Shown: one piece after another, positions 1 to 64,000 of the stretch
How positions within the stretch are numbered: position 1 is the stretch's first letter
How the letters are laid out: each line of letters starts with the position of its first letter
The notes under the pieces: model-generated
What the model was told of the DNA's origin: nothing
Database searches by the model: none
The model's input: only the letters and a program-made list of their open reading frames with translations
Made by a program: the position numbers and the translations under genes
Assembly: GCF_044324875.1 (NCBI RefSeq)
Contig: NZ_CP172185.1
From: Escherichia coli
GTDB lineage: Bacteria; Pseudomonadota; Gammaproteobacteria; Enterobacterales; Enterobacteriaceae
Reading direction: 5' to 3' (one strand)
DNA: 64,000 nt

Positions 1-97
1 GGATCGCCTGCTGCTGAATAGGGGTGGGTTCACGGTAACCCTGCTCGGCAACGGCGCGCAGGATATCAGGGCTTAAACCCAAAGAATCGAAAGACAT
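1..97 (-). CDS. rhlE: ATP-dependent RNA helicase RhlE, N-terminal fragment (gene runs off window start)
   Basis: Minus-strand translation from ATG at 97 reads [32 protein letters not shown], the DEAD-box Q-motif N-terminus; divergent from cecR as in E. coli. Confidence 0.7.
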
Positions 98-325
98 AAC
101 TACTCCGAACCGCCCCGACCGTTACCGGTGTAGTTTTCAGGGAGATACTGAAAAGGAAAATGACAAAAACCACAATGTCATGAGGGAGCGGAGTGTAGCA
201 GTTTTTGTGACGCAGCGCATAAATTATCCCTGTGACTGGCGTTGCTAAAATTCTTAGCCATACTGGACAACTCTCATATGGAGTCATAATCTTAATCAAT
301 CATTTGATTAAGAATGGACTGTGCG

Positions 326-3716
<3,391 letters not shown>

Positions 3717-3724
<8 letters not shown>

Positions 3725-4850
3725 TCCGATCCTTTCCTGGCGTCGCGTGCGGGCGCTGTGCGTCAAAGAGACGCGGCAGATCGTTCGCGATCCGAGTAGC
3801 TGGCTGATTGCGGTGGTGATCCCGCTGCTACTGCTGTTTATTTTTGGTTACGGCATTAACCTCGACTCCAGCAAGCTGCGGGTCGGGATTTTACTGGAAC
3901 AGCGTAGCGAAGCGGCGCTGGATTTCACCCACACCATGACCGGTTCGCCCTACATCGACGCCACCATCAGCGATAACCGTCAGGAATTGATCGCCAAAAT
4001 GCAGGCGGGAAAAATTCGCGGTCTGGTGGTTATTCCCGTGGATTTCGCCGAACAGATGGAGCGCGCCAACGCCACCGCACCGATTCAGGTGATCACCGAC
4101 GGCAGTGAGCCGAATACCGCTAACTTTGTACAGGGGTATGTCGAAGGGATCTGGCAGATCTGGCAAATGCAGCGGGCGGAGGACAACGGGCAGACTTTTG
4201 AACCGCTTATTGATGTACAAACCCGCTACTGGTTTAACCCGGCGGCGATTAGCCAGCACTTTATTATCCCCGGTGCGGTGACCATTATCATGACGGTCAT
4301 CGGCGCGATTCTCACCTCGCTGGTGGTGGCGCGAGAATGGGAACGTGGCACCATGGAGGCTCTGCTCTCTACGGAGATTACCCGCACGGAACTGCTACTG
4401 TGTAAGCTGATCCCTTATTACTTTCTCGGGATGCTGGCGATGTTGCTGTGTATGCTGGTGTCAGTGTTTATTCTCGGCGTGCCGTATCGCGGGTCGCTGC
4501 TGATTCTGTTTTTTATCTCCAGCCTGTTTTTACTCAGTACCCTGGGGATGGGGCTGCTGATTTCCACGATTACCCGCAACCAGTTCAATGCCGCTCAGGT
4601 CGCCCTGAACGCCGCGTTCCTGCCGTCGATTATGCTTTCCGGCTTTATATTTCAGATAGACAGTATGCCCGCGGTGATCCGCGCGGTGACGTACATTATT
4701 CCCGCACGTTATTTCGTCAGCACCCTGCAAAGCCTGTTCCTCGCCGGGAATATTCCGGTGGTACTGGTGGTGAACGTGCTGTTTTTGATCGCTTCGGCGG
4801 TGATGTTTATCGGCCTGACGTGGCTGAAAACCAAACGTCGGCTGGATTAG
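3717..4850 (+). CDS. ybhS: ABC-2 family transporter permease YbhS
   Basis: Multi-TM ABC-2 permease; start at ATG 3717 (MSNPILSW...); overlaps ybhF stop. Confidence 0.9.
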
Positions 4851-4860
4851 GGAGAAGAGC

Positions 4861-5967
4861 ATGTTTCATCGCTTATGGACGTTAATCCGCAAAGAGTTGC
4901 AGTCGCTGCTGCGCGAACCGCAAACCCGCGCGATTCTTATTTTACCCGTGCTGATTCAGGTGATCCTGTTCCCGTTCGCCGCCACGCTGGAAGTGACTAA
5001 CGCCACCATCGCCATCTACGATGAAGATAACGGCGAGCATTCGGTGGAGCTGACCCAACGTTTTGCCCGCGCCAGCGCCTTTACTCATGTGCTGCTGCTG
5101 AAAAGCCCACAGGAGATCCGCCCAACCATCGACACACAAAAGGCGTTACTACTGGTGCGTTTCCCGGCTGACTTCTCGCGCAAACTGGATACCTTCCAGA
5201 CCGCGCCGTTGCAGTTGATCCTCGACGGGCGTAACTCCAACAGTGCGCAAATTGCCGCCAACTACCTGCAACAGATCGTCAAAAATTATCAGCAGGAGCT
5301 GCTGGAAGGAAAACCGAAACCTAACAACAGCGAGCTGGTGGTACGCAACTGGTATAACCCGAATCTCGACTACAAATGGTTTGTGGTGCCGTCGCTGATC
5401 GCCATGATCACCACTATCGGCGTAATGATCGTCACTTCACTTTCTGTTGCCCGCGAACGTGAACAAGGTACGCTCGATCAGTTACTGGTTTCGCCGCTCA
5501 CCACCTGGCAGATATTCATCGGCAAGGCCGTACCGGCATTAATTGTCGCCACCTTCCAGGCCACCATTGTGCTGGCGATTGGTATCTGGGCGTATCAAAT
5601 CCCCTTCGCCGGATCGCTGGCGCTGTTCTACTTTACGATGGTGATTTACGGTTTATCGCTGGTGGGATTCGGTCTGTTGATTTCATCACTCTGCTCGACA
5701 CAACAGCAGGCGTTTATCGGCGTGTTTGTTTTTATGATGCCCGCCATTCTCCTTTCCGGTTACGTTTCGCCGGTGGAAAACATGCCAGTATGGCTGCAAA
5801 ACCTGACGTGGATTAACCCTATTCGCCACTTTACGGACATTACCAAGCAGATTTATTTGAAGGATGCGAGTCTGGATATTGTGTGGAATAGTTTGTGGCC
5901 GCTACTGGTGATAACGGCCACGACAGGGTCAGCGGCGTACGCGATGTTTAGACGTAAGGTGATGTAA
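4861..5967 (+). CDS. ybhR: ABC-2 family transporter permease YbhR
   Basis: 368 aa multi-TM paralog of YbhS; last gene of operon. Confidence 0.9.
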
Positions 5968-6339
5968 CTTCTTATCTTTCGCCAGCAAAGACACTACCGC
6001 CGGGCCGGCAAGGATTGCCAGCCCTGCAATTGCCAGCAAAAAGTTGTTTTCCAGTACGCGGGACAACAGCCACAGCACAATCAGCGCTGCGCCAAAATAC
6101 CAGGTCGTGGTCAGCTCTTCCAGCACGTCTGCCACCTCACGCCAGCGTTGCTCGGGGTGGCGCTGAAACACCAGCATCATCACTACCGTGACACAATACA
6201 GTGCGCATAATCCCACGCCGACGTGAACCAGAGTCTTACTCATCCAGCCCACCACCAGCAGCGCCACTACCAGTAAATGCAACATAATCTGCCAGCAACT
6301 TAGACCCGTTGCGACACGAACACGTTGTTGCCACTTCAT
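5929..6339 (-). CDS. ybhQ: Inner membrane protein YbhQ
   Basis: 136 aa, four hydrophobic segments; conserved position between ybhR and ybhP. Confidence 0.8.
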
Positions 6340-6471
6340 GGCTTCTCTCCTGAAGAATTTATCTCTACTTACTCAGAGTACCGAACTTTACGGAAAATTC
6401 CGTAAGACCGCACCTTTTTGTGACGCCGACTACACTATTTCAATGAGATAAGAGGCAAAGACAGGAAAATT

Positions 6472-7233
6472 ATGCCCGATCAAACACAACAATTTTCGTT
6501 CAAGGTGCTCACCATCAATATTCACAAAGGCTTTACCGCGTTTAACCGACGCTTCATTTTGCCGGAACTTCGCGACGCCGTGCGTACCGTCAGCGCCGAT
6601 ATTGTTTGCCTGCAGGAAGTGATGGGCGCGCACGAAGTTCATCCGCTGCATGTGGAAAACTGGCCCGATACCTCGCACTACGAGTTTCTCGCCGACACCA
6701 TGTGGAGCGATTTCGCCTACGGTCGCAATGCCGTATACCCGGAAGGACATCACGGTAACGCCGTTCTTTCACGTTATCCCATTGAACATTATGAGAATCG
6801 TGATGTTTCGGTCGATGGTGCGGAAAAGCGCGGCGTGCTCTACTGCCGCATTGTGCCGCCGATGACCGGGAAAGCGATTCATGTGATGTGCGTACATCTG
6901 GGCCTGCGTGAGGCGCACCGTCAGGCGCAGCTTGCGATGCTCGCCGAATGGGTGAATGAGCTGCCGGACGGCGAACCGGTATTGGTGGCGGGTGATTTCA
7001 ACGACTGGCGGCAAAAAGCTAATCATCCGTTAAAAGTGCAGGCCGGGCTGGATGAGATATTTACCCGCGCCCACGGACGCCCGGCGCGCACGTTTCCGGT
7101 GCAATTTCCTCTACTACGACTGGACAGGATCTACGTCAAAAATGCCAGCGCCAGCGCGCCAACCGCGTTGCCGCTGCGGACATGGCGACACCTTTCTGAT
7201 CATGCCCCTTTAAGTGCGGAGATTCATTTATGA
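6472..7233 (+). CDS. ybhP: Endonuclease/exonuclease/phosphatase family protein YbhP
   Basis: 253 aa; EEP-fold signature residues; gene order. Confidence 0.85.
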
Positions 7234-8471
7234 AATGTAGCTGGCGCGAAGGCAATAAGATCCAGTTGCTGGAAAACGGCGAGCAATATTATCCCGCGGT
7301 GTTTAAGGCGATTGGCGAGGCGCAAGAACGTATCATTCTTGAAACGTTTATCTGGTTTGAGGATGACGTCGGCAAACAGCTGCATGCGGCGCTACTGGCA
7401 GCAGCACAACGCGGGGTTAAAGCGGAAGTCTTGCTGGATGGCTACGGTTCGCCGGATCTCAGCGATGAGTTTGTCAATGAACTGACGGCAGCTGGCGTGG
7501 TGTTCCGCTACTACGATCCCCGCCCTCGCCTTTTTGGTATGCGCACCAATGTGTTTCGCCGGATGCATCGCAAAATTGTGGTGATCGACGCGCGTATCGC
7601 CTTTATTGGCGGGCTGAATTACTCCGCCGAGCATATGTCCAGCTACGGTCCGGAGGCTAAACAGGATTACGCGGTACGCCTCGAAGGGCCGATTGTCGAA
7701 GATATTCTCCAGTTTGAGCTGGAAAACCTGCCAGGACAGAGCGCGGCACGACGCTGGTGGCGACGTCATCATAAAGCAGAAGAGAACCGCCAGCCGGGAG
7801 AAGCGCAGGTATTGCTGGTCTGGCGCGATAACGAAGAACATCGCGATGATATCGAACGCCACTATCTGAAAATGCTCACTCAGGCGCGGCGAGAAGTCAT
7901 TATCGCCAACGCCTACTTCTTCCCCGGCTATCGATTTTTACACGCCTTGCGTAAAGCGGCACGGCGCGGGGTGCGGATCAAACTGATCATTCAGGGCGAA
8001 CCGGATATGCCGATTGTCAGAGTCGGCGCGCGCTTGCTGTATAACTATCTGGTTAAAGGCGGCGTTCAGGTGTTTGAGTACCGCCGCCGTCCGCTCCACG
8101 GCAAAGTGGCATTGATGGACGATCACTGGGCGACGGTAGGGTCCAGTAATCTCGATCCGCTCAGTTTGTCACTGAATCTCGAAGCAAATGTCATCATCCA
8201 CGATCGTCATTTTAACCAGACGCTGCGTGATAATCTAAACGGCATTATCGCCGCAGATTGTCAGCAGGTCGATGAAACCATGCTGCCGAAACGCACCTGG
8301 TGGAACCTGACTAAAAGCGTGCTGGCCTTCCACTTTTTACGCCACTTCCCGGCTCTGGTGGGCTGGCTTCCGGCACACACACCACGTCTGGCGCAGGTTG
8401 ACCCGCCCGCCCAACCGACAATGGAAACGCAGGATCGGGTAGAAACTGAAAACACGGGGGTAAAACCCTGA
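7230..8471 (+). CDS. clsB: Cardiolipin synthase B (phospholipase D family)
   Basis: 413 aa with two HxK(x)4D motifs (HRKIVVID..., HGKVALMDD...); overlaps ybhP stop. Confidence 0.9.
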
Positions 8472-9427
8472 TGAGTAAATCACACCCGCGCTGGCGCTTA
8501 GCAAAGAAGATCCTCACCTGGCTGTTTTTTATCGCGGTGATTGTGTTGCTGGTGGTCTACGCCAAAAAGGTGGACTGGGAAGAGGTCTGGAAGGTCATCC
8601 GCGACTACAATCGCGTTGCGTTGCTCAGTGCGGTCGGGCTGGTGGTCGTCAGCTATCTGATTTACGGCTGCTATGACCTGCTCGCCCGCTTTTACTGCGG
8701 TCACAAACTGGCGAAGCGCCAGGTGATGCTGGTGTCGTTTATCTGCTACGCCTTCAACCTGACGCTCAGTACCTGGGTCGGCGGCATTGGTATGCGCTAT
8801 CGCTTGTACTCCCGGCTAGGGTTACCGGGCAGCACTATCACGCGGATTTTCTCGCTGAGTATTACCACCAACTGGCTGGGCTATATTTTACTGGCAGGGA
8901 TTATCTTTACCGCAGGCGTGGTGGAGTTGCCGGATCACTGGTATGTCGATCAAACTACACTGCGTATTCTCGGCATTGGCTTATTGATGATTATCGCGGT
9001 TTATTTGTGGTTTTGCGCTTTCGCGAAGCACCGCCATATGACCATCAAAGGGCAAAAACTGGTGCTGCCTTCATGGAAATTTGCCCTCGCCCAGATGCTG
9101 ATTTCCAGCGTTAACTGGATGGTAATGGGAGCAATTATCTGGCTGTTACTTGGTCAAAGCGTGAACTATTTCTTTGTACTGGGCGTGTTGCTGGTTAGTA
9201 GTATTGCCGGGGTGATTGTGCATATTCCGGCGGGGATTGGTGTGCTGGAAGCGGTATTTATCGCGCTACTGGCTGGGGAGCATACCTCCAAAGGCACAAT
9301 TATCGCCGCCCTGCTCGCTTACCGTGTGCTGTATTACTTTATCCCGCTGCTGCTGGCGCTGATCTGTTACCTGTTGCTGGAAAGCCAGGCGAAGAAGCTA
9401 CGAGCGAAAAATGAAGCGGCGATGTGA
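8471..9427 (+). CDS. ybhN: Inner membrane protein YbhN
   Basis: 318 aa polytopic membrane protein; start overlaps clsB stop. Confidence 0.85.
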   Translation: MSKSHPRWRLAKKILTWLFFIAVIVLLVVYAKKVDWEEVWKVIRDYNRVALLSAVGLVVVSYLIYGCYDLLARFYCGHKLAKRQVMLVSFICYAFNLTLSTWVGGIGMRYRLYSRLGLPGSTITRIFSLSITTNWLGYILLAGIIFTAGVVELPDHWYVDQTTLRILGIGLLMIIAVYLWFCAFAKHRHMTIKGQKLVLPSWKFALAQMLISSVNWMVMGAIIWLLLGQSVNYFFVLGVLLVSSIAGVIVHIPAGIGVLEAVFIALLAGEHTSKGTIIAALLAYRVLYYFIPLLLALICYLLLESQAKKLRAKNEAAM

Positions 9428-9462
9428 AGTTTAGTTAAGTTCTTTAGTATGTGCATTTACGA

Positions 9463-10176
9463 CTAATGAAAAAAACGCGTATGCCTTTGCCAGACAAGCG
9501 TTATCGCTATTGCTGCAAGAATCCCAAAGAAGCCGATAAAATAGTAATAGTGTGTTAATGCACCTGTAACAGCGCAACGAACCGGACTCCACAACTCTTC
9601 GCTATGGCATTTTCCTGCCAGTTCAAGGAGCTTATTTCGTCCATGCGAGATAATGCCTGACCATAAAACAATCATTAAGCAACTTATTACCCAAATGGGC
9701 CGTTCACTCATTAATGCGGCATTCACGATGATCACCAGGGCCAACCCTGTCAACGTCATCATAATGATAAAACGGTGAGAACCAGGATCAACATTAAATA
9801 ATAAACCGGCCAGCATACTGATTAAAAACATCGCGCCCGCAGTGCTGAACACAAGGATAATGGCAGATACAGGAACTAAACTTGCAACGACAATCGCCAC
9901 CAAAGAGAGTAAAAACAGATATATTACGCCTGCGATGGCGGCATTTATCTTGTTGATATCCTTACTTAAACCATACATAGAAAGTAATAATAATCCTATG
10001 GCGACATACATTTGCGGTGAATCATATTTTGTTGCCGTAATTTCGAGATGCTTAGCTCCCCAGGCCAGTCCTGCGGTTGCCACCAAACCTAAAGCGGTAA
10101 TAAGCCATACGCCGTTTAATATCCTGGCTTCGTGCTGAAAATCTAATTTATTGCTGTTTTGCGAGTATGATTCCAT
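9463..10176 (-). CDS. ybhM: Bax inhibitor-1/YccA-family membrane protein YbhM
   Basis: 237 aa, ~7 TM segments; gene order. Confidence 0.8.
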   Translation of the reverse strand: MESYSQNSNKLDFQHEARILNGVWLITALGLVATAGLAWGAKHLEITATKYDSPQMYVAIGLLLLSMYGLSKDINKINAAIAGVIYLFLLSLVAIVVASLVPVSAIILVFSTAGAMFLISMLAGLLFNVDPGSHRFIIMMTLTGLALVIIVNAALMSERPIWVISCLMIVLWSGIISHGRNKLLELAGKCHSEELWSPVRCAVTGALTHYYYFIGFFGILAAIAITLVWQRHTRFFH

Positions 10177-10333
10177 TCTTTAGTTATCCTTAGAAAAAAC
10201 ATTAATATTCACCATCAATAAATTTAAAACCACGCATACAAAATACTTTTGTATTTATGGATACGGAAAACACTTCCGCTCGGCCATAAGGCATATTTTA
10301 TACCTGATACTTGTTAAGTGTCGTTTTTAGTAA

Positions 10334-10362
10334 GAAAAAAAATCCCGACACATGGCCGGGAT
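10334..10362 (-). terminator. Rho-independent terminator downstream of ybhL
   Basis: Minus-strand hairpin atcccggccatgtgtcgggat followed by a T8 run. Confidence 0.5.
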
Positions 10363-10380
10363 ATTGATGGTGAAAAAGAA

Positions 10381-11085
10381 TTAACGGCGGTTGCCGAAGA
10401 TCCGCAACAACATCAGGAACAAGTTGATGAAGTCCAGATACAAGGTTAACGCGCCAAGAATGGAATATTTGCGCAGGTTCGACGTGTCGCGGGTATCAAT
10501 CTGCTCACCCATATTTTTCAATTTCTGAGTGTCATACGCCGTCAATCCGACAAAGACAATCACGCCGATGTAGGTAACTGCCCACATCAACGCTTCGCTT
10601 TTCAGCCAGAAGTTGACCAGCGATGCCAGCACAATGCCGATTAACGCCATAAACAGCATATTGCCAAAGCCGCTTAGATCGCGCTTCGTGGTGTAACCGT
10701 ACAGGCTCATTGCGCCGAACATCCCGGCAGTAACGACGAAAGTACTGGCGATAGAAGCAGCGGTATAGACAATGAAAATACTGGAAAGCGTAAGACCCGT
10801 CAGCGCCGAATAAAGCATAAAGAGCATCGTCGTTACACCTGCGCTCAGCTTTTGAATCATCGCTGATAACACAATAACCAATGCTAATTGCGCGATGATC
10901 AGACCGATTAAAAAGACACGGTTAGTGAACAACAGCTCCATCACGGCCGCGGAATTAGCCGCATACCAGGCAACAAATGCGGTCAGCAACAAGCCAACGG
11001 TCATCCAGCCATAGACTTGCGCCATATAAGTTTGCAAGCCAGCCCGGGGTTGTACAATTGAATCAGAACGTGGGAATCTGTCCAT
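10381..11085 (-). CDS. ybhL: Bax inhibitor-1 family inner membrane protein YbhL
   Basis: ORF 10381..11166; start taken at ATG 11085 (MDRFPRSDSIV...); 7-TM BI-1 family. Confidence 0.8.
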   Translation of the reverse strand: MDRFPRSDSIVQPRAGLQTYMAQVYGWMTVGLLLTAFVAWYAANSAAVMELLFTNRVFLIGLIIAQLALVIVLSAMIQKLSAGVTTMLFMLYSALTGLTLSSIFIVYTAASIASTFVVTAGMFGAMSLYGYTTKRDLSGFGNMLFMALIGIVLASLVNFWLKSEALMWAVTYIGVIVFVGLTAYDTQKLKNMGEQIDTRDTSNLRKYSILGALTLYLDFINLFLMLLRIFGNRR

Positions 11086-11221
11086 GACGATCTCCTGAAG
11101 ATATAAGGAATATCTTAAGGATACTGCAAAATGATGAGGCTGTGCATCGACGCAGCGTAAACGCATGTACTGAGCGGTGAAATTGCCGGACGCAGCGGTG
11201 CCTTATCCGGCTAACAAAAAA

Positions 11222-11674
11222 CTACCAGCGTTTTGCCGCCTGCTGATCGCTCTCCCGAGCTTCGACCCAGCGGTCGCCTTCCGGCGTGGCTTCGCGCTTC
11301 CAGAACGGTGCGCGGGTTTTGAGATAATCCATAATAAACTGCCCGGCTTCAAACGCACTGCTGCGATGCGCACTGGTGACACCGACAAAAACGATTTCAT
11401 CGCCCGGCCATAATTCCCCGATGCGGTGAATCACCGTGACGCGCCCCAGCAGCCAGCGGTTACGCGCTTCATCGACAATTTCTGCCAGTGCTTTTTCAGT
11501 CATCCCCGGATAGTGTTCGAGGGTTAATGCTTTGACGCTGTCGCCAAGGTTATGGTTGCGCACCTTACCGGTAAAGGTGACTACCGCACCGTCTTCATCA
11601 CGCTCCGCCAGCCACGGATACTCTTCTCCTACGCTGAATGGCTGCGGGCCGACAACAATTTTGGTTTCTGCCAT
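11222..11674 (-). CDS. moaE: Molybdopterin synthase catalytic subunit MoaE
   Basis: 150 aa; end of the moaABCDE operon. Confidence 0.9.
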   Translation of the reverse strand: MAETKIVVGPQPFSVGEEYPWLAERDEDGAVVTFTGKVRNHNLGDSVKALTLEHYPGMTEKALAEIVDEARNRWLLGRVTVIHRIGELWPGDEIVFVGVTSAHRSSAFEAGQFIMDYLKTRAPFWKREATPEGDRWVEARESDQQAAKRW

Positions 11675-11675
11675 C

Positions 11676-11921
11676 TTAACCTCCGGTTACCGGCGGGAAG
11701 AAAGCTACTTCGTCGCCGTCAGTCAGCGGATGGTCAAAACTCACCAGCGTCTGGTTGACGGCAGCCAGCAATTTGCCATCTTCCAGCGCCAGCGCCCAGC
11801 GATCGCTCTGCGCAGCCAGGTGCTGGCGTAACGCTTCAACGGTTGGGAAATCCGCAGCTACTTCGGTTGCATCTGTTCCCACCAACTCGCGCACCTGGGC
11901 GAAAAAAAGAACTTTAATCAT
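11676..11921 (-). CDS. moaD: Molybdopterin synthase sulfur-carrier subunit MoaD
   Basis: 81 aa from ATG 11921 (MIKVLFFAQ...), ending in the GG carrier motif (..PPVTGG). Confidence 0.9.
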
Positions 11922-12399
11922 CCGCTTCCACCTTAAAGTCACCCGACTTGCCGCCGCTCTTCGCCAGCAAACGTACCGGACCAATCACCATATCTTTTTG
12001 CACCGCTTTGCACATGTCATAAATGGTCAGCGCCGCCACGGAGGCCGCGGTTAATGCTTCCATTTCGACACCGGTTTTCCCGGTCAGGCGGCATAAGGTT
12101 TCTATACGTACCCGATTGTGCTCCGGCTCGGCCTGTAAATTGACTTCAACTTTGCTGAGCATCAGCGGGTGACAGAGCGGGATCAGATCCCAGGTGCGTT
12201 TTGCCGCCTGAATACCGGCAATACGCGCAGTGGCAAATACGTCGCCTTTGTGGTGGCGACCATCAATAATCATCGCCAGCGTCTCGCTGCGCATGGTGAC
12301 AAAGGCTTCGGCGCGCGCTTCACGCACGGTTTCCGCTTTGGCGGAGACATCCACCATGTGCGCTTCGCCAGCGGCGTTGATATGGGTCAGTTGCGACAT
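11914..12399 (-). CDS. moaC: Cyclic pyranopterin monophosphate synthase MoaC
   Basis: 161 aa; position in operon. Confidence 0.9.
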
Positions 12400-12401
12400 A
12401 C

Positions 12402-12914
12402 TTATTTCTTCAAATGTGGATGGAAATTACACGGACGCGTACGGGCATCCAGCTGCGGCGCGATGATATTTTCCCATGCGGTACGGCACGCTTTGGTCGA
12501 ACCCGGCATGGCGAAAATCAGCGTTTTGTTAGCGACGCCCGCTACCGCACGAGATTGCAACGTTGAGGTGCCAATCTCTTCGAACGACAACATCCGGAAC
12601 ACTTCACCAAAACCTTCAACCTCACGGTCGAACAACGGCAGCAGCGCTTCGGGAGCCTGATCACCTTCCGTCAGGCCAGTACCCCCCGTAATCAATACCA
12701 CTTGTACATCGTCGCTGGCGATCCACGCAGATACCTGAGCGCGAATAGCGTAGCGGTTTTCTTTCACAATGGCTTTATCGACAACGTGATGACCCGCTTC
12801 TTGCGCCGAATCGCGCAGATAGTGACCGGAGGTATCGTCTTCTTCACCGCGACGATTAGAAACCGTAAGAATAGCAATACGGGTCGGGATAAATTCAGTG
12901 CTTACCTGACTCAT
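12402..12914 (-). CDS. moaB: Molybdenum cofactor biosynthesis protein MoaB
   Basis: 170 aa MogA/MoaB-fold protein; position in operon. Confidence 0.9.
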
Positions 12915-12935
12915 CTGATCTCTCCTTTTGACGTT

Positions 12936-13925
12936 TTAGCCGCCAATGTACGATAAGTTTTGCGTAATACCGGTGTTATTTTGATGCAGGAAATGGGTCT
13001 GTTTCTTCTCCCGCAGCGCCGCTGAAATACGCGCTTCCAGCGCCTGTTGCTGGGTATCGTCTTCCAGCAGATCGCGCAGGTTAACGCCGCCCTCACCAAA
13101 CAGGCAGAGATGGAGTTTACCAATGGAGGAAACGCGCAGGCGGTTGCAAGTGGCGCAGAAGTCTTTTTCATACGGCATGATAAGGCCAATCTCTCCGGCA
13201 TAATCTGGATGGCAAAAGACTTGCGCGGGACCGTCGCTGCGTTGACGTAATTGGTGGATCCAGCCGCGACGCAGTAGCTCGTCACGCAGAACCTGACCAG
13301 AGATGTGATGCTTACGGAAGAGCTCGCTGCCCTCGCCCGTTTCCATCAGTTCGATGAAACGCAGCTGGATGGGACGATGCTGTATCCAGTTCAGAAAGGT
13401 GTCGAGCTGATGATGATTAACATCACGCATCAGCACGGTATTGACTTTGACCTTCTCAAAACCGGCCTCAAATGCAGCATCGATCCCTGCCATGACCTGG
13501 TTGAATTTATCCTGCCCGGTAATAGCGTGAAACTGGCGGGCGTCCAGACTATCAACGCTGACGTTGATGCCAGTAAGTCCAGCATCGCGCCAGTTCGCCA
13601 CATCGCGTTCCAGACGGTAACCATTGGTGGTGACCGCAATCTGGCGGATAGCGTCGTTTTCTCGCACAGCGGCGATGATATCGGTAAAGTCGCGGCGTAA
13701 AGACGGCTCACCACCTGTCAGACGGACTTTTTCGGTGCCCAGACTGGCGAAGGCGCGTGTAACCCGGCGAATTTCATCGACGGTAAGAAAGCCTTTATTG
13801 GTGACGCCGCTCGGTTTGTAGCCATCCGGCAGGCAGTAGGTGCAACGAAAGTTACACACATCGGTAATCGACAGGCGCAAGTAGTAAAACTTACGCGCAA
13901 ATGCATCAGTCAGTTGTGAAGCCAT
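12936..13925 (-). CDS. moaA: GTP 3',8-cyclase MoaA (radical SAM)
   Basis: Start ATG 13925 (MASQLTDAF...); CxxxCxxC radical-SAM motif (CNFRCTYC) and C-terminal second cluster. Confidence 0.9.
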
Positions 13926-13929
13926 GTAC

Positions 13930-14090
13930 ACCTTTCCAGATACGGGAGGCGAAGTCATTTCTTCCTTCGCCCTGGTGGCAATCTTTACGAGCATTGTCAC
14001 GGCCAAAGCACCGTATCAGTTGACCCAGGTGCAGAGGCTAGAGTGTTTAGTGGTTAAGCCGATACTAGCGCGTAAATGAGATTTTTACCA
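13930..14090 (-). ncRNA. Probable Moco riboswitch in the moaA 5' leader
   Basis: About 160 nt untranslated leader directly upstream of moaA; the E. coli moaA leader is known to carry the Moco RNA motif. Boundaries approximate; fold not verified here. Confidence 0.4.
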
Positions 14091-14261
14091 TCCACACTTT
14101 CGCTATGTAATCATGTATATAGCGTCATAATCGTGCTATTTCGCTACAGAATAAGGGAAAATGGCGGTTTTACTTTGATATACATCATCAGAGAGGCATA
14201 GCGTGCATCGTCCTTTAGAGGTAGAAGAAAATAGTTTGTATCCTCAATATTGGCAGGTTAA

Positions 14262-15230
<969 letters not shown>

Positions 15231-15376
15231 TGTGGCCGAGATTGCTGACCAGGCTTCTGGTGCAATGCGACCTGTTCCCCTCACCCTCTCCCCGGAGGGA
15301 CGAGGGGACCGTTCGAGCACTTTTTTGACTTGATCGTTAATCTGAACCGGAAGAACATTCCGGCTTTTTCATCTTG

Positions 15377-17398
15377 TCACGACGCGGCAATGAACAATTC
15401 ACGCAGCTGATGCAACTGGTCACGAATTTGCGCCGCTTCTTCGAACTCCAGATTCTGCGCGTGTTGCATCATCAACCCTTCCAGTTCATGGATCTTCTGC
15501 TGCAACGCTTTAGGCGACATATCCATCGGCACATTATCCGGCTCAACAATCGGTCGCGATTTTCCTCTGCCCTTCGCTTTGGTTTTAGCAATGTTCTGCC
15601 CCAGCGCCAGGATATCGACCACTTTCTTGTTCAAGCCCTGCGGCGTAATACCGTGTTCCTCGTTGTACTTCTGCTGTTTCTCGCGGCGACGTTCGGTTTC
15701 GCCAATCGCTTTCGCCATTGACGGGGTGATCTTATCGCCGTAGAGAATCGCTTTACCGTTAACGTTACGCGCCGCACGACCAATAGTCTGGATCAACGAA
15801 CGTTCAGAACGCAGGAAGCCTTCTTTGTCGGCGTCGAGGATCGCCACCAGCGACACTTCTGGCATATCCAGACCTTCGCGCAGTAAGTTGATCCCCACCA
15901 GCACGTCGAACTCGCCCAGACGCAAGTCGCGGATAATCTCCATACGCTCGACGGTGTCGATATCGGAGTGAAGATAACGCACGCGCTCGCCGTGTTCTTC
16001 GAGATATTCCGTGAGATCTTCCGCCATTCGCTTGGTCAGAGTTGTAACCAGTACGCGTTCGTTAATTGCCGCTCGCTGACGAATCTCCGATAGAAGATCA
16101 TCGACCTGTGTCGCCACCGGCCGCACTTCAATTATCGGGTCAAGCAATCCGGTTGGACGCACCACCTGATCCACCACATCGCCGCCGGATTTTTCCAGCT
16201 CGTAATTACCCGGCGTCGCCGAAACATAGATGGTTTGCGGCGCTAATGCTTCGAACTCTTCAAATTTCAGCGGACGGTTATCCAGCGCTGATGGCAGGCG
16301 GAAGCCGTACTCCACCAGCGTCTCTTTACGCGCCCGGTCACCGCGATACATGCCGCCAATTTGCGGAATGGTGACGTGTGATTCATCGACCACCAGCAGC
16401 CCATCGGCAGGCAGGTAATCAAACAGCGTCGGCGGTGGCTCACCCGGTCCACGACCGGAGAGGAAGCGCGAGTAGTTCTCAATCCCAGAACAGTAGCCCA
16501 GCTCGTTCATCATCTCCAGATCAAACTGGGTACGCTGGGTCAGCCGCTGCTCTTCAAGCAACTTGTTGTTCTCCAACAGCACTTTGCGTCTGGCGGCCAG
16601 TTCTTCTTTGATCTCTTCCATCGCCTGTACGATGCGCTCGCGCGGCGTGACGTAGTGCGTTTTCGGGTAGATGGTAAAACGTGGAATAGTGGAAACAATC
16701 TGCCCGGTGAGCGGGTCAAATAACGACAATCGTTCCACTTCCTCGTCAAACAGCTCCACGCGAAGTGCAATGTCATCCGATTCTGCTGGGAAGATATCAA
16801 TCACCTCACCACGAACGCGGAAAGTACCACGCTGGAATGCCTGATCATTACGAGCGTATTGCAGCTCCGCCAGTCGGCGCAGGATCGCGCGCTGATCGAT
16901 AATCATGCCGACCGTGAGATGGAGCATCATCTTGAGATATAAATCAGGATCGCCCAGACCATAAATCGCGGAAACAGACGCCACCACAACCACATCACGC
17001 CGCTCCAGCATCGCTTTGGTGGCGGACAAACGCATCTGTTCAATATGTTCGTTAACCGAGGCATCTTTCTCAATGAAGGTGTCGGAACTCGGTACATAGG
17101 CTTCCGGCTGATAGTAGTCGTAGTAGGAGACGAAATATTCCACCGCGTTTTCCGGGAAGAACTCTTTCATTTCGCCATACAACTGGGCCGCCAGCGTTTT
17201 GTTGGGCGCAAGTACCATGGTAGGGCGCTGAAGATCAGCAATGACATTGGCAATGGTGAAGGTTTTCCCGGAGCCAGTCACGCCAAGTAACGTCTGATGC
17301 GCCAGGCCATCTTCCAGCCCCTCTTCGAGACGTCGAATCGCCTCTGGCTGATCGCCAGAAGGTTTAAAAGCGGAATTCAGTTTGAACGGTTTACTCAT
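15377..17398 (-). CDS. uvrB: Excinuclease ABC subunit B
   Basis: 673 aa; Walker A (GVTGSGKT), helicase motifs, C-terminal UvrC-interaction coiled coil. Confidence 0.95.
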
Positions 17399-17471
17399 GA
17401 GTCGCTACCTGAAGGAGTTGGGCGGGCAGGTATGTAATTTTACTCGTCGTACTTAATTATGCCAACAAATT

Positions 17472-17491
17472 ATACTGGATAAAAAAACAGT
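17472..17491 (-). promoter_or_regulatory. LexA (SOS) box of the uvrB promoter
   Basis: Minus-strand aactgtttttttatccagta matches CTGT-N8-ACAG, ~75 bp upstream of uvrB start. Confidence 0.6.
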
Positions 17492-17794
17492 TCCTCACCA
17501 TAATATTTCTGTTACAGCGTAAACTCCGCTGTCAATCATGAGCAAAATTTACTCTGTGGCGAGATAAAACTCCGGCCTTACCGGGTTATCCCCAAAGCAA
17601 CGGCTTTTTTAACATTTGTCAAGATGAGTGATGACAGTTTTATGGCAAGAGATGCCTCTTCAGTGACTGCCATTGCAATTATCTAACCAGTTAAAAAATA
17701 AAAGATATTTCTTTAAGCCGTCTTTAACGCCAATTCGCGTGCAAGCCGCGTATTCTCTCGCTTGCCTCGTGTTTTCTAACTCTAATACACATGG

Positions 17795-17817
17795 TTATCC
17801 ACAGGAATAGTGGATAA
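17795..17817. promoter_or_regulatory. Inverted pair of DnaA-box-like 9-mers in uvrB upstream region
   Basis: ttatccaca ... tagtggataa (inverted TTATCCAC(A/T)); the uvrB distal promoter is known to be DnaA-regulated. Confidence 0.35.
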
Positions 17818-17976
17818 CTGTCTGCAGCCCCTATCCCCCGCCGCCTGGGCAATTCCCACATTCATCGCATGATGCGGAAGTAAAATTTTTTTCGTGATTA
17901 TTTTAGAATTTAATTGGTTAAATTGCAGTCAATCGAAGACGCGATCTCGCTCGCAATTTAACCAAATACAGGATGG

Positions 17977-18654
17977 CTACAACAAGGCAAGGTTTATGTA
18001 CTTTCCGGTTGCCGCATTTTCTGGATTTTCTGCAAGCCAGGGAATTTCGCCCACCAGCGGAGCGGGAATCATGCGGGTGAGCGTGGTCATATATTCAGCG
18101 TGACGTTTTCCAGGAGGCGTGACATCATTCGCCACCCAACCCGCCAGAGTCAGTCCGGCGTGTTGTATTGCCTGTGCCGTCAACATCGCGTGATTAATAC
18201 AGCCGAGTTTCACACCAACTACCAGTATCACCGGCAGTTGTTCCTGTGTTACCCAATCTGCAAAAGTGAAAGTGTCAGAAAGCGGCGTAAACCAGCCGCC
18301 AGCACCTTCCACTAACACCCAGTCAGCCTGTTGTTCAAGCGCGCGTAATCCGGCGCTCATTACCAATGATTCTATCGGCCTGCCCTCTTGTGCGCTGATG
18401 ATGTGCGGCGAAGTGGGTTCTGCGAAGGTGTAAGGATTTACCGTTGCGTAATCCAGCTGCAGGCTGCTGTTGCGCTGTAACGCCAGCGCGTCACTATTAC
18501 GTAAGCCTTCCGGGGTCTTTTCGCTGCCAGAGGCGACCGGTTTATAACCTGCCGTCCGATAACCTGCTGCCTTCGCGGCTTGTAAAAGTGCACAACTGGC
18601 GACAGTTTTCCCCACTTCGGTATCCGTTCCGGTGACAAAATAACGTTTACTCAC
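17977..18654 (-). CDS. bioD: Dethiobiotin synthetase BioD
   Basis: P-loop [12 protein letters not shown] extends to 18660, likely GTG start at 18654. Confidence 0.9.
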
Positions 18655-19402
18655 GAGCAATCACTCCCAAAAAAAGATGATACGTCAGAGGATATCGCCC
18701 CTGTTGTTGCGGCCATGCCAGTTGCAATCGCTGCAACTGCGAACGCGTTAATATTCGTGGGTAGCGCCCTTCATGAAGATGCGTGGCACCGATGCCTTTC
18801 AGCGAACGCATAGCACTGAGCGCATCATCAAACCACAGCGTGATGGGCTGAATATGATGTTGATAATGCACTCCGTTCAGCGACTGTTCGATTTCATCTG
18901 GCGGTAAAAAGCGATTAGCATGCGGGCGCTCGTCCACCGCCTGCCACGCCTGATGTAATTCAGGGAGCGATCCCTGCACCAGCGTGGTAAACGCGACCAC
19001 GCCTCCGGGGCGCACCACCCGATACAGCTCGCGAAGTGCCGTGGATAAATTACCGCACCACTGCACCGCGAGATTGCTCCATGCAAGATCGAACGTCGCA
19101 GTCGCTAACGGCAGGGATTCGATATCTCCCGCCAGATAATGGTCTGCGGCATCTTTATGGCGTGCCTGAACAAGCATTGGCGGCGAGAGATCTAACGCCG
19201 TCACCTGCGCGTGACGCTCTCTCCAATGGCGGCTCATCCAGCCAGGTCCACAACCCGCGTCCAGTACGTGGGTGTATTTACGCTGTGGGAGCGTTGCCAG
19301 TAAGACGTCAGCACTCTGGCGCTGTAACTCTGCGTGTTGCTCATAGTGCGCGGCTGCCCGACCAAATGCCGCTGCAATGGCTTGTTTATTAACCGTTGCC
19401 AT
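18647..19402 (-). CDS. bioC: Malonyl-ACP O-methyltransferase BioC
   Basis: Start ATG 19402 ([14 protein letters not shown]...); SAM-binding motif LDAGCGPG. Confidence 0.9.
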
Positions 19403-20543
19403 GCAGCACCTCCAGCAGACGGTCGATATCCTGCATTTCATGCGCGGCGGTTAGTGTTAAGCGCAGTCGCGCAGTACCAGCGGGTACGGTTGGCGGGCGA
19501 ATCGCCGTGACCCAGCAGCCTTGCTGGCGCAGTTTTTCTGCCAGTTGTAACGCACGGCTGTTATCACCAACAATCAATGGCTGGATGGCGCTGCATGAAT
19601 CAGCAAGCGTAAACGGCAAATCCTGTACTCCGGCACGAAAACGCGTAATGAGTGCCGCCAGTTTTTCGCGCCGTGCATCACCCTCATCACTGCGAATGAC
19701 CGCCAGCGATGCACGTAATGCCTGCGCCTGAGCGGGCGGCATACTGGTGCTGTAAATAAGATGGCGGGCAAATTGCACCAGATAATCCGCCACCGTACTG
19801 GAGCAAAGCACCGCTGCCCCGCTGACGCCAAATCCTTTGCCAAAAGTCACCACCAGCAATTCTGGTTTTACCTTTTGCAGCCAGCAGCTGCCGCGCCCCT
19901 GCTCCCCGATAACGCCCGTGCCGTGGGCATCATCAACCATCAACCAGCCATTGTGCTGTTGCGTTACTTGCTGGATTTCCGCCAGTGGCGCACTATCGCC
20001 GTCCATGCTGAACACGCCTTCTGTCACCACCAGTTGCTGCCCCGGACAGGGGGAAGCAAGCAGTCGCGCCAGATGAGCGACATCGTTATGGGTAAAACGT
20101 CGAAGCTGCGACGGGCTTAAACTGGCAGCCTCCAGCAATGAGGCATGGCTAAGCCGGTCGGCAACAATACGGTCCTCTTTCGCCATCATCGCGGCAATGA
20201 CCGCCTGATTAGCGGCAAAACCAGAGATAAACAGCAGTGCCCGCGAATAGCCCAGCCACTCGGCCAGTTCTTCTTCCAGCGCCTGATGCGCCACGCTATA
20301 ACCGCTGACGTGACCGGAACCGCCGCTACCGACGCCAAATTGCTCCGCTCCCTGCTTCCATGCACGAATGATGTCCGGATGATGGCTTAAGCCGAGGTAA
20401 TCATTGCAGGAAAAGTTCAGATACTGGCGATCATCCGCCACCAGCCAGCGTCCGGCCCCTTGCGCCACCGGATAACGGCGACGCAGGGCATCGGCAGCAC
20501 GCCGCGCATCGAGCGCCGCGTTGATTTTCTCCTGCCAGCTCAT
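19389..20543 (-). CDS. bioF: 8-amino-7-oxononanoate synthase BioF
   Basis: 384 aa PLP-dependent acyltransferase; position in bio operon. Confidence 0.9.
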
Positions 20544-21580
20544 AGTGCTGCCGCGTTGTAATATTCGTCAGTGTCCGGGGTCATCAGTGCCTGCTCCAGA
20601 CGCTGCTGTTGTTCGTTATCCCCTGCCAGCACGGCAGTTTGCTGCGGATTTAGCCCCAGTTTGCGGAACAGTTGCAGGTCTTTATCTTCTTCCGGATTCG
20701 GCGTGGTTAGCAGTTTGCAACCGTAGAAAATCGAGTTTGCCCCGGCCATAAAGCACATCGCCTGAGTCTGTTCATTCATCTGCTCGCGTCCGGCAGAAAG
20801 GCGCACGTATGAGGTCGGCATCATGATCCGCGCTACGGCAATGGTGCGAATAAAATCAAAGGCATCGACATCATCGTTATCCGCCAGCGGTGTGCCTTTC
20901 ACCTTCACCAGCATGTTGATTGGCACGCTTTCCGGCGGCGTCGGCAGGTTTGCCAGTTGCAGTAATAATCCGGCGCGATCTTTCACCGTTTCGCCTAAGC
21001 CCACAATGCCACCTGAGCAGACTTTGATCCCGGCATCGCGCACTTTTTCCAGCGTATCAAGGCGTTCCTGATAAGTGCGTGTAGTGATGATATTGCCGTA
21101 AAACTCCGGCGAGGTGTCGAGGTTGTGGTTGTAGTAATCCAGCCCGGCGTTCGCAAGGCGCTGCGCCTGAGATTCACTCAACGTACCCAGCGTCATACAC
21201 GCCTCCAGCCCCATCGCTTTTACTCCCTGCACCATTTGTTCCAGGTAGGGCATATCGCGTTCGTGGGGATTCTTCCACGCCGCGCCCATGCAGAAGCGCG
21301 TCGATCCTGCCGCTTTCGCTTTGCGCGCCGACTCCAGCACCTGTTCAACTTCCATCAACCGCTCGGCTTCCAGCCCGGTTTTGTAGCGCGAGCTTTGCGG
21401 GCAGTATTTGCAATCTTCCGGACAAGCTCCGGTCTTAATTGACAGCAAAGTGCTGACCTGCACCTGACGTGGATCGAAATGCTGACGATGCACCTGCTGC
21501 GCTTCAAACAGCAGATCCAGCAACGGTTTTTCAAATAATTCTGTGACTTGCGACAATGTCCAGCGTGGGCGGTGAGCCAT
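20540..21580 (-). CDS. bioB: Biotin synthase BioB (radical SAM)
   Basis: 346 aa; CPEDCKYC radical-SAM motif. Confidence 0.9.
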
Positions 21581-21617
21581 GGGGCTTCTCCAAAACGTGT
21601 TTTTTGTTGTTAATTCG

Positions 21618-21662
21618 GTGTAGACTCGTAAACCTAAATCTTTTCAATTTGGTTTACAAGTC
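21618..21662. promoter_or_regulatory. bio operator (BirA binding palindrome) in divergent bioA/bioBFCD promoter region
   Basis: Near-perfect palindrome cttgtaaaccaaattgaaaagatttaggtttacgag (read on minus strand) between bioB and bioA starts. Confidence 0.6.
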
Positions 21663-21666
21663 GATT

Positions 21667-22956
21667 ATGACAACGGACGATCTTGCCTTTGACCAACGCC
21701 ATATCTGGCACCCATACACATCCATGACCTCCCCGCTACCGGTTTATCCGGTGGCGAGCGCCGAAGGTTGCGAGCTAATTTTGTCTGACGGCAGACGCCT
21801 GGTTGACGGTATGTCGTCCTGGTGGGCGGCGATCCACGGCTACAATCACCCGCAGCTTAATGCGGCGATGAAGTCGCAAATTGATGCCATGTCGCATGTG
21901 ATGTTTGGTGGTATCACCCATGCGCCAGCCATTGAGCTGTGCCGCAAACTGGTGGCAATGACGCCGCAACCGCTGGAATGCGTTTTTCTCGCGGACTCCG
22001 GTTCCGTAGCGGTGGAAGTGGCGATGAAAATGGCGTTGCAGTACTGGCAAGCCAAAGGCGAAGCGCGCCAGCGTTTTCTGACCTTCCGCAATGGTTATCA
22101 TGGCGATACCTTTGGCGCGATGTCGGTGTGCGATCCGGACAACTCAATGCACAGCCTGTGGAAAGGCTATCTGCCAGAAAACTTGTTTGCTCCCGCCCCG
22201 CAAAGCCGCATGGATGGTGAATGGGATGAGCGCGATATGGTGGGCTTTGCCCGCCTGATGGCGGCGCATCGTCATGAAATCGCGGCGGTGATCATTGAAC
22301 CGATTGTCCAGGGCGCAGGCGGGATGCGCATCTACCATCCGGAATGGTTAAAACGAATCCGCAAAATGTGCGATCGCGAAGGTATCTTGCTGATTGCCGA
22401 CGAGATCGCCACCGGATTTGGTCGTACTGGCAAACTGTTTGCCTGTGAACATGCAGATATCGCGCCGGACATTTTGTGCCTCGGTAAAGCCTTAACCGGC
22501 GGTACAATGACCCTTTCCGCCACACTCACCACGCGCGAGGTTGCGGAAACCATCAGTAACGGCGAAGCCGGTTGCTTTATGCATGGGCCAACTTTTATGG
22601 GCAATCCGCTAGCCTGCGCGGCAGCAAACGCCAGCCTGGCGATTCTCGAATCTGGCGACTGGCAGCAGCAGGTGGTGGCTATTGAAGTACAACTGCGCGA
22701 GCAACTGGCACCAGCCCGTGATGCCGAAATGGTTGCCGATGTGCGCGTGCTAGGGGCCATTGGCGTGGTCGAAACCACTCGTCCGGTGAATATGGCGGCG
22801 CTGCAAAAATTCTTTGTCGAACAGGGGGTATGGATCCGGCCTTTTGGCAAACTGATTTACCTGATGCCGCCCTATATTATTCTCCCGCAACAGTTGCAGC
22901 GTCTGACCGCAGCGGTTAATCGTGCGGTGCAGGATGAAACATTTTTTTGCCAATAA
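21667..22956 (+). CDS. bioA: Adenosylmethionine-8-amino-7-oxononanoate aminotransferase BioA
   Basis: Start ATG 21667 ([19 protein letters not shown]...); class III aminotransferase. Confidence 0.9.
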
Positions 22957-23014
22957 CGGGAAGTCAGCGTGAGGGTTTCTGGCTACACTTTCTGCAAACA
23001 ATAAAGGAGGGTTC

Positions 23015-23491
23015 ATGAAACTCATCAGTAATGATCTGCGCGATGGCGATAAGTTGCCACATCGTCATGTCTTTAACGGCATGGGTTACGATGGCGATAA
23101 TATTTCACCGCATCTGGCGTGGGATGATGTTCCTGCGGGAACGAAAAGTTTTGTCGTCACCTGCTACGACCCGGATGCGCCAACCGGCTCCGGCTGGTGG
23201 CACTGGGTAGTTGTTAATTTACCCGCTGATACCCGCGTATTACCGCAAGGGTTTGGCTCTGGTCTGGTAGCAATGCCAGACGGCGTTTTGCAGACGCGTA
23301 CCGACTTTGGTAAAACCGGGTACGATGGCGCAGCGCCGCCGAAAGGCGAAACCCATCGCTACATCTTTACCGTTCACGCGCTGGATGTAGAACGTATTGA
23401 TGTCGATGAAGGAGCCAGCGGCGCGATGGTCGGTTTTAACGTCCATTTCCACTCTCTGGCAAGCGCCTCGATTACTGCGATGTTTAGTTAA
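23015..23491 (+). CDS. ybhB: PEBP/RKIP-family protein YbhB
   Basis: 158 aa phosphatidylethanolamine-binding protein family; the gene that flanks attB-lambda on the bio side. Confidence 0.85.
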   Translation: MKLISNDLRDGDKLPHRHVFNGMGYDGDNISPHLAWDDVPAGTKSFVVTCYDPDAPTGSGWWHWVVVNLPADTRVLPQGFGSGLVAMPDGVLQTRTDFGKTGYDGAAPPKGETHRYIFTVHALDVERIDVDEGASGAMVGFNVHFHSLASASITAMFS

Positions 23492-23581
23492 TCACTCTGC
23501 CAGATGGCGCAATGCCATCTGGTATCACTTAAAGGTATTAAAAACAACTTTTTGTCTTTTTACCTTCCCGTTTCGCTCAAG

Positions 23582-23596
23582 TTAGTATAAAAAAGC
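23582..23596. repeat. Prophage attachment core, bio-proximal junction (attR): ttagtataaaaaagc
   Basis: Exact 15-bp lambda common core; identical copy at 62969..62983; flanked on the phage side by Int arm-type sites (cagtcactat, gtgacctg). Confidence 0.9.
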
Positions 23597-23742
23597 TGAA
23601 CGCGAAACAGCAAAAGCCAATAATATCAATGTGTTAAAATACATTTAGTCTAAAAAATAGACTTCATGATACTACAAAACACAACATATCCAGTCACTAT
23701 GAATCAACTACTTAGGTGGTATTAGTGACCTGAGACAGAGCA

Positions 23743-23784
23743 TTAGCGCAAGGTGATTTTTTGTCCTCTTGCGCTAATTTTTTG
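23743..23784 (+). terminator. sib/tI-like hairpin terminator in the att P' arm
   Basis: 10-bp stem ttagcgcaag / cttgcgctaa followed by TTTTTTG; same strand as int; sits where lambda sib lies relative to the core. Confidence 0.5.
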
Positions 23785-23939
23785 TCATCAAACATATCGC
23801 ACTCCAGAGAAGCACAACACCTTGCAGTCCAGTGCAAAGCTTTGTGTACCAGAGTTTTCCTCATCAACTACCGCAAGTATCGATCGATTGAGACTTGGAT
23901 GATAGACTTCATACCTTTCAGAACTCATTGATTAAATAA

Positions 23940-24302
23940 ATGTTAAATATATTTGCAAGGTACACCTCGATTGGTGTGCTGAACACACTTATACACTGGG
24001 TGGTTTTTGGTGTATGTATCTATGCCGCGCATACCAATCAGGCTCTGGCAAACTTCGCAGGTTTCGTTGTGGCTGTGAGTTTTAGCTTCTTCGCGAATGC
24101 AAAATTCACATTCAAAGCATCAACTACAACGATGCGCTACATGTTATATGTCGGGTTCATGGGAACACTGAGTGCTACTGTTGGATGGGCTGCTGATAGA
24201 TGCGCACTTCCCCCGATGATAACTCTTGTCACCTTCTCCGCCATCAGCCTGGTGTGCGGTTTCGTCTATTCAAAGTTCATTGTCTTTAGGGATGCGAAAT
24301 GA
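23940..24302 (+). CDS. gtrA: Bactoprenol-linked glucose translocase (flippase) GtrA
   Basis: 120 aa, four hydrophobic segments; first gene of a three-gene gtr cassette. Confidence 0.8.
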
Positions 24303-25228
24303 AAATTTCTTTAGTCGTTCCGGTCTTTAACGAAGAGGCCACGATACCTATTTTTTATAAAACCGTGCGCGAATTTGAAGGGCTTCAGCAGCATGAAGTC
24401 GAGATAGTCTTCATAAACGATGGCAGCAAAGACGCTACAGAATCAATTATCAACGAGCTTGCTGTTGCCGACCCGCTTGTGGTTTCGCTGTCGTTCACAC
24501 GTAACTTCGGCAAAGAACCCGCCCTGTTCGCAGGTCTGGACCATGCTACCGGGGAGGCAATTATCCCGATTGACGTTGATCTGCAAGACCCTATCGAAGT
24601 TATTCCTCACTTGATAGAGAAATGGCAGGCCGGTGCAGATATGGTTCTGGCTAAACGCTCTGACCGCTCCACTGACAGCAGGCTGAAGCGTAAATCTGCT
24701 GAGTGGTTCTATAAACTTCATAACAAAATCAGCAACCCTCAGATAGAAGAGAATGTTGGCGACTTCCGGCTCATGTCTCGCGAAGTAGTAGAAAATATTA
24801 AGCTCATGCCAGAACGAAACCTGTTTATGAAGGGTGTGCTGAGCTGGGTTGGTGGTCGAACCGATGTCGTAGAATATGCGCGAGCAGAACGCGTTGCAGG
24901 AAGCACAAAGTTCAATGGATGGAAGCTATGGAACTTGGCGCTGGAAGGGATCACTAGCTTCTCAACATTCCCGCTTCGCATGTGGACCTATATTGGGTTA
25001 TTTATTGCATGTATATCATTTACATACGGTTCATGGATGATAATTGATAAATTAATTTTTGGTAATAATGTACCTGGATACCCTTCAATTCTTGTATCAA
25101 TATTGTTTCTTGGCGGCGTACAACTAATTGGTATTGGTGTACTTGGAGAGTACATAGGACGTATTTATATTGAAGTTAAGCAGCGCCCAAGATATGTTTT
25201 AAAGGATCAGAAAAATGATTGCAAATAA
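24299..25228 (+). CDS. gtrB: Bactoprenol glucosyltransferase GtrB (GT2 family)
   Basis: 309 aa; N-terminal GT2 domain with DxD-type motifs (NDGSKD, DVDLQD), C-terminal TM helices; 4-bp overlap with gtrA. Confidence 0.85.
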
Positions 25229-26702
25229 AAACAAAACACCTTTCCATTGGTTCTTGATATCTGTTTTTATATATTTCACCCCCATCATCATGGCAAATAT
25301 TCATTATGTAGATGATCAGGGAAGAGCTATATGGGGGTATACTGGATGGGCTAGGGATGGTAGACCTTTGGCTGAAATGTTGATGATTGCATTGAATTTC
25401 AACATGCACATAACGGACTTATTCCCATTTCCTGCAATATTATCAGTATTTTTGATATCTGTTTGCCTGTATTTTTTTAGCAGGATGTTTATATCGACAG
25501 ATAATAAATTTATTGGACTGTTGGTTCCTCTTGGTATTTTATCAAGCCCATTTTTAATTGAAAATGCAATGTATCGCTTTGATGTTTTACCGATGTTCAT
25601 AAGTATTGCATTGTCATTCTCAGTTGTAATATTTAATTTCAAAAAGACAATTTTAAATATTTCTTTTGCCGCCCTGTTAACATTATTTATATTGTCTATA
25701 TACCAAGCATCATTAAATTTCATGCTGGTTATTATTCTGTGTAAATATATTTACATGTACTTTAACTCAGATAGTAACAGACATCTATTAACTTACCTCA
25801 TAGAAAAGACGGTATCATTAGTTATAGGTGTTGCATTATATTTTTTGGTGGTTATTCCTTTATTTTTAACTGTTGTTGGGGACCCGGATCACCCATCAAT
25901 TAAAACTGAAGGCATTTTTTCAGTTATATATGAAAACTTAAAATTTTATCTTCATTCAATATCTAGTGGTATTTTTGGGGAATCAGGACGAGTTGCGTTT
26001 ATAGTAATATTTTTATTTTTCATTGCAATGACGACATTCATCGCGCTAAAGAAATCAATACCTAATAAAAGTATTACTGGTATTATTAATTTTTTAATTA
26101 CAATAACATCACCAGTAACAGCTTTGATATTGTCTTTTGCTACTCTATTACCACTTCAGCATCACATCGACGCCCCAAGAGTGATGATCGGTTTTTCTGC
26201 TACGATGTTGTTCTTATTCATGATTGTTTATCTTTTCTCGCGAGAAACAAAAAATTCAATAACATATATACTTGTAATTCCTCTGATTTATGTTTTTGGT
26301 TTTTTATGTTCATACACAAATGCAATGACAGAAGAAAAAAACATAACCACAGTTCTGTTTCATCAGATTAAAAATGATGCTTTCGAGTTAAGCGGAAAAA
26401 CAAATCAGATACTTATTTTTAATGGTAAAAAGAAAGACAATGATGTTTTTGTAAACGCACGAAATAATTACCCGTTAATATCTAGATTTTTCCCAGAGTA
26501 TTTCTATAATTGGGATTGGCCATTCCCTTATATGAATAGAGTTGGAGTTTACTTTAAACACCCTGGGAATACAAACATTGCAAGTGTGTTAAATGAAAAA
26601 ACCTTTTGCTCAACCGCAAAGATTAAAAGAGCATATGAATATAACTTATACTCATATGATGATATTATTGTAGTTGATTTTGACAAAAACATTTGTCAGT
26701 GA
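25215..26702 (+). CDS. Serotype-specific O-antigen glucosyltransferase (Gtr type-specific, polytopic)
   Basis: 495 aa, many TM segments, strongly AT-rich, third position of gtr cassette. Confidence 0.7.
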
Positions 26703-26882
26703 TTATTATGGCGCATCGATACTTTATATTGATGCGCCATAAATTAATCAAGTATTTGTTCCATCAGCTCGCTGCCATGATGAAGCTGTGCCGTTATACC
26801 ATATTGGAAGACCTAGCGTTGTATCGTAGTATTCAACTGGCACAATTGGAGAGACAGGCCTCTGCGCAGTTGTACCATATAA

Positions 26883-27032
26883 CAAAGATGTCAACGGAGA
26901 GGTGTAGGCCGCAAACTGACTGATGATGAAAAAAGGCGGCTGAATGCGGTACTCGACTACATCGACGCAGTGACAGCAGTTGATGCTGCCCCTGCGCCTG
27001 ATATCAACTGGCCCGCTCCCCCGGTTGCGTAG
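26883..27032 (+). pseudogene. Remnant of a tail-fiber-assembly (Tfa) C-terminus in inverted orientation
   Basis: Plus-strand frame encodes ...[38 protein letters not shown], homologous to the C-terminus of the adjacent minus-strand Tfa; no N-terminal part present. Confidence 0.45.
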
Positions 27033-27408
27033 GCCACTCTATTTCGGGTGCCGCTGAGGTATCAACACGGTTCAGCAGTACCCTGTATTTTTTCCACGCC
27101 AGCAGTAACGTCTGTTCATCGTCTGTCGCCATTTCCAAATCAACGGCATCCTGCAGCGGTGCTATTGCGTTATTTGCTACGGTCAGTAGTGCTGATTTCT
27201 GCAGCTCAGCCTCCGCAACTAACGCGTTGTGAGAGCGTTCTGGGGGAGGTGGCGCGGTAAATACTCCGTCTGAATATGACCAACCGATGCCAGCATCGCC
27301 GTTTAACGGAACTAAATTACCAGCCTCTGGTTTCCATTCAGAAATTCCGTCCCAGATAATGACATCAATAACAACGTTATTATCAACAACTGCATAAACA
27401 TCATTCAT
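27004..27408 (-). CDS. Tail fiber assembly protein (Tfa chaperone)
   Basis: 134 aa; N-terminal [11 protein letters not shown]... and C-terminal WPxxP motif; immediately downstream of the tail fiber gene. Confidence 0.75.
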
Positions 27409-28341
27409 TTACATGTACTCCCGAATTACCAGCACGCCATTAGCTCCGTGCCCGCCACGTCCTGACGTGTGTGAATAGCTATTATCGTATGCACCCCCGC
27501 CGCCGGAGCCAGAGCAAACTCCAGAATTACCGCTCAGTTGCCCAGCGCGGCCGCCGCCACCCCAATAGCTCGATGCCCCATTGCCTACTAATAGCGCCTG
27601 GCCCGCCTGTCCGTCTGAACCGTCTCCGCCTTGTTCAGTTTTATAACCGCCAGAGCCTGAACCACCGAGCCCGCCAGCGGTATTTGTAGCGCCGCCCCAT
27701 TGCCCACCCTGGCCGCCGAGCGCAGTTAATGTCATGAACGAACTATGACCGCCATTATTTCCAGACCCTGGCCCATTGGCACCACTACCACCGCTACCAA
27801 TTGTCACTGTATAGGTCCCTGGCCCGGCATCGTTGTCTGTCGCATAAATAGTGGCAAAAACAGTACCTCCGGCTCCTCCGCCAGCCCCTGAAAATGTCTG
27901 ATTTGCGTTCTCCGCGTTACATCCACCGCCACCGCCGCCCGCCGCAGTCAGAATAACGTCAATTCGTTTTACGTCAGCTGGCCACGTATATGAACCCGAC
28001 GATGAAAAAACGACAGTTTTGCTGTAACGCCCCGAGCCATCTCCCAAACCAAGGTTTTCGAGAGCCGTTTTCACCGTGCCATCCGATTTGATATCGCCAA
28101 ACGGATTCTTGCGGCTTAACAGCAGCTCACGAAGCGCTGTAAGCAACTGGTCATGCCGCCCCTTCTCCAGGCTGGCACCGGATGCCTCCACCACGCTGCA
28201 AAGCTCCTCCTGCAACATGTCAAAGTAGTCATCATCCAGATCGGTGGCAGGCGTGCCGGTCTGGGGGTTACCACGGGTAAAACCGTTCTTACCCGCGCCG
28301 AACTTATCCTTCTGCGCGGTTTTCGTGTCTATACGATGCAT
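27409..28341 (-). CDS. Tail fiber protein with glycine-rich repeat region
   Basis: 310 aa; long Gly-rich low-complexity stretch; between DUF2313 baseplate gene and tfa. Confidence 0.7.
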
Positions 28342-28344
28342 GAA

Positions 28345-28929
28345 TTACTCCGGATATTTAAAAATTACGTAGGTATGCGACGGGCAGAGTTTGTTAAGCA
28401 CGCACTCGACAACGGTGTCCCCCCAGATACGCAGTGCGGAATCACAGGGATCGCCACATGTCATCCAGGTGGTGTTGGTGGCAGCTGGCATATTGACCTG
28501 CCAGTAATACCGCCATTCCGGCGCATTCACCGCGTCAGTACAGGCCGATGAGCAGGTGAACGTGCTTTTGTCGTATCGCGTGATGGTGGCATCTGGTCTG
28601 CCCAGGGCAGCAAGCTGCGCAAGGTAAAAATCCTCATTGATGCCACCCGCCAGGTTAACCTTCGCATCCAGCCGTTGCTGACGCTGGCGAAGGGTCTGCG
28701 TCCCTGCCGGAATACATTCATCCGGCAGGCCGCACAGACGCTCCCAGCGGTTTATCAGTTCGGTGGTGGTGCGCGGATCCAGCTCCCGCATCAGGGCATC
28801 CGCACGCTGATGAGCACGGGTTAATGACTGTGCCGCACCGGCAATCGCCGGATCGCTGGCTGACCACGCCGGACCAGGGGGCAACAGTGCCGACAACAGA
28901 CGGATGTAATCATCGTTTGTCACGTCCAT
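28345..28929 (-). CDS. Phage tail protein, YmfQ/DUF2313-like
   Basis: 194 aa; position between baseplate J and tail fiber as in e14/Mu-like tails. Confidence 0.65.
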
Positions 28930-29978
28930 GAAATCGTCCCCAGAACCGCCAGTTCATTTTTTGCAATGGAGATATTGTCCGCCGGAGCAAGCAACTGATG
29001 GCTGTATTCCCCGTTCGCACCGGAAATCGCTTCACTGATACGCGATACCTTAAGCTCTCCCTGCGGATAACCATCACGCAGCAGGAATGAACGCAACTCC
29101 GCGGTGATGGCAGCCCGTATTTCCGGTGTGTCCGGCGTCACGCGGATATGAAAATCCACTTTGTGCGCCACCGGCCTGAATACATACAAATCAGAGCCTG
29201 CCACCGGGGCCAGTGGCTCGATATGTTGTCTTGCCGCCGTTTCCGTTGATTCTTCCGGAATGGGGTTAATCAGGTCACTGCTGGCAATCATCACACCGAC
29301 AGTCCCCGTTCCCATCCAGTGTCGGTATGTCCATGCGCGGGTAATGCCGGGCACTTCTTTAGCCCAGACGACATAGTCCCCGTCAGCCCCGCCCTGAGGC
29401 GTCCAGTAATACCGCTCAATGACGCGGGCGCGCCACGTTTCCAGCTCTTCAGTATCAAATCCACCTGTCAGGGTATCTGCCTCGCCGGAAGACGGCAGAC
29501 CATTAACCGGCGTGACCAGGATTAATGACGTACCGTCGTCAGCGTTACCGACCGCGCCTGCACTTGAGCAGGCGATCGGCACGCGCAGGACACCACCGGT
29601 GCTGGTTGCATCGGCAGTTGCCGTGTACTGAACCAGGTCATCGCGCTGAATAACACTTCCGGCGGTCACCTTCAGGCCATCGCTGACACCTTCCCAGCGC
29701 ATATACCCGCTGGCAGCCGTGGCCCCCTTGCGCGGACACCGTTTCATCGCAGCATGTCGCGCCAGCCAGGACTCATCGCACAGGTCAGGCAGCATGTTCA
29801 TTGCCAGATAATCGATGTACCCGTAAACCGTATGCAGCGCCGCCGCATACACCTTTGCCCGCACGTCTTCATCCATGCGCCGGAGCGTGTCGCTGACGTC
29901 CAGCCTGGCGAATAAATCGTTACGGAGCATACTGATATTTTCTGCCAGCGTCGGGCGCTGAAATTCACTGTCCGCCAT
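28920..29978 (-). CDS. Baseplate J-like protein (Mu gp47-like)
   Basis: 352 aa; position and size in Mu-type baseplate module. Confidence 0.75.
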
Positions 29979-30393
29979 GCGTTATCGCACTCCACAGATC
30001 ATCAAAAGAAATCATTACCGGTCCGTCACGACGCCAGAGAGTGATACTGTTACCCAGTTCATTAATCCCGGTGCGGCGGATATCCAGATCAATACGGGAC
30101 ACCACGCCGTCATCAATCATCCATTGCAGGCATTCGCGGATATACCCCCTTACCGTCTGCACCAGTTGATTGGTCAGTTTGCTGCGCTGAAGCAGCCACA
30201 GTCGGGAGCCGTAACGGTCATTCTGTACCTCAGGCCAGGTATCCCCCCACCATCCCATCGGGACGTCGGCATTGTCATCAGGCTCCGCCCGCCGCCAGGT
30301 AAACAGGGAAATCACCACGGCGCGGGTCAGCGGATCCAGCGGTGCGCTGGCGCAGGTGCGTTTACCGTTCACCGTCAGCCACAGTTCCATCAT
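29965..30393 (-). CDS. Baseplate protein, Mu gp46-like
   Basis: 142 aa; position in module. Confidence 0.65.
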   Translation of the reverse strand: MMELWLTVNGKRTCASAPLDPLTRAVVISLFTWRRAEPDDNADVPMGWWGDTWPEVQNDRYGSRLWLLQRSKLTNQLVQTVRGYIRECLQWMIDDGVVSRIDLDIRRTGINELGNSITLWRRDGPVMISFDDLWSAITHGGQ

Positions 30394-30938
30394 GCCTCCA
30401 TCGATTTATCAGGTTTGTCGGTGTTACTGCCCTGACCGTTCTCTCTGTGACGATGCCCGTTATAGGCAAGCCGCATCGCTGACATGGTGGTGCCGCCGGA
30501 GTCGCACAGGTCTTTCACCTGTCCTGTCACTTCCAGGTCCATTTCAAAACGTGCTTCAGGTGCATTGCGAAACGTGATCGTTTTACCTGCACCGTCCACC
30601 ACAATCCCCTCCCGGGTCAGCGTCACGGACTGCCCCTGATCGTCATAGACAGCCACCTCCCCCGTCTGCAGCCCTTTCAGGCGGTAGCGACGGTCCGACA
30701 CCGTAACAACCACCGCATGAGAACGGTCGCCATCCGGAAACAACACCACCGCTTCCGCACCACTGTTTGCCCTTGCAGTAAAACCGTAGGGTTCAAGATG
30801 TTCAACCCCGGCTTTGGGTTCACCGGCAATCAGGGACACATCCACGGTCTGACATTTCGTGGCGGCACTGATGCTTTTCACCACGGCCCGCCCAATCAGG
30901 CCGAGGAGTTGTCGCTGCATGGCTTCAATCGTCCTCAT
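30390..30938 (-). CDS. Baseplate assembly protein V-like (central spike)
   Basis: 182 aa; gpV/Mu gp45-like; position in module. Confidence 0.7.
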   Translation of the reverse strand: MRTIEAMQRQLLGLIGRAVVKSISAATKCQTVDVSLIAGEPKAGVEHLEPYGFTARANSGAEAVVLFPDGDRSHAVVVTVSDRRYRLKGLQTGEVAVYDDQGQSVTLTREGIVVDGAGKTITFRNAPEARFEMDLEVTGQVKDLCDSGGTTMSAMRLAYNGHRHRENGQGSNTDKPDKSMEA

Positions 30939-32017
30939 CAGAACGGGTCCTCCTGTACTCTGGCTTTTTTCTTTTTCCGCGCGCCGGGGGCTTCGGGTTC
31001 AGGCAGATAAGCATCTGGTGGGCCGACACGGATTTCCGTCAGGGTGCCGTTCTGGTCCTGAGTAAACGTGACTTCCGAAACAAGCAGTTCGGTGTTGTCG
31101 AAACCACAGACCGGATCAAAGACAATCACCCGCTGGTTGGGCTGCCACAGCGTACCGTTACCCTGTCGCCAGCCCTGCACCACATAGGTGGTTTCATCCG
31201 TCCGCGCCGCCCGTTGTCGGGCTTCAAAGTCCGCACGGGCAATACAGCCAGCCCCCGTAGCCTGTCCTGTCTGCCTGATATACATCGGACGGTAACGGGC
31301 AATAAATGCGTCCTCTGTGCGGGCCCGCAGCGCGGTGGTGGTGGCCTCACCGAAATCATCGTCGTTTCCGGCACGCTGCCCCGCCACCTGGTAAACAGAA
31401 AACCGCTCCCGGATACTCTTCTCCGTATCGCAGGAAAGGATGTTTTCCCCGAGTACCAGCGCGGTATGTGCCCGCGTTGAGCCAATACCACCAATCACCA
31501 GCCTGCCGTGCGGGTCGTCATAAGCCAGCGCCTGCTGCTGACCGAGTATTTTGTTGATTACCTCAATCACCGTTTCACCGTGATCAGGCTGAACATCAGG
31601 AATAACACCCGACGGCGCACCGCTGTTCACCACCTCAATGCCGAAAGGCGCAGCAAGCGCCTGCGCAATCTGCACCAGCGAGCGTCCGTTAAACTGTGTC
31701 GGTTCGGCTGCACAGTCAATCAGGTCAGCCGTCAGACTACGTCCGGCAATACCGGTGCTGACCGAACGGGCATCGTAACGAACGGGCGTCGCCTCCACCC
31801 AGCCGGTGATCACCAGCTCATCACCAATCAGCACCTCCACTTTTGAACCGTTTTTAATGCGCGGCTGAAGCGTGGTGATACCCTCATCACCCGGCCACTG
31901 GCGGGTGATCTCCACACTGAAATCCCGCGCCAGCCGTTCAATACCGGCACCGATGCGCACCGATGTCCAGCCATTCCACTCCCGGCCATTTATCCGTAGC
32001 GTGACATTGTCGTTCAT
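30938..32017 (-). CDS. Baseplate hub protein, Mu gpP/late-control-D-like
   Basis: 359 aa; follows DNA circularization gene as in Mu. Confidence 0.7.
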   Translation of the reverse strand: MNDNVTLRINGREWNGWTSVRIGAGIERLARDFSVEITRQWPGDEGITTLQPRIKNGSKVEVLIGDELVITGWVEATPVRYDARSVSTGIAGRSLTADLIDCAAEPTQFNGRSLVQIAQALAAPFGIEVVNSGAPSGVIPDVQPDHGETVIEVINKILGQQQALAYDDPHGRLVIGGIGSTRAHTALVLGENILSCDTEKSIRERFSVYQVAGQRAGNDDDFGEATTTALRARTEDAFIARYRPMYIRQTGQATGAGCIARADFEARQRAARTDETTYVVQGWRQGNGTLWQPNQRVIVFDPVCGFDNTELLVSEVTFTQDQNGTLTEIRVGPPDAYLPEPEAPGARKKKKARVQEDPF

Positions 32018-33390
32018 TGCACTGGCACCTTCAGAGGGATCACCGGCACAAAGCCGGGATGCGTAATGGCATTACGCCGGATAATGTCCGCGTCACGCGC
32101 CGCGTTATCAAACCAGGTCGCCGCCAGCACCAGCGCGGGTAAAACCTCATCCGGTGTGCGCTGAATGATCCGCGCAGACTGTTCAAGGCGCATGTTGATA
32201 TCCGCATTCAGATCTGCTTTCACCCGGCGCAGCGCCAGAAACAGCGCATCACTGGTTGTACGGGACAACTCCTTATCAATTGTCGTATTCAGTGTGTCGC
32301 GAATGTCAGTCAGTTCTTCCCACGTCGGCAGGTCAACCGTGCTTTTCACCGCCGGTGCATTGTTCAGTGCCGGATGCGTGACGGAAGGCCAGCCAGTGCT
32401 CTGCGCAGGTGTTGTTGCCTGCCCCATTGCGGCATTCTGCATCACCGCGGAAGTTGTTGGCGCAGGCAATCGTGTGACGGCATACGCCGCTTCGCTGATT
32501 GCGGTCGTACGAAGGGTGCTGGCAACCACGTTACGCTGCTGCGTCGCCGTAGCGGTAGTTTTACTGTCCGTTTTCCAGACGCCGCGCGGTTGCAGATCGC
32601 TGCCGAGGCTGACACCGGAAAGCGTTTTGATCATGGTGACCAGGTCGCTGGCGTTACCATAAAGGCGTTTCCCGGTACGCCACATTTTCTGCACCTGCTC
32701 AACGAAATTTTTGCCTGACGATGGCGGCGGCAGAAGTACCGAGATATCCCCCTGCAACAGCCTGGCGGCATCCGATACGGCAGAATCCACCACTTTCATC
32801 GCATCAGAAACATACCCAAGCATTGTGCTGGCATTACCGACGACGTCGTTCTGCACAAAATCTGCCACGCCATCGATACTGAAACCACTGAAACTGTCAC
32901 TGATGCAGTCATCCAGTGCAGAACAGGATGACATCAGCGTCTGCGCCGTCGCCGCACCTGATGTGGGGTAAGAGAGTTCTCCCGCTTCGACAAACTTCAG
33001 GTCAAAGCGGACAATACGCCCTTCACTCTTCGATGTGCTGACCCGAACCTCCCCGTCAACACAGACTTTCAGCTCACCGTATGTCGGATGGACAAGCGTG
33101 CCGGGACCGGGTTTATTCAGCGCGTCAATCAGGCGATCGCGCTGGTCAAAGCAGTCATCTCCCACCACATAAGCCGTGATGGACGGGCGAAAAGTGATTT
33201 TCCCCAGGTCTTCGGTATAGGGTTTGTCGCGGTTCGGGTATTCATGTGTTTCCACACGGCGACCGGTTCCCGCACTTTCTTCTTCAACCTTAAACGGCAC
33301 GCCGCGAAATGACGCGTCCTGAAGTCTGTCACGCCAGCCTGAAGACGACGAAAGTAATGAAGGTCGGGTGGGAAATGAGGATAAATCCAT
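32014..33390 (-). CDS. DNA circularization protein N-like (Mu gpN family)
   Basis: 458 aa; immediately downstream of tape measure. Confidence 0.65.
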   Translation of the reverse strand: MDLSSFPTRPSLLSSSSGWRDRLQDASFRGVPFKVEEESAGTGRRVETHEYPNRDKPYTEDLGKITFRPSITAYVVGDDCFDQRDRLIDALNKPGPGTLVHPTYGELKVCVDGEVRVSTSKSEGRIVRFDLKFVEAGELSYPTSGAATAQTLMSSCSALDDCISDSFSGFSIDGVADFVQNDVVGNASTMLGYVSDAMKVVDSAVSDAARLLQGDISVLLPPPSSGKNFVEQVQKMWRTGKRLYGNASDLVTMIKTLSGVSLGSDLQPRGVWKTDSKTTATATQQRNVVASTLRTTAISEAAYAVTRLPAPTTSAVMQNAAMGQATTPAQSTGWPSVTHPALNNAPAVKSTVDLPTWEELTDIRDTLNTTIDKELSRTTSDALFLALRRVKADLNADINMRLEQSARIIQRTPDEVLPALVLAATWFDNAARDADIIRRNAITHPGFVPVIPLKVPVQ

Positions 33391-33414
33391 AGACTGACCT
33401 CAAAAAGGACTGCA

Positions 33415-35322
33415 TTATCGTGGAAAACGAAAAGGGGAATACCCCACATCGTGCGTGATTTTCATCAGGGGATCGGCTTTGCCCGGTACATCAATTATCT
33501 TCATACCTGGCGGAGCATTCTCGAACGTGACTTTCAGTTCGCTGTGCTGTGTCATGGAAGAAGATGGATTCAACAGCGGAACATTGGGTTTGTACTGGCT
33601 CAGGCTGGCCTGATACTGCTCGTACTCTTTACGATCAAAAAAAGGCGTCCAGTCTGAAGCCAGAAACAGCCCTTTATTATCCAGCCAGTTAACCGTATCT
33701 TCAGGAACAACACTTTCCAGAGTATCTTTAACCGGCTCATACATCAGGGTTCCCAGAAAACCATATCCCCCGGCCTTCCCGATAAAGCCGCGGCCTTTCC
33801 CCATCAATCCCGTTTCTGCCGATACCTTCCCCAGCGTACGCATCTCTCTGGTCACTGCGGTAATGGATTTGGTAACGTCAGCAACCCATTTGGTTGCCAT
33901 AAACAGGGCAATCGCTTTCAGAACAGTTTCCCATCCCCCCATCGCCTGCGCCGTTTCATCCACCACGTGCCAGACTTTTTTTATGACAGGGCCTACGGTT
34001 TCCCAGTTATCAATAATGAGGTAAGCGCCACCAACCAGAAGAGCAATCAGCCCCTTAGCTGGCGTCATATTCATCACACCGCCGAGAACTTTCATAATTC
34101 TGGACAAAGAGCCTGCAGCGGCTCCCACCGTCAGTAAGGCCAGACCGATTTTAGCAATGGTCTTAACGAGCTCCGGGTTTTCACGGACAAACGTTCTCAC
34201 TTCCTCAAGGAGCGGTTTTACCGCTTCAAGACCATCATTAACCTCAGGAAGAAACGTTTCCCCCAGCGTGGAAGAAATGGCATCAAGTTGATTTTGCAGA
34301 AGTAAAAGCTGGTTTTCCGTCGTCGCTGCCCTCGAAGCATATTCCTTCTGCATCGAACTGCCATACTGCTGGGAATCCGCAACCCGCCTGAAGTTGGTAC
34401 GCAACAAATCAAGGTTAGTCAGCAGAGGTGCTATCGCGCCCAGAGACTCTTTCCCGAACAGGGCATTCAGCACAGCGGCCCGTTTTTCTTTAGGCACTTT
34501 AGCCATCGCATCCAGTACAGACAGCATGGTGCCCCGGGCATCTTTCTGCATATCAGCAGCTAATTTCTTCGGATTGATCCGCAGAAAACGCAATGCCTGT
34601 TTCTGCGATTTTGTCGCAGAATTTCCCGCGGTCAGGGAAAGCATGAAGTTCTTGATCCCTGTGGCGGCAATTTCTGACTCCACGCCCATCCCGGCAATGG
34701 TTGCCCCCATTGCCGCAATTTCGCCGGAAGCCACACCTGCAACACCACCTAAAGGACCAATACGCGTAACAATATCGGAGATTTTCTTCGCATTCGCCGG
34801 GCCGGTATTACCAAGGTAGTTGATTTTGTCAGCCAGCCCGGCCACTTCATCCTGCGTCATATTAAACGCAGTACGCCACTGGGCCATCATCTGCCCGGAC
34901 TCTTCAGCCGTTGTATCAAAGGCCACGCCCATCTTCACCGCATCAGTGGCAAACTGCATCAGTTCATCACGTGCAATCCCGGCCTGACCGCCAGCCGCCA
35001 CAATTTCCGCGATCCCGTCTGCAGACATGGGAAGCTCTGTAGACAAAGCGCGTACCTGCTCCGTCATGGCCTTAAATGCATCCGGCGTATCCAGACCGTC
35101 CACCACTTTGCGGACATCAGCCATCTTCGATTCAAGGGTGATGGCTGATTTTACAGGGAGTGCCAGTGCCCCCATTATTGCAGTACCCGCCCCGGCAGCA
35201 CCCAGAGCAAGGCTGGAGACTTCTTTCTGAAATCCCTTAAGCTGACGCTGCATACCTTTAAGCGGGCCGGATAGCCTGTCAACGGCGGTGATGATGGCTT
35301 TCAGCTGAAAATTATCAGCCAT
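33415..35322 (-). CDS. Tail tape measure protein
   Basis: 635 aa, Ala/Gly-rich helical protein between chaperone and baseplate genes. Confidence 0.8.
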   Translation of the reverse strand: MADNFQLKAIITAVDRLSGPLKGMQRQLKGFQKEVSSLALGAAGAGTAIMGALALPVKSAITLESKMADVRKVVDGLDTPDAFKAMTEQVRALSTELPMSADGIAEIVAAGGQAGIARDELMQFATDAVKMGVAFDTTAEESGQMMAQWRTAFNMTQDEVAGLADKINYLGNTGPANAKKISDIVTRIGPLGGVAGVASGEIAAMGATIAGMGVESEIAATGIKNFMLSLTAGNSATKSQKQALRFLRINPKKLAADMQKDARGTMLSVLDAMAKVPKEKRAAVLNALFGKESLGAIAPLLTNLDLLRTNFRRVADSQQYGSSMQKEYASRAATTENQLLLLQNQLDAISSTLGETFLPEVNDGLEAVKPLLEEVRTFVRENPELVKTIAKIGLALLTVGAAAGSLSRIMKVLGGVMNMTPAKGLIALLVGGAYLIIDNWETVGPVIKKVWHVVDETAQAMGGWETVLKAIALFMATKWVADVTKSITAVTREMRTLGKVSAETGLMGKGRGFIGKAGGYGFLGTLMYEPVKDTLESVVPEDTVNWLDNKGLFLASDWTPFFDRKEYEQYQASLSQYKPNVPLLNPSSSMTQHSELKVTFENAPPGMKIIDVPGKADPLMKITHDVGYSPFRFPR

Positions 35323-35406
35323 GCTTCATCTCCTCATTTATACGGACGGCCTCTGCCTCCAGATCAGCAAAGTGGGAAATAGCCGTCCGGCGAAGTTCAA
35401 GTGGGT

Positions 35407-35730
35407 TTAATTTCCAGAACCACGCGACATTGTAGAATCGCTTCCTGAGGTCTCTTCCGTCTCCAAGCCGGTAAAAAAACGCATTACAATCATGCCTGCC
35501 TTGAAAATATCCAGCTTCGTCATCTGCGCTGCAGACGAGCGCGGGATCCCGGCCAGAAGCGGGATATATTTCAGCGCCACCTGACTGTCCATTTTCATAC
35601 CACCATCAGGCGAAACAGAGAAAGGGAACCCCAGCGCCTCAATCTCGTCATACGTAGGCTCACGTATTTCCAACACATGCAGTGTTTCTTTGTGGGCGAT
35701 GATCGGTTTTTTAAGTACAAGCTCAATCAC
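35407..35730 (-). CDS. Tail assembly chaperone
   Basis: 107 aa between tail tube and tape measure. Confidence 0.55.
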   Translation of the reverse strand: MIELVLKKPIIAHKETLHVLEIREPTYDEIEALGFPFSVSPDGGMKMDSQVALKYIPLLAGIPRSSAAQMTKLDIFKAGMIVMRFFTGLETEETSGSDSTMSRGSGN

Positions 35731-36083
35731 TGGTAATCCCCTTCTTCACCGTGAAATTCAATATCGACCGTGCCTTCTTCGGCATTATGGTTCGCTTCGC
35801 CGTGCAGCCAGGCTGACGACAATACATAGACCTGACCGTTCGCCAGCTCGGCAGTGATGGTCATCTCATCAGACGAGGTGATTTTGCTCACCGGAAAATT
35901 CTTCGGTACCTTGAAGGTCCCTTTGACATAAGGTGCACGGTGAGTTTCCTTGCGGTCCACTGAACCGTCCAGACCGATGATGTCATCATTAACCGTTTTG
36001 TTCATGGGCACCTCAATGCCGCCGGTCAGCGATAGCTGCTGACCGTCAATCTTGAAATAACAGGTTCCCCCGATACGGGCCAT
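35727..36083 (-). CDS. Tail tube protein (contractile tail)
   Basis: 118 aa; directly downstream of sheath gene with 1-bp overlap. Confidence 0.75.
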   Translation of the reverse strand: MARIGGTCYFKIDGQQLSLTGGIEVPMNKTVNDDIIGLDGSVDRKETHRAPYVKGTFKVPKNFPVSKITSSDEMTITAELANGQVYVLSSAWLHGEANHNAEEGTVDIEFHGEEGDYQ

Positions 36084-37579
36084 TATGCGGACTCCTCTGA
36101 ATACTGAAGACGGAACTGGTTAACCACGGCAAAGACACGCAGCTGGTTAACATAGTCAGGCGGGAACAGCGTGTTCAGGCGATTTGGATCGCTGGCATCA
36201 CGCTCCACAACCAGGTACTGCTTAAACAGTTCGTAGTTTTCCACGATGCCCGCACGCTCGAGCTGACGGTAGGTTGCCAGCAGTTCCCCTTTGATCACCG
36301 CCGGGGTGACAATCGCCTGACCGGGACCAAAGCGGGTACCGTCGCTGGCAAGCTTGTGACGCCCGTACTTACTGGTAATGACGGATTTCAGTTTGCGCAG
36401 TACATACGCACTGGTATGCAGCGTCTCGCTGTCGAGGTAGCTGTTATCCGCAACCCCGTAAGCATTTTCCCTGTACGTGGTGACATCACGCTGAATGCGC
36501 AGCACCCCGCTTTCGACATACGCCGTTGCCACGCCATGAGACAGCAGGGTCTGTTGTTCTGTCATCGTGAACCGTTTCCCCTTCGGCGCAGGCAGCATAC
36601 CCACCAGCTCACCGGTCTGCGTGGGACGTGCCGGATCGTTGCGAATAAACACCGCTGCGCGGGCGGTACGGCTTGCCGCCAGCTCGTCGGCAGGCGTCTG
36701 GGTGTCTTTTTCGTATCCCGCCAGGGTAATGTGCTGCTGGTTAAACTGGTCACCTGCGGTCACCAGTTCTGACAGCGTGCCGATCTTTGCCGTATACACA
36801 TGACCATACAGCTGACGCGCATAGCTCCAGCGACCGCTGGTATCGTTCATCTCGGTCACCAGCGTGTTAACGGAGGCCGTGTCGTTGAACGGCAGGCCGA
36901 TATAATCAAACGGCTCATCCGCCATTGCAGCCACCGCGCCGGTGAGAACCGGAGCGCCCGTTCCGGCGGTACCCGTCGCCACAGCAATCTGTACACCCGC
37001 TGGCAGCACTTCGCCACCACCAAAGCCGTAGTAATTGAGGCTGACAGGAATTTCATTCCCGCAAAGCCCCTTATGACGCGCGGTCAGCGTGACCACGCCT
37101 GCCGAAGATGAGGCCGTAAACGGCAGGGTCGGAACGGCATTGATGGCATCCTGGATACTGCTGGCAATCGTCGTGACGTTATCGCCGTTGGTCACCGGTG
37201 CCTGCACGCGGGTACGTCCCACATAAACATTCACCGTGCCGCTTTCGGTTGCTGCTCCAGTCACCGTCAGCGTAACCGTTGCCGCCGCGCCCGTGGATTC
37301 AGGAACGGCAATCACATACAGCTCACCAAACGGGTCGGTCTGGCGATAAGCCTCGACCATACGCGCCAGCTGACTTCCCGCACCACAAATCTGGCATGCA
37401 TAGTCTGCCGACGGCATCAGCACCAGACTGTTGGCAACAATCTCTGCACCGTTATTGGCATGACCAATCAGCAGCGATGCTCCGCTGTCCTGTGCAGTAT
37501 TCGCAGCCTGGTTATCCATTTCCGCATAAAACAGCGGAACCAGCGTATTCGACGGAATGGTGTTAAAGCTTATCGTCAT
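36083..37579 (-). CDS. Tail sheath protein (contractile tail)
   Basis: 498 aa; size and position typical of myovirus sheath proteins. Confidence 0.85.
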   Translation of the reverse strand: MTISFNTIPSNTLVPLFYAEMDNQAANTAQDSGASLLIGHANNGAEIVANSLVLMPSADYACQICGAGSQLARMVEAYRQTDPFGELYVIAVPESTGAAATVTLTVTGAATESGTVNVYVGRTRVQAPVTNGDNVTTIASSIQDAINAVPTLPFTASSSAGVVTLTARHKGLCGNEIPVSLNYYGFGGGEVLPAGVQIAVATGTAGTGAPVLTGAVAAMADEPFDYIGLPFNDTASVNTLVTEMNDTSGRWSYARQLYGHVYTAKIGTLSELVTAGDQFNQQHITLAGYEKDTQTPADELAASRTARAAVFIRNDPARPTQTGELVGMLPAPKGKRFTMTEQQTLLSHGVATAYVESGVLRIQRDVTTYRENAYGVADNSYLDSETLHTSAYVLRKLKSVITSKYGRHKLASDGTRFGPGQAIVTPAVIKGELLATYRQLERAGIVENYELFKQYLVVERDASDPNRLNTLFPPDYVNQLRVFAVVNQFRLQYSEESA

Positions 37580-37741
37580 CGGTATTCACCTTTTTATTCA
37601 CGCGCCGGATATCACCCGCTGCTTCACGGCGCAGCCAGTAGTTGTTCTCGTCAACATTTCGCCCTTCGGCGGGCAAAAGGTCGCCGCGGGCAGGGTCAGG
37701 CACTGACCGCCCTTTAACAGGTTTCACAAACATGAGGATCC

Positions 37742-38302
37742 TCAGGAAGGAAGGGTTATTTCGGTGTGATGTTCGATATCGCCGTCAGGCCCGTTACCGG
37801 GATCGAGATAATCAACATCAATCGCCAGCGTTCGCAGTTCATCCAGACTGTTCAGGTCATCCTGCTGGCGGGTATCGTCTTCGGTCAGCTCGCTGATGAC
37901 CGAAAAATCGAACTGATAAATCAGCTCATGACGATTCAGATCCAGCAGCGTGCCGCCGTCATAGGTAATCGGGTTACCGCACGCTTCCGGGTTCCAGCCC
38001 AGCAGAGCCTTAAAGAGCATCTGCCGGACATCGTCCACCACATCATACGAGGCAAACTGACCGCGCTCATCACGCCCGTTACTCAGTATGACAACCACGG
38101 AGAAGCCCTCTTTCAGCTCCTGCCAGTAGTCGGTCTGGCTTTTGTTTTCTCCCGGAGAGTCATCACCCGGTACCACATACGCCGCCGGGAGTCTCAGCTT
38201 TCCGACCTCCGGCAGATTTTTGAACTGTGCCGCGCCTGCCACCCGGTTTTCAAAATACGGGCAGCGGGCACGCAGCGCAGCAATAACAGGCGTCAGTTTC
38301 AT
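37742..38302 (-). CDS. Virion morphogenesis/tail completion protein (DUF1834-like)
   Basis: 186 aa acidic protein between head-completion genes and sheath. Confidence 0.5.
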   Translation of the reverse strand: MKLTPVIAALRARCPYFENRVAGAAQFKNLPEVGKLRLPAAYVVPGDDSPGENKSQTDYWQELKEGFSVVVILSNGRDERGQFASYDVVDDVRQMLFKALLGWNPEACGNPITYDGGTLLDLNRHELIYQFDFSVISELTEDDTRQQDDLNSLDELRTLAIDVDYLDPGNGPDGDIEHHTEITLPS

Positions 38303-38805
38303 CTGTGTCGTCGCTCCGGCTTCAGTGATTTACGCAATTCCCGCGCCAGAAAATAGCGTGTCCAGCTGCGGTTCTTTTCAAGAGTTTCCACCATAAAGTT
38401 ATTACGTGGAGCCAGCCGCCAGCCGCTGCCACCGGATGCACCACGATGATGGCTACGACGACGTTTTGCTCCTCCCCGGACACCAAAAAACAGAAACGCC
38501 GGATAGAAGTCACCAGAGATCATCCGGTTCCCCTTCCCGTTGCGCTGGTTAGGGGCAATGCGTGTCATAAAACCGGCTCGCTTTTTACTGGCTCTCGGCA
38601 CCATGTAACCAATCGAACGAGCCAGACGTCCGGTCTGATAACCGGGATTTTCACCCGGTGCCGACCGCGCACGGCGCATCACCAGCCGACGGGCATTACG
38701 CATATGACGCTGCCCAATCGTGACAAACGCCCGCCGGACACGGGCGCGGTTAAAGCGCATCTCCGCGGGCTGCTGAACATCAACGTGAAAAAAGGGAGTC
38801 GCCAT
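38299..38805 (-). CDS. HK97 gp10-like head-tail joining protein
   Basis: 168 aa, basic; position. Confidence 0.5.
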   Translation of the reverse strand: MATPFFHVDVQQPAEMRFNRARVRRAFVTIGQRHMRNARRLVMRRARSAPGENPGYQTGRLARSIGYMVPRASKKRAGFMTRIAPNQRNGKGNRMISGDFYPAFLFFGVRGGAKRRRSHHRGASGGSGWRLAPRNNFMVETLEKNRSWTRYFLARELRKSLKPERRHR

Positions 38806-39190
38806 TGCTGCCTCCGTGACTCTGCGTAAATTCGCCCAGTTCCGTACACTCCAGCAGCAGAAAGCGCCGCGCCCCGTTCAGATCGCGCTGACGTTTCACC
38901 CGGTACACACTGTCACCGCAGACCACCTCATAATCAGCGGTGATCCCCCGGCGGTAGCGAATGGTGATGTAATGGGTGATGGCGTCTCCAGTCTGCGCGG
39001 TTTCCTGCCAGGTGGTGGCACTGGTCTGGATAACCTTCGCCCATGTCCGGAACGTAACCGGGTATTGATGCTCCACGCCAAAGTTATCCGCGGGCATATC
39101 CACCCGCTGGCGGATCAGGACGCGTTTATTCAGTTCACCGGGGTCCGGCAGAATGTAGGTTGCGCTGGTCTGCGCCTGACGAATTTTCAT
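38780..39190 (-). CDS. Head closure/head-tail adaptor protein
   Basis: 136 aa; position downstream of connector. Confidence 0.55.
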   Translation of the reverse strand: MKIRQAQTSATYILPDPGELNKRVLIRQRVDMPADNFGVEHQYPVTFRTWAKVIQTSATTWQETAQTGDAITHYITIRYRRGITADYEVVCGDSVYRVKRQRDLNGARRFLLLECTELGEFTQSHGGSNGDSLFSR

Positions 39191-39510
39191 TGCGGAAAGT
39201 ACCTGTACGGGCCGACAAGCCAGCCAAAACTCTGCGGCATGTCGAGTTTCTCCACTTCCGTAACCGACGAGTGGTTTTCGTAAAAATGGCTGATAAGCAT
39301 CAGCATCCCCAGACGAATATCATCCGGCAGGTGCAGCCCGTCCGGATCGCTGTCCGGAATGGTTTCATCCGGTGCATAGAGCTTCCGGTTCAGATACGTT
39401 TCCGTCCGCTTTTGCGCCGCACAGGCCAGCAGTTGCAGATGGCGGTCATCAGCATCGAAATCCTCATCCAGCCGGAGTTGGGCTTTAATCTCTTCCATTG
39501 TCAGAAGCAT
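39187..39510 (-). CDS. Head-tail connector protein (gp6-like)
   Basis: 107 aa; downstream of capsid gene. Confidence 0.6.
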   Translation of the reverse strand: MLLTMEEIKAQLRLDEDFDADDRHLQLLACAAQKRTETYLNRKLYAPDETIPDSDPDGLHLPDDIRLGMLMLISHFYENHSSVTEVEKLDMPQSFGWLVGPYRYFPQ

Positions 39511-39512
39511 AC

Positions 39513-39713
39513 TCAGCCCTCTTTACTGGTCGTGGCTTTTTTCTCTTTTGCCGCTTTACTGCTTTTTGTACTGATTCCGCGCTCTGCTAACCCAGCCTGA
39601 AGTGCAATCTCCTGCACCCGGGCAGGAAGCGCCCCGTCGTCATACTCACCGGCCCGAATGACCTCAACACGCATACCGTCCGGTGACCATTTCAGATCTT
39701 GTTTCAGGATCAT
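39513..39713 (-). CDS. Small hypothetical head-module protein
   Basis: 66 aa ORF packed between capsid and connector genes, C-terminal Lys-rich tail. Confidence 0.4.
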   Translation of the reverse strand: MILKQDLKWSPDGMRVEVIRAGEYDDGALPARVQEIALQAGLAERGISTKSSKAAKEKKATTSKEG

Positions 39714-39761
39714 GATTCTTCACCCGTCAGAACAGGGGCGCGGTTCCGCGCCCCTGAGTGA

Positions 39762-40967
39762 TTACGCCGCTGCAATCTTCAGCAGTTTGATGGCCTGCGA
39801 ATCGACCAGCATCCCGCCGGTGCGCTTGGTGGTATAAAAACCGACAAACGGTTTATTGGTGTACGGGTCACGCAGAATGCGGGTGCCGATACGGTCAACG
39901 ATGGTGTAACCCCGTTTGAAGTTACCAAATGCAATGGCTTTCGCATCAGCGGCGATATCCGGCATCTGTTCGTTTTCAGCGATACCGTAACCCGCCAGAG
40001 AGGACGGCTGCCCCAGTTCCAGCCCCGGACGCCACAGATAGTTACCCTCGGTGTCTTTCAGCAGACGGATGGCAAACAGGCTGTTGTTGTTCATCATGAA
40101 CTTCGCGCCAGTGCGGTGTGCCTTACGCAGCGTGTAAATCAGTTTGATAATGGCGTCTGCGGTCACCGCCGTCGCTTCGCCGGATACAATATGCTGAAGT
40201 TTGCCGAACGCCCGGACCTTATCGGTTTCATCAGTGGATTCATACGCCAGGAACCCTTTCGGCTTCTTGGTACCATCGCCGGTGGTAAAGGCAATTTCTT
40301 CCTGTTCGGCAAATTCGGTTGCCAGCTCGCTGTTGATCCATGCTTCCACGTTGAAAAAGGCATCATCCAGCATTTTCTGGGTAGCCTGCGGGTTACCGTA
40401 GATTTCCCCCATGAAAGGTTCAATCAGTCCCAGTTTTGAGGTGGCAGTCTGGGAGCGCGCGTCAGTCTCGCCAACCCATCCGGAAGCCGTGCCGCCCAGA
40501 TTCACCAGTTTTTTGTAGTCGGAACCGCCAACGGTGATCACCGTGGCTTCCTGGCGCATCACCACTTCATCTTTCAGCAGGGTAAGAATGTTGCGATCCA
40601 GTGCTTCCGGCACGGCATAGCCGCCGTCTTCATCGGTGCCCACCTGTAATGCCTTGCGCTCCAGATCGCGCAGACCATCTTCACGGCCTTTACGCAGGAA
40701 GCCCACAAACGCTTCTTTATGCTCGGTGGCCAGTTTATTTTGCGCACCACCTGCCGGACGTTTCAGCTCAAGAAGCTCTTTTTCAAGATCGCTTTTGAGG
40801 TTTTCCAGCTCGCTGAGTTTCCCGTTCAGGGTTTCCACCTGCCCGGCAAGTTTGCCTTTTTCCTGCTCAATCGCATCCACGCGCTTGTCGTTCTTTGCTT
40901 TGAAGTCGTCAAACTTCTGCTGCAGCTCCTGCGCGACCTGTTCGACATCTTTAATATCAACCGCCAT
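39762..40967 (-). CDS. Major capsid protein (HK97 fold) with N-terminal coiled-coil delta domain
   Basis: 401 aa; N-terminal ~100 aa heptad-rich scaffolding-like domain; follows prohead protease. Confidence 0.85.
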   Translation of the reverse strand: MAVDIKDVEQVAQELQQKFDDFKAKNDKRVDAIEQEKGKLAGQVETLNGKLSELENLKSDLEKELLELKRPAGGAQNKLATEHKEAFVGFLRKGREDGLRDLERKALQVGTDEDGGYAVPEALDRNILTLLKDEVVMRQEATVITVGGSDYKKLVNLGGTASGWVGETDARSQTATSKLGLIEPFMGEIYGNPQATQKMLDDAFFNVEAWINSELATEFAEQEEIAFTTGDGTKKPKGFLAYESTDETDKVRAFGKLQHIVSGEATAVTADAIIKLIYTLRKAHRTGAKFMMNNNSLFAIRLLKDTEGNYLWRPGLELGQPSSLAGYGIAENEQMPDIAADAKAIAFGNFKRGYTIVDRIGTRILRDPYTNKPFVGFYTTKRTGGMLVDSQAIKLLKIAAA

Positions 40968-40981
40968 CGTATTTCTCCTGA

Positions 40982-41668
40982 TTAGAAGTTCAGATTTTTC
41001 AGTGCATTCAGTGCAGAGCCCACATCCTCAGCGTCGCGCAGGGACAGTGCGCCATAGCCCCCGGCCATGAATGCTTTGGCCTGGGTACGGGAGAGTCCGA
41101 CATCACGCAGGACTCTTTCGATTTTTTTCTGTTCGGGGATTTCCCCGCGGGCCAGTGCGTTCTTGACGTCGCTGATCCGCGCCTCGTCGTTAGACGGGAA
41201 CGTCACCAGGCTGACTTCCCAGAGGTCGATTTCTTTCAGCAGAAAGGCTTCTTTGCTCCGGTCGTATTCCCAGTCTTTCAGGACATACCCAATAGAAAGG
41301 CCGGTTAACGAACCGGCCTTCATGTGTGCATGTGCGCGTTTTGCGAGGGGATCATCATCAATAAGCAACCGTCCCCTGACGTAAAGCCCGACATCGTCTT
41401 CCTTCATTTCGGTGTAAACACCGATGGGTTCATCCATGCGGTGCTGCCAGAGCAGCGCAGGTAACGCTTTTCTGTCACTCCACGCCCGCAGGGAAGCAGC
41501 AAATGCCCCGGACATCACCACATCATCGTGGCTGTCCTTTACACCAAAGACGGAGCCATACCCTTCAAACTCACCGGAGTCACTGACAGATTTCAGACTC
41601 AGCGGTACATCAAGACGTTGTTTCGTCTGCATTGGCGTTATCCTTCTGCTTACCGGCTTTACTGCCAT
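40982..41668 (-). CDS. Prohead maturation protease (HK97 family)
   Basis: 228 aa between portal and capsid. Confidence 0.8.
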   Translation of the reverse strand: MAVKPVSRRITPMQTKQRLDVPLSLKSVSDSGEFEGYGSVFGVKDSHDDVVMSGAFAASLRAWSDRKALPALLWQHRMDEPIGVYTEMKEDDVGLYVRGRLLIDDDPLAKRAHAHMKAGSLTGLSIGYVLKDWEYDRSKEAFLLKEIDLWEVSLVTFPSNDEARISDVKNALARGEIPEQKKIERVLRDVGLSRTQAKAFMAGGYGALSLRDAEDVGSALNALKNLNF

Positions 41669-42851
41669 CGGAGGGTTTCGTGGTCATGTTCATCGGTGTG
41701 AGATAGACATCCCCACCGGGACGCGGATTCATATCTTCCAGGTCGCGGCAGTCATTGGGAGAGTAAATTCCCCAGTTGATCCCGGTGGCGTAGGCTTCAA
41801 AACGGGACTTCATATCCCCGCGCAGTAACGCCCCGGCGTTAAATTTGGCGTAATAAACGCCCTGCTTACTTTTTCGTACCAGTCCGGTGTTGATCCGCTG
41901 TTCGATGCGGGTCAGATACGGCACCAGTGAATAGTTGATAAATCCCAGCCCCAGCTCTTCGATATTGTTGAAGGTGGCGCGATCGGTGTTCTGCACCATG
42001 TGCAACGGCACCCGGAACAGACGACAGATTTCTTCAAGCTGAAACTTGCGGGTTTCCAGGAACTGGCTGTCCTCGGCGTTCAGCGCCATCGACTTCCAGT
42101 CCAGCCCCATCTCAAGGATCATCGGGCGGTGAGCATTGCCAAGCCCGGTGTGACGCTCCTCAAAATCTTTCTTCAGGCGCTCATAAGCCTGATCTGACAG
42201 CGTCTGCTCTGTACGCAACACCCCCGACGTCACCGCGCCATTGCTGAACAGTCTGGCCCCGTGCTCTTCGGTCGCTGCCGCCAGCGATATTGCCTCGCGG
42301 GCATAGGCGACGGGATTCAGCCCCACCAGTCCGTCCAGCGTCAGCGTGCGCACATGCCAGATATCCTCCTGGCTCAGTACATCCGTGGAGCCATCCGGGA
42401 ATGTGACCTGATAGACCGGCTCCCAGCTACTGTTAAGCTTCGGTACCACACAACCGGGATCGACGGGCAGCAGTTCAGCCACTTCGCCAAATGCTTTCAC
42501 TTTGTAGGCGTAAAAATTTCCCCTCAGACACAGACAGGTGACCACCAGCTCCCAGAACTCCTGCGGCGTCATATAGCTATTGGGATGCGTGGAGATCAGT
42601 TTATGCAGACGTTCGCCGGTGGCTCTCTGCTTCAGGCTGCCGTTCAGGTGATACAGATTGCAGGGCAACATCCCGACCGACTCTGCCAGCACTCTGACGC
42701 AGGAAAAAACCGCCGTCAGTCGCATGGCTCGCTGACTGCTGATCTGCTTTCCGGTATAGGTGTCGTAGGACAACCCGATGGCATCCGCCAGCTCTGCTGG
42801 CGTGGTCACCGGTGCGTCACTTTTTCGTTGAAATAATCCCGAAAAGAACAC
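41610..42851 (-). CDS. Portal protein (HK97 family)
   Basis: 413 aa downstream of large terminase. Confidence 0.85.
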   Translation of the reverse strand: MFFSGLFQRKSDAPVTTPAELADAIGLSYDTYTGKQISSQRAMRLTAVFSCVRVLAESVGMLPCNLYHLNGSLKQRATGERLHKLISTHPNSYMTPQEFWELVVTCLCLRGNFYAYKVKAFGEVAELLPVDPGCVVPKLNSSWEPVYQVTFPDGSTDVLSQEDIWHVRTLTLDGLVGLNPVAYAREAISLAAATEEHGARLFSNGAVTSGVLRTEQTLSDQAYERLKKDFEERHTGLGNAHRPMILEMGLDWKSMALNAEDSQFLETRKFQLEEICRLFRVPLHMVQNTDRATFNNIEELGLGFINYSLVPYLTRIEQRINTGLVRKSKQGVYYAKFNAGALLRGDMKSRFEAYATGINWGIYSPNDCRDLEDMNPRPGGDVYLTPMNMTTKPSDGSKAGKQKDNANADETTS

Positions 42852-43033
42852 TATTTACCTCCACCAACAGACAGCTGTGTACGGTCGAGATATCGCGCCA
42901 CCAGCCACGACCAGAACAGGCACAACGCCCCGGCAACAACAAACCCCGCCGGGGGATAAATCAGCCAGGCACCATACGCCAGCAAAAGCGCCCCCAGCAC
43001 GCCCACCAGAGGCGCGAGAATCAGCATGATCAT
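42851..43033 (-). CDS. Small membrane protein between terminase and portal
   Basis: 60 aa, two hydrophobic segments; stop overlaps portal start codon. Confidence 0.45.
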
Positions 43034-43044
43034 AATTACCTCAG

Positions 43045-44778
43045 TTAAAGCGAGCGGATCCCATAGGACTCAATGTGGTCAGACAGCGTGTCTTCTTTCT
43101 CGTACAGCATGGCTCTGCCAACCGCCATAATCAGCGCAACTGCACCATCGATTTTGTTTTCCGCCTGCTCTTTGACGGGCTTCACCACATCATCGTTACC
43201 CGGAATGGTTTTGCCGACCACGTTGCCGATACACCAGGTCATGATGGGATTGCCATCATGATGAAAGCGCCCCGATTCAATTGCCGCTTCCAGCTCTTTC
43301 ATCGGGTCGGACATGTTGGTGTAGTTCTGAATGATAGTGATGGGGTTCAGGTCTTCATCAGCAAGGTCATGTGAGAGCCCGGTCGCCCCGAAGGGGTCGA
43401 TGGGTGACTCGCTGACCGGGCTGATTTTGTTCGCCGCTTTGGCCTCTTCGAGGATGTAGCGATAATCCACCTCCGCACCATCGGTAACGGTCAGAACGCC
43501 CATTTCCACCCATTTCTGAAAGCGTTCGGCTGTCCGGCGATCTTCATTTTTCTCGACGCTGTACACCGTGTCATACGGTACCCAGAAACGCGGGGCTACA
43601 CTGTAGTAATGCGTTTTACCGTCAATCTCGCGGGTATAAAGTCGCGCCATGCTGTTCATATCCAGTTTACGCGCCAGGTCAAAGGCCAGAATGCACGGCT
43701 GCCCCTCGAACTGCTCAAGGGACAGTGATTTATCCTCGCAGCTCTGCCAGCTCACCAGGTTGAAATACGCCGAACGCGCCGACACCCAGATATTGAGGTG
43801 TTTTGTTTTAAAGACGTTTGCCAGACGGGCGTTATTTTTCGCACGCTGCTGCTGACTTAACAAAAATTCGCGATAAACCGACACGCCAATATTTGGATTG
43901 GCTTTTTCCAGCACCTGCGGGTCGGTCCAGTCGTCACCTTCATCAACGGTATAGATGATCCCGAACAGTTCATCGTTAGGCACCGAGCCGTTGAGCATCT
44001 CGATGACTTCCCGCCGTTTGTCGTAGCACGGCCCCTCAATGTTGTACCCGGCGGCAGTGATAGCCCACATCAGTGGCTGACGTCGCGCCCCCATCCCGGT
44101 AAGCATCGTGGTGTAAAGCGCATCTGTGGCGTGCTCGTGATATTCATCCACCACCGCACAGTGGGGTGATGAACCATCACCGGGGTTACCGATCAGCGGT
44201 TCAAAACGCGCACCATCCTCCGGACGGTTCATGTTTGAGGCGTTAACCTCAATCCCGAACGCTTCCGTCAGCATGGGTGTGCGTTTACACATCAGTCTTG
44301 CCGGGCGAAAGACTTCCCATGCCTGTTTCTCTGTCGTGGCACCGGAATACACTTCCGCGCCGAACTCGTTATCACAGGCAAAACAATACAGGGCGACACC
44401 GGCAGAGATTGCCGATTTGCCGTTCTTACGGGGGATTTCGGTATACACCTCACGGAAGCGGCGCAGCCGGGAGCCTTTATTGACCCAGCCAAACGCGCAG
44501 CAGATCACAAAGAGCTGCCACGGCTCCAGCGTGATGGGCATCCTCTTAAATGCCCACTCACCCTTGGTGTGCGGCAACAGCTGAATAAATTTGGCGGCCC
44601 GTTCAGCCAGGTCCTTGTCGAAGCGGTAACGAAACGACTTACTTTTTTCCGCCATCAGGTCATCAAGATGGCGCTGGCAGGCCTGAATCACAAACTGGCA
44701 GGCCACAATCTTTCCGCGCACGACATCACGGGCATACTGATTGGCAGCATTTACGTTGGGGTAAGATTTCCGGCTCAT
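43045..44778 (-). CDS. Terminase large subunit
   Basis: 577 aa; N-terminal ATPase region and C-terminal nuclease region. Confidence 0.9.
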
Positions 44779-45278
44779 GATTCGATGATTTTCAGAAACG
44801 GGTTAGTGGTTTTCTTCTGCCCCGCCAGGCCAATCAGACGCTGACGGCTGCTGGGGTCGAGTCCGAGCATTGCCCCCGTGCTGCTCATCTCGGACTCCTG
44901 TTCTTTTTTGGCGGTCAGCTCCGGATTTTTGACCATGCCGCCCATTGCACCGGTGATGGTGTTGCCCTGTCTGGCAATATTTTTCACGGCACGTCGCCAG
45001 AACTCGTAGGCCACGCACCACCGCTCAAGCACCGCGAGGTCAGTCACGCACAGCAGGCCCTGACCGCAGAGTTCTTTAGTTGTCAGTTGCCACATGATCG
45101 TAGCGAGAGGGAGATCTTCTTCAGCGAACCACTCCGGTGGCTCAACACCTTTGATGGGCGTAAAAACAGGTTCATCTTTATTCAGGGCTCGCTTGCCGGG
45201 GTTTCCGGCCAGCGCCTTGCGCGCCGTTGGCTTGGGGCGACGCCCGGAACGCCCCGCCGTTCCAGCCATATGCGGCAC
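44775..45278 (-). CDS. Terminase small subunit
   Basis: 167 aa; overlaps terL start; basic N-terminus. Confidence 0.75.
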
Positions 45279-45319
45279 TCCTGGTTAAATTTCATTTTTC
45301 GCGGGTATAAAAAAACGAT

Positions 45320-45372
45320 GGGGCGGGCAGTCCGGAAGACGTCAGGTCACAGAGATTTGACCCGCCCCTCCC
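45320..45372. other. Candidate cos site region upstream of terminase small subunit gene
   Basis: G/C-rich inverted repeat ggggcggg ... cccgcccc with ~33 bp between, located between the HNH and terS genes. Confidence 0.3.
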
Positions 45373-45394
45373 CTCAGACAGTTGAGAGTTATTA

Positions 45395-45745
45395 TCACTT
45401 AAGCCGTTCACGGGCCGTCTTCGCCTTATGGCACGGCCAGCACAGACTCTGCATATTACTGTCGGCATCAGTGCCACCATGTGCTTTAGGGATGATGTGG
45501 TCAACGGTTTTCGCTTCACGCGCCACACCAGCACGCAGACATAACTGACACAGGCCTTTGTCACGTTGCAGCACACGCACACGGATAACATCCCACTTAG
45601 AACCATAACCGCGCTGATGACGGGATTGTCCAGGTTTGTATTGCTTCCAGCCTTCGCTTTTGTGGCTTTCGCAGTAGCCTGAAGGGTCCGTGGTTGTAGA
45701 GCGGCAGCCGCGAACACGGCAGGCTTTTGGGGTTCGTGGGGGCAT
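45395..45745 (-). CDS. HNH endonuclease (terminase-associated)
   Basis: 116 aa; Cys pairs plus HxxxxxH-type motif (DHIIPKAHGG...CWPCH); immediately upstream of terS. Confidence 0.85.
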   Translation of the reverse strand: MPPRTPKACRVRGCRSTTTDPSGYCESHKSEGWKQYKPGQSRHQRGYGSKWDVIRVRVLQRDKGLCQLCLRAGVAREAKTVDHIIPKAHGGTDADSNMQSLCWPCHKAKTARERLK

Positions 45746-45876
45746 CCAATCACCTCTTAAATTATTACTATAGTTCTATCTATAACTTCGCAAATAAAAA
45801 TACCGGAGAACTAATCATCAAAAAAGATAATTAGTTCAACCAGCATTAATAATATGGAATATCCAGACAATCTATT

Positions 45877-46332
45877 TCATTTTAAATCTATATATAACAT
45901 TTTCCCTGCAAGCAAGGCCAATTCTGATTTAAAACCCTTTCCGGCCAAGAAAGCCATTTGAAGTTCTCGTAAATTATCCATGGTTTTAGAAATATCATCA
46001 TTTGAGTTAGATGATAGATAAATATTGCACCTAGATTGCAATTCATTAAAGGCTCTGATAATCAACTTTCTATTAACATAACCTTCATCATTTTCTAAAT
46101 TCTTTGGCATAGAAATCAAAGTATTATTATACTCAATGATAGCATCCATCAATTTCAATTTTTTGTCTTCATTATACTGTTTTTTCCATTGCCCTAATGC
46201 GAGAAAACCCACAATCCCTGCGAACAAAGTAACTCCAATACTCGCCAGACTCACAAGAGCAGAAAATTTAGCCCAAAATGCAGCATCTCTGTTAGCTACA
46301 AGAGTTTCATAAGCAATATAAGTAGCGTCCAT
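45877..46332 (-). CDS. Hypothetical membrane-anchored protein (cargo gene A1)
   Basis: 151 aa; single N-terminal TM helix; strong SD (gaggtg) 4-5 nt upstream of ATG; AT-rich; no recognisable family. Confidence 0.55.
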   Translation of the reverse strand: MDATYIAYETLVANRDAAFWAKFSALVSLASIGVTLFAGIVGFLALGQWKKQYNEDKKLKLMDAIIEYNNTLISMPKNLENDEGYVNRKLIIRAFNELQSRCNIYLSSNSNDDISKTMDNLRELQMAFLAGKGFKSELALLAGKMLYIDLK

Positions 46333-46451
46333 TTACACCTCACTTTATTTTAGAGGTGATTATAGCAAATTACATTCAATCAGGGCTGTACAGTTTTTTA
46401 TCAATTATACTTCGCCATCTCGCTATTATATAACAATATCTTTACATATTG

Positions 46452-47078
46452 ATGGCGTGCCAGCACAATACTGTCACGTACAACCATTCGGATTACTCAG
46501 AGAAAAGTATGATTCAGGATTTACTGATCGAAGCAATTAGTCACGATAGGATGCATAAAAAGTTAAATGAACTGAATTGCTACTTCTACAATCGCAAACA
46601 TGAAACACAAATACGTGATGAGTTAGTTGTTATAATCAATCAAATCAGCACACTAACTGCTTTAAGTGAGCATCCAAAACTCGGTATCGGCGCTGTTGAC
46701 ATATCACTTTATAACCAGTCGATATTGACGCCTGAACATAATGGCAATGTTGCAACCATCGAGATAAAACATCATTACCCAAAAGATTTGCTTTATCGGC
46801 AGGTTCAAGAAGATATCACTTCCGATATTTCAAGAGTAATAGTTTCACCAACTACACACTTTATCCATATAATCCAGCAAAGAACCAGAATTAAAACTCC
46901 TTCTTTTGGTCAAGTGAAATTCCTTGAACGTGATGCAAGTGATATCAGCACTTATGTGCAATATCTTGAGGAGCTAAGTTCATTTCCCAGTAATTTTCAT
47001 AAAAAAAGTGTATGTATTGAGGTAATTGGTGAAATTATGTCGACATATACCTTTAACGTATATTCATTTGACAACTGA
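46452..47078 (+). CDS. Hypothetical protein (cargo gene A2), divergent from A1
   Basis: About 190-209 aa; ORF begins TTG 46449 / ATG 46452, alternative start ATG 46509 (MIQDLLIEAI...); AT-rich; no recognisable family. Confidence 0.5.
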   Translation: MACQHNTVTYNHSDYSEKSMIQDLLIEAISHDRMHKKLNELNCYFYNRKHETQIRDELVVIINQISTLTALSEHPKLGIGAVDISLYNQSILTPEHNGNVATIEIKHHYPKDLLYRQVQEDITSDISRVIVSPTTHFIHIIQQRTRIKTPSFGQVKFLERDASDISTYVQYLEELSSFPSNFHKKSVCIEVIGEIMSTYTFNVYSFDN

Positions 47079-47099
47079 TTAAACTGTCAATTTTATTGC

Positions 47100-47357
47100 T
47101 TAATGGTTAGTTCTCTCTGAATCTATTTTACGAATGTCAGCTTTATCTCGATTGCAGTTAGCCAGCGCAGACAACAGACTCACATTCAACTCCAGACTAG
47201 CACCATACGTCAGCGGATTAGGTATAAACGGTACAGGAGTATCAGAAGTCAGGCTGGCTGGCAGTGGTGCCACCGGAGCGCTCACGTAAACCGTCCGCGA
47301 ATTTCCGCAACCGGTCAGCAGCGGCAGCAGGCACATGACGTGAAGCACAATCATCAT
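47100..47357 (-). CDS. Rz1-like outer-membrane spanin (lipoprotein), overlapping Rz in another frame
   Basis: Internal Met of ORF 47100..47585 followed by lipobox LLTGC and Pro-rich mature part. Confidence 0.6.
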   Translation of the reverse strand: MMIVLHVMCLLPLLTGCGNSRTVYVSAPVAPLPASLTSDTPVPFIPNPLTYGASLELNVSLLSALANCNRDKADIRKIDSERTNH

Positions 47358-47634
47358 CCGTAACAGCCACTTTGATATCTTCCTGGGTTCTCTGTGACTC
47401 CAGTGCGATCTGCTGTTTTGCATGCTGGTTAGCCTCCAGAACTGTATTGACGATTTGTAGTGATTGCAGGACGTTATTGGTAATGGCAGTTGCTGATTCA
47501 GCATTTCGTACAGCCTCATCAGCACGTTTCTTTTCGTACTGATATTTGCTGTAGTAGTGGTTGGCTGACCAGATGAAAGAACCAATGACAGTAACGAAGA
47601 AAGCAGCGATAACCAGCTTATAGCTCAACTTCAT
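47242..47634 (-). CDS. Rz-like inner-membrane spanin
   Basis: 130 aa; N-terminal TM helix then coiled coil; downstream of endolysin. Confidence 0.75.
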   Translation of the reverse strand: MKLSYKLVIAAFFVTVIGSFIWSANHYYSKYQYEKKRADEAVRNAESATAITNNVLQSLQIVNTVLEANQHAKQQIALESQRTQEDIKVAVTDDDCASRHVPAAAADRLRKFADGLRERSGGTTASQPDF

Positions 47635-48094
47635 TTACCACCCCACCAGCCTCTTTAAACCGGGCAATCAGGTCACCGATTTTATGTTCATACTGACCGT
47701 AACCAGCACCCGGCAGTGAAGCCCAGATATTGCTGCAACGGTCGATTGCCTGACGGATATCACCGCGATCAATCATCGGTAAAGCGCCACGCTCTTTAAT
47801 CTGCTGCAGAGCTACAGCGTCCTGGCTTTCTGGAGAAAAATCTTTCAGGCCAAGCTGTTTACGGTAAGCATCCCACCAGCGTGAAAGAAGCTGGTAACGT
47901 CCGGCGGCTGTTGATTTGAGTTTGGGGTTTAGCGTGACAAGTTTGCGAGGGTGATCGGAGTAATCAGTGAACAGTTCACCACCAACAATAACATCATAAC
48001 CGTGGTTACGTGTCGGTTGTCGCCCGTTATCCGTTCCTTCTGACCATGCCACCATATCGAGGAAAGCTTTACGCTGGGAATTTAGTACCTGCAT
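47618..48094 (-). CDS. Endolysin, lambda R-type lytic transglycosylase
   Basis: 158 aa; near-identical blocks to lambda R (QRKAFLDM.AWSEGTDNGRQ.TRNHGYDVIVGGELFTDYSDHPRKLVTLNPKLKST). Confidence 0.9.
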   Translation of the reverse strand: MQVLNSQRKAFLDMVAWSEGTDNGRQPTRNHGYDVIVGGELFTDYSDHPRKLVTLNPKLKSTAAGRYQLLSRWWDAYRKQLGLKDFSPESQDAVALQQIKERGALPMIDRGDIRQAIDRCSNIWASLPGAGYGQYEHKIGDLIARFKEAGGVVNEVEL

Positions 48095-48097
48095 AAA

Positions 48098-48424
48098 TTA
48101 CTCCTTAGAGCCACCAAACTTATTACCGATTACTCTCATTGCAGCCCCACGAATAGCATCGACACCGATCAGCCCCACCCCACCACCAATGGCAACAGAA
48201 AGCGATTTAGGCCATCCGACATACTCAAGAGCGGATGCAAAAGTCAGCGTCAGAGCGCCACAGAGTAGAATTTCGAGTGTTTTTCGCTTCCAGCCACCAC
48301 CACCGCCAAAATAGGCAATGCGCAAGCCAGCCATAACGATCGACATAATCACTGCGCCCAGTGGTGTGTCTCCACGCCACCAGCTCTGGACCAACTCCAG
48401 CCAGGTATTTGGGTTATGAGGCAT
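48098..48424 (-). CDS. Holin
   Basis: 108 aa with hydrophobic segments and charged C-terminus; immediately upstream of endolysin. Confidence 0.7.
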   Translation of the reverse strand: MPHNPNTWLELVQSWWRGDTPLGAVIMSIVMAGLRIAYFGGGGGWKRKTLEILLCGALTLTFASALEYVGWPKSLSVAIGGGVGLIGVDAIRGAAMRVIGNKFGGSKE

Positions 48425-48567
48425 TTGTAGTTATCTCTCACCTCGCCGATACAGGAGGTGCAAATTGAGGGAGTACCACGAACCGCAAACCAGAAGCGGA
48501 AACGTAAAAGAAGCCGAGCCAATGGATAAGTACTAGATAGACCAAGCCCAACGAATACCAAGGCCCA

Positions 48568-48598
48568 GAAATGACAAAACCCGCTCGACGGCGGGTTT
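48568..48598 (-). terminator. tR'-like rho-independent terminator upstream of holin
   Basis: Minus-strand hairpin aacccgc-cgtcga-gcgggtt followed by TTTTGT; located between the expected late promoter region and the holin start. Confidence 0.5.
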
Positions 48599-48755
48599 AA
48601 GCTGTGTGGCAAAGTAACCACTCTTAACACGATATAATACTTTTTGCGTACGCGTTAACTTTTTCTGTAGTATTTAGTGTAAGATTCTTCACAAGATAGA
48701 TACTTTGGAGTACATGATGTAAAGTGCTGTATGCATAAACAGTACAAAGGATATC

Positions 48756-57934: not shown

Positions 57935-57986
57935 GTTGTTGGGGATAACCAGATTAACCGAATCCTTGTTGTTGGGGAATAACCAG
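57935..57986. repeat. Direct repeat pair gttgttgggg(a)ataaccag upstream of the 144-aa gene
   Basis: 18/19-nt copies at 57935..57952 and 57968..57986, just upstream of the 57919 start codon. Confidence 0.4.
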
Positions 57987-58206
57987 GTCCACCTCGCCTG
58001 ATGTGGCTAAAAGCAGGCACATAACAGCTAAGTATTTTCAACCAGAGAGAATCCTTAGCGTTGTGGTGAATGCGGCTCAGCGCACGCGGGTTAAGGTTGA
58101 GGCTGACAGTCGACCTTCTGTGGATACCCACCCGCCTGGTGTGCAACCTTCGCCAGGCACCGGGAGGCACCCGGCACCACAACTTTATGCTGCGTGTAGT
58201 CTTGGC

Positions 58207-58250
58207 GGTACCAGCTTTTACCCTTGCTTCCGGCTGGTACCGTCCTTTTT
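58207..58250 (+). terminator. Rho-independent terminator/attenuator in leader upstream of yfdP-like gene
   Basis: 9-bp stem ggtaccagc / gctggtacc with 17-nt loop followed by gtccTTTTT; GC-rich region with overlapping non-coding-looking ORFs. Confidence 0.5.
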
Positions 58251-58387
58251 ACAAAACAGAGAAGAGCATTACCGGACGACGGGCTCATAACTCAATCCAT
58301 CCGGGCGGCTGCCACCGCAGGTGTTCTTCTCTGTTTTGTGGAGAAACTAATCGGCTTTGCAGGGTCGATATGATGAGGAGCAGCAAA

Positions 58388-58750
58388 ATGGCTAGCGAAC
58401 GCAGTACTGATGTGCAAGCATTTATCGGGGAGCTGGACGGCGGCGTATTTGAAACCAAAATCGGCGCAGTTCTCAGTGAAGTCGCTTCCGGTGTGATGAA
58501 CACGAAAACCAAAGGTAAGGTCTCACTCAACCTGGAAATCGAACCATTTGATGAAAACCGTGTGAAAATCAAACACAAACTCTCATATGTTCGCCCGACT
58601 AACCGCGGGAAAATTTCCGAAGAAGACACCACCGAAACGCCGATGTATGTCAATCGCGGTGGTCGCCTGACTATTCTGCAGGAAGACCAGGGACAATTAC
58701 TGACTCTTGCCGGTGAACCTGACGGAAAACTCCGCGCAGCAGGTCATTAA
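58388..58750 (+). CDS. YfdP-like early protein (CPS-53 family)
   Basis: 120 aa from ATG 58388 (MASERSTDVQAFIGELDGG...). Confidence 0.65.
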   Translation: MASERSTDVQAFIGELDGGVFETKIGAVLSEVASGVMNTKTKGKVSLNLEIEPFDENRVKIKHKLSYVRPTNRGKISEEDTTETPMYVNRGGRLTILQEDQGQLLTLAGEPDGKLRAAGH

Positions 58751-58815
58751 TATCGTTCTTAATTAACCGATTATTTATCTCATCACTGAATATCTTAATA
58801 TAGTGAGGACTTATT

Positions 58816-59640
58816 ATGTCTCAAAACTTAGACGCAACCGCATTTAATCAAATCCATGCCCTTATTTCTGCTCAGGGTGTTAATGAAATTATCAGTAAGA
58901 TTGGTGCCGATGCTGTGGCATTGCCTGAGAATTTCCGCATTCATGATCTGGAAAAATTTAATTTAAATCGCTTCCGTTTCCGTGGTGCGCTTTCCACTGC
59001 CAGCATCGATGACTTTACCCGTTATTCTAAAGATCTTGCAGATGAAGGCACCCGCTGCTTTATCGATGCTGATAATATGCGTGCCGTCAGTGTGCTTAAC
59101 CTGGGTACTATTGATGAACCAGGTCACGCAGATAACACCGCCACTCTCAAACTGAAAAAGACAGCACCGTTCTCTGCTCTGTTGTCTGTTAATGGCGAGC
59201 GTAACTCCCAGAAATCACTGGCAGAATGGATTGAAAACTGGGCCGACTACCTTGTGGGCTTTGATGCTAATGGTGACGCCATTCAGGCAACCAAAGCGGC
59301 GGCGGCTATCCGTAAAATCACAATTGAAGCGAACCAGACCGCTGATTTTGAAGATAATGACTTCAGCGGCAAACGCTCCCTGATGGAGTCTGTCGAAGCG
59401 AAGACCAAAGACATTATGCCAGTGGCATTTGAATTTAAATGCGTTCCGTTTGAAGGCCTGAAAGAACGTCCATTTAAATTACGCCTCAGCATTATCACTG
59501 GCGATCGTCCTGTACTGGTTCTGCGCATTATTCAGCTGGAAGCGGTGCAGGAAGAAATGGCTAACGAATTTCGTGATCTGCTTGTTGAGAAATTCAAAGA
59601 CAGCAAAGTAGAAACCTTTATTGGTACTTTCACCGCCTGA
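58816..59640 (+). CDS. YfdQ-like protein (DUF2303)
   Basis: 274 aa; size and context match the yfdQ family of CPS-53-type prophages. Confidence 0.7.
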
Positions 59641-59767
59641 TTTCATTACTGCAAATGCCCCTGCGGGGGAATTTATGGAAACGTAATTAACTCAATAATC
59701 GCCGGATGGTGAGGACTTCCTTTTACCAGAATTCAGCGCGGTGCAGCGCATATACGTGGAGAACAAA

Positions 59768-60304
59768 ATGTCATTTATTAAAACTTTTTCCGGGAAGCAT
59801 TTTTATTATGACAAGATAAATCAAGACGACATCGTTATTAACGATATCGCGGTTTCCCTTTCAAATATCTGTCGCTTTGCAGGACATCTTTCACATTTCT
59901 ACAGCGTCGCCCAACATGCGGTGCTTTGCAGCCAACTGGTGCCGCAGGAATTTGCTTTTGAAGCGTTAATGCATGATGCAACAGAAGCGTATTGCCAGGA
60001 CATCCCGGCGCCACTGAAACGCCTTCTTCCTGACTATAAACGGATGGAAGAAAAAATAGACGCCGTAATCCGTGAGAAATACGGGTTACCCCCAGTTATG
60101 AGTACACCCGTGAAATATGCCGATCTCATCATGCTGGCAACTGAACGCCGCGATCTCGGGCTTGATGATGGCTCTTTCTGGCCAGTACTGGAAGGTATCC
60201 CGGCAACAGAGATGTTCAAAGTTATTCCACTGGCACCGGGCCATGCCTACGGGATGTTTATGGAACGCTTCAACGAGTTATCGGAATTACGCAAATGTGC
60301 ATAA
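59768..60304 (+). CDS. HD-domain 5'-deoxynucleotidase, YfdR-like
   Basis: Start ATG 59768 (MSFIKTFSGKHFYY...) with SD ggag; HD motif (LMHDATEAY). Confidence 0.7.
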   Translation: MSFIKTFSGKHFYYDKINQDDIVINDIAVSLSNICRFAGHLSHFYSVAQHAVLCSQLVPQEFAFEALMHDATEAYCQDIPAPLKRLLPDYKRMEEKIDAVIREKYGLPPVMSTPVKYADLIMLATERRDLGLDDGSFWPVLEGIPATEMFKVIPLAPGHAYGMFMERFNELSELRKCA

Positions 60305-61173
60305 CTCATGTAGTTAGTTTTTCTGGCGGGAGAACATCCGCATATCTTGTTCACCTGATGGAAGAACAAAGAAAGGCTGGCAATAACGTCTGCTACATCT
60401 TTATGGATACCGGTTGCGAACATCCGCTGACATACCGCTTTATCCGGGAGGTTGTGAAGTTCTGGGACATACCACTAACTGTGTTACAGGTCGATATAAA
60501 TCCTGAGCTTGGGCAGCCAAATGGTTATACAGAATGGGAGCCAACGGATATTCAGACACGAATGCCGGTGCTTAAACCGTTTATGGACATGGTTAAAAAG
60601 TACGGCACGCCATACATCGGCGGCGCGTTCTGTACTGACAGGCTAAAACTCATCCCTTTCACGAAATACTGCGATAACCATTTCGGGCGAGGTAATTACA
60701 TCACATGGCTGGGTATTCGTGCAGACGAACCCCGTAGGCTGAAACCGAAATCGGGCGTCCGGTATCTTGCCGAGCTGTCAGATTTTGATAAGTCGGATGT
60801 TATCCGGTGGTGGCGAAAACAACCTTTTGATTTGCAAATCCCGGAGCATCTCGGGAACTGTGTTTTCTGCATCAAAAAGTCAACGCAAAAGCTGGGGCTT
60901 GCATGTAAAGACGAACCAGGTCTGATGCGAGTTTTTAATGAGCTGGTTACAGGCAAACACGTCAGGGATGGTCATCGCAGAACAGGTAAAGACATTATGT
61001 ACCGTGGTCACCTGACGCTTGACGGAATTGCCAGAATGTCTGCCAACAGCGACTACAGAAATTTGTATCAGGCGATGGTACAGGCCAGGCGATTCGATAC
61101 CGGCTCGTGTTCAGAGTCATGTGAAATCTGGGGTGATCAATTGGAATTGGAATTCGAAGAGGTAGGGGTATGA
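60295..61173 (+). CDS. PAPS reductase-like PP-loop ATP pyrophosphatase family protein
   Basis: 292 aa; N-terminal PP-loop SFSGGRTS (SGGxDS-type); C-terminal Cys cluster. Confidence 0.7.
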   Translation: MCITHVVSFSGGRTSAYLVHLMEEQRKAGNNVCYIFMDTGCEHPLTYRFIREVVKFWDIPLTVLQVDINPELGQPNGYTEWEPTDIQTRMPVLKPFMDMVKKYGTPYIGGAFCTDRLKLIPFTKYCDNHFGRGNYITWLGIRADEPRRLKPKSGVRYLAELSDFDKSDVIRWWRKQPFDLQIPEHLGNCVFCIKKSTQKLGLACKDEPGLMRVFNELVTGKHVRDGHRRTGKDIMYRGHLTLDGIARMSANSDYRNLYQAMVQARRFDTGSCSESCEIWGDQLELEFEEVGV

Positions 61174-61514
61174 CAACCGAAATTAACTACCATGCACTGC
61201 TTGAGCGCGCACGGAATAAAGTGCAGAGCATTGAGTTCGCCTTAACACAGAGTGCATTCGCTGAGATTCGCGCTGAGCTTGAAAATGATTTAGAACTGGC
61301 ACGGATTGCACTGGCATCTCTGGAAGTTGAGCCAGATGAACGCGCAGCCTATGAATTATTTATGGAAAAGCGTTTCGGTAAAACAGTCGATCGTCGGAGA
61401 GCAAAAAACGGCGATAACGAATACATGGCATGGGATATGACTCTCGGTTGGATCATCTGGCAGCAACGAGCTGGTATCCATTTTTCAACAATGTCACAAC
61501 AAGAGGTGAAATAA
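61170..61514 (+). CDS. Hypothetical early protein
   Basis: 114 aa; start overlaps stop of upstream gene. Confidence 0.45.
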   Translation: MTTEINYHALLERARNKVQSIEFALTQSAFAEIRAELENDLELARIALASLEVEPDERAAYELFMEKRFGKTVDRRRAKNGDNEYMAWDMTLGWIIWQQRAGIHFSTMSQQEVK

Positions 61515-61628
61515 TAGAGCCATACAGCCTCACACTCGATGAGGCCTGTTCATTGCTCAATGATATCCAGACCTACCATCGCCGCATCAATGCGGCTTTT
61601 TCTTGCGTGTAATTGCGGAGACTTTGCG

Positions 61629-61847
61629 ATGTACTTGACACTTCAGGAGTGGAACGCTCGCCAGCGACGCCCAAGAAGCCTTGAAACAGTTCGTCGATGG
61701 GTGCGCGAATGCAGGATATTCCCTCCTCCGGTTAAGGATGGAAGAGAGTATCTGTTCCACGAATCAGCGGTAAAGGTTGACTTAAATCGACCAGTAACAG
61801 GTAGCCTTTTGAAGAGGATCAGAAATGGGAAGAAGGCGAAGTCATGA
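61629..61847 (+). CDS. xis: Excisionase Xis (lambda type)
   Basis: 72 aa from ATG 61629 (MYLTLQEWNARQRRPRSLETVRRWVRECRIFPPPVKDGREYLFHESAVKVDLNRPVTGSLLKRIRNGKKAKS), matching lambda Xis; overlaps int start. Confidence 0.9.
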   Translation: MYLTLQEWNARQRRPRSLETVRRWVRECRIFPPPVKDGREYLFHESAVKVDLNRPVTGSLLKRIRNGKKAKS

Positions 61848-62895
61848 GCGCCGGGATTTACCCCCTAACCTTTATATAAGAAACAATGGATATTACTGCT
61901 ACAGGGACCCAAGGACGGGTAAAGAGTTCGGATTAGGCAGAGACAGGAGGATAGCAATTACTGAAGCAATACAGGCAAACATTGAGTTATTTTCAGGACA
62001 CAAACACAAGCCTCTGACAGCGAGAATCAACAGTGATAATTCTGTTACGTTACATTCATGGCTTGATCGCTACGAAAAAATCCTCGCCAGCAGAGGAATC
62101 AAGCAGAAGACACTTATAAATTACATGAGCAAAATTAAAGCAATAAGGAGGGGGCTACCTGATGTTCCACTTGAAGACATCACCACAAAAGAAATTGCAG
62201 CAATGCTCAATGGATACATAGACGAGGGCAAGGCGGCGTCAGCCAAGTTAATCAGATCAACACTGAGCGATGCATTCCGAGAGGCAATAGCTGAAGGCCA
62301 TATAACAACAAACCCGGTCGCTGCCACTCGCGCAGCAAAATCAGAGGTAAGGAGATCAAGACTTACGGCTGACGAATACCTGAAAATTTATCAAGCAGCA
62401 GAATCATCACCATGTTGGCTTAGACTTGCAATGGAACTGGCTGTTGTTACCGGGCAGCGAGTTGGTGATTTATGCGAAATGAAGTGGTCTGATATCGTAG
62501 ATGGATATCTTTATGTCGAGCAAAGCAAAACAGGCGTAAAAATTGCCATCCCAACAGCATTGCATGTTGATGCTCTCGGAATATCAATGAAGGAAACACT
62601 TGATAAATGCAAAGAGATTCTTGGCGGAGAAACCATAATTGCATCTACTCGTCGCGAACCGCTTTCATCCGGCACAGTATCAAGGTATTTTATGCGCGCA
62701 CGAAAAGCATCAGGTCTTTCCTTCGAAGGGGATCCGCCTACCTTTCACGAGTTGCGCAGTTTGTCTGCAAGACTCTATGAGAAGCAGATAAGCGATAAGT
62801 TTGCTCAACATCTTCTCGGGCATAAGTCGGACACCATGGCATCACAGTATCGTGATGACAGAGGCAGGGAGTGGGACAAAATTGAAATCAAATAA
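61825..62895 (+). CDS. int: Integrase Int (lambda-type tyrosine recombinase)
   Basis: 356 aa, essentially lambda Int (MGRRRSHERRDLPPNLYIRNNGYYCYRDPRTGKEF... with R-H-R-Y catalytic residues); adjacent to the gal-proximal att core. Confidence 0.95.
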   Translation: MGRRRSHERRDLPPNLYIRNNGYYCYRDPRTGKEFGLGRDRRIAITEAIQANIELFSGHKHKPLTARINSDNSVTLHSWLDRYEKILASRGIKQKTLINYMSKIKAIRRGLPDVPLEDITTKEIAAMLNGYIDEGKAASAKLIRSTLSDAFREAIAEGHITTNPVAATRAAKSEVRRSRLTADEYLKIYQAAESSPCWLRLAMELAVVTGQRVGDLCEMKWSDIVDGYLYVEQSKTGVKIAIPTALHVDALGISMKETLDKCKEILGGETIIASTRREPLSSGTVSRYFMRARKASGLSFEGDPPTFHELRSLSARLYEKQISDKFAQHLLGHKSDTMASQYRDDRGREWDKIEIK

Positions 62896-62968
62896 TGATT
62901 TTATTTTGACTGATAGTGACCTGTTCGTTGCAACAAATTGATAAGCAATGCTTTTTTATAATGCCAAC

Positions 62969-62983
62969 TTAGTATAAAAAAGC
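62969..62983. repeat. Prophage attachment core, int-proximal junction (attL): ttagtataaaaaagc
   Basis: Identical to the 23582..23596 copy; phage-side arm carries lambda P-arm-like sequence (gactgatagtgacctgttcgttgcaacaaattgataagcaatgc). Confidence 0.9.
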
Positions 62984-63029
62984 AGGCTTCAACGGATTCA
63001 TTTTTCTATTTCATAGCCCGGAGCAACCT

Positions 63030-64000
63030 GTGAACACATTTTCAGTTTCCCGTCTGGCGCTGGCATTGGCTTTTGGCGTGACGCTGACCGCCTGTAGCTC
63101 AACACCACCCGATCAACGTCCTTCTGATCAAACCGCGCCTGGTACCTCTTCTCGCCCGATTCTGTCGGCAAAAGAAGCGCAGAATTTCGATGCTCAACAC
63201 TATTTTGCGTCCCTGACGCCAGGTGCTGCAGCGTGGAATCCTTCCCCGATTTCCCTGCCTGCGCAACCTGACTTTGTTGTCGGCCCGGCAGGTACTCAAG
63301 GTGTAACGCATACCACGATTCAGGCGGCGGTAGATGCGGCAATTATCAAGCGTACCAACAAGCGCCAGTATATTGCCGTGATGCCTGGTGAGTATCAGGG
63401 AACGGTGTATGTCCCTGCTGCTCCGGGTGGAATTACTCTGTACGGTACAGGTGAAAAACCGATTGATGTGAAGATTGGGCTTTCCCTTGATGGGGGCATG
63501 AGCCCTGCCGACTGGCGTCACGACGTCAACCCGCGCGGCAAATATATGCCAGGTAAACCAGCGTGGTATATGTACGATAGCTGCCAGAGCAAACGCAGCG
63601 ACAGTATCGGTGTTCTCTGCTCTGCGGTCTTCTGGTCACAAAACAATGGCCTGCAACTGCAAAATCTGACCATCGAAAACACGCTGGGCGATAGCGTAGA
63701 TGCGGGTAACCATCCGGCGGTGGCACTGCGTACTGATGGTGACAAAGTGCAGATCAATAACGTCAACATTCTCGGTCGTCAGAATACCTTCTTTGTCACC
63801 AACAGTGGTGTGCAAAACCGTCTGGAAACCAACCGTCAGCCGCGTACTCTGGTGACCAACAGTTACATTGAAGGGGATGTGGATATCGTTTCTGGTCGCG
63901 GCGCAGTGGTGTTCGATAATACCGAATTCCGCGTGGTGAACTCTCGTACTCAGCAAGAAGCTTATGTGTTTGCACCGGCAACACTGTCTAACATCTATTA
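63030..64000 (+). CDS. ybhC: Pectinesterase-like outer-membrane lipoprotein YbhC, 5' part (runs off window end)
   Basis: GTG start at 63030 (VNTFSVSRLALALAFGVTLTACSSTPPDQ...), lipoprotein signal with lipobox LTAC; open to window end; the gene flanking attB-lambda on the gal side. Confidence 0.8.
   Translation, partial: MNTFSVSRLALALAFGVTLTACSSTPPDQRPSDQTAPGTSSRPILSAKEAQNFDAQHYFASLTPGAAAWNPSPISLPAQPDFVVGPAGTQGVTHTTIQAAVDAAIIKRTNKRQYIAVMPGEYQGTVYVPAAPGGITLYGTGEKPIDVKIGLSLDGGMSPADWRHDVNPRGKYMPGKPAWYMYDSCQSKRSDSIGVLCSAVFWSQNNGLQLQNLTIENTLGDSVDAGNHPAVALRTDGDKVQINNVNILGRQNTFFVTNSGVQNRLETNRQPRTLVTNSYIEGDVDIVSGRGAVVFDNTEFRVVNSRTQQEAYVFAPATLSNIY

Follow-up and report, generated by a model that had tools for sequence, protein, structure and literature searches.

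The closest described counterpart of the locus examined here is the yfdP-yfdQ-yfdR-yfdS-yfdT cluster of the E. coli K-12 prophage CPS-53 (KpLE1). K-12 YfdR was shown to bind domain I of DnaA in a Phe46-dependent manner, with DiaA and DnaB as its competitors for DnaA, and the minimal multicopy set inhibiting oriC initiation consisted of yfdQ and yfdR with either yfdS or yfdT (Noguchi & Katayama 2016, PMC4776307). The DnaA effect was seen on over-expression only, the authors allow for an artefact, and deletion of yfdQRST produced no replication phenotype (PMC4776307). In the same study, the nucleotide affinity of YfdR was low, much below that of YfbR, and the protein was described as a weak 5'-deoxynucleotidase; yfdQ and yfdS deletions were sensitive to H2O2, the yfdQ deletion being mildly sensitive to both MMS and H2O2 (PMC4776307).

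Related genes are found in several phages. The early-left regions of the Shigella phages SfIV and SfV (orf28-32 in SfV) carry yfdS/yfdT-type genes after yfdR, have different xis and int genes and lack a ninC-like gene. Phage lambda encodes NinC (ORF-290) in its rightward ninR region, with ninB on one side and ninD on the other. Vibrio phage 44E38.1 also possesses yfdP- and yfdQ-like genes, located beside an SSB gene, and its p0018 protein combines a PAPS domain with a C-terminal Dam domain. Joint transfer of p0018 and p0019 enabled a phage to evade Dnd restriction (Piel et al., bioRxiv 10.1101/2021.05.05.442762). PAPS reductases are also included in the list of Aca-regulated anti-defence candidates.

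The window analyzed here is a 64,000-nucleotide stretch of E. coli DNA. Its ORF listing revealed five co-directional, partly overlapping genes on the + strand across 58388-61514. The initial annotation had described this block at the same coordinates, had located it between the immunity region and xis (S24-type repressor at 56398-57072 before, xis/int at 61629-62895 after) and was right in its domain calls: YfdP/YfdQ-like proteins, DUF2303, an HD domain, a PP-loop/PAPS-reductase fold and two unknowns. The features of the region are as follows:

56398-57072: S24-type repressor gene, flanking the five-gene block
57084-57103: terminator of the repressor gene, just before the pL-like promoter
57112-57139, + strand: predicted pL-like sigma-70 promoter (TTGACA-16-CATAAT; 11/12 consensus matches, identified by consensus match alone)
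58042-58253, + strand: STnc100/PasD-family prophage sRNA-like element, just upstream of yfdP
58388-58750, + strand: yfdP (120 aa; GAGGAG Shine-Dalgarno 8 nt upstream)
58816-59640, + strand: yfdQ (274 aa; DUF2303)
59768-60304, + strand: yfdR (178 aa; HD-domain phosphohydrolase)
60295-61173, + strand: lambda NinC-family PP-loop gene (292 aa), occupying the yfdS slot
61170-61514, + strand: YfdT-family gene (114 aa)
61629-61847, + strand: lambda-type xis (Pfam Exc, E 1e-40)
61825-62895, + strand: lambda-type int (ORF plus RefSeq annotation of a 99.4%-identical locus), marking the operon end together with xis
62969-62983, - strand: lambda att core GCTTTTTTATACTAA, exact match; second copy at 23582-23596

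The block makes up the distal portion of the early-left (pL) operon. This operon belongs to a lambdoid prophage of the SfV/SfIV type that looks intact and is integrated at attB-lambda. The prophage extends over ~39.4 kb between the two att core copies, the search having returned two exact matches against zero expected by chance, and in a related genome ybhC lies beyond int. SfIV has the same immunity region and ECs1072-family gene. The predicted pL-like promoter probably drives the whole block. The sRNA-like element matched the Rfam STnc100 family with 42.8 bits (E 5e-8), under the gathering score of 47. Its 3' end is a 13-bp hairpin followed by a U-run, i.e., a DicF-like terminator (DicF match of 23 bits on the hairpin); its fold energy is -85.6 kcal/mol (z = -2.3), and PGAP annotates a "frameshifted hypothetical" at this position. 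A Dam-family gene of the prophage, separate from the NinC-like gene, lies at 53077-53762 and is split by a 1-nt deletion (frameshifted).

Gene order, orientation and overlaps are as in CPS-53. The 3' end of yfdR and the start of the PP-loop gene share 10 nt, and the latter gene meets the YfdT-like ORF in an ATGA overlap. DNA identity is 96.9% to K-12 over 58369-60302 and 97% to SfIV/SfV over the yfdP-yfdQ-yfdR part. Homology to K-12 extends to 60302, two bases short of the end of the yfdR stop codon (60302-60304), and is found again from 61305 onward; in the intervening segment (60303-61304), the ninC-like gene and a new YfdT N-terminus take the place of yfdS (DUF551) and the 5' portion of yfdT, while the C-terminal two-thirds of YfdT are common to both. 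CPS-53 carries torI/intS at argW, whereas the present prophage carries lambda xis/int at att-lambda and looks complete.

The sequence of the block itself holds nothing new: its genes already bear annotations in numerous E. coli genomes and in phages, three of them being the K-12 yfdPQR genes and one a member of the lambda ninC family, and all have been catalogued previously. The same five genes are carried, with RefSeq annotation and 99.4% DNA identity, by 29 complete E. coli genomes, and pieces of the block are present in 4230 of 5426 genomes of the species. Comparison with relatives gave dN/dS values of 0.02-0.2, i.e., purifying selection on all block genes, indicating that the five ORFs are maintained genes and not chance ORFs.

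Gene content after yfdR was surveyed at 83 loci with a ~99%-identical yfdQ. YfdP accompanied it at all 83 and YfdR at 81, while YfdS was present at 59 and a NinC-like protein at 12; YfdS and NinC-like proteins occurred together at none of the 83, and further cassettes were also found in this slot. Downstream of yfdR lies a recombination hotspot, where yfdS, ninC-like genes and further cassettes are exchanged for one another. The YfdT-like protein (phrog_660, E 6.5e-24; no Pfam or PDB match) is almost the same as K-12 YfdT over its C-terminal ~66 aa and differs from it in the N-terminal ~45 aa; it would probably substitute for YfdS/YfdT in a DnaA-directed activity.

The protein in the yfdS slot belongs to the lambda NinC family, an identity missed by the initial annotation, which had called it PAPS-reductase-like. 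It is 79% identical to lambda NinC over residues 2-287 (tblastn) and matches phrog_424 (E 9.5e-91), which also contains lambda NinC, and phrog_33262 (E 1.8e-90). The two proteins have the SGGRTS, CTDRLK, GNCxFC and CSESCE motifs in common, although the lambda gene lies in a rightward region and the window copy in the leftward pL operon. Across 38 family sequences, down to 28% identity, S10, G12, S15, C113, K118, R142, D144, E145, C189, C272 and C276 are invariant, and C192 is kept in at least 90%. The protein has an SGGxxS PP-loop, GNC189 and five conserved cysteines, and the family-invariant residues are also found in lambda NinC. Judging from the conserved cysteines, the predicted cluster probably holds an Fe-S center or acts as a thiol relay.

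The fold part of the earlier description was borne out. The AF2 model (pLDDT 88.9) has a PP-loop-type alpha/beta nucleotide-binding fold, closest to CysH, [4Fe-4S] LarE, TtuA and TilS, with 6vpu, 2goy and 1sur as the best Foldseek matches (E 5e-5 to 4e-4, TM 0.36-0.50, core only). Pfam PAPS_reduct was matched with 35.2 bits (cut-off 22.5) over residues 5-71 only, and PDB entries of CysH and APS reductase with E 0.003-0.008 over ~60 residues. Identity with CysH was rejected: its NCBIfam PRK02090 score was 20.1 bits (cut-off 154), and the alignment covered residues 5-70 only. True PAPS/APS reductases (CysH) carry their catalytic C-terminal cysteine in an ECG[LI]H motif. This motif is absent from the 38-sequence family alignment and from the window protein, whose C-terminus reads ...DTGSCSESCEIWGDQLELEFEEVGV, and the ATP-type SGGxxS loop, lost in true sulfonucleotide reductases, is kept (SFSGGRTS vs. 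SFSGAE in 2goy). The gene of one distant NinC homologue shows translational coupling to a glutaredoxin gene and has a ferritin gene in its vicinity.

Among ten long NinC-family relatives, six are fused to Dam or D12 adenine-methyltransferase domains, which may be N- or C-terminal. Along its full length, the window protein shares 55% identity with the p0018 PAPS domain (283 aa, E 2e-110); the match spans the entire PAPS module, with all motifs and conserved cysteines kept. p0018 continues into its Dam domain, whereas the window protein is stand-alone, ending at residue 292 with no methyltransferase domain detected by Pfam. As two genes, the PAPS-Dam fusion and p0019, were moved together in the Vibrio phage experiment, the PAPS domain alone is not proven responsible for the escape, and tblastn found no p0019 homologue in the window. 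DndC and SspD, which transfer sulfur in DNA phosphorothioation systems, have the PP-loop ATP pyrophosphatase fold, conserved cysteines and Pfam superfamily in common with the NinC-like protein, but their alignment to it is limited to the N-terminal half. SspD was the best PADLOC match (E 1.2e-14; residues 5-152 vs. profile positions 2-125 of 277), PADLOC DndC profiles matched marginally (E 0.006-0.007), and no NCBIfam DndC or SspD model matched at E<0.01. The nearby genes are yfdR, the YfdT-like gene, xis and int; no DndA/D/E-like or SspA/B/C partners are among them, and the neighbors tested gave no PADLOC match.

From the Dam fusions and from the experiment in a Vibrio phage that implicates the 55%-identical domain, we infer that the NinC-like ATP pyrophosphatase would most likely have DNA as its substrate and serve in anti-restriction or DNA modification; specifically, we propose that it may help phage DNA escape phosphorothioation-dependent (Dnd-type) restriction. 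The same two observations lend support, for the PP-loop protein, to the counter-defence or DNA-modification role raised in the initial annotation. A more far-reaching set of three linked readings appears doubtful when taken jointly. The NinC family, lambda NinC included, may consist of stand-alone ATP- and Fe-S-dependent enzymes acting directly on phage DNA, which might install or mimic a phosphorothioate-type sulfur mark via IscS of the host or turn its Dnd/Ssp components to their own ends; anti-defence cassettes may have their hotspot just after yfdR; and, more speculatively, the predicted weak dNMP phosphatase activity of YfdR may remove alarm signals derived from dNMPs, for example m6-dAMP, to which some defence systems respond.

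YfdR of this prophage is 98.3% identical to the K-12 protein (175/178 residues), belongs to phrog_318 (E 9e-110) and retains the H...HD...D motif (Q-H49-A, M-H68-D69-A, Q-D77-I). It scored just under the cut-off of the Pfam YfbR-like family (24.1 vs. 25.9 bits) and far below that of NCBIfam PRK03826, the YfbR 5'-deoxynucleotidase equivalog (19.9 vs. 122 bits), and its closest solved relative is Atu1052 (PDB 2gz4, E 2e-13), not YfbR. Given the 98% identity, this YfdR is expected to bind DnaA as well. It would contact domain I of the host DnaA and, with YfdQ and YfdS or YfdT, could block oriC initiation when over-expressed, which would favor phage replication after induction. The earlier view that the roles of these genes are unassigned stands only in part, since multicopy yfdQ and yfdR with yfdS or yfdT inhibit oriC initiation (PMC4776307).

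YfdP (phrog_204, E 1e-49) and YfdQ are 99.2% and 98.9% identical to their K-12 counterparts. YfdQ is a full-length match to Pfam DUF2303 (308.7 bits, cut-off 26.6, E 3.9e-92), residues 8-272 aligning to profile positions 3-269 of 269. It also matched PDB entry 9o7m, "YfdQ protein" (E 6e-44), which has 36 chains; this structure of a YfdQ homologue has been solved and is apparently unpublished. A structure search with the AF2 model (pLDDT 76) returned no convincing fold match and no functional clue, and structure comparison revealed no similarity to Rad52, RecT, Gam or nucleases. In Pseudomonas, Vibrio, Xanthomonas and Stx2 phages, a YfdP homologue (E 1e-18 to 1e-42) is encoded directly upstream of the YfdQ counterpart. 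In four distant phages the pair adjoins SSB, RecT, exonuclease or Gam genes, and across Escherichia, Vibrio, Pseudomonas and Xanthomonas phages it is accompanied by genes for SSB, exonuclease and annealase. Together, YfdP and YfdQ would most likely act on DNA-replication or recombination intermediates. Virions of phage JC1 contained a DUF2303 protein, which a recombination-module reading leaves unexplained.

Taken together, we favor, with somewhat better than even confidence, a block that serves host takeover and anti-restriction, with mechanisms inferred for its members, and that forms a mosaic of independently exchangeable modules rather than one enzyme pathway. Recombination or repair is a much less likely common purpose: the whole block would serve phage recombination or end protection in place of lambda exo/bet/gam, with YfdP and YfdQ as DNA-binding scaffolds, YfdR as an HD nuclease or phosphatase and NinC as a partner of Orf/Rap-type functions. 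The block does occupy the position of the lambda Red genes, no Red/RecT/Erf-type gene was found among the ORFs and by Pfam scans of the early arms (about 50.5-62.9 kb), and in lambda, ninC is located in the stretch from ninB (orf) to ninG (rap); the company of yfdP-yfdQ in other phages, the mild MMS and H2O2 sensitivity reported for the yfdQ deletion and the 36 chains in one PDB entry, indicating that the YfdQ homologue forms a large assembly, point the same way. However, JC1, VT2phi_272, MET23-P3 and 44E38.1 have a complete annealase/exonuclease set besides YfdQ, which is thus no replacement for it; the YfdQ fold is unlike Rad52, RecT, Gam and nucleases, and YfdR has no nuclease motif beyond the generic HD.

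A role in manipulating nucleotide pools, the main idea of the initial annotation, seems quite improbable. Here, YfdR would remove phosphate from dNMPs, and the substrate of the PP-loop protein would be a nucleotide or sulfonucleotide (auxiliary metabolism by a viral "cysH"); the two would jointly reshape precursor pools for phage replication or blunt nucleotide-based defences. The RefSeq name of YfdR (5'-deoxynucleotidase), the assignment of phrog_318 as dNMP phosphatase, the intact HD motif, the PAPS_reduct match with PAPS/APS reductases as the closest solved folds, and the glutaredoxin-coupled distant homologue, as expected for a thiol-dependent reductase, all agree with it. Yet YfdR falls below the YfbR cut-off and binds nucleotides much less than YfbR does, the PP-loop protein fails the CysH cut-off with a partial Pfam match, keeps its ATP-type loop and lacks ECG[LI]H, and the fusion partners of the NinC family are DNA methyltransferases, not metabolic enzymes; the "nucleotide-metabolism flavour" initially ascribed to the block is accordingly weak, its PP-loop protein being NinC. 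Still less probable are morons benefiting the lysogen through host stress tolerance, or decaying passengers, rather than phage-growth genes. The survival of the K-12 copies in a defective prophage, the reported H2O2 sensitivity of yfdQ and yfdS deletions, the wide occurrence of block pieces in the species and the lack of a replication phenotype on yfdQRST deletion would fit such a view, but genes downstream of pL and an intrinsic terminator should be repressed in a lysogen with active repressor, purifying selection is strong across phages of several genera, and gene order is conserved in SfIV and SfV, both functional phages, as well as in phages of Vibrio and Xanthomonas.

Overall, these results link the conserved yfdP-yfdQ pair to the SSB and recombination modules of phages. 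They also identify as NinC the lambdoid prophage gene commonly labeled "PAPS reductase" or "viral cysH", which speaks for caution before such genes in viromes are scored as auxiliary genes of sulfur metabolism. The links to Dam fusions and to Dnd make the decades-old question of the function of lambda NinC cheaply and directly testable. If the first of the three linked readings is true, NinC-family proteins would represent a widespread anti-restriction function against phosphorothioate-dependent defences.

The block is the distal portion of the leftward early operon. As the initial annotation had placed it, it follows an S24/LexA-type repressor gene (56398–57072, with a terminator at its end) and precedes lambda-type xis and int genes. 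A near-consensus promoter (57112–57139) lies after the terminator of the repressor gene. The lambda att core GCTTTTTTATACTAA occurs in two exact copies (62969–62983 and 23582–23596; 0 expected by chance), so the element is a 39.4-kb prophage at att-lambda, and ybhC flanks int in a 99.4%-identical genome, in agreement with this site. The nearest isolated phages are SfIV and SfV (97% identity across the yfdPQR portion); with two lambda att cores bounding it, the prophage is therefore an SfV/SfIV-like phage body joined to lambda xis/int.

The five ORFs first proposed for 58388–61514 were recovered, all on the + strand and with identical boundaries:

58388–58750, +, yfdP: 120 aa, GAGGAG ribosome-binding site, phrog 204
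58816–59640, +, yfdQ: 274 aa, Pfam DUF2303 (308.7 bits), phrog 210
59768–60304, +, yfdR: 178 aa, HD/YfbR-like, phrog 318 (the longest possible ORF opens with GTG at 59741)
60295–61173, +, PP-loop gene: 292 aa, Pfam PAPS_reduct (35.2 bits), phrog 424
61170–61514, +, YfdT-like ORF: 114 aa, phrog 660

The domain calls made earlier were also correct: DUF2303 on YfdQ, PAPS_reduct on the PP-loop protein (confined to residues 5–71) and intact HD residues in YfdR, whose Pfam HD/YfbR-like match is sub-threshold (24.1 bits versus a cut-off of 25.9). PHROGs assigned all five proteins to phage families. The end of yfdR overlaps the ATG of the PP-loop gene by 10 nt, and the PP-loop gene stop forms an ATGA overlap with the start of the 114-aa ORF; these overlaps suggest translational coupling of the three genes. 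PADLOC returned no match for YfdP, YfdQ, YfdR, the YfdT-like protein, the ECs1072-family protein or the 73-aa protein (orf73) encoded upstream, and the block was accordingly rejected as a known defence system.

Directly 5′ of yfdP lies a predicted RNA element:

58042–58253, +, STnc100/PasD-family prophage sRNA-like element (42.8 bits versus a gathering score of 47)

It folds into four hairpins inside a long-range closing helix, followed by a 13-bp hairpin and a U-run that look like an intrinsic terminator; this 3′ hairpin also scores weakly as DicF. The STnc100/PasD prophage sRNA family is described in a 2026 preprint. A 226-aa ORF (58070–58750, annotated gp34 in SfIV) was rejected as a coding extension of yfdP because it overlaps the STnc100-like RNA, PGAP calls it frameshifted and K-12 yfdP starts with MASERS. 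Both this ORF and the PGAP “frameshifted hypothetical”, which likewise crosses the element, are probably not coding. Between pL and the sRNA-like element (57292–57919), a 73-aa + strand ORF (phrog_1744) overlaps an antisense 144-aa ECs1072-family gene (NCBIfam 157.8 bits versus a cut-off of 70), convergent with the early operon. The antisense gene behaves like a moron, since only 9 of 83 related loci carry it.

Comparison with the K-12 cryptic prophage CPS-53 (yfdP-yfdQ-yfdR-yfdS-yfdT) defined the composition of the block. YfdP, YfdQ and YfdR are 99.2%, 98.9% and 98.3% identical to their CPS-53 counterparts. At the DNA level, homology to K-12 starts at 58369, stops at 60302, two bases short of the yfdR stop codon (60302–60304), and picks up again at 61305, within the 114-aa ORF; 60303–61304 is therefore a replaced cassette. 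In CPS-53 the equivalent slot holds yfdS (DUF551) and the 5′ end of yfdT, whereas here it holds the PP-loop gene and the start of a protein that is identical to YfdT except for its N-terminus. Cassette statistics were drawn from 83 E. coli prophage loci with ~99%-identical yfdQ, identified by a YfdQ-alignment search. Of these loci, 83 have YfdP, 81 YfdR, 59 YfdS and 12 the PP-loop protein, and no locus carried YfdS and the PP-loop protein together. Several other gene families also fill the slot downstream of yfdR, and published work treats the Ea22/YfdS/YfdT-type proteins around it as mosaic.

Of 5426 complete E. coli genomes, 4230 contain pieces of the query and 29 carry the full arrangement at 99.4% identity; in these 29, RefSeq names the products YfdP, YfdQ family, 5'-deoxynucleotidase, PAPS reductase family protein and hypothetical protein. 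By itself, the ninC-like cassette is present in 428 E. coli genomes, with 72 copies plasmid-borne; those plasmids listed are ~95–98 kb (e.g., NZ_CP077484.1) and could be phage-plasmids. The block is ordinary and annotated before, and is better labeled as K-12-type yfdPQR with a YfdT variant and, in place of yfdS, a lambda NinC-family gene.

In enzymatic terms, the PP-loop protein is not a PAPS reductase. It scored 20.1 bits against a CysH cut-off of 154, and its sequence aligns with those of solved CysH and APS reductases over ~60 residues (E ~0.005). The structure prediction and active-site comparison proposed for it gave a PP-loop core (AF2 model, pLDDT 88.9) that keeps the glycine-rich loop as SFSGGRTS (SFSGAE in the aligned APS reductase). 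PAPS and APS reductases carry a C-terminal redox motif, ECG[LI]H; it is absent from the PP-loop protein, which ends in CSESCE. The nearest solved folds were CysH/APS reductase, [4Fe-4S] LarE, CysD, TilS and TtuA/NcsA, all at TM 0.3–0.5. The CSESC tail falls in a low-confidence region of the model and may for this reason be flexible.

Its close relatives are NinC proteins. By tblastn, phage lambda NinC (a 290-aa ORF between ninB and ninD) is 79% identical and Stx2a phage copies are 92–93% identical; in Stx2a phage VT2phi_272, a divergent yfdP-yfdQ pair is found two genes upstream of the NinC-like gene. An exhaustive profile search recovered 1593 cluster representatives at E < 1e-3 and 118 at E < 1e-30. 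In an alignment of 38 sequences with identity down to 28%, S10, G12, S15, E42, C113, K118, G140, R142, D144, E145, R148, G187, N188, C189, K195, C272 and C276 were invariant, and C192 was kept in at least 90%. From these features we infer an ATP-dependent adenylating enzyme with a putative cysteine or Fe-S sulfur-handling site.

The substrate of the PP-loop protein is probably DNA and its role probably anti-restriction, a reading based on methyltransferase fusions, a match to SspD, homology to a Vibrio phage protein, the Dnd escape of a phage given the gene for that protein together with its neighbour, and a listing among Aca-regulated genes. In six of the ten longest relatives scanned, a DNA N6-adenine methyltransferase domain (Pfam Dam or MethyltransfD12) is fused to one or the other terminus. 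In the defence library the best match was SspD (E 1e-14, confined to the N-terminal half), which is the PP-loop enzyme of single-strand phosphorothioation; BrxP and DndC matched more weakly. The PAPS domain of p0018, a 479-aa PAPS-Dam fusion of Vibrio phage 44E38.1, is 55% identical to the PP-loop protein over 283 residues (E 2e-110). When p0018 and the adjacent p0019 were moved into a sensitive phage, it escaped the host Dnd system (Piel et al., bioRxiv 10.1101/2021.05.05.442762), an experiment in which the two genes were tested together and the effect of the PAPS domain was not separated from p0019. Piel et al. is also the probable source of the statement in the Feussner preprint that a phage PAPS reductase evades Dnd. 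In a 2026 preprint, PAPS reductases figure among candidate anti-defence genes under Aca control, and a 2024 paper points out the lambda homologue and regards its function as open. Unlike p0018, the PP-loop protein has no Dam fusion; tblastn found no p0019 homologue in the window, and no Dnd or Ssp partner genes lie near the PP-loop gene.

One further gene of the prophage is of interest, given the frequent fusion of NinC-family proteins to its methyltransferase family:

53077–53762, −, phage Dam-family (PF05869) adenine methyltransferase gene, split into ORFs 53409–53762 and 53077–53424

Compared with an intact ~217-aa gene of Stx2c phages, one nucleotide is missing from a C-run at ~53472 (C5 to C4), which splits the gene. 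The gene could be a pseudogene, the C-run could be phase-variable, or the missing base could be a sequencing error. On a metagenome contig (1100–3803), the gene for a 32%-identical NinC-family protein, P0217, is overlapped by, and translationally coupled to, an upstream glutaredoxin gene and followed by PhoH, DUF3310 and ferritin genes. Another distant homologue adjoins replication genes and an N6/N4 methyltransferase. The two neighbourhoods, a small sample, hint at thiol or iron chemistry on DNA.

Distant gene context for YfdQ was drawn from tblastn against a phage collection. A YfdP homologue is encoded directly 5′ of a YfdQ homologue (E 1e-18 to 1e-42) in Pseudomonas phage pAN, Vibrio phages 64E30.1 and 44E38.1, Xanthomonas phage MET23-P3 and Stx2 phage VT2phi_272, and all of these phages have SSB, RecT/annealase, exonuclease, Gam or DnaQ-like genes as neighbours of the pair. 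These contexts mark yfdP-yfdQ as a conserved component of phage DNA-metabolism modules, and no replacement for the annealase or exonuclease, since it coexists with complete sets. Reported virion association of a DUF2303 protein in Burkholderia phage JC1 is not explained by this assignment. A solved ~40%-identical homologue, PDB 9O7M (“YfdQ protein”, 36 chains), is 98.8% identical in sequence to a protein of Xanthomonas/Xylella phage MET23-P3 (4010–4834 of the locus). We found no support for 9O7M as part of a virion reconstruction: near-identical PDB entries were absent for the MET23-P3 capsid protein, YfdP-like protein and downstream neighbour, and a literature search found no paper on 9O7M or the YfdQ structure. 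The AF2 model of YfdQ (pLDDT 76) had no informative structural neighbour.

YfdR, 98% identical to its K-12 counterpart, is not a YfbR equivalog by threshold (19.9 versus 122 bits); its closest solved relative is Atu1052. Purified YfdR binds DnaA, with DnaA Phe46 important for binding, and competes moderately with DiaA and DnaB; multicopy yfdQ and yfdR with either yfdS or yfdT inhibit initiation at oriC both in vivo and in vitro, deletion gives no replication phenotype, and Noguchi and Katayama proposed a lambda P-like role in shutting off host initiation (PMC4776307). Since yfdQ, yfdR and a YfdT-type protein are kept here, the published minimal inhibitory set is plausibly intact, judging from gene content. 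In Pseudomonas phage vB_PstS-pAN (6892–8819 of the locus), a YfdR-like HD protein (E 7e-28) is encoded a few genes after yfdP-yfdQ, between a 3′-5′ exonuclease gene and a DNA cytosine (C5) methyltransferase gene; YfdR-type genes therefore adjoin DNA-modification genes in more than one lineage.

None of the genes looks degenerate; degeneracy was an outcome that the initial annotation had named as one that would count against a role. Against the Stx2 phage copies, dN/dS was 0.09 for the NinC-like gene, 0.20 for yfdQ and 0.18 for yfdP; against K-12 it was 0.08 for yfdQ and 0.02 for yfdR. Between the NinC-like gene and lambda ninC, synonymous sites are saturated while 78% of residues are kept. The nucleotide-metabolism flavour once attributed to the block is weak, as the PP-loop protein and YfdR fail the CysH and YfbR cut-offs, and this is the least supported of the readings. 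Takeover of host replication by YfdR, YfdQ and YfdT and anti-restriction or DNA modification by the NinC family are better supported, both on data from homologues and over-expression rather than from this phage. For the NinC family, we consider it rather unlikely that a test of NinC against Dnd or Ssp would reveal a widespread stand-alone anti-phosphorothioate-restriction enzyme.
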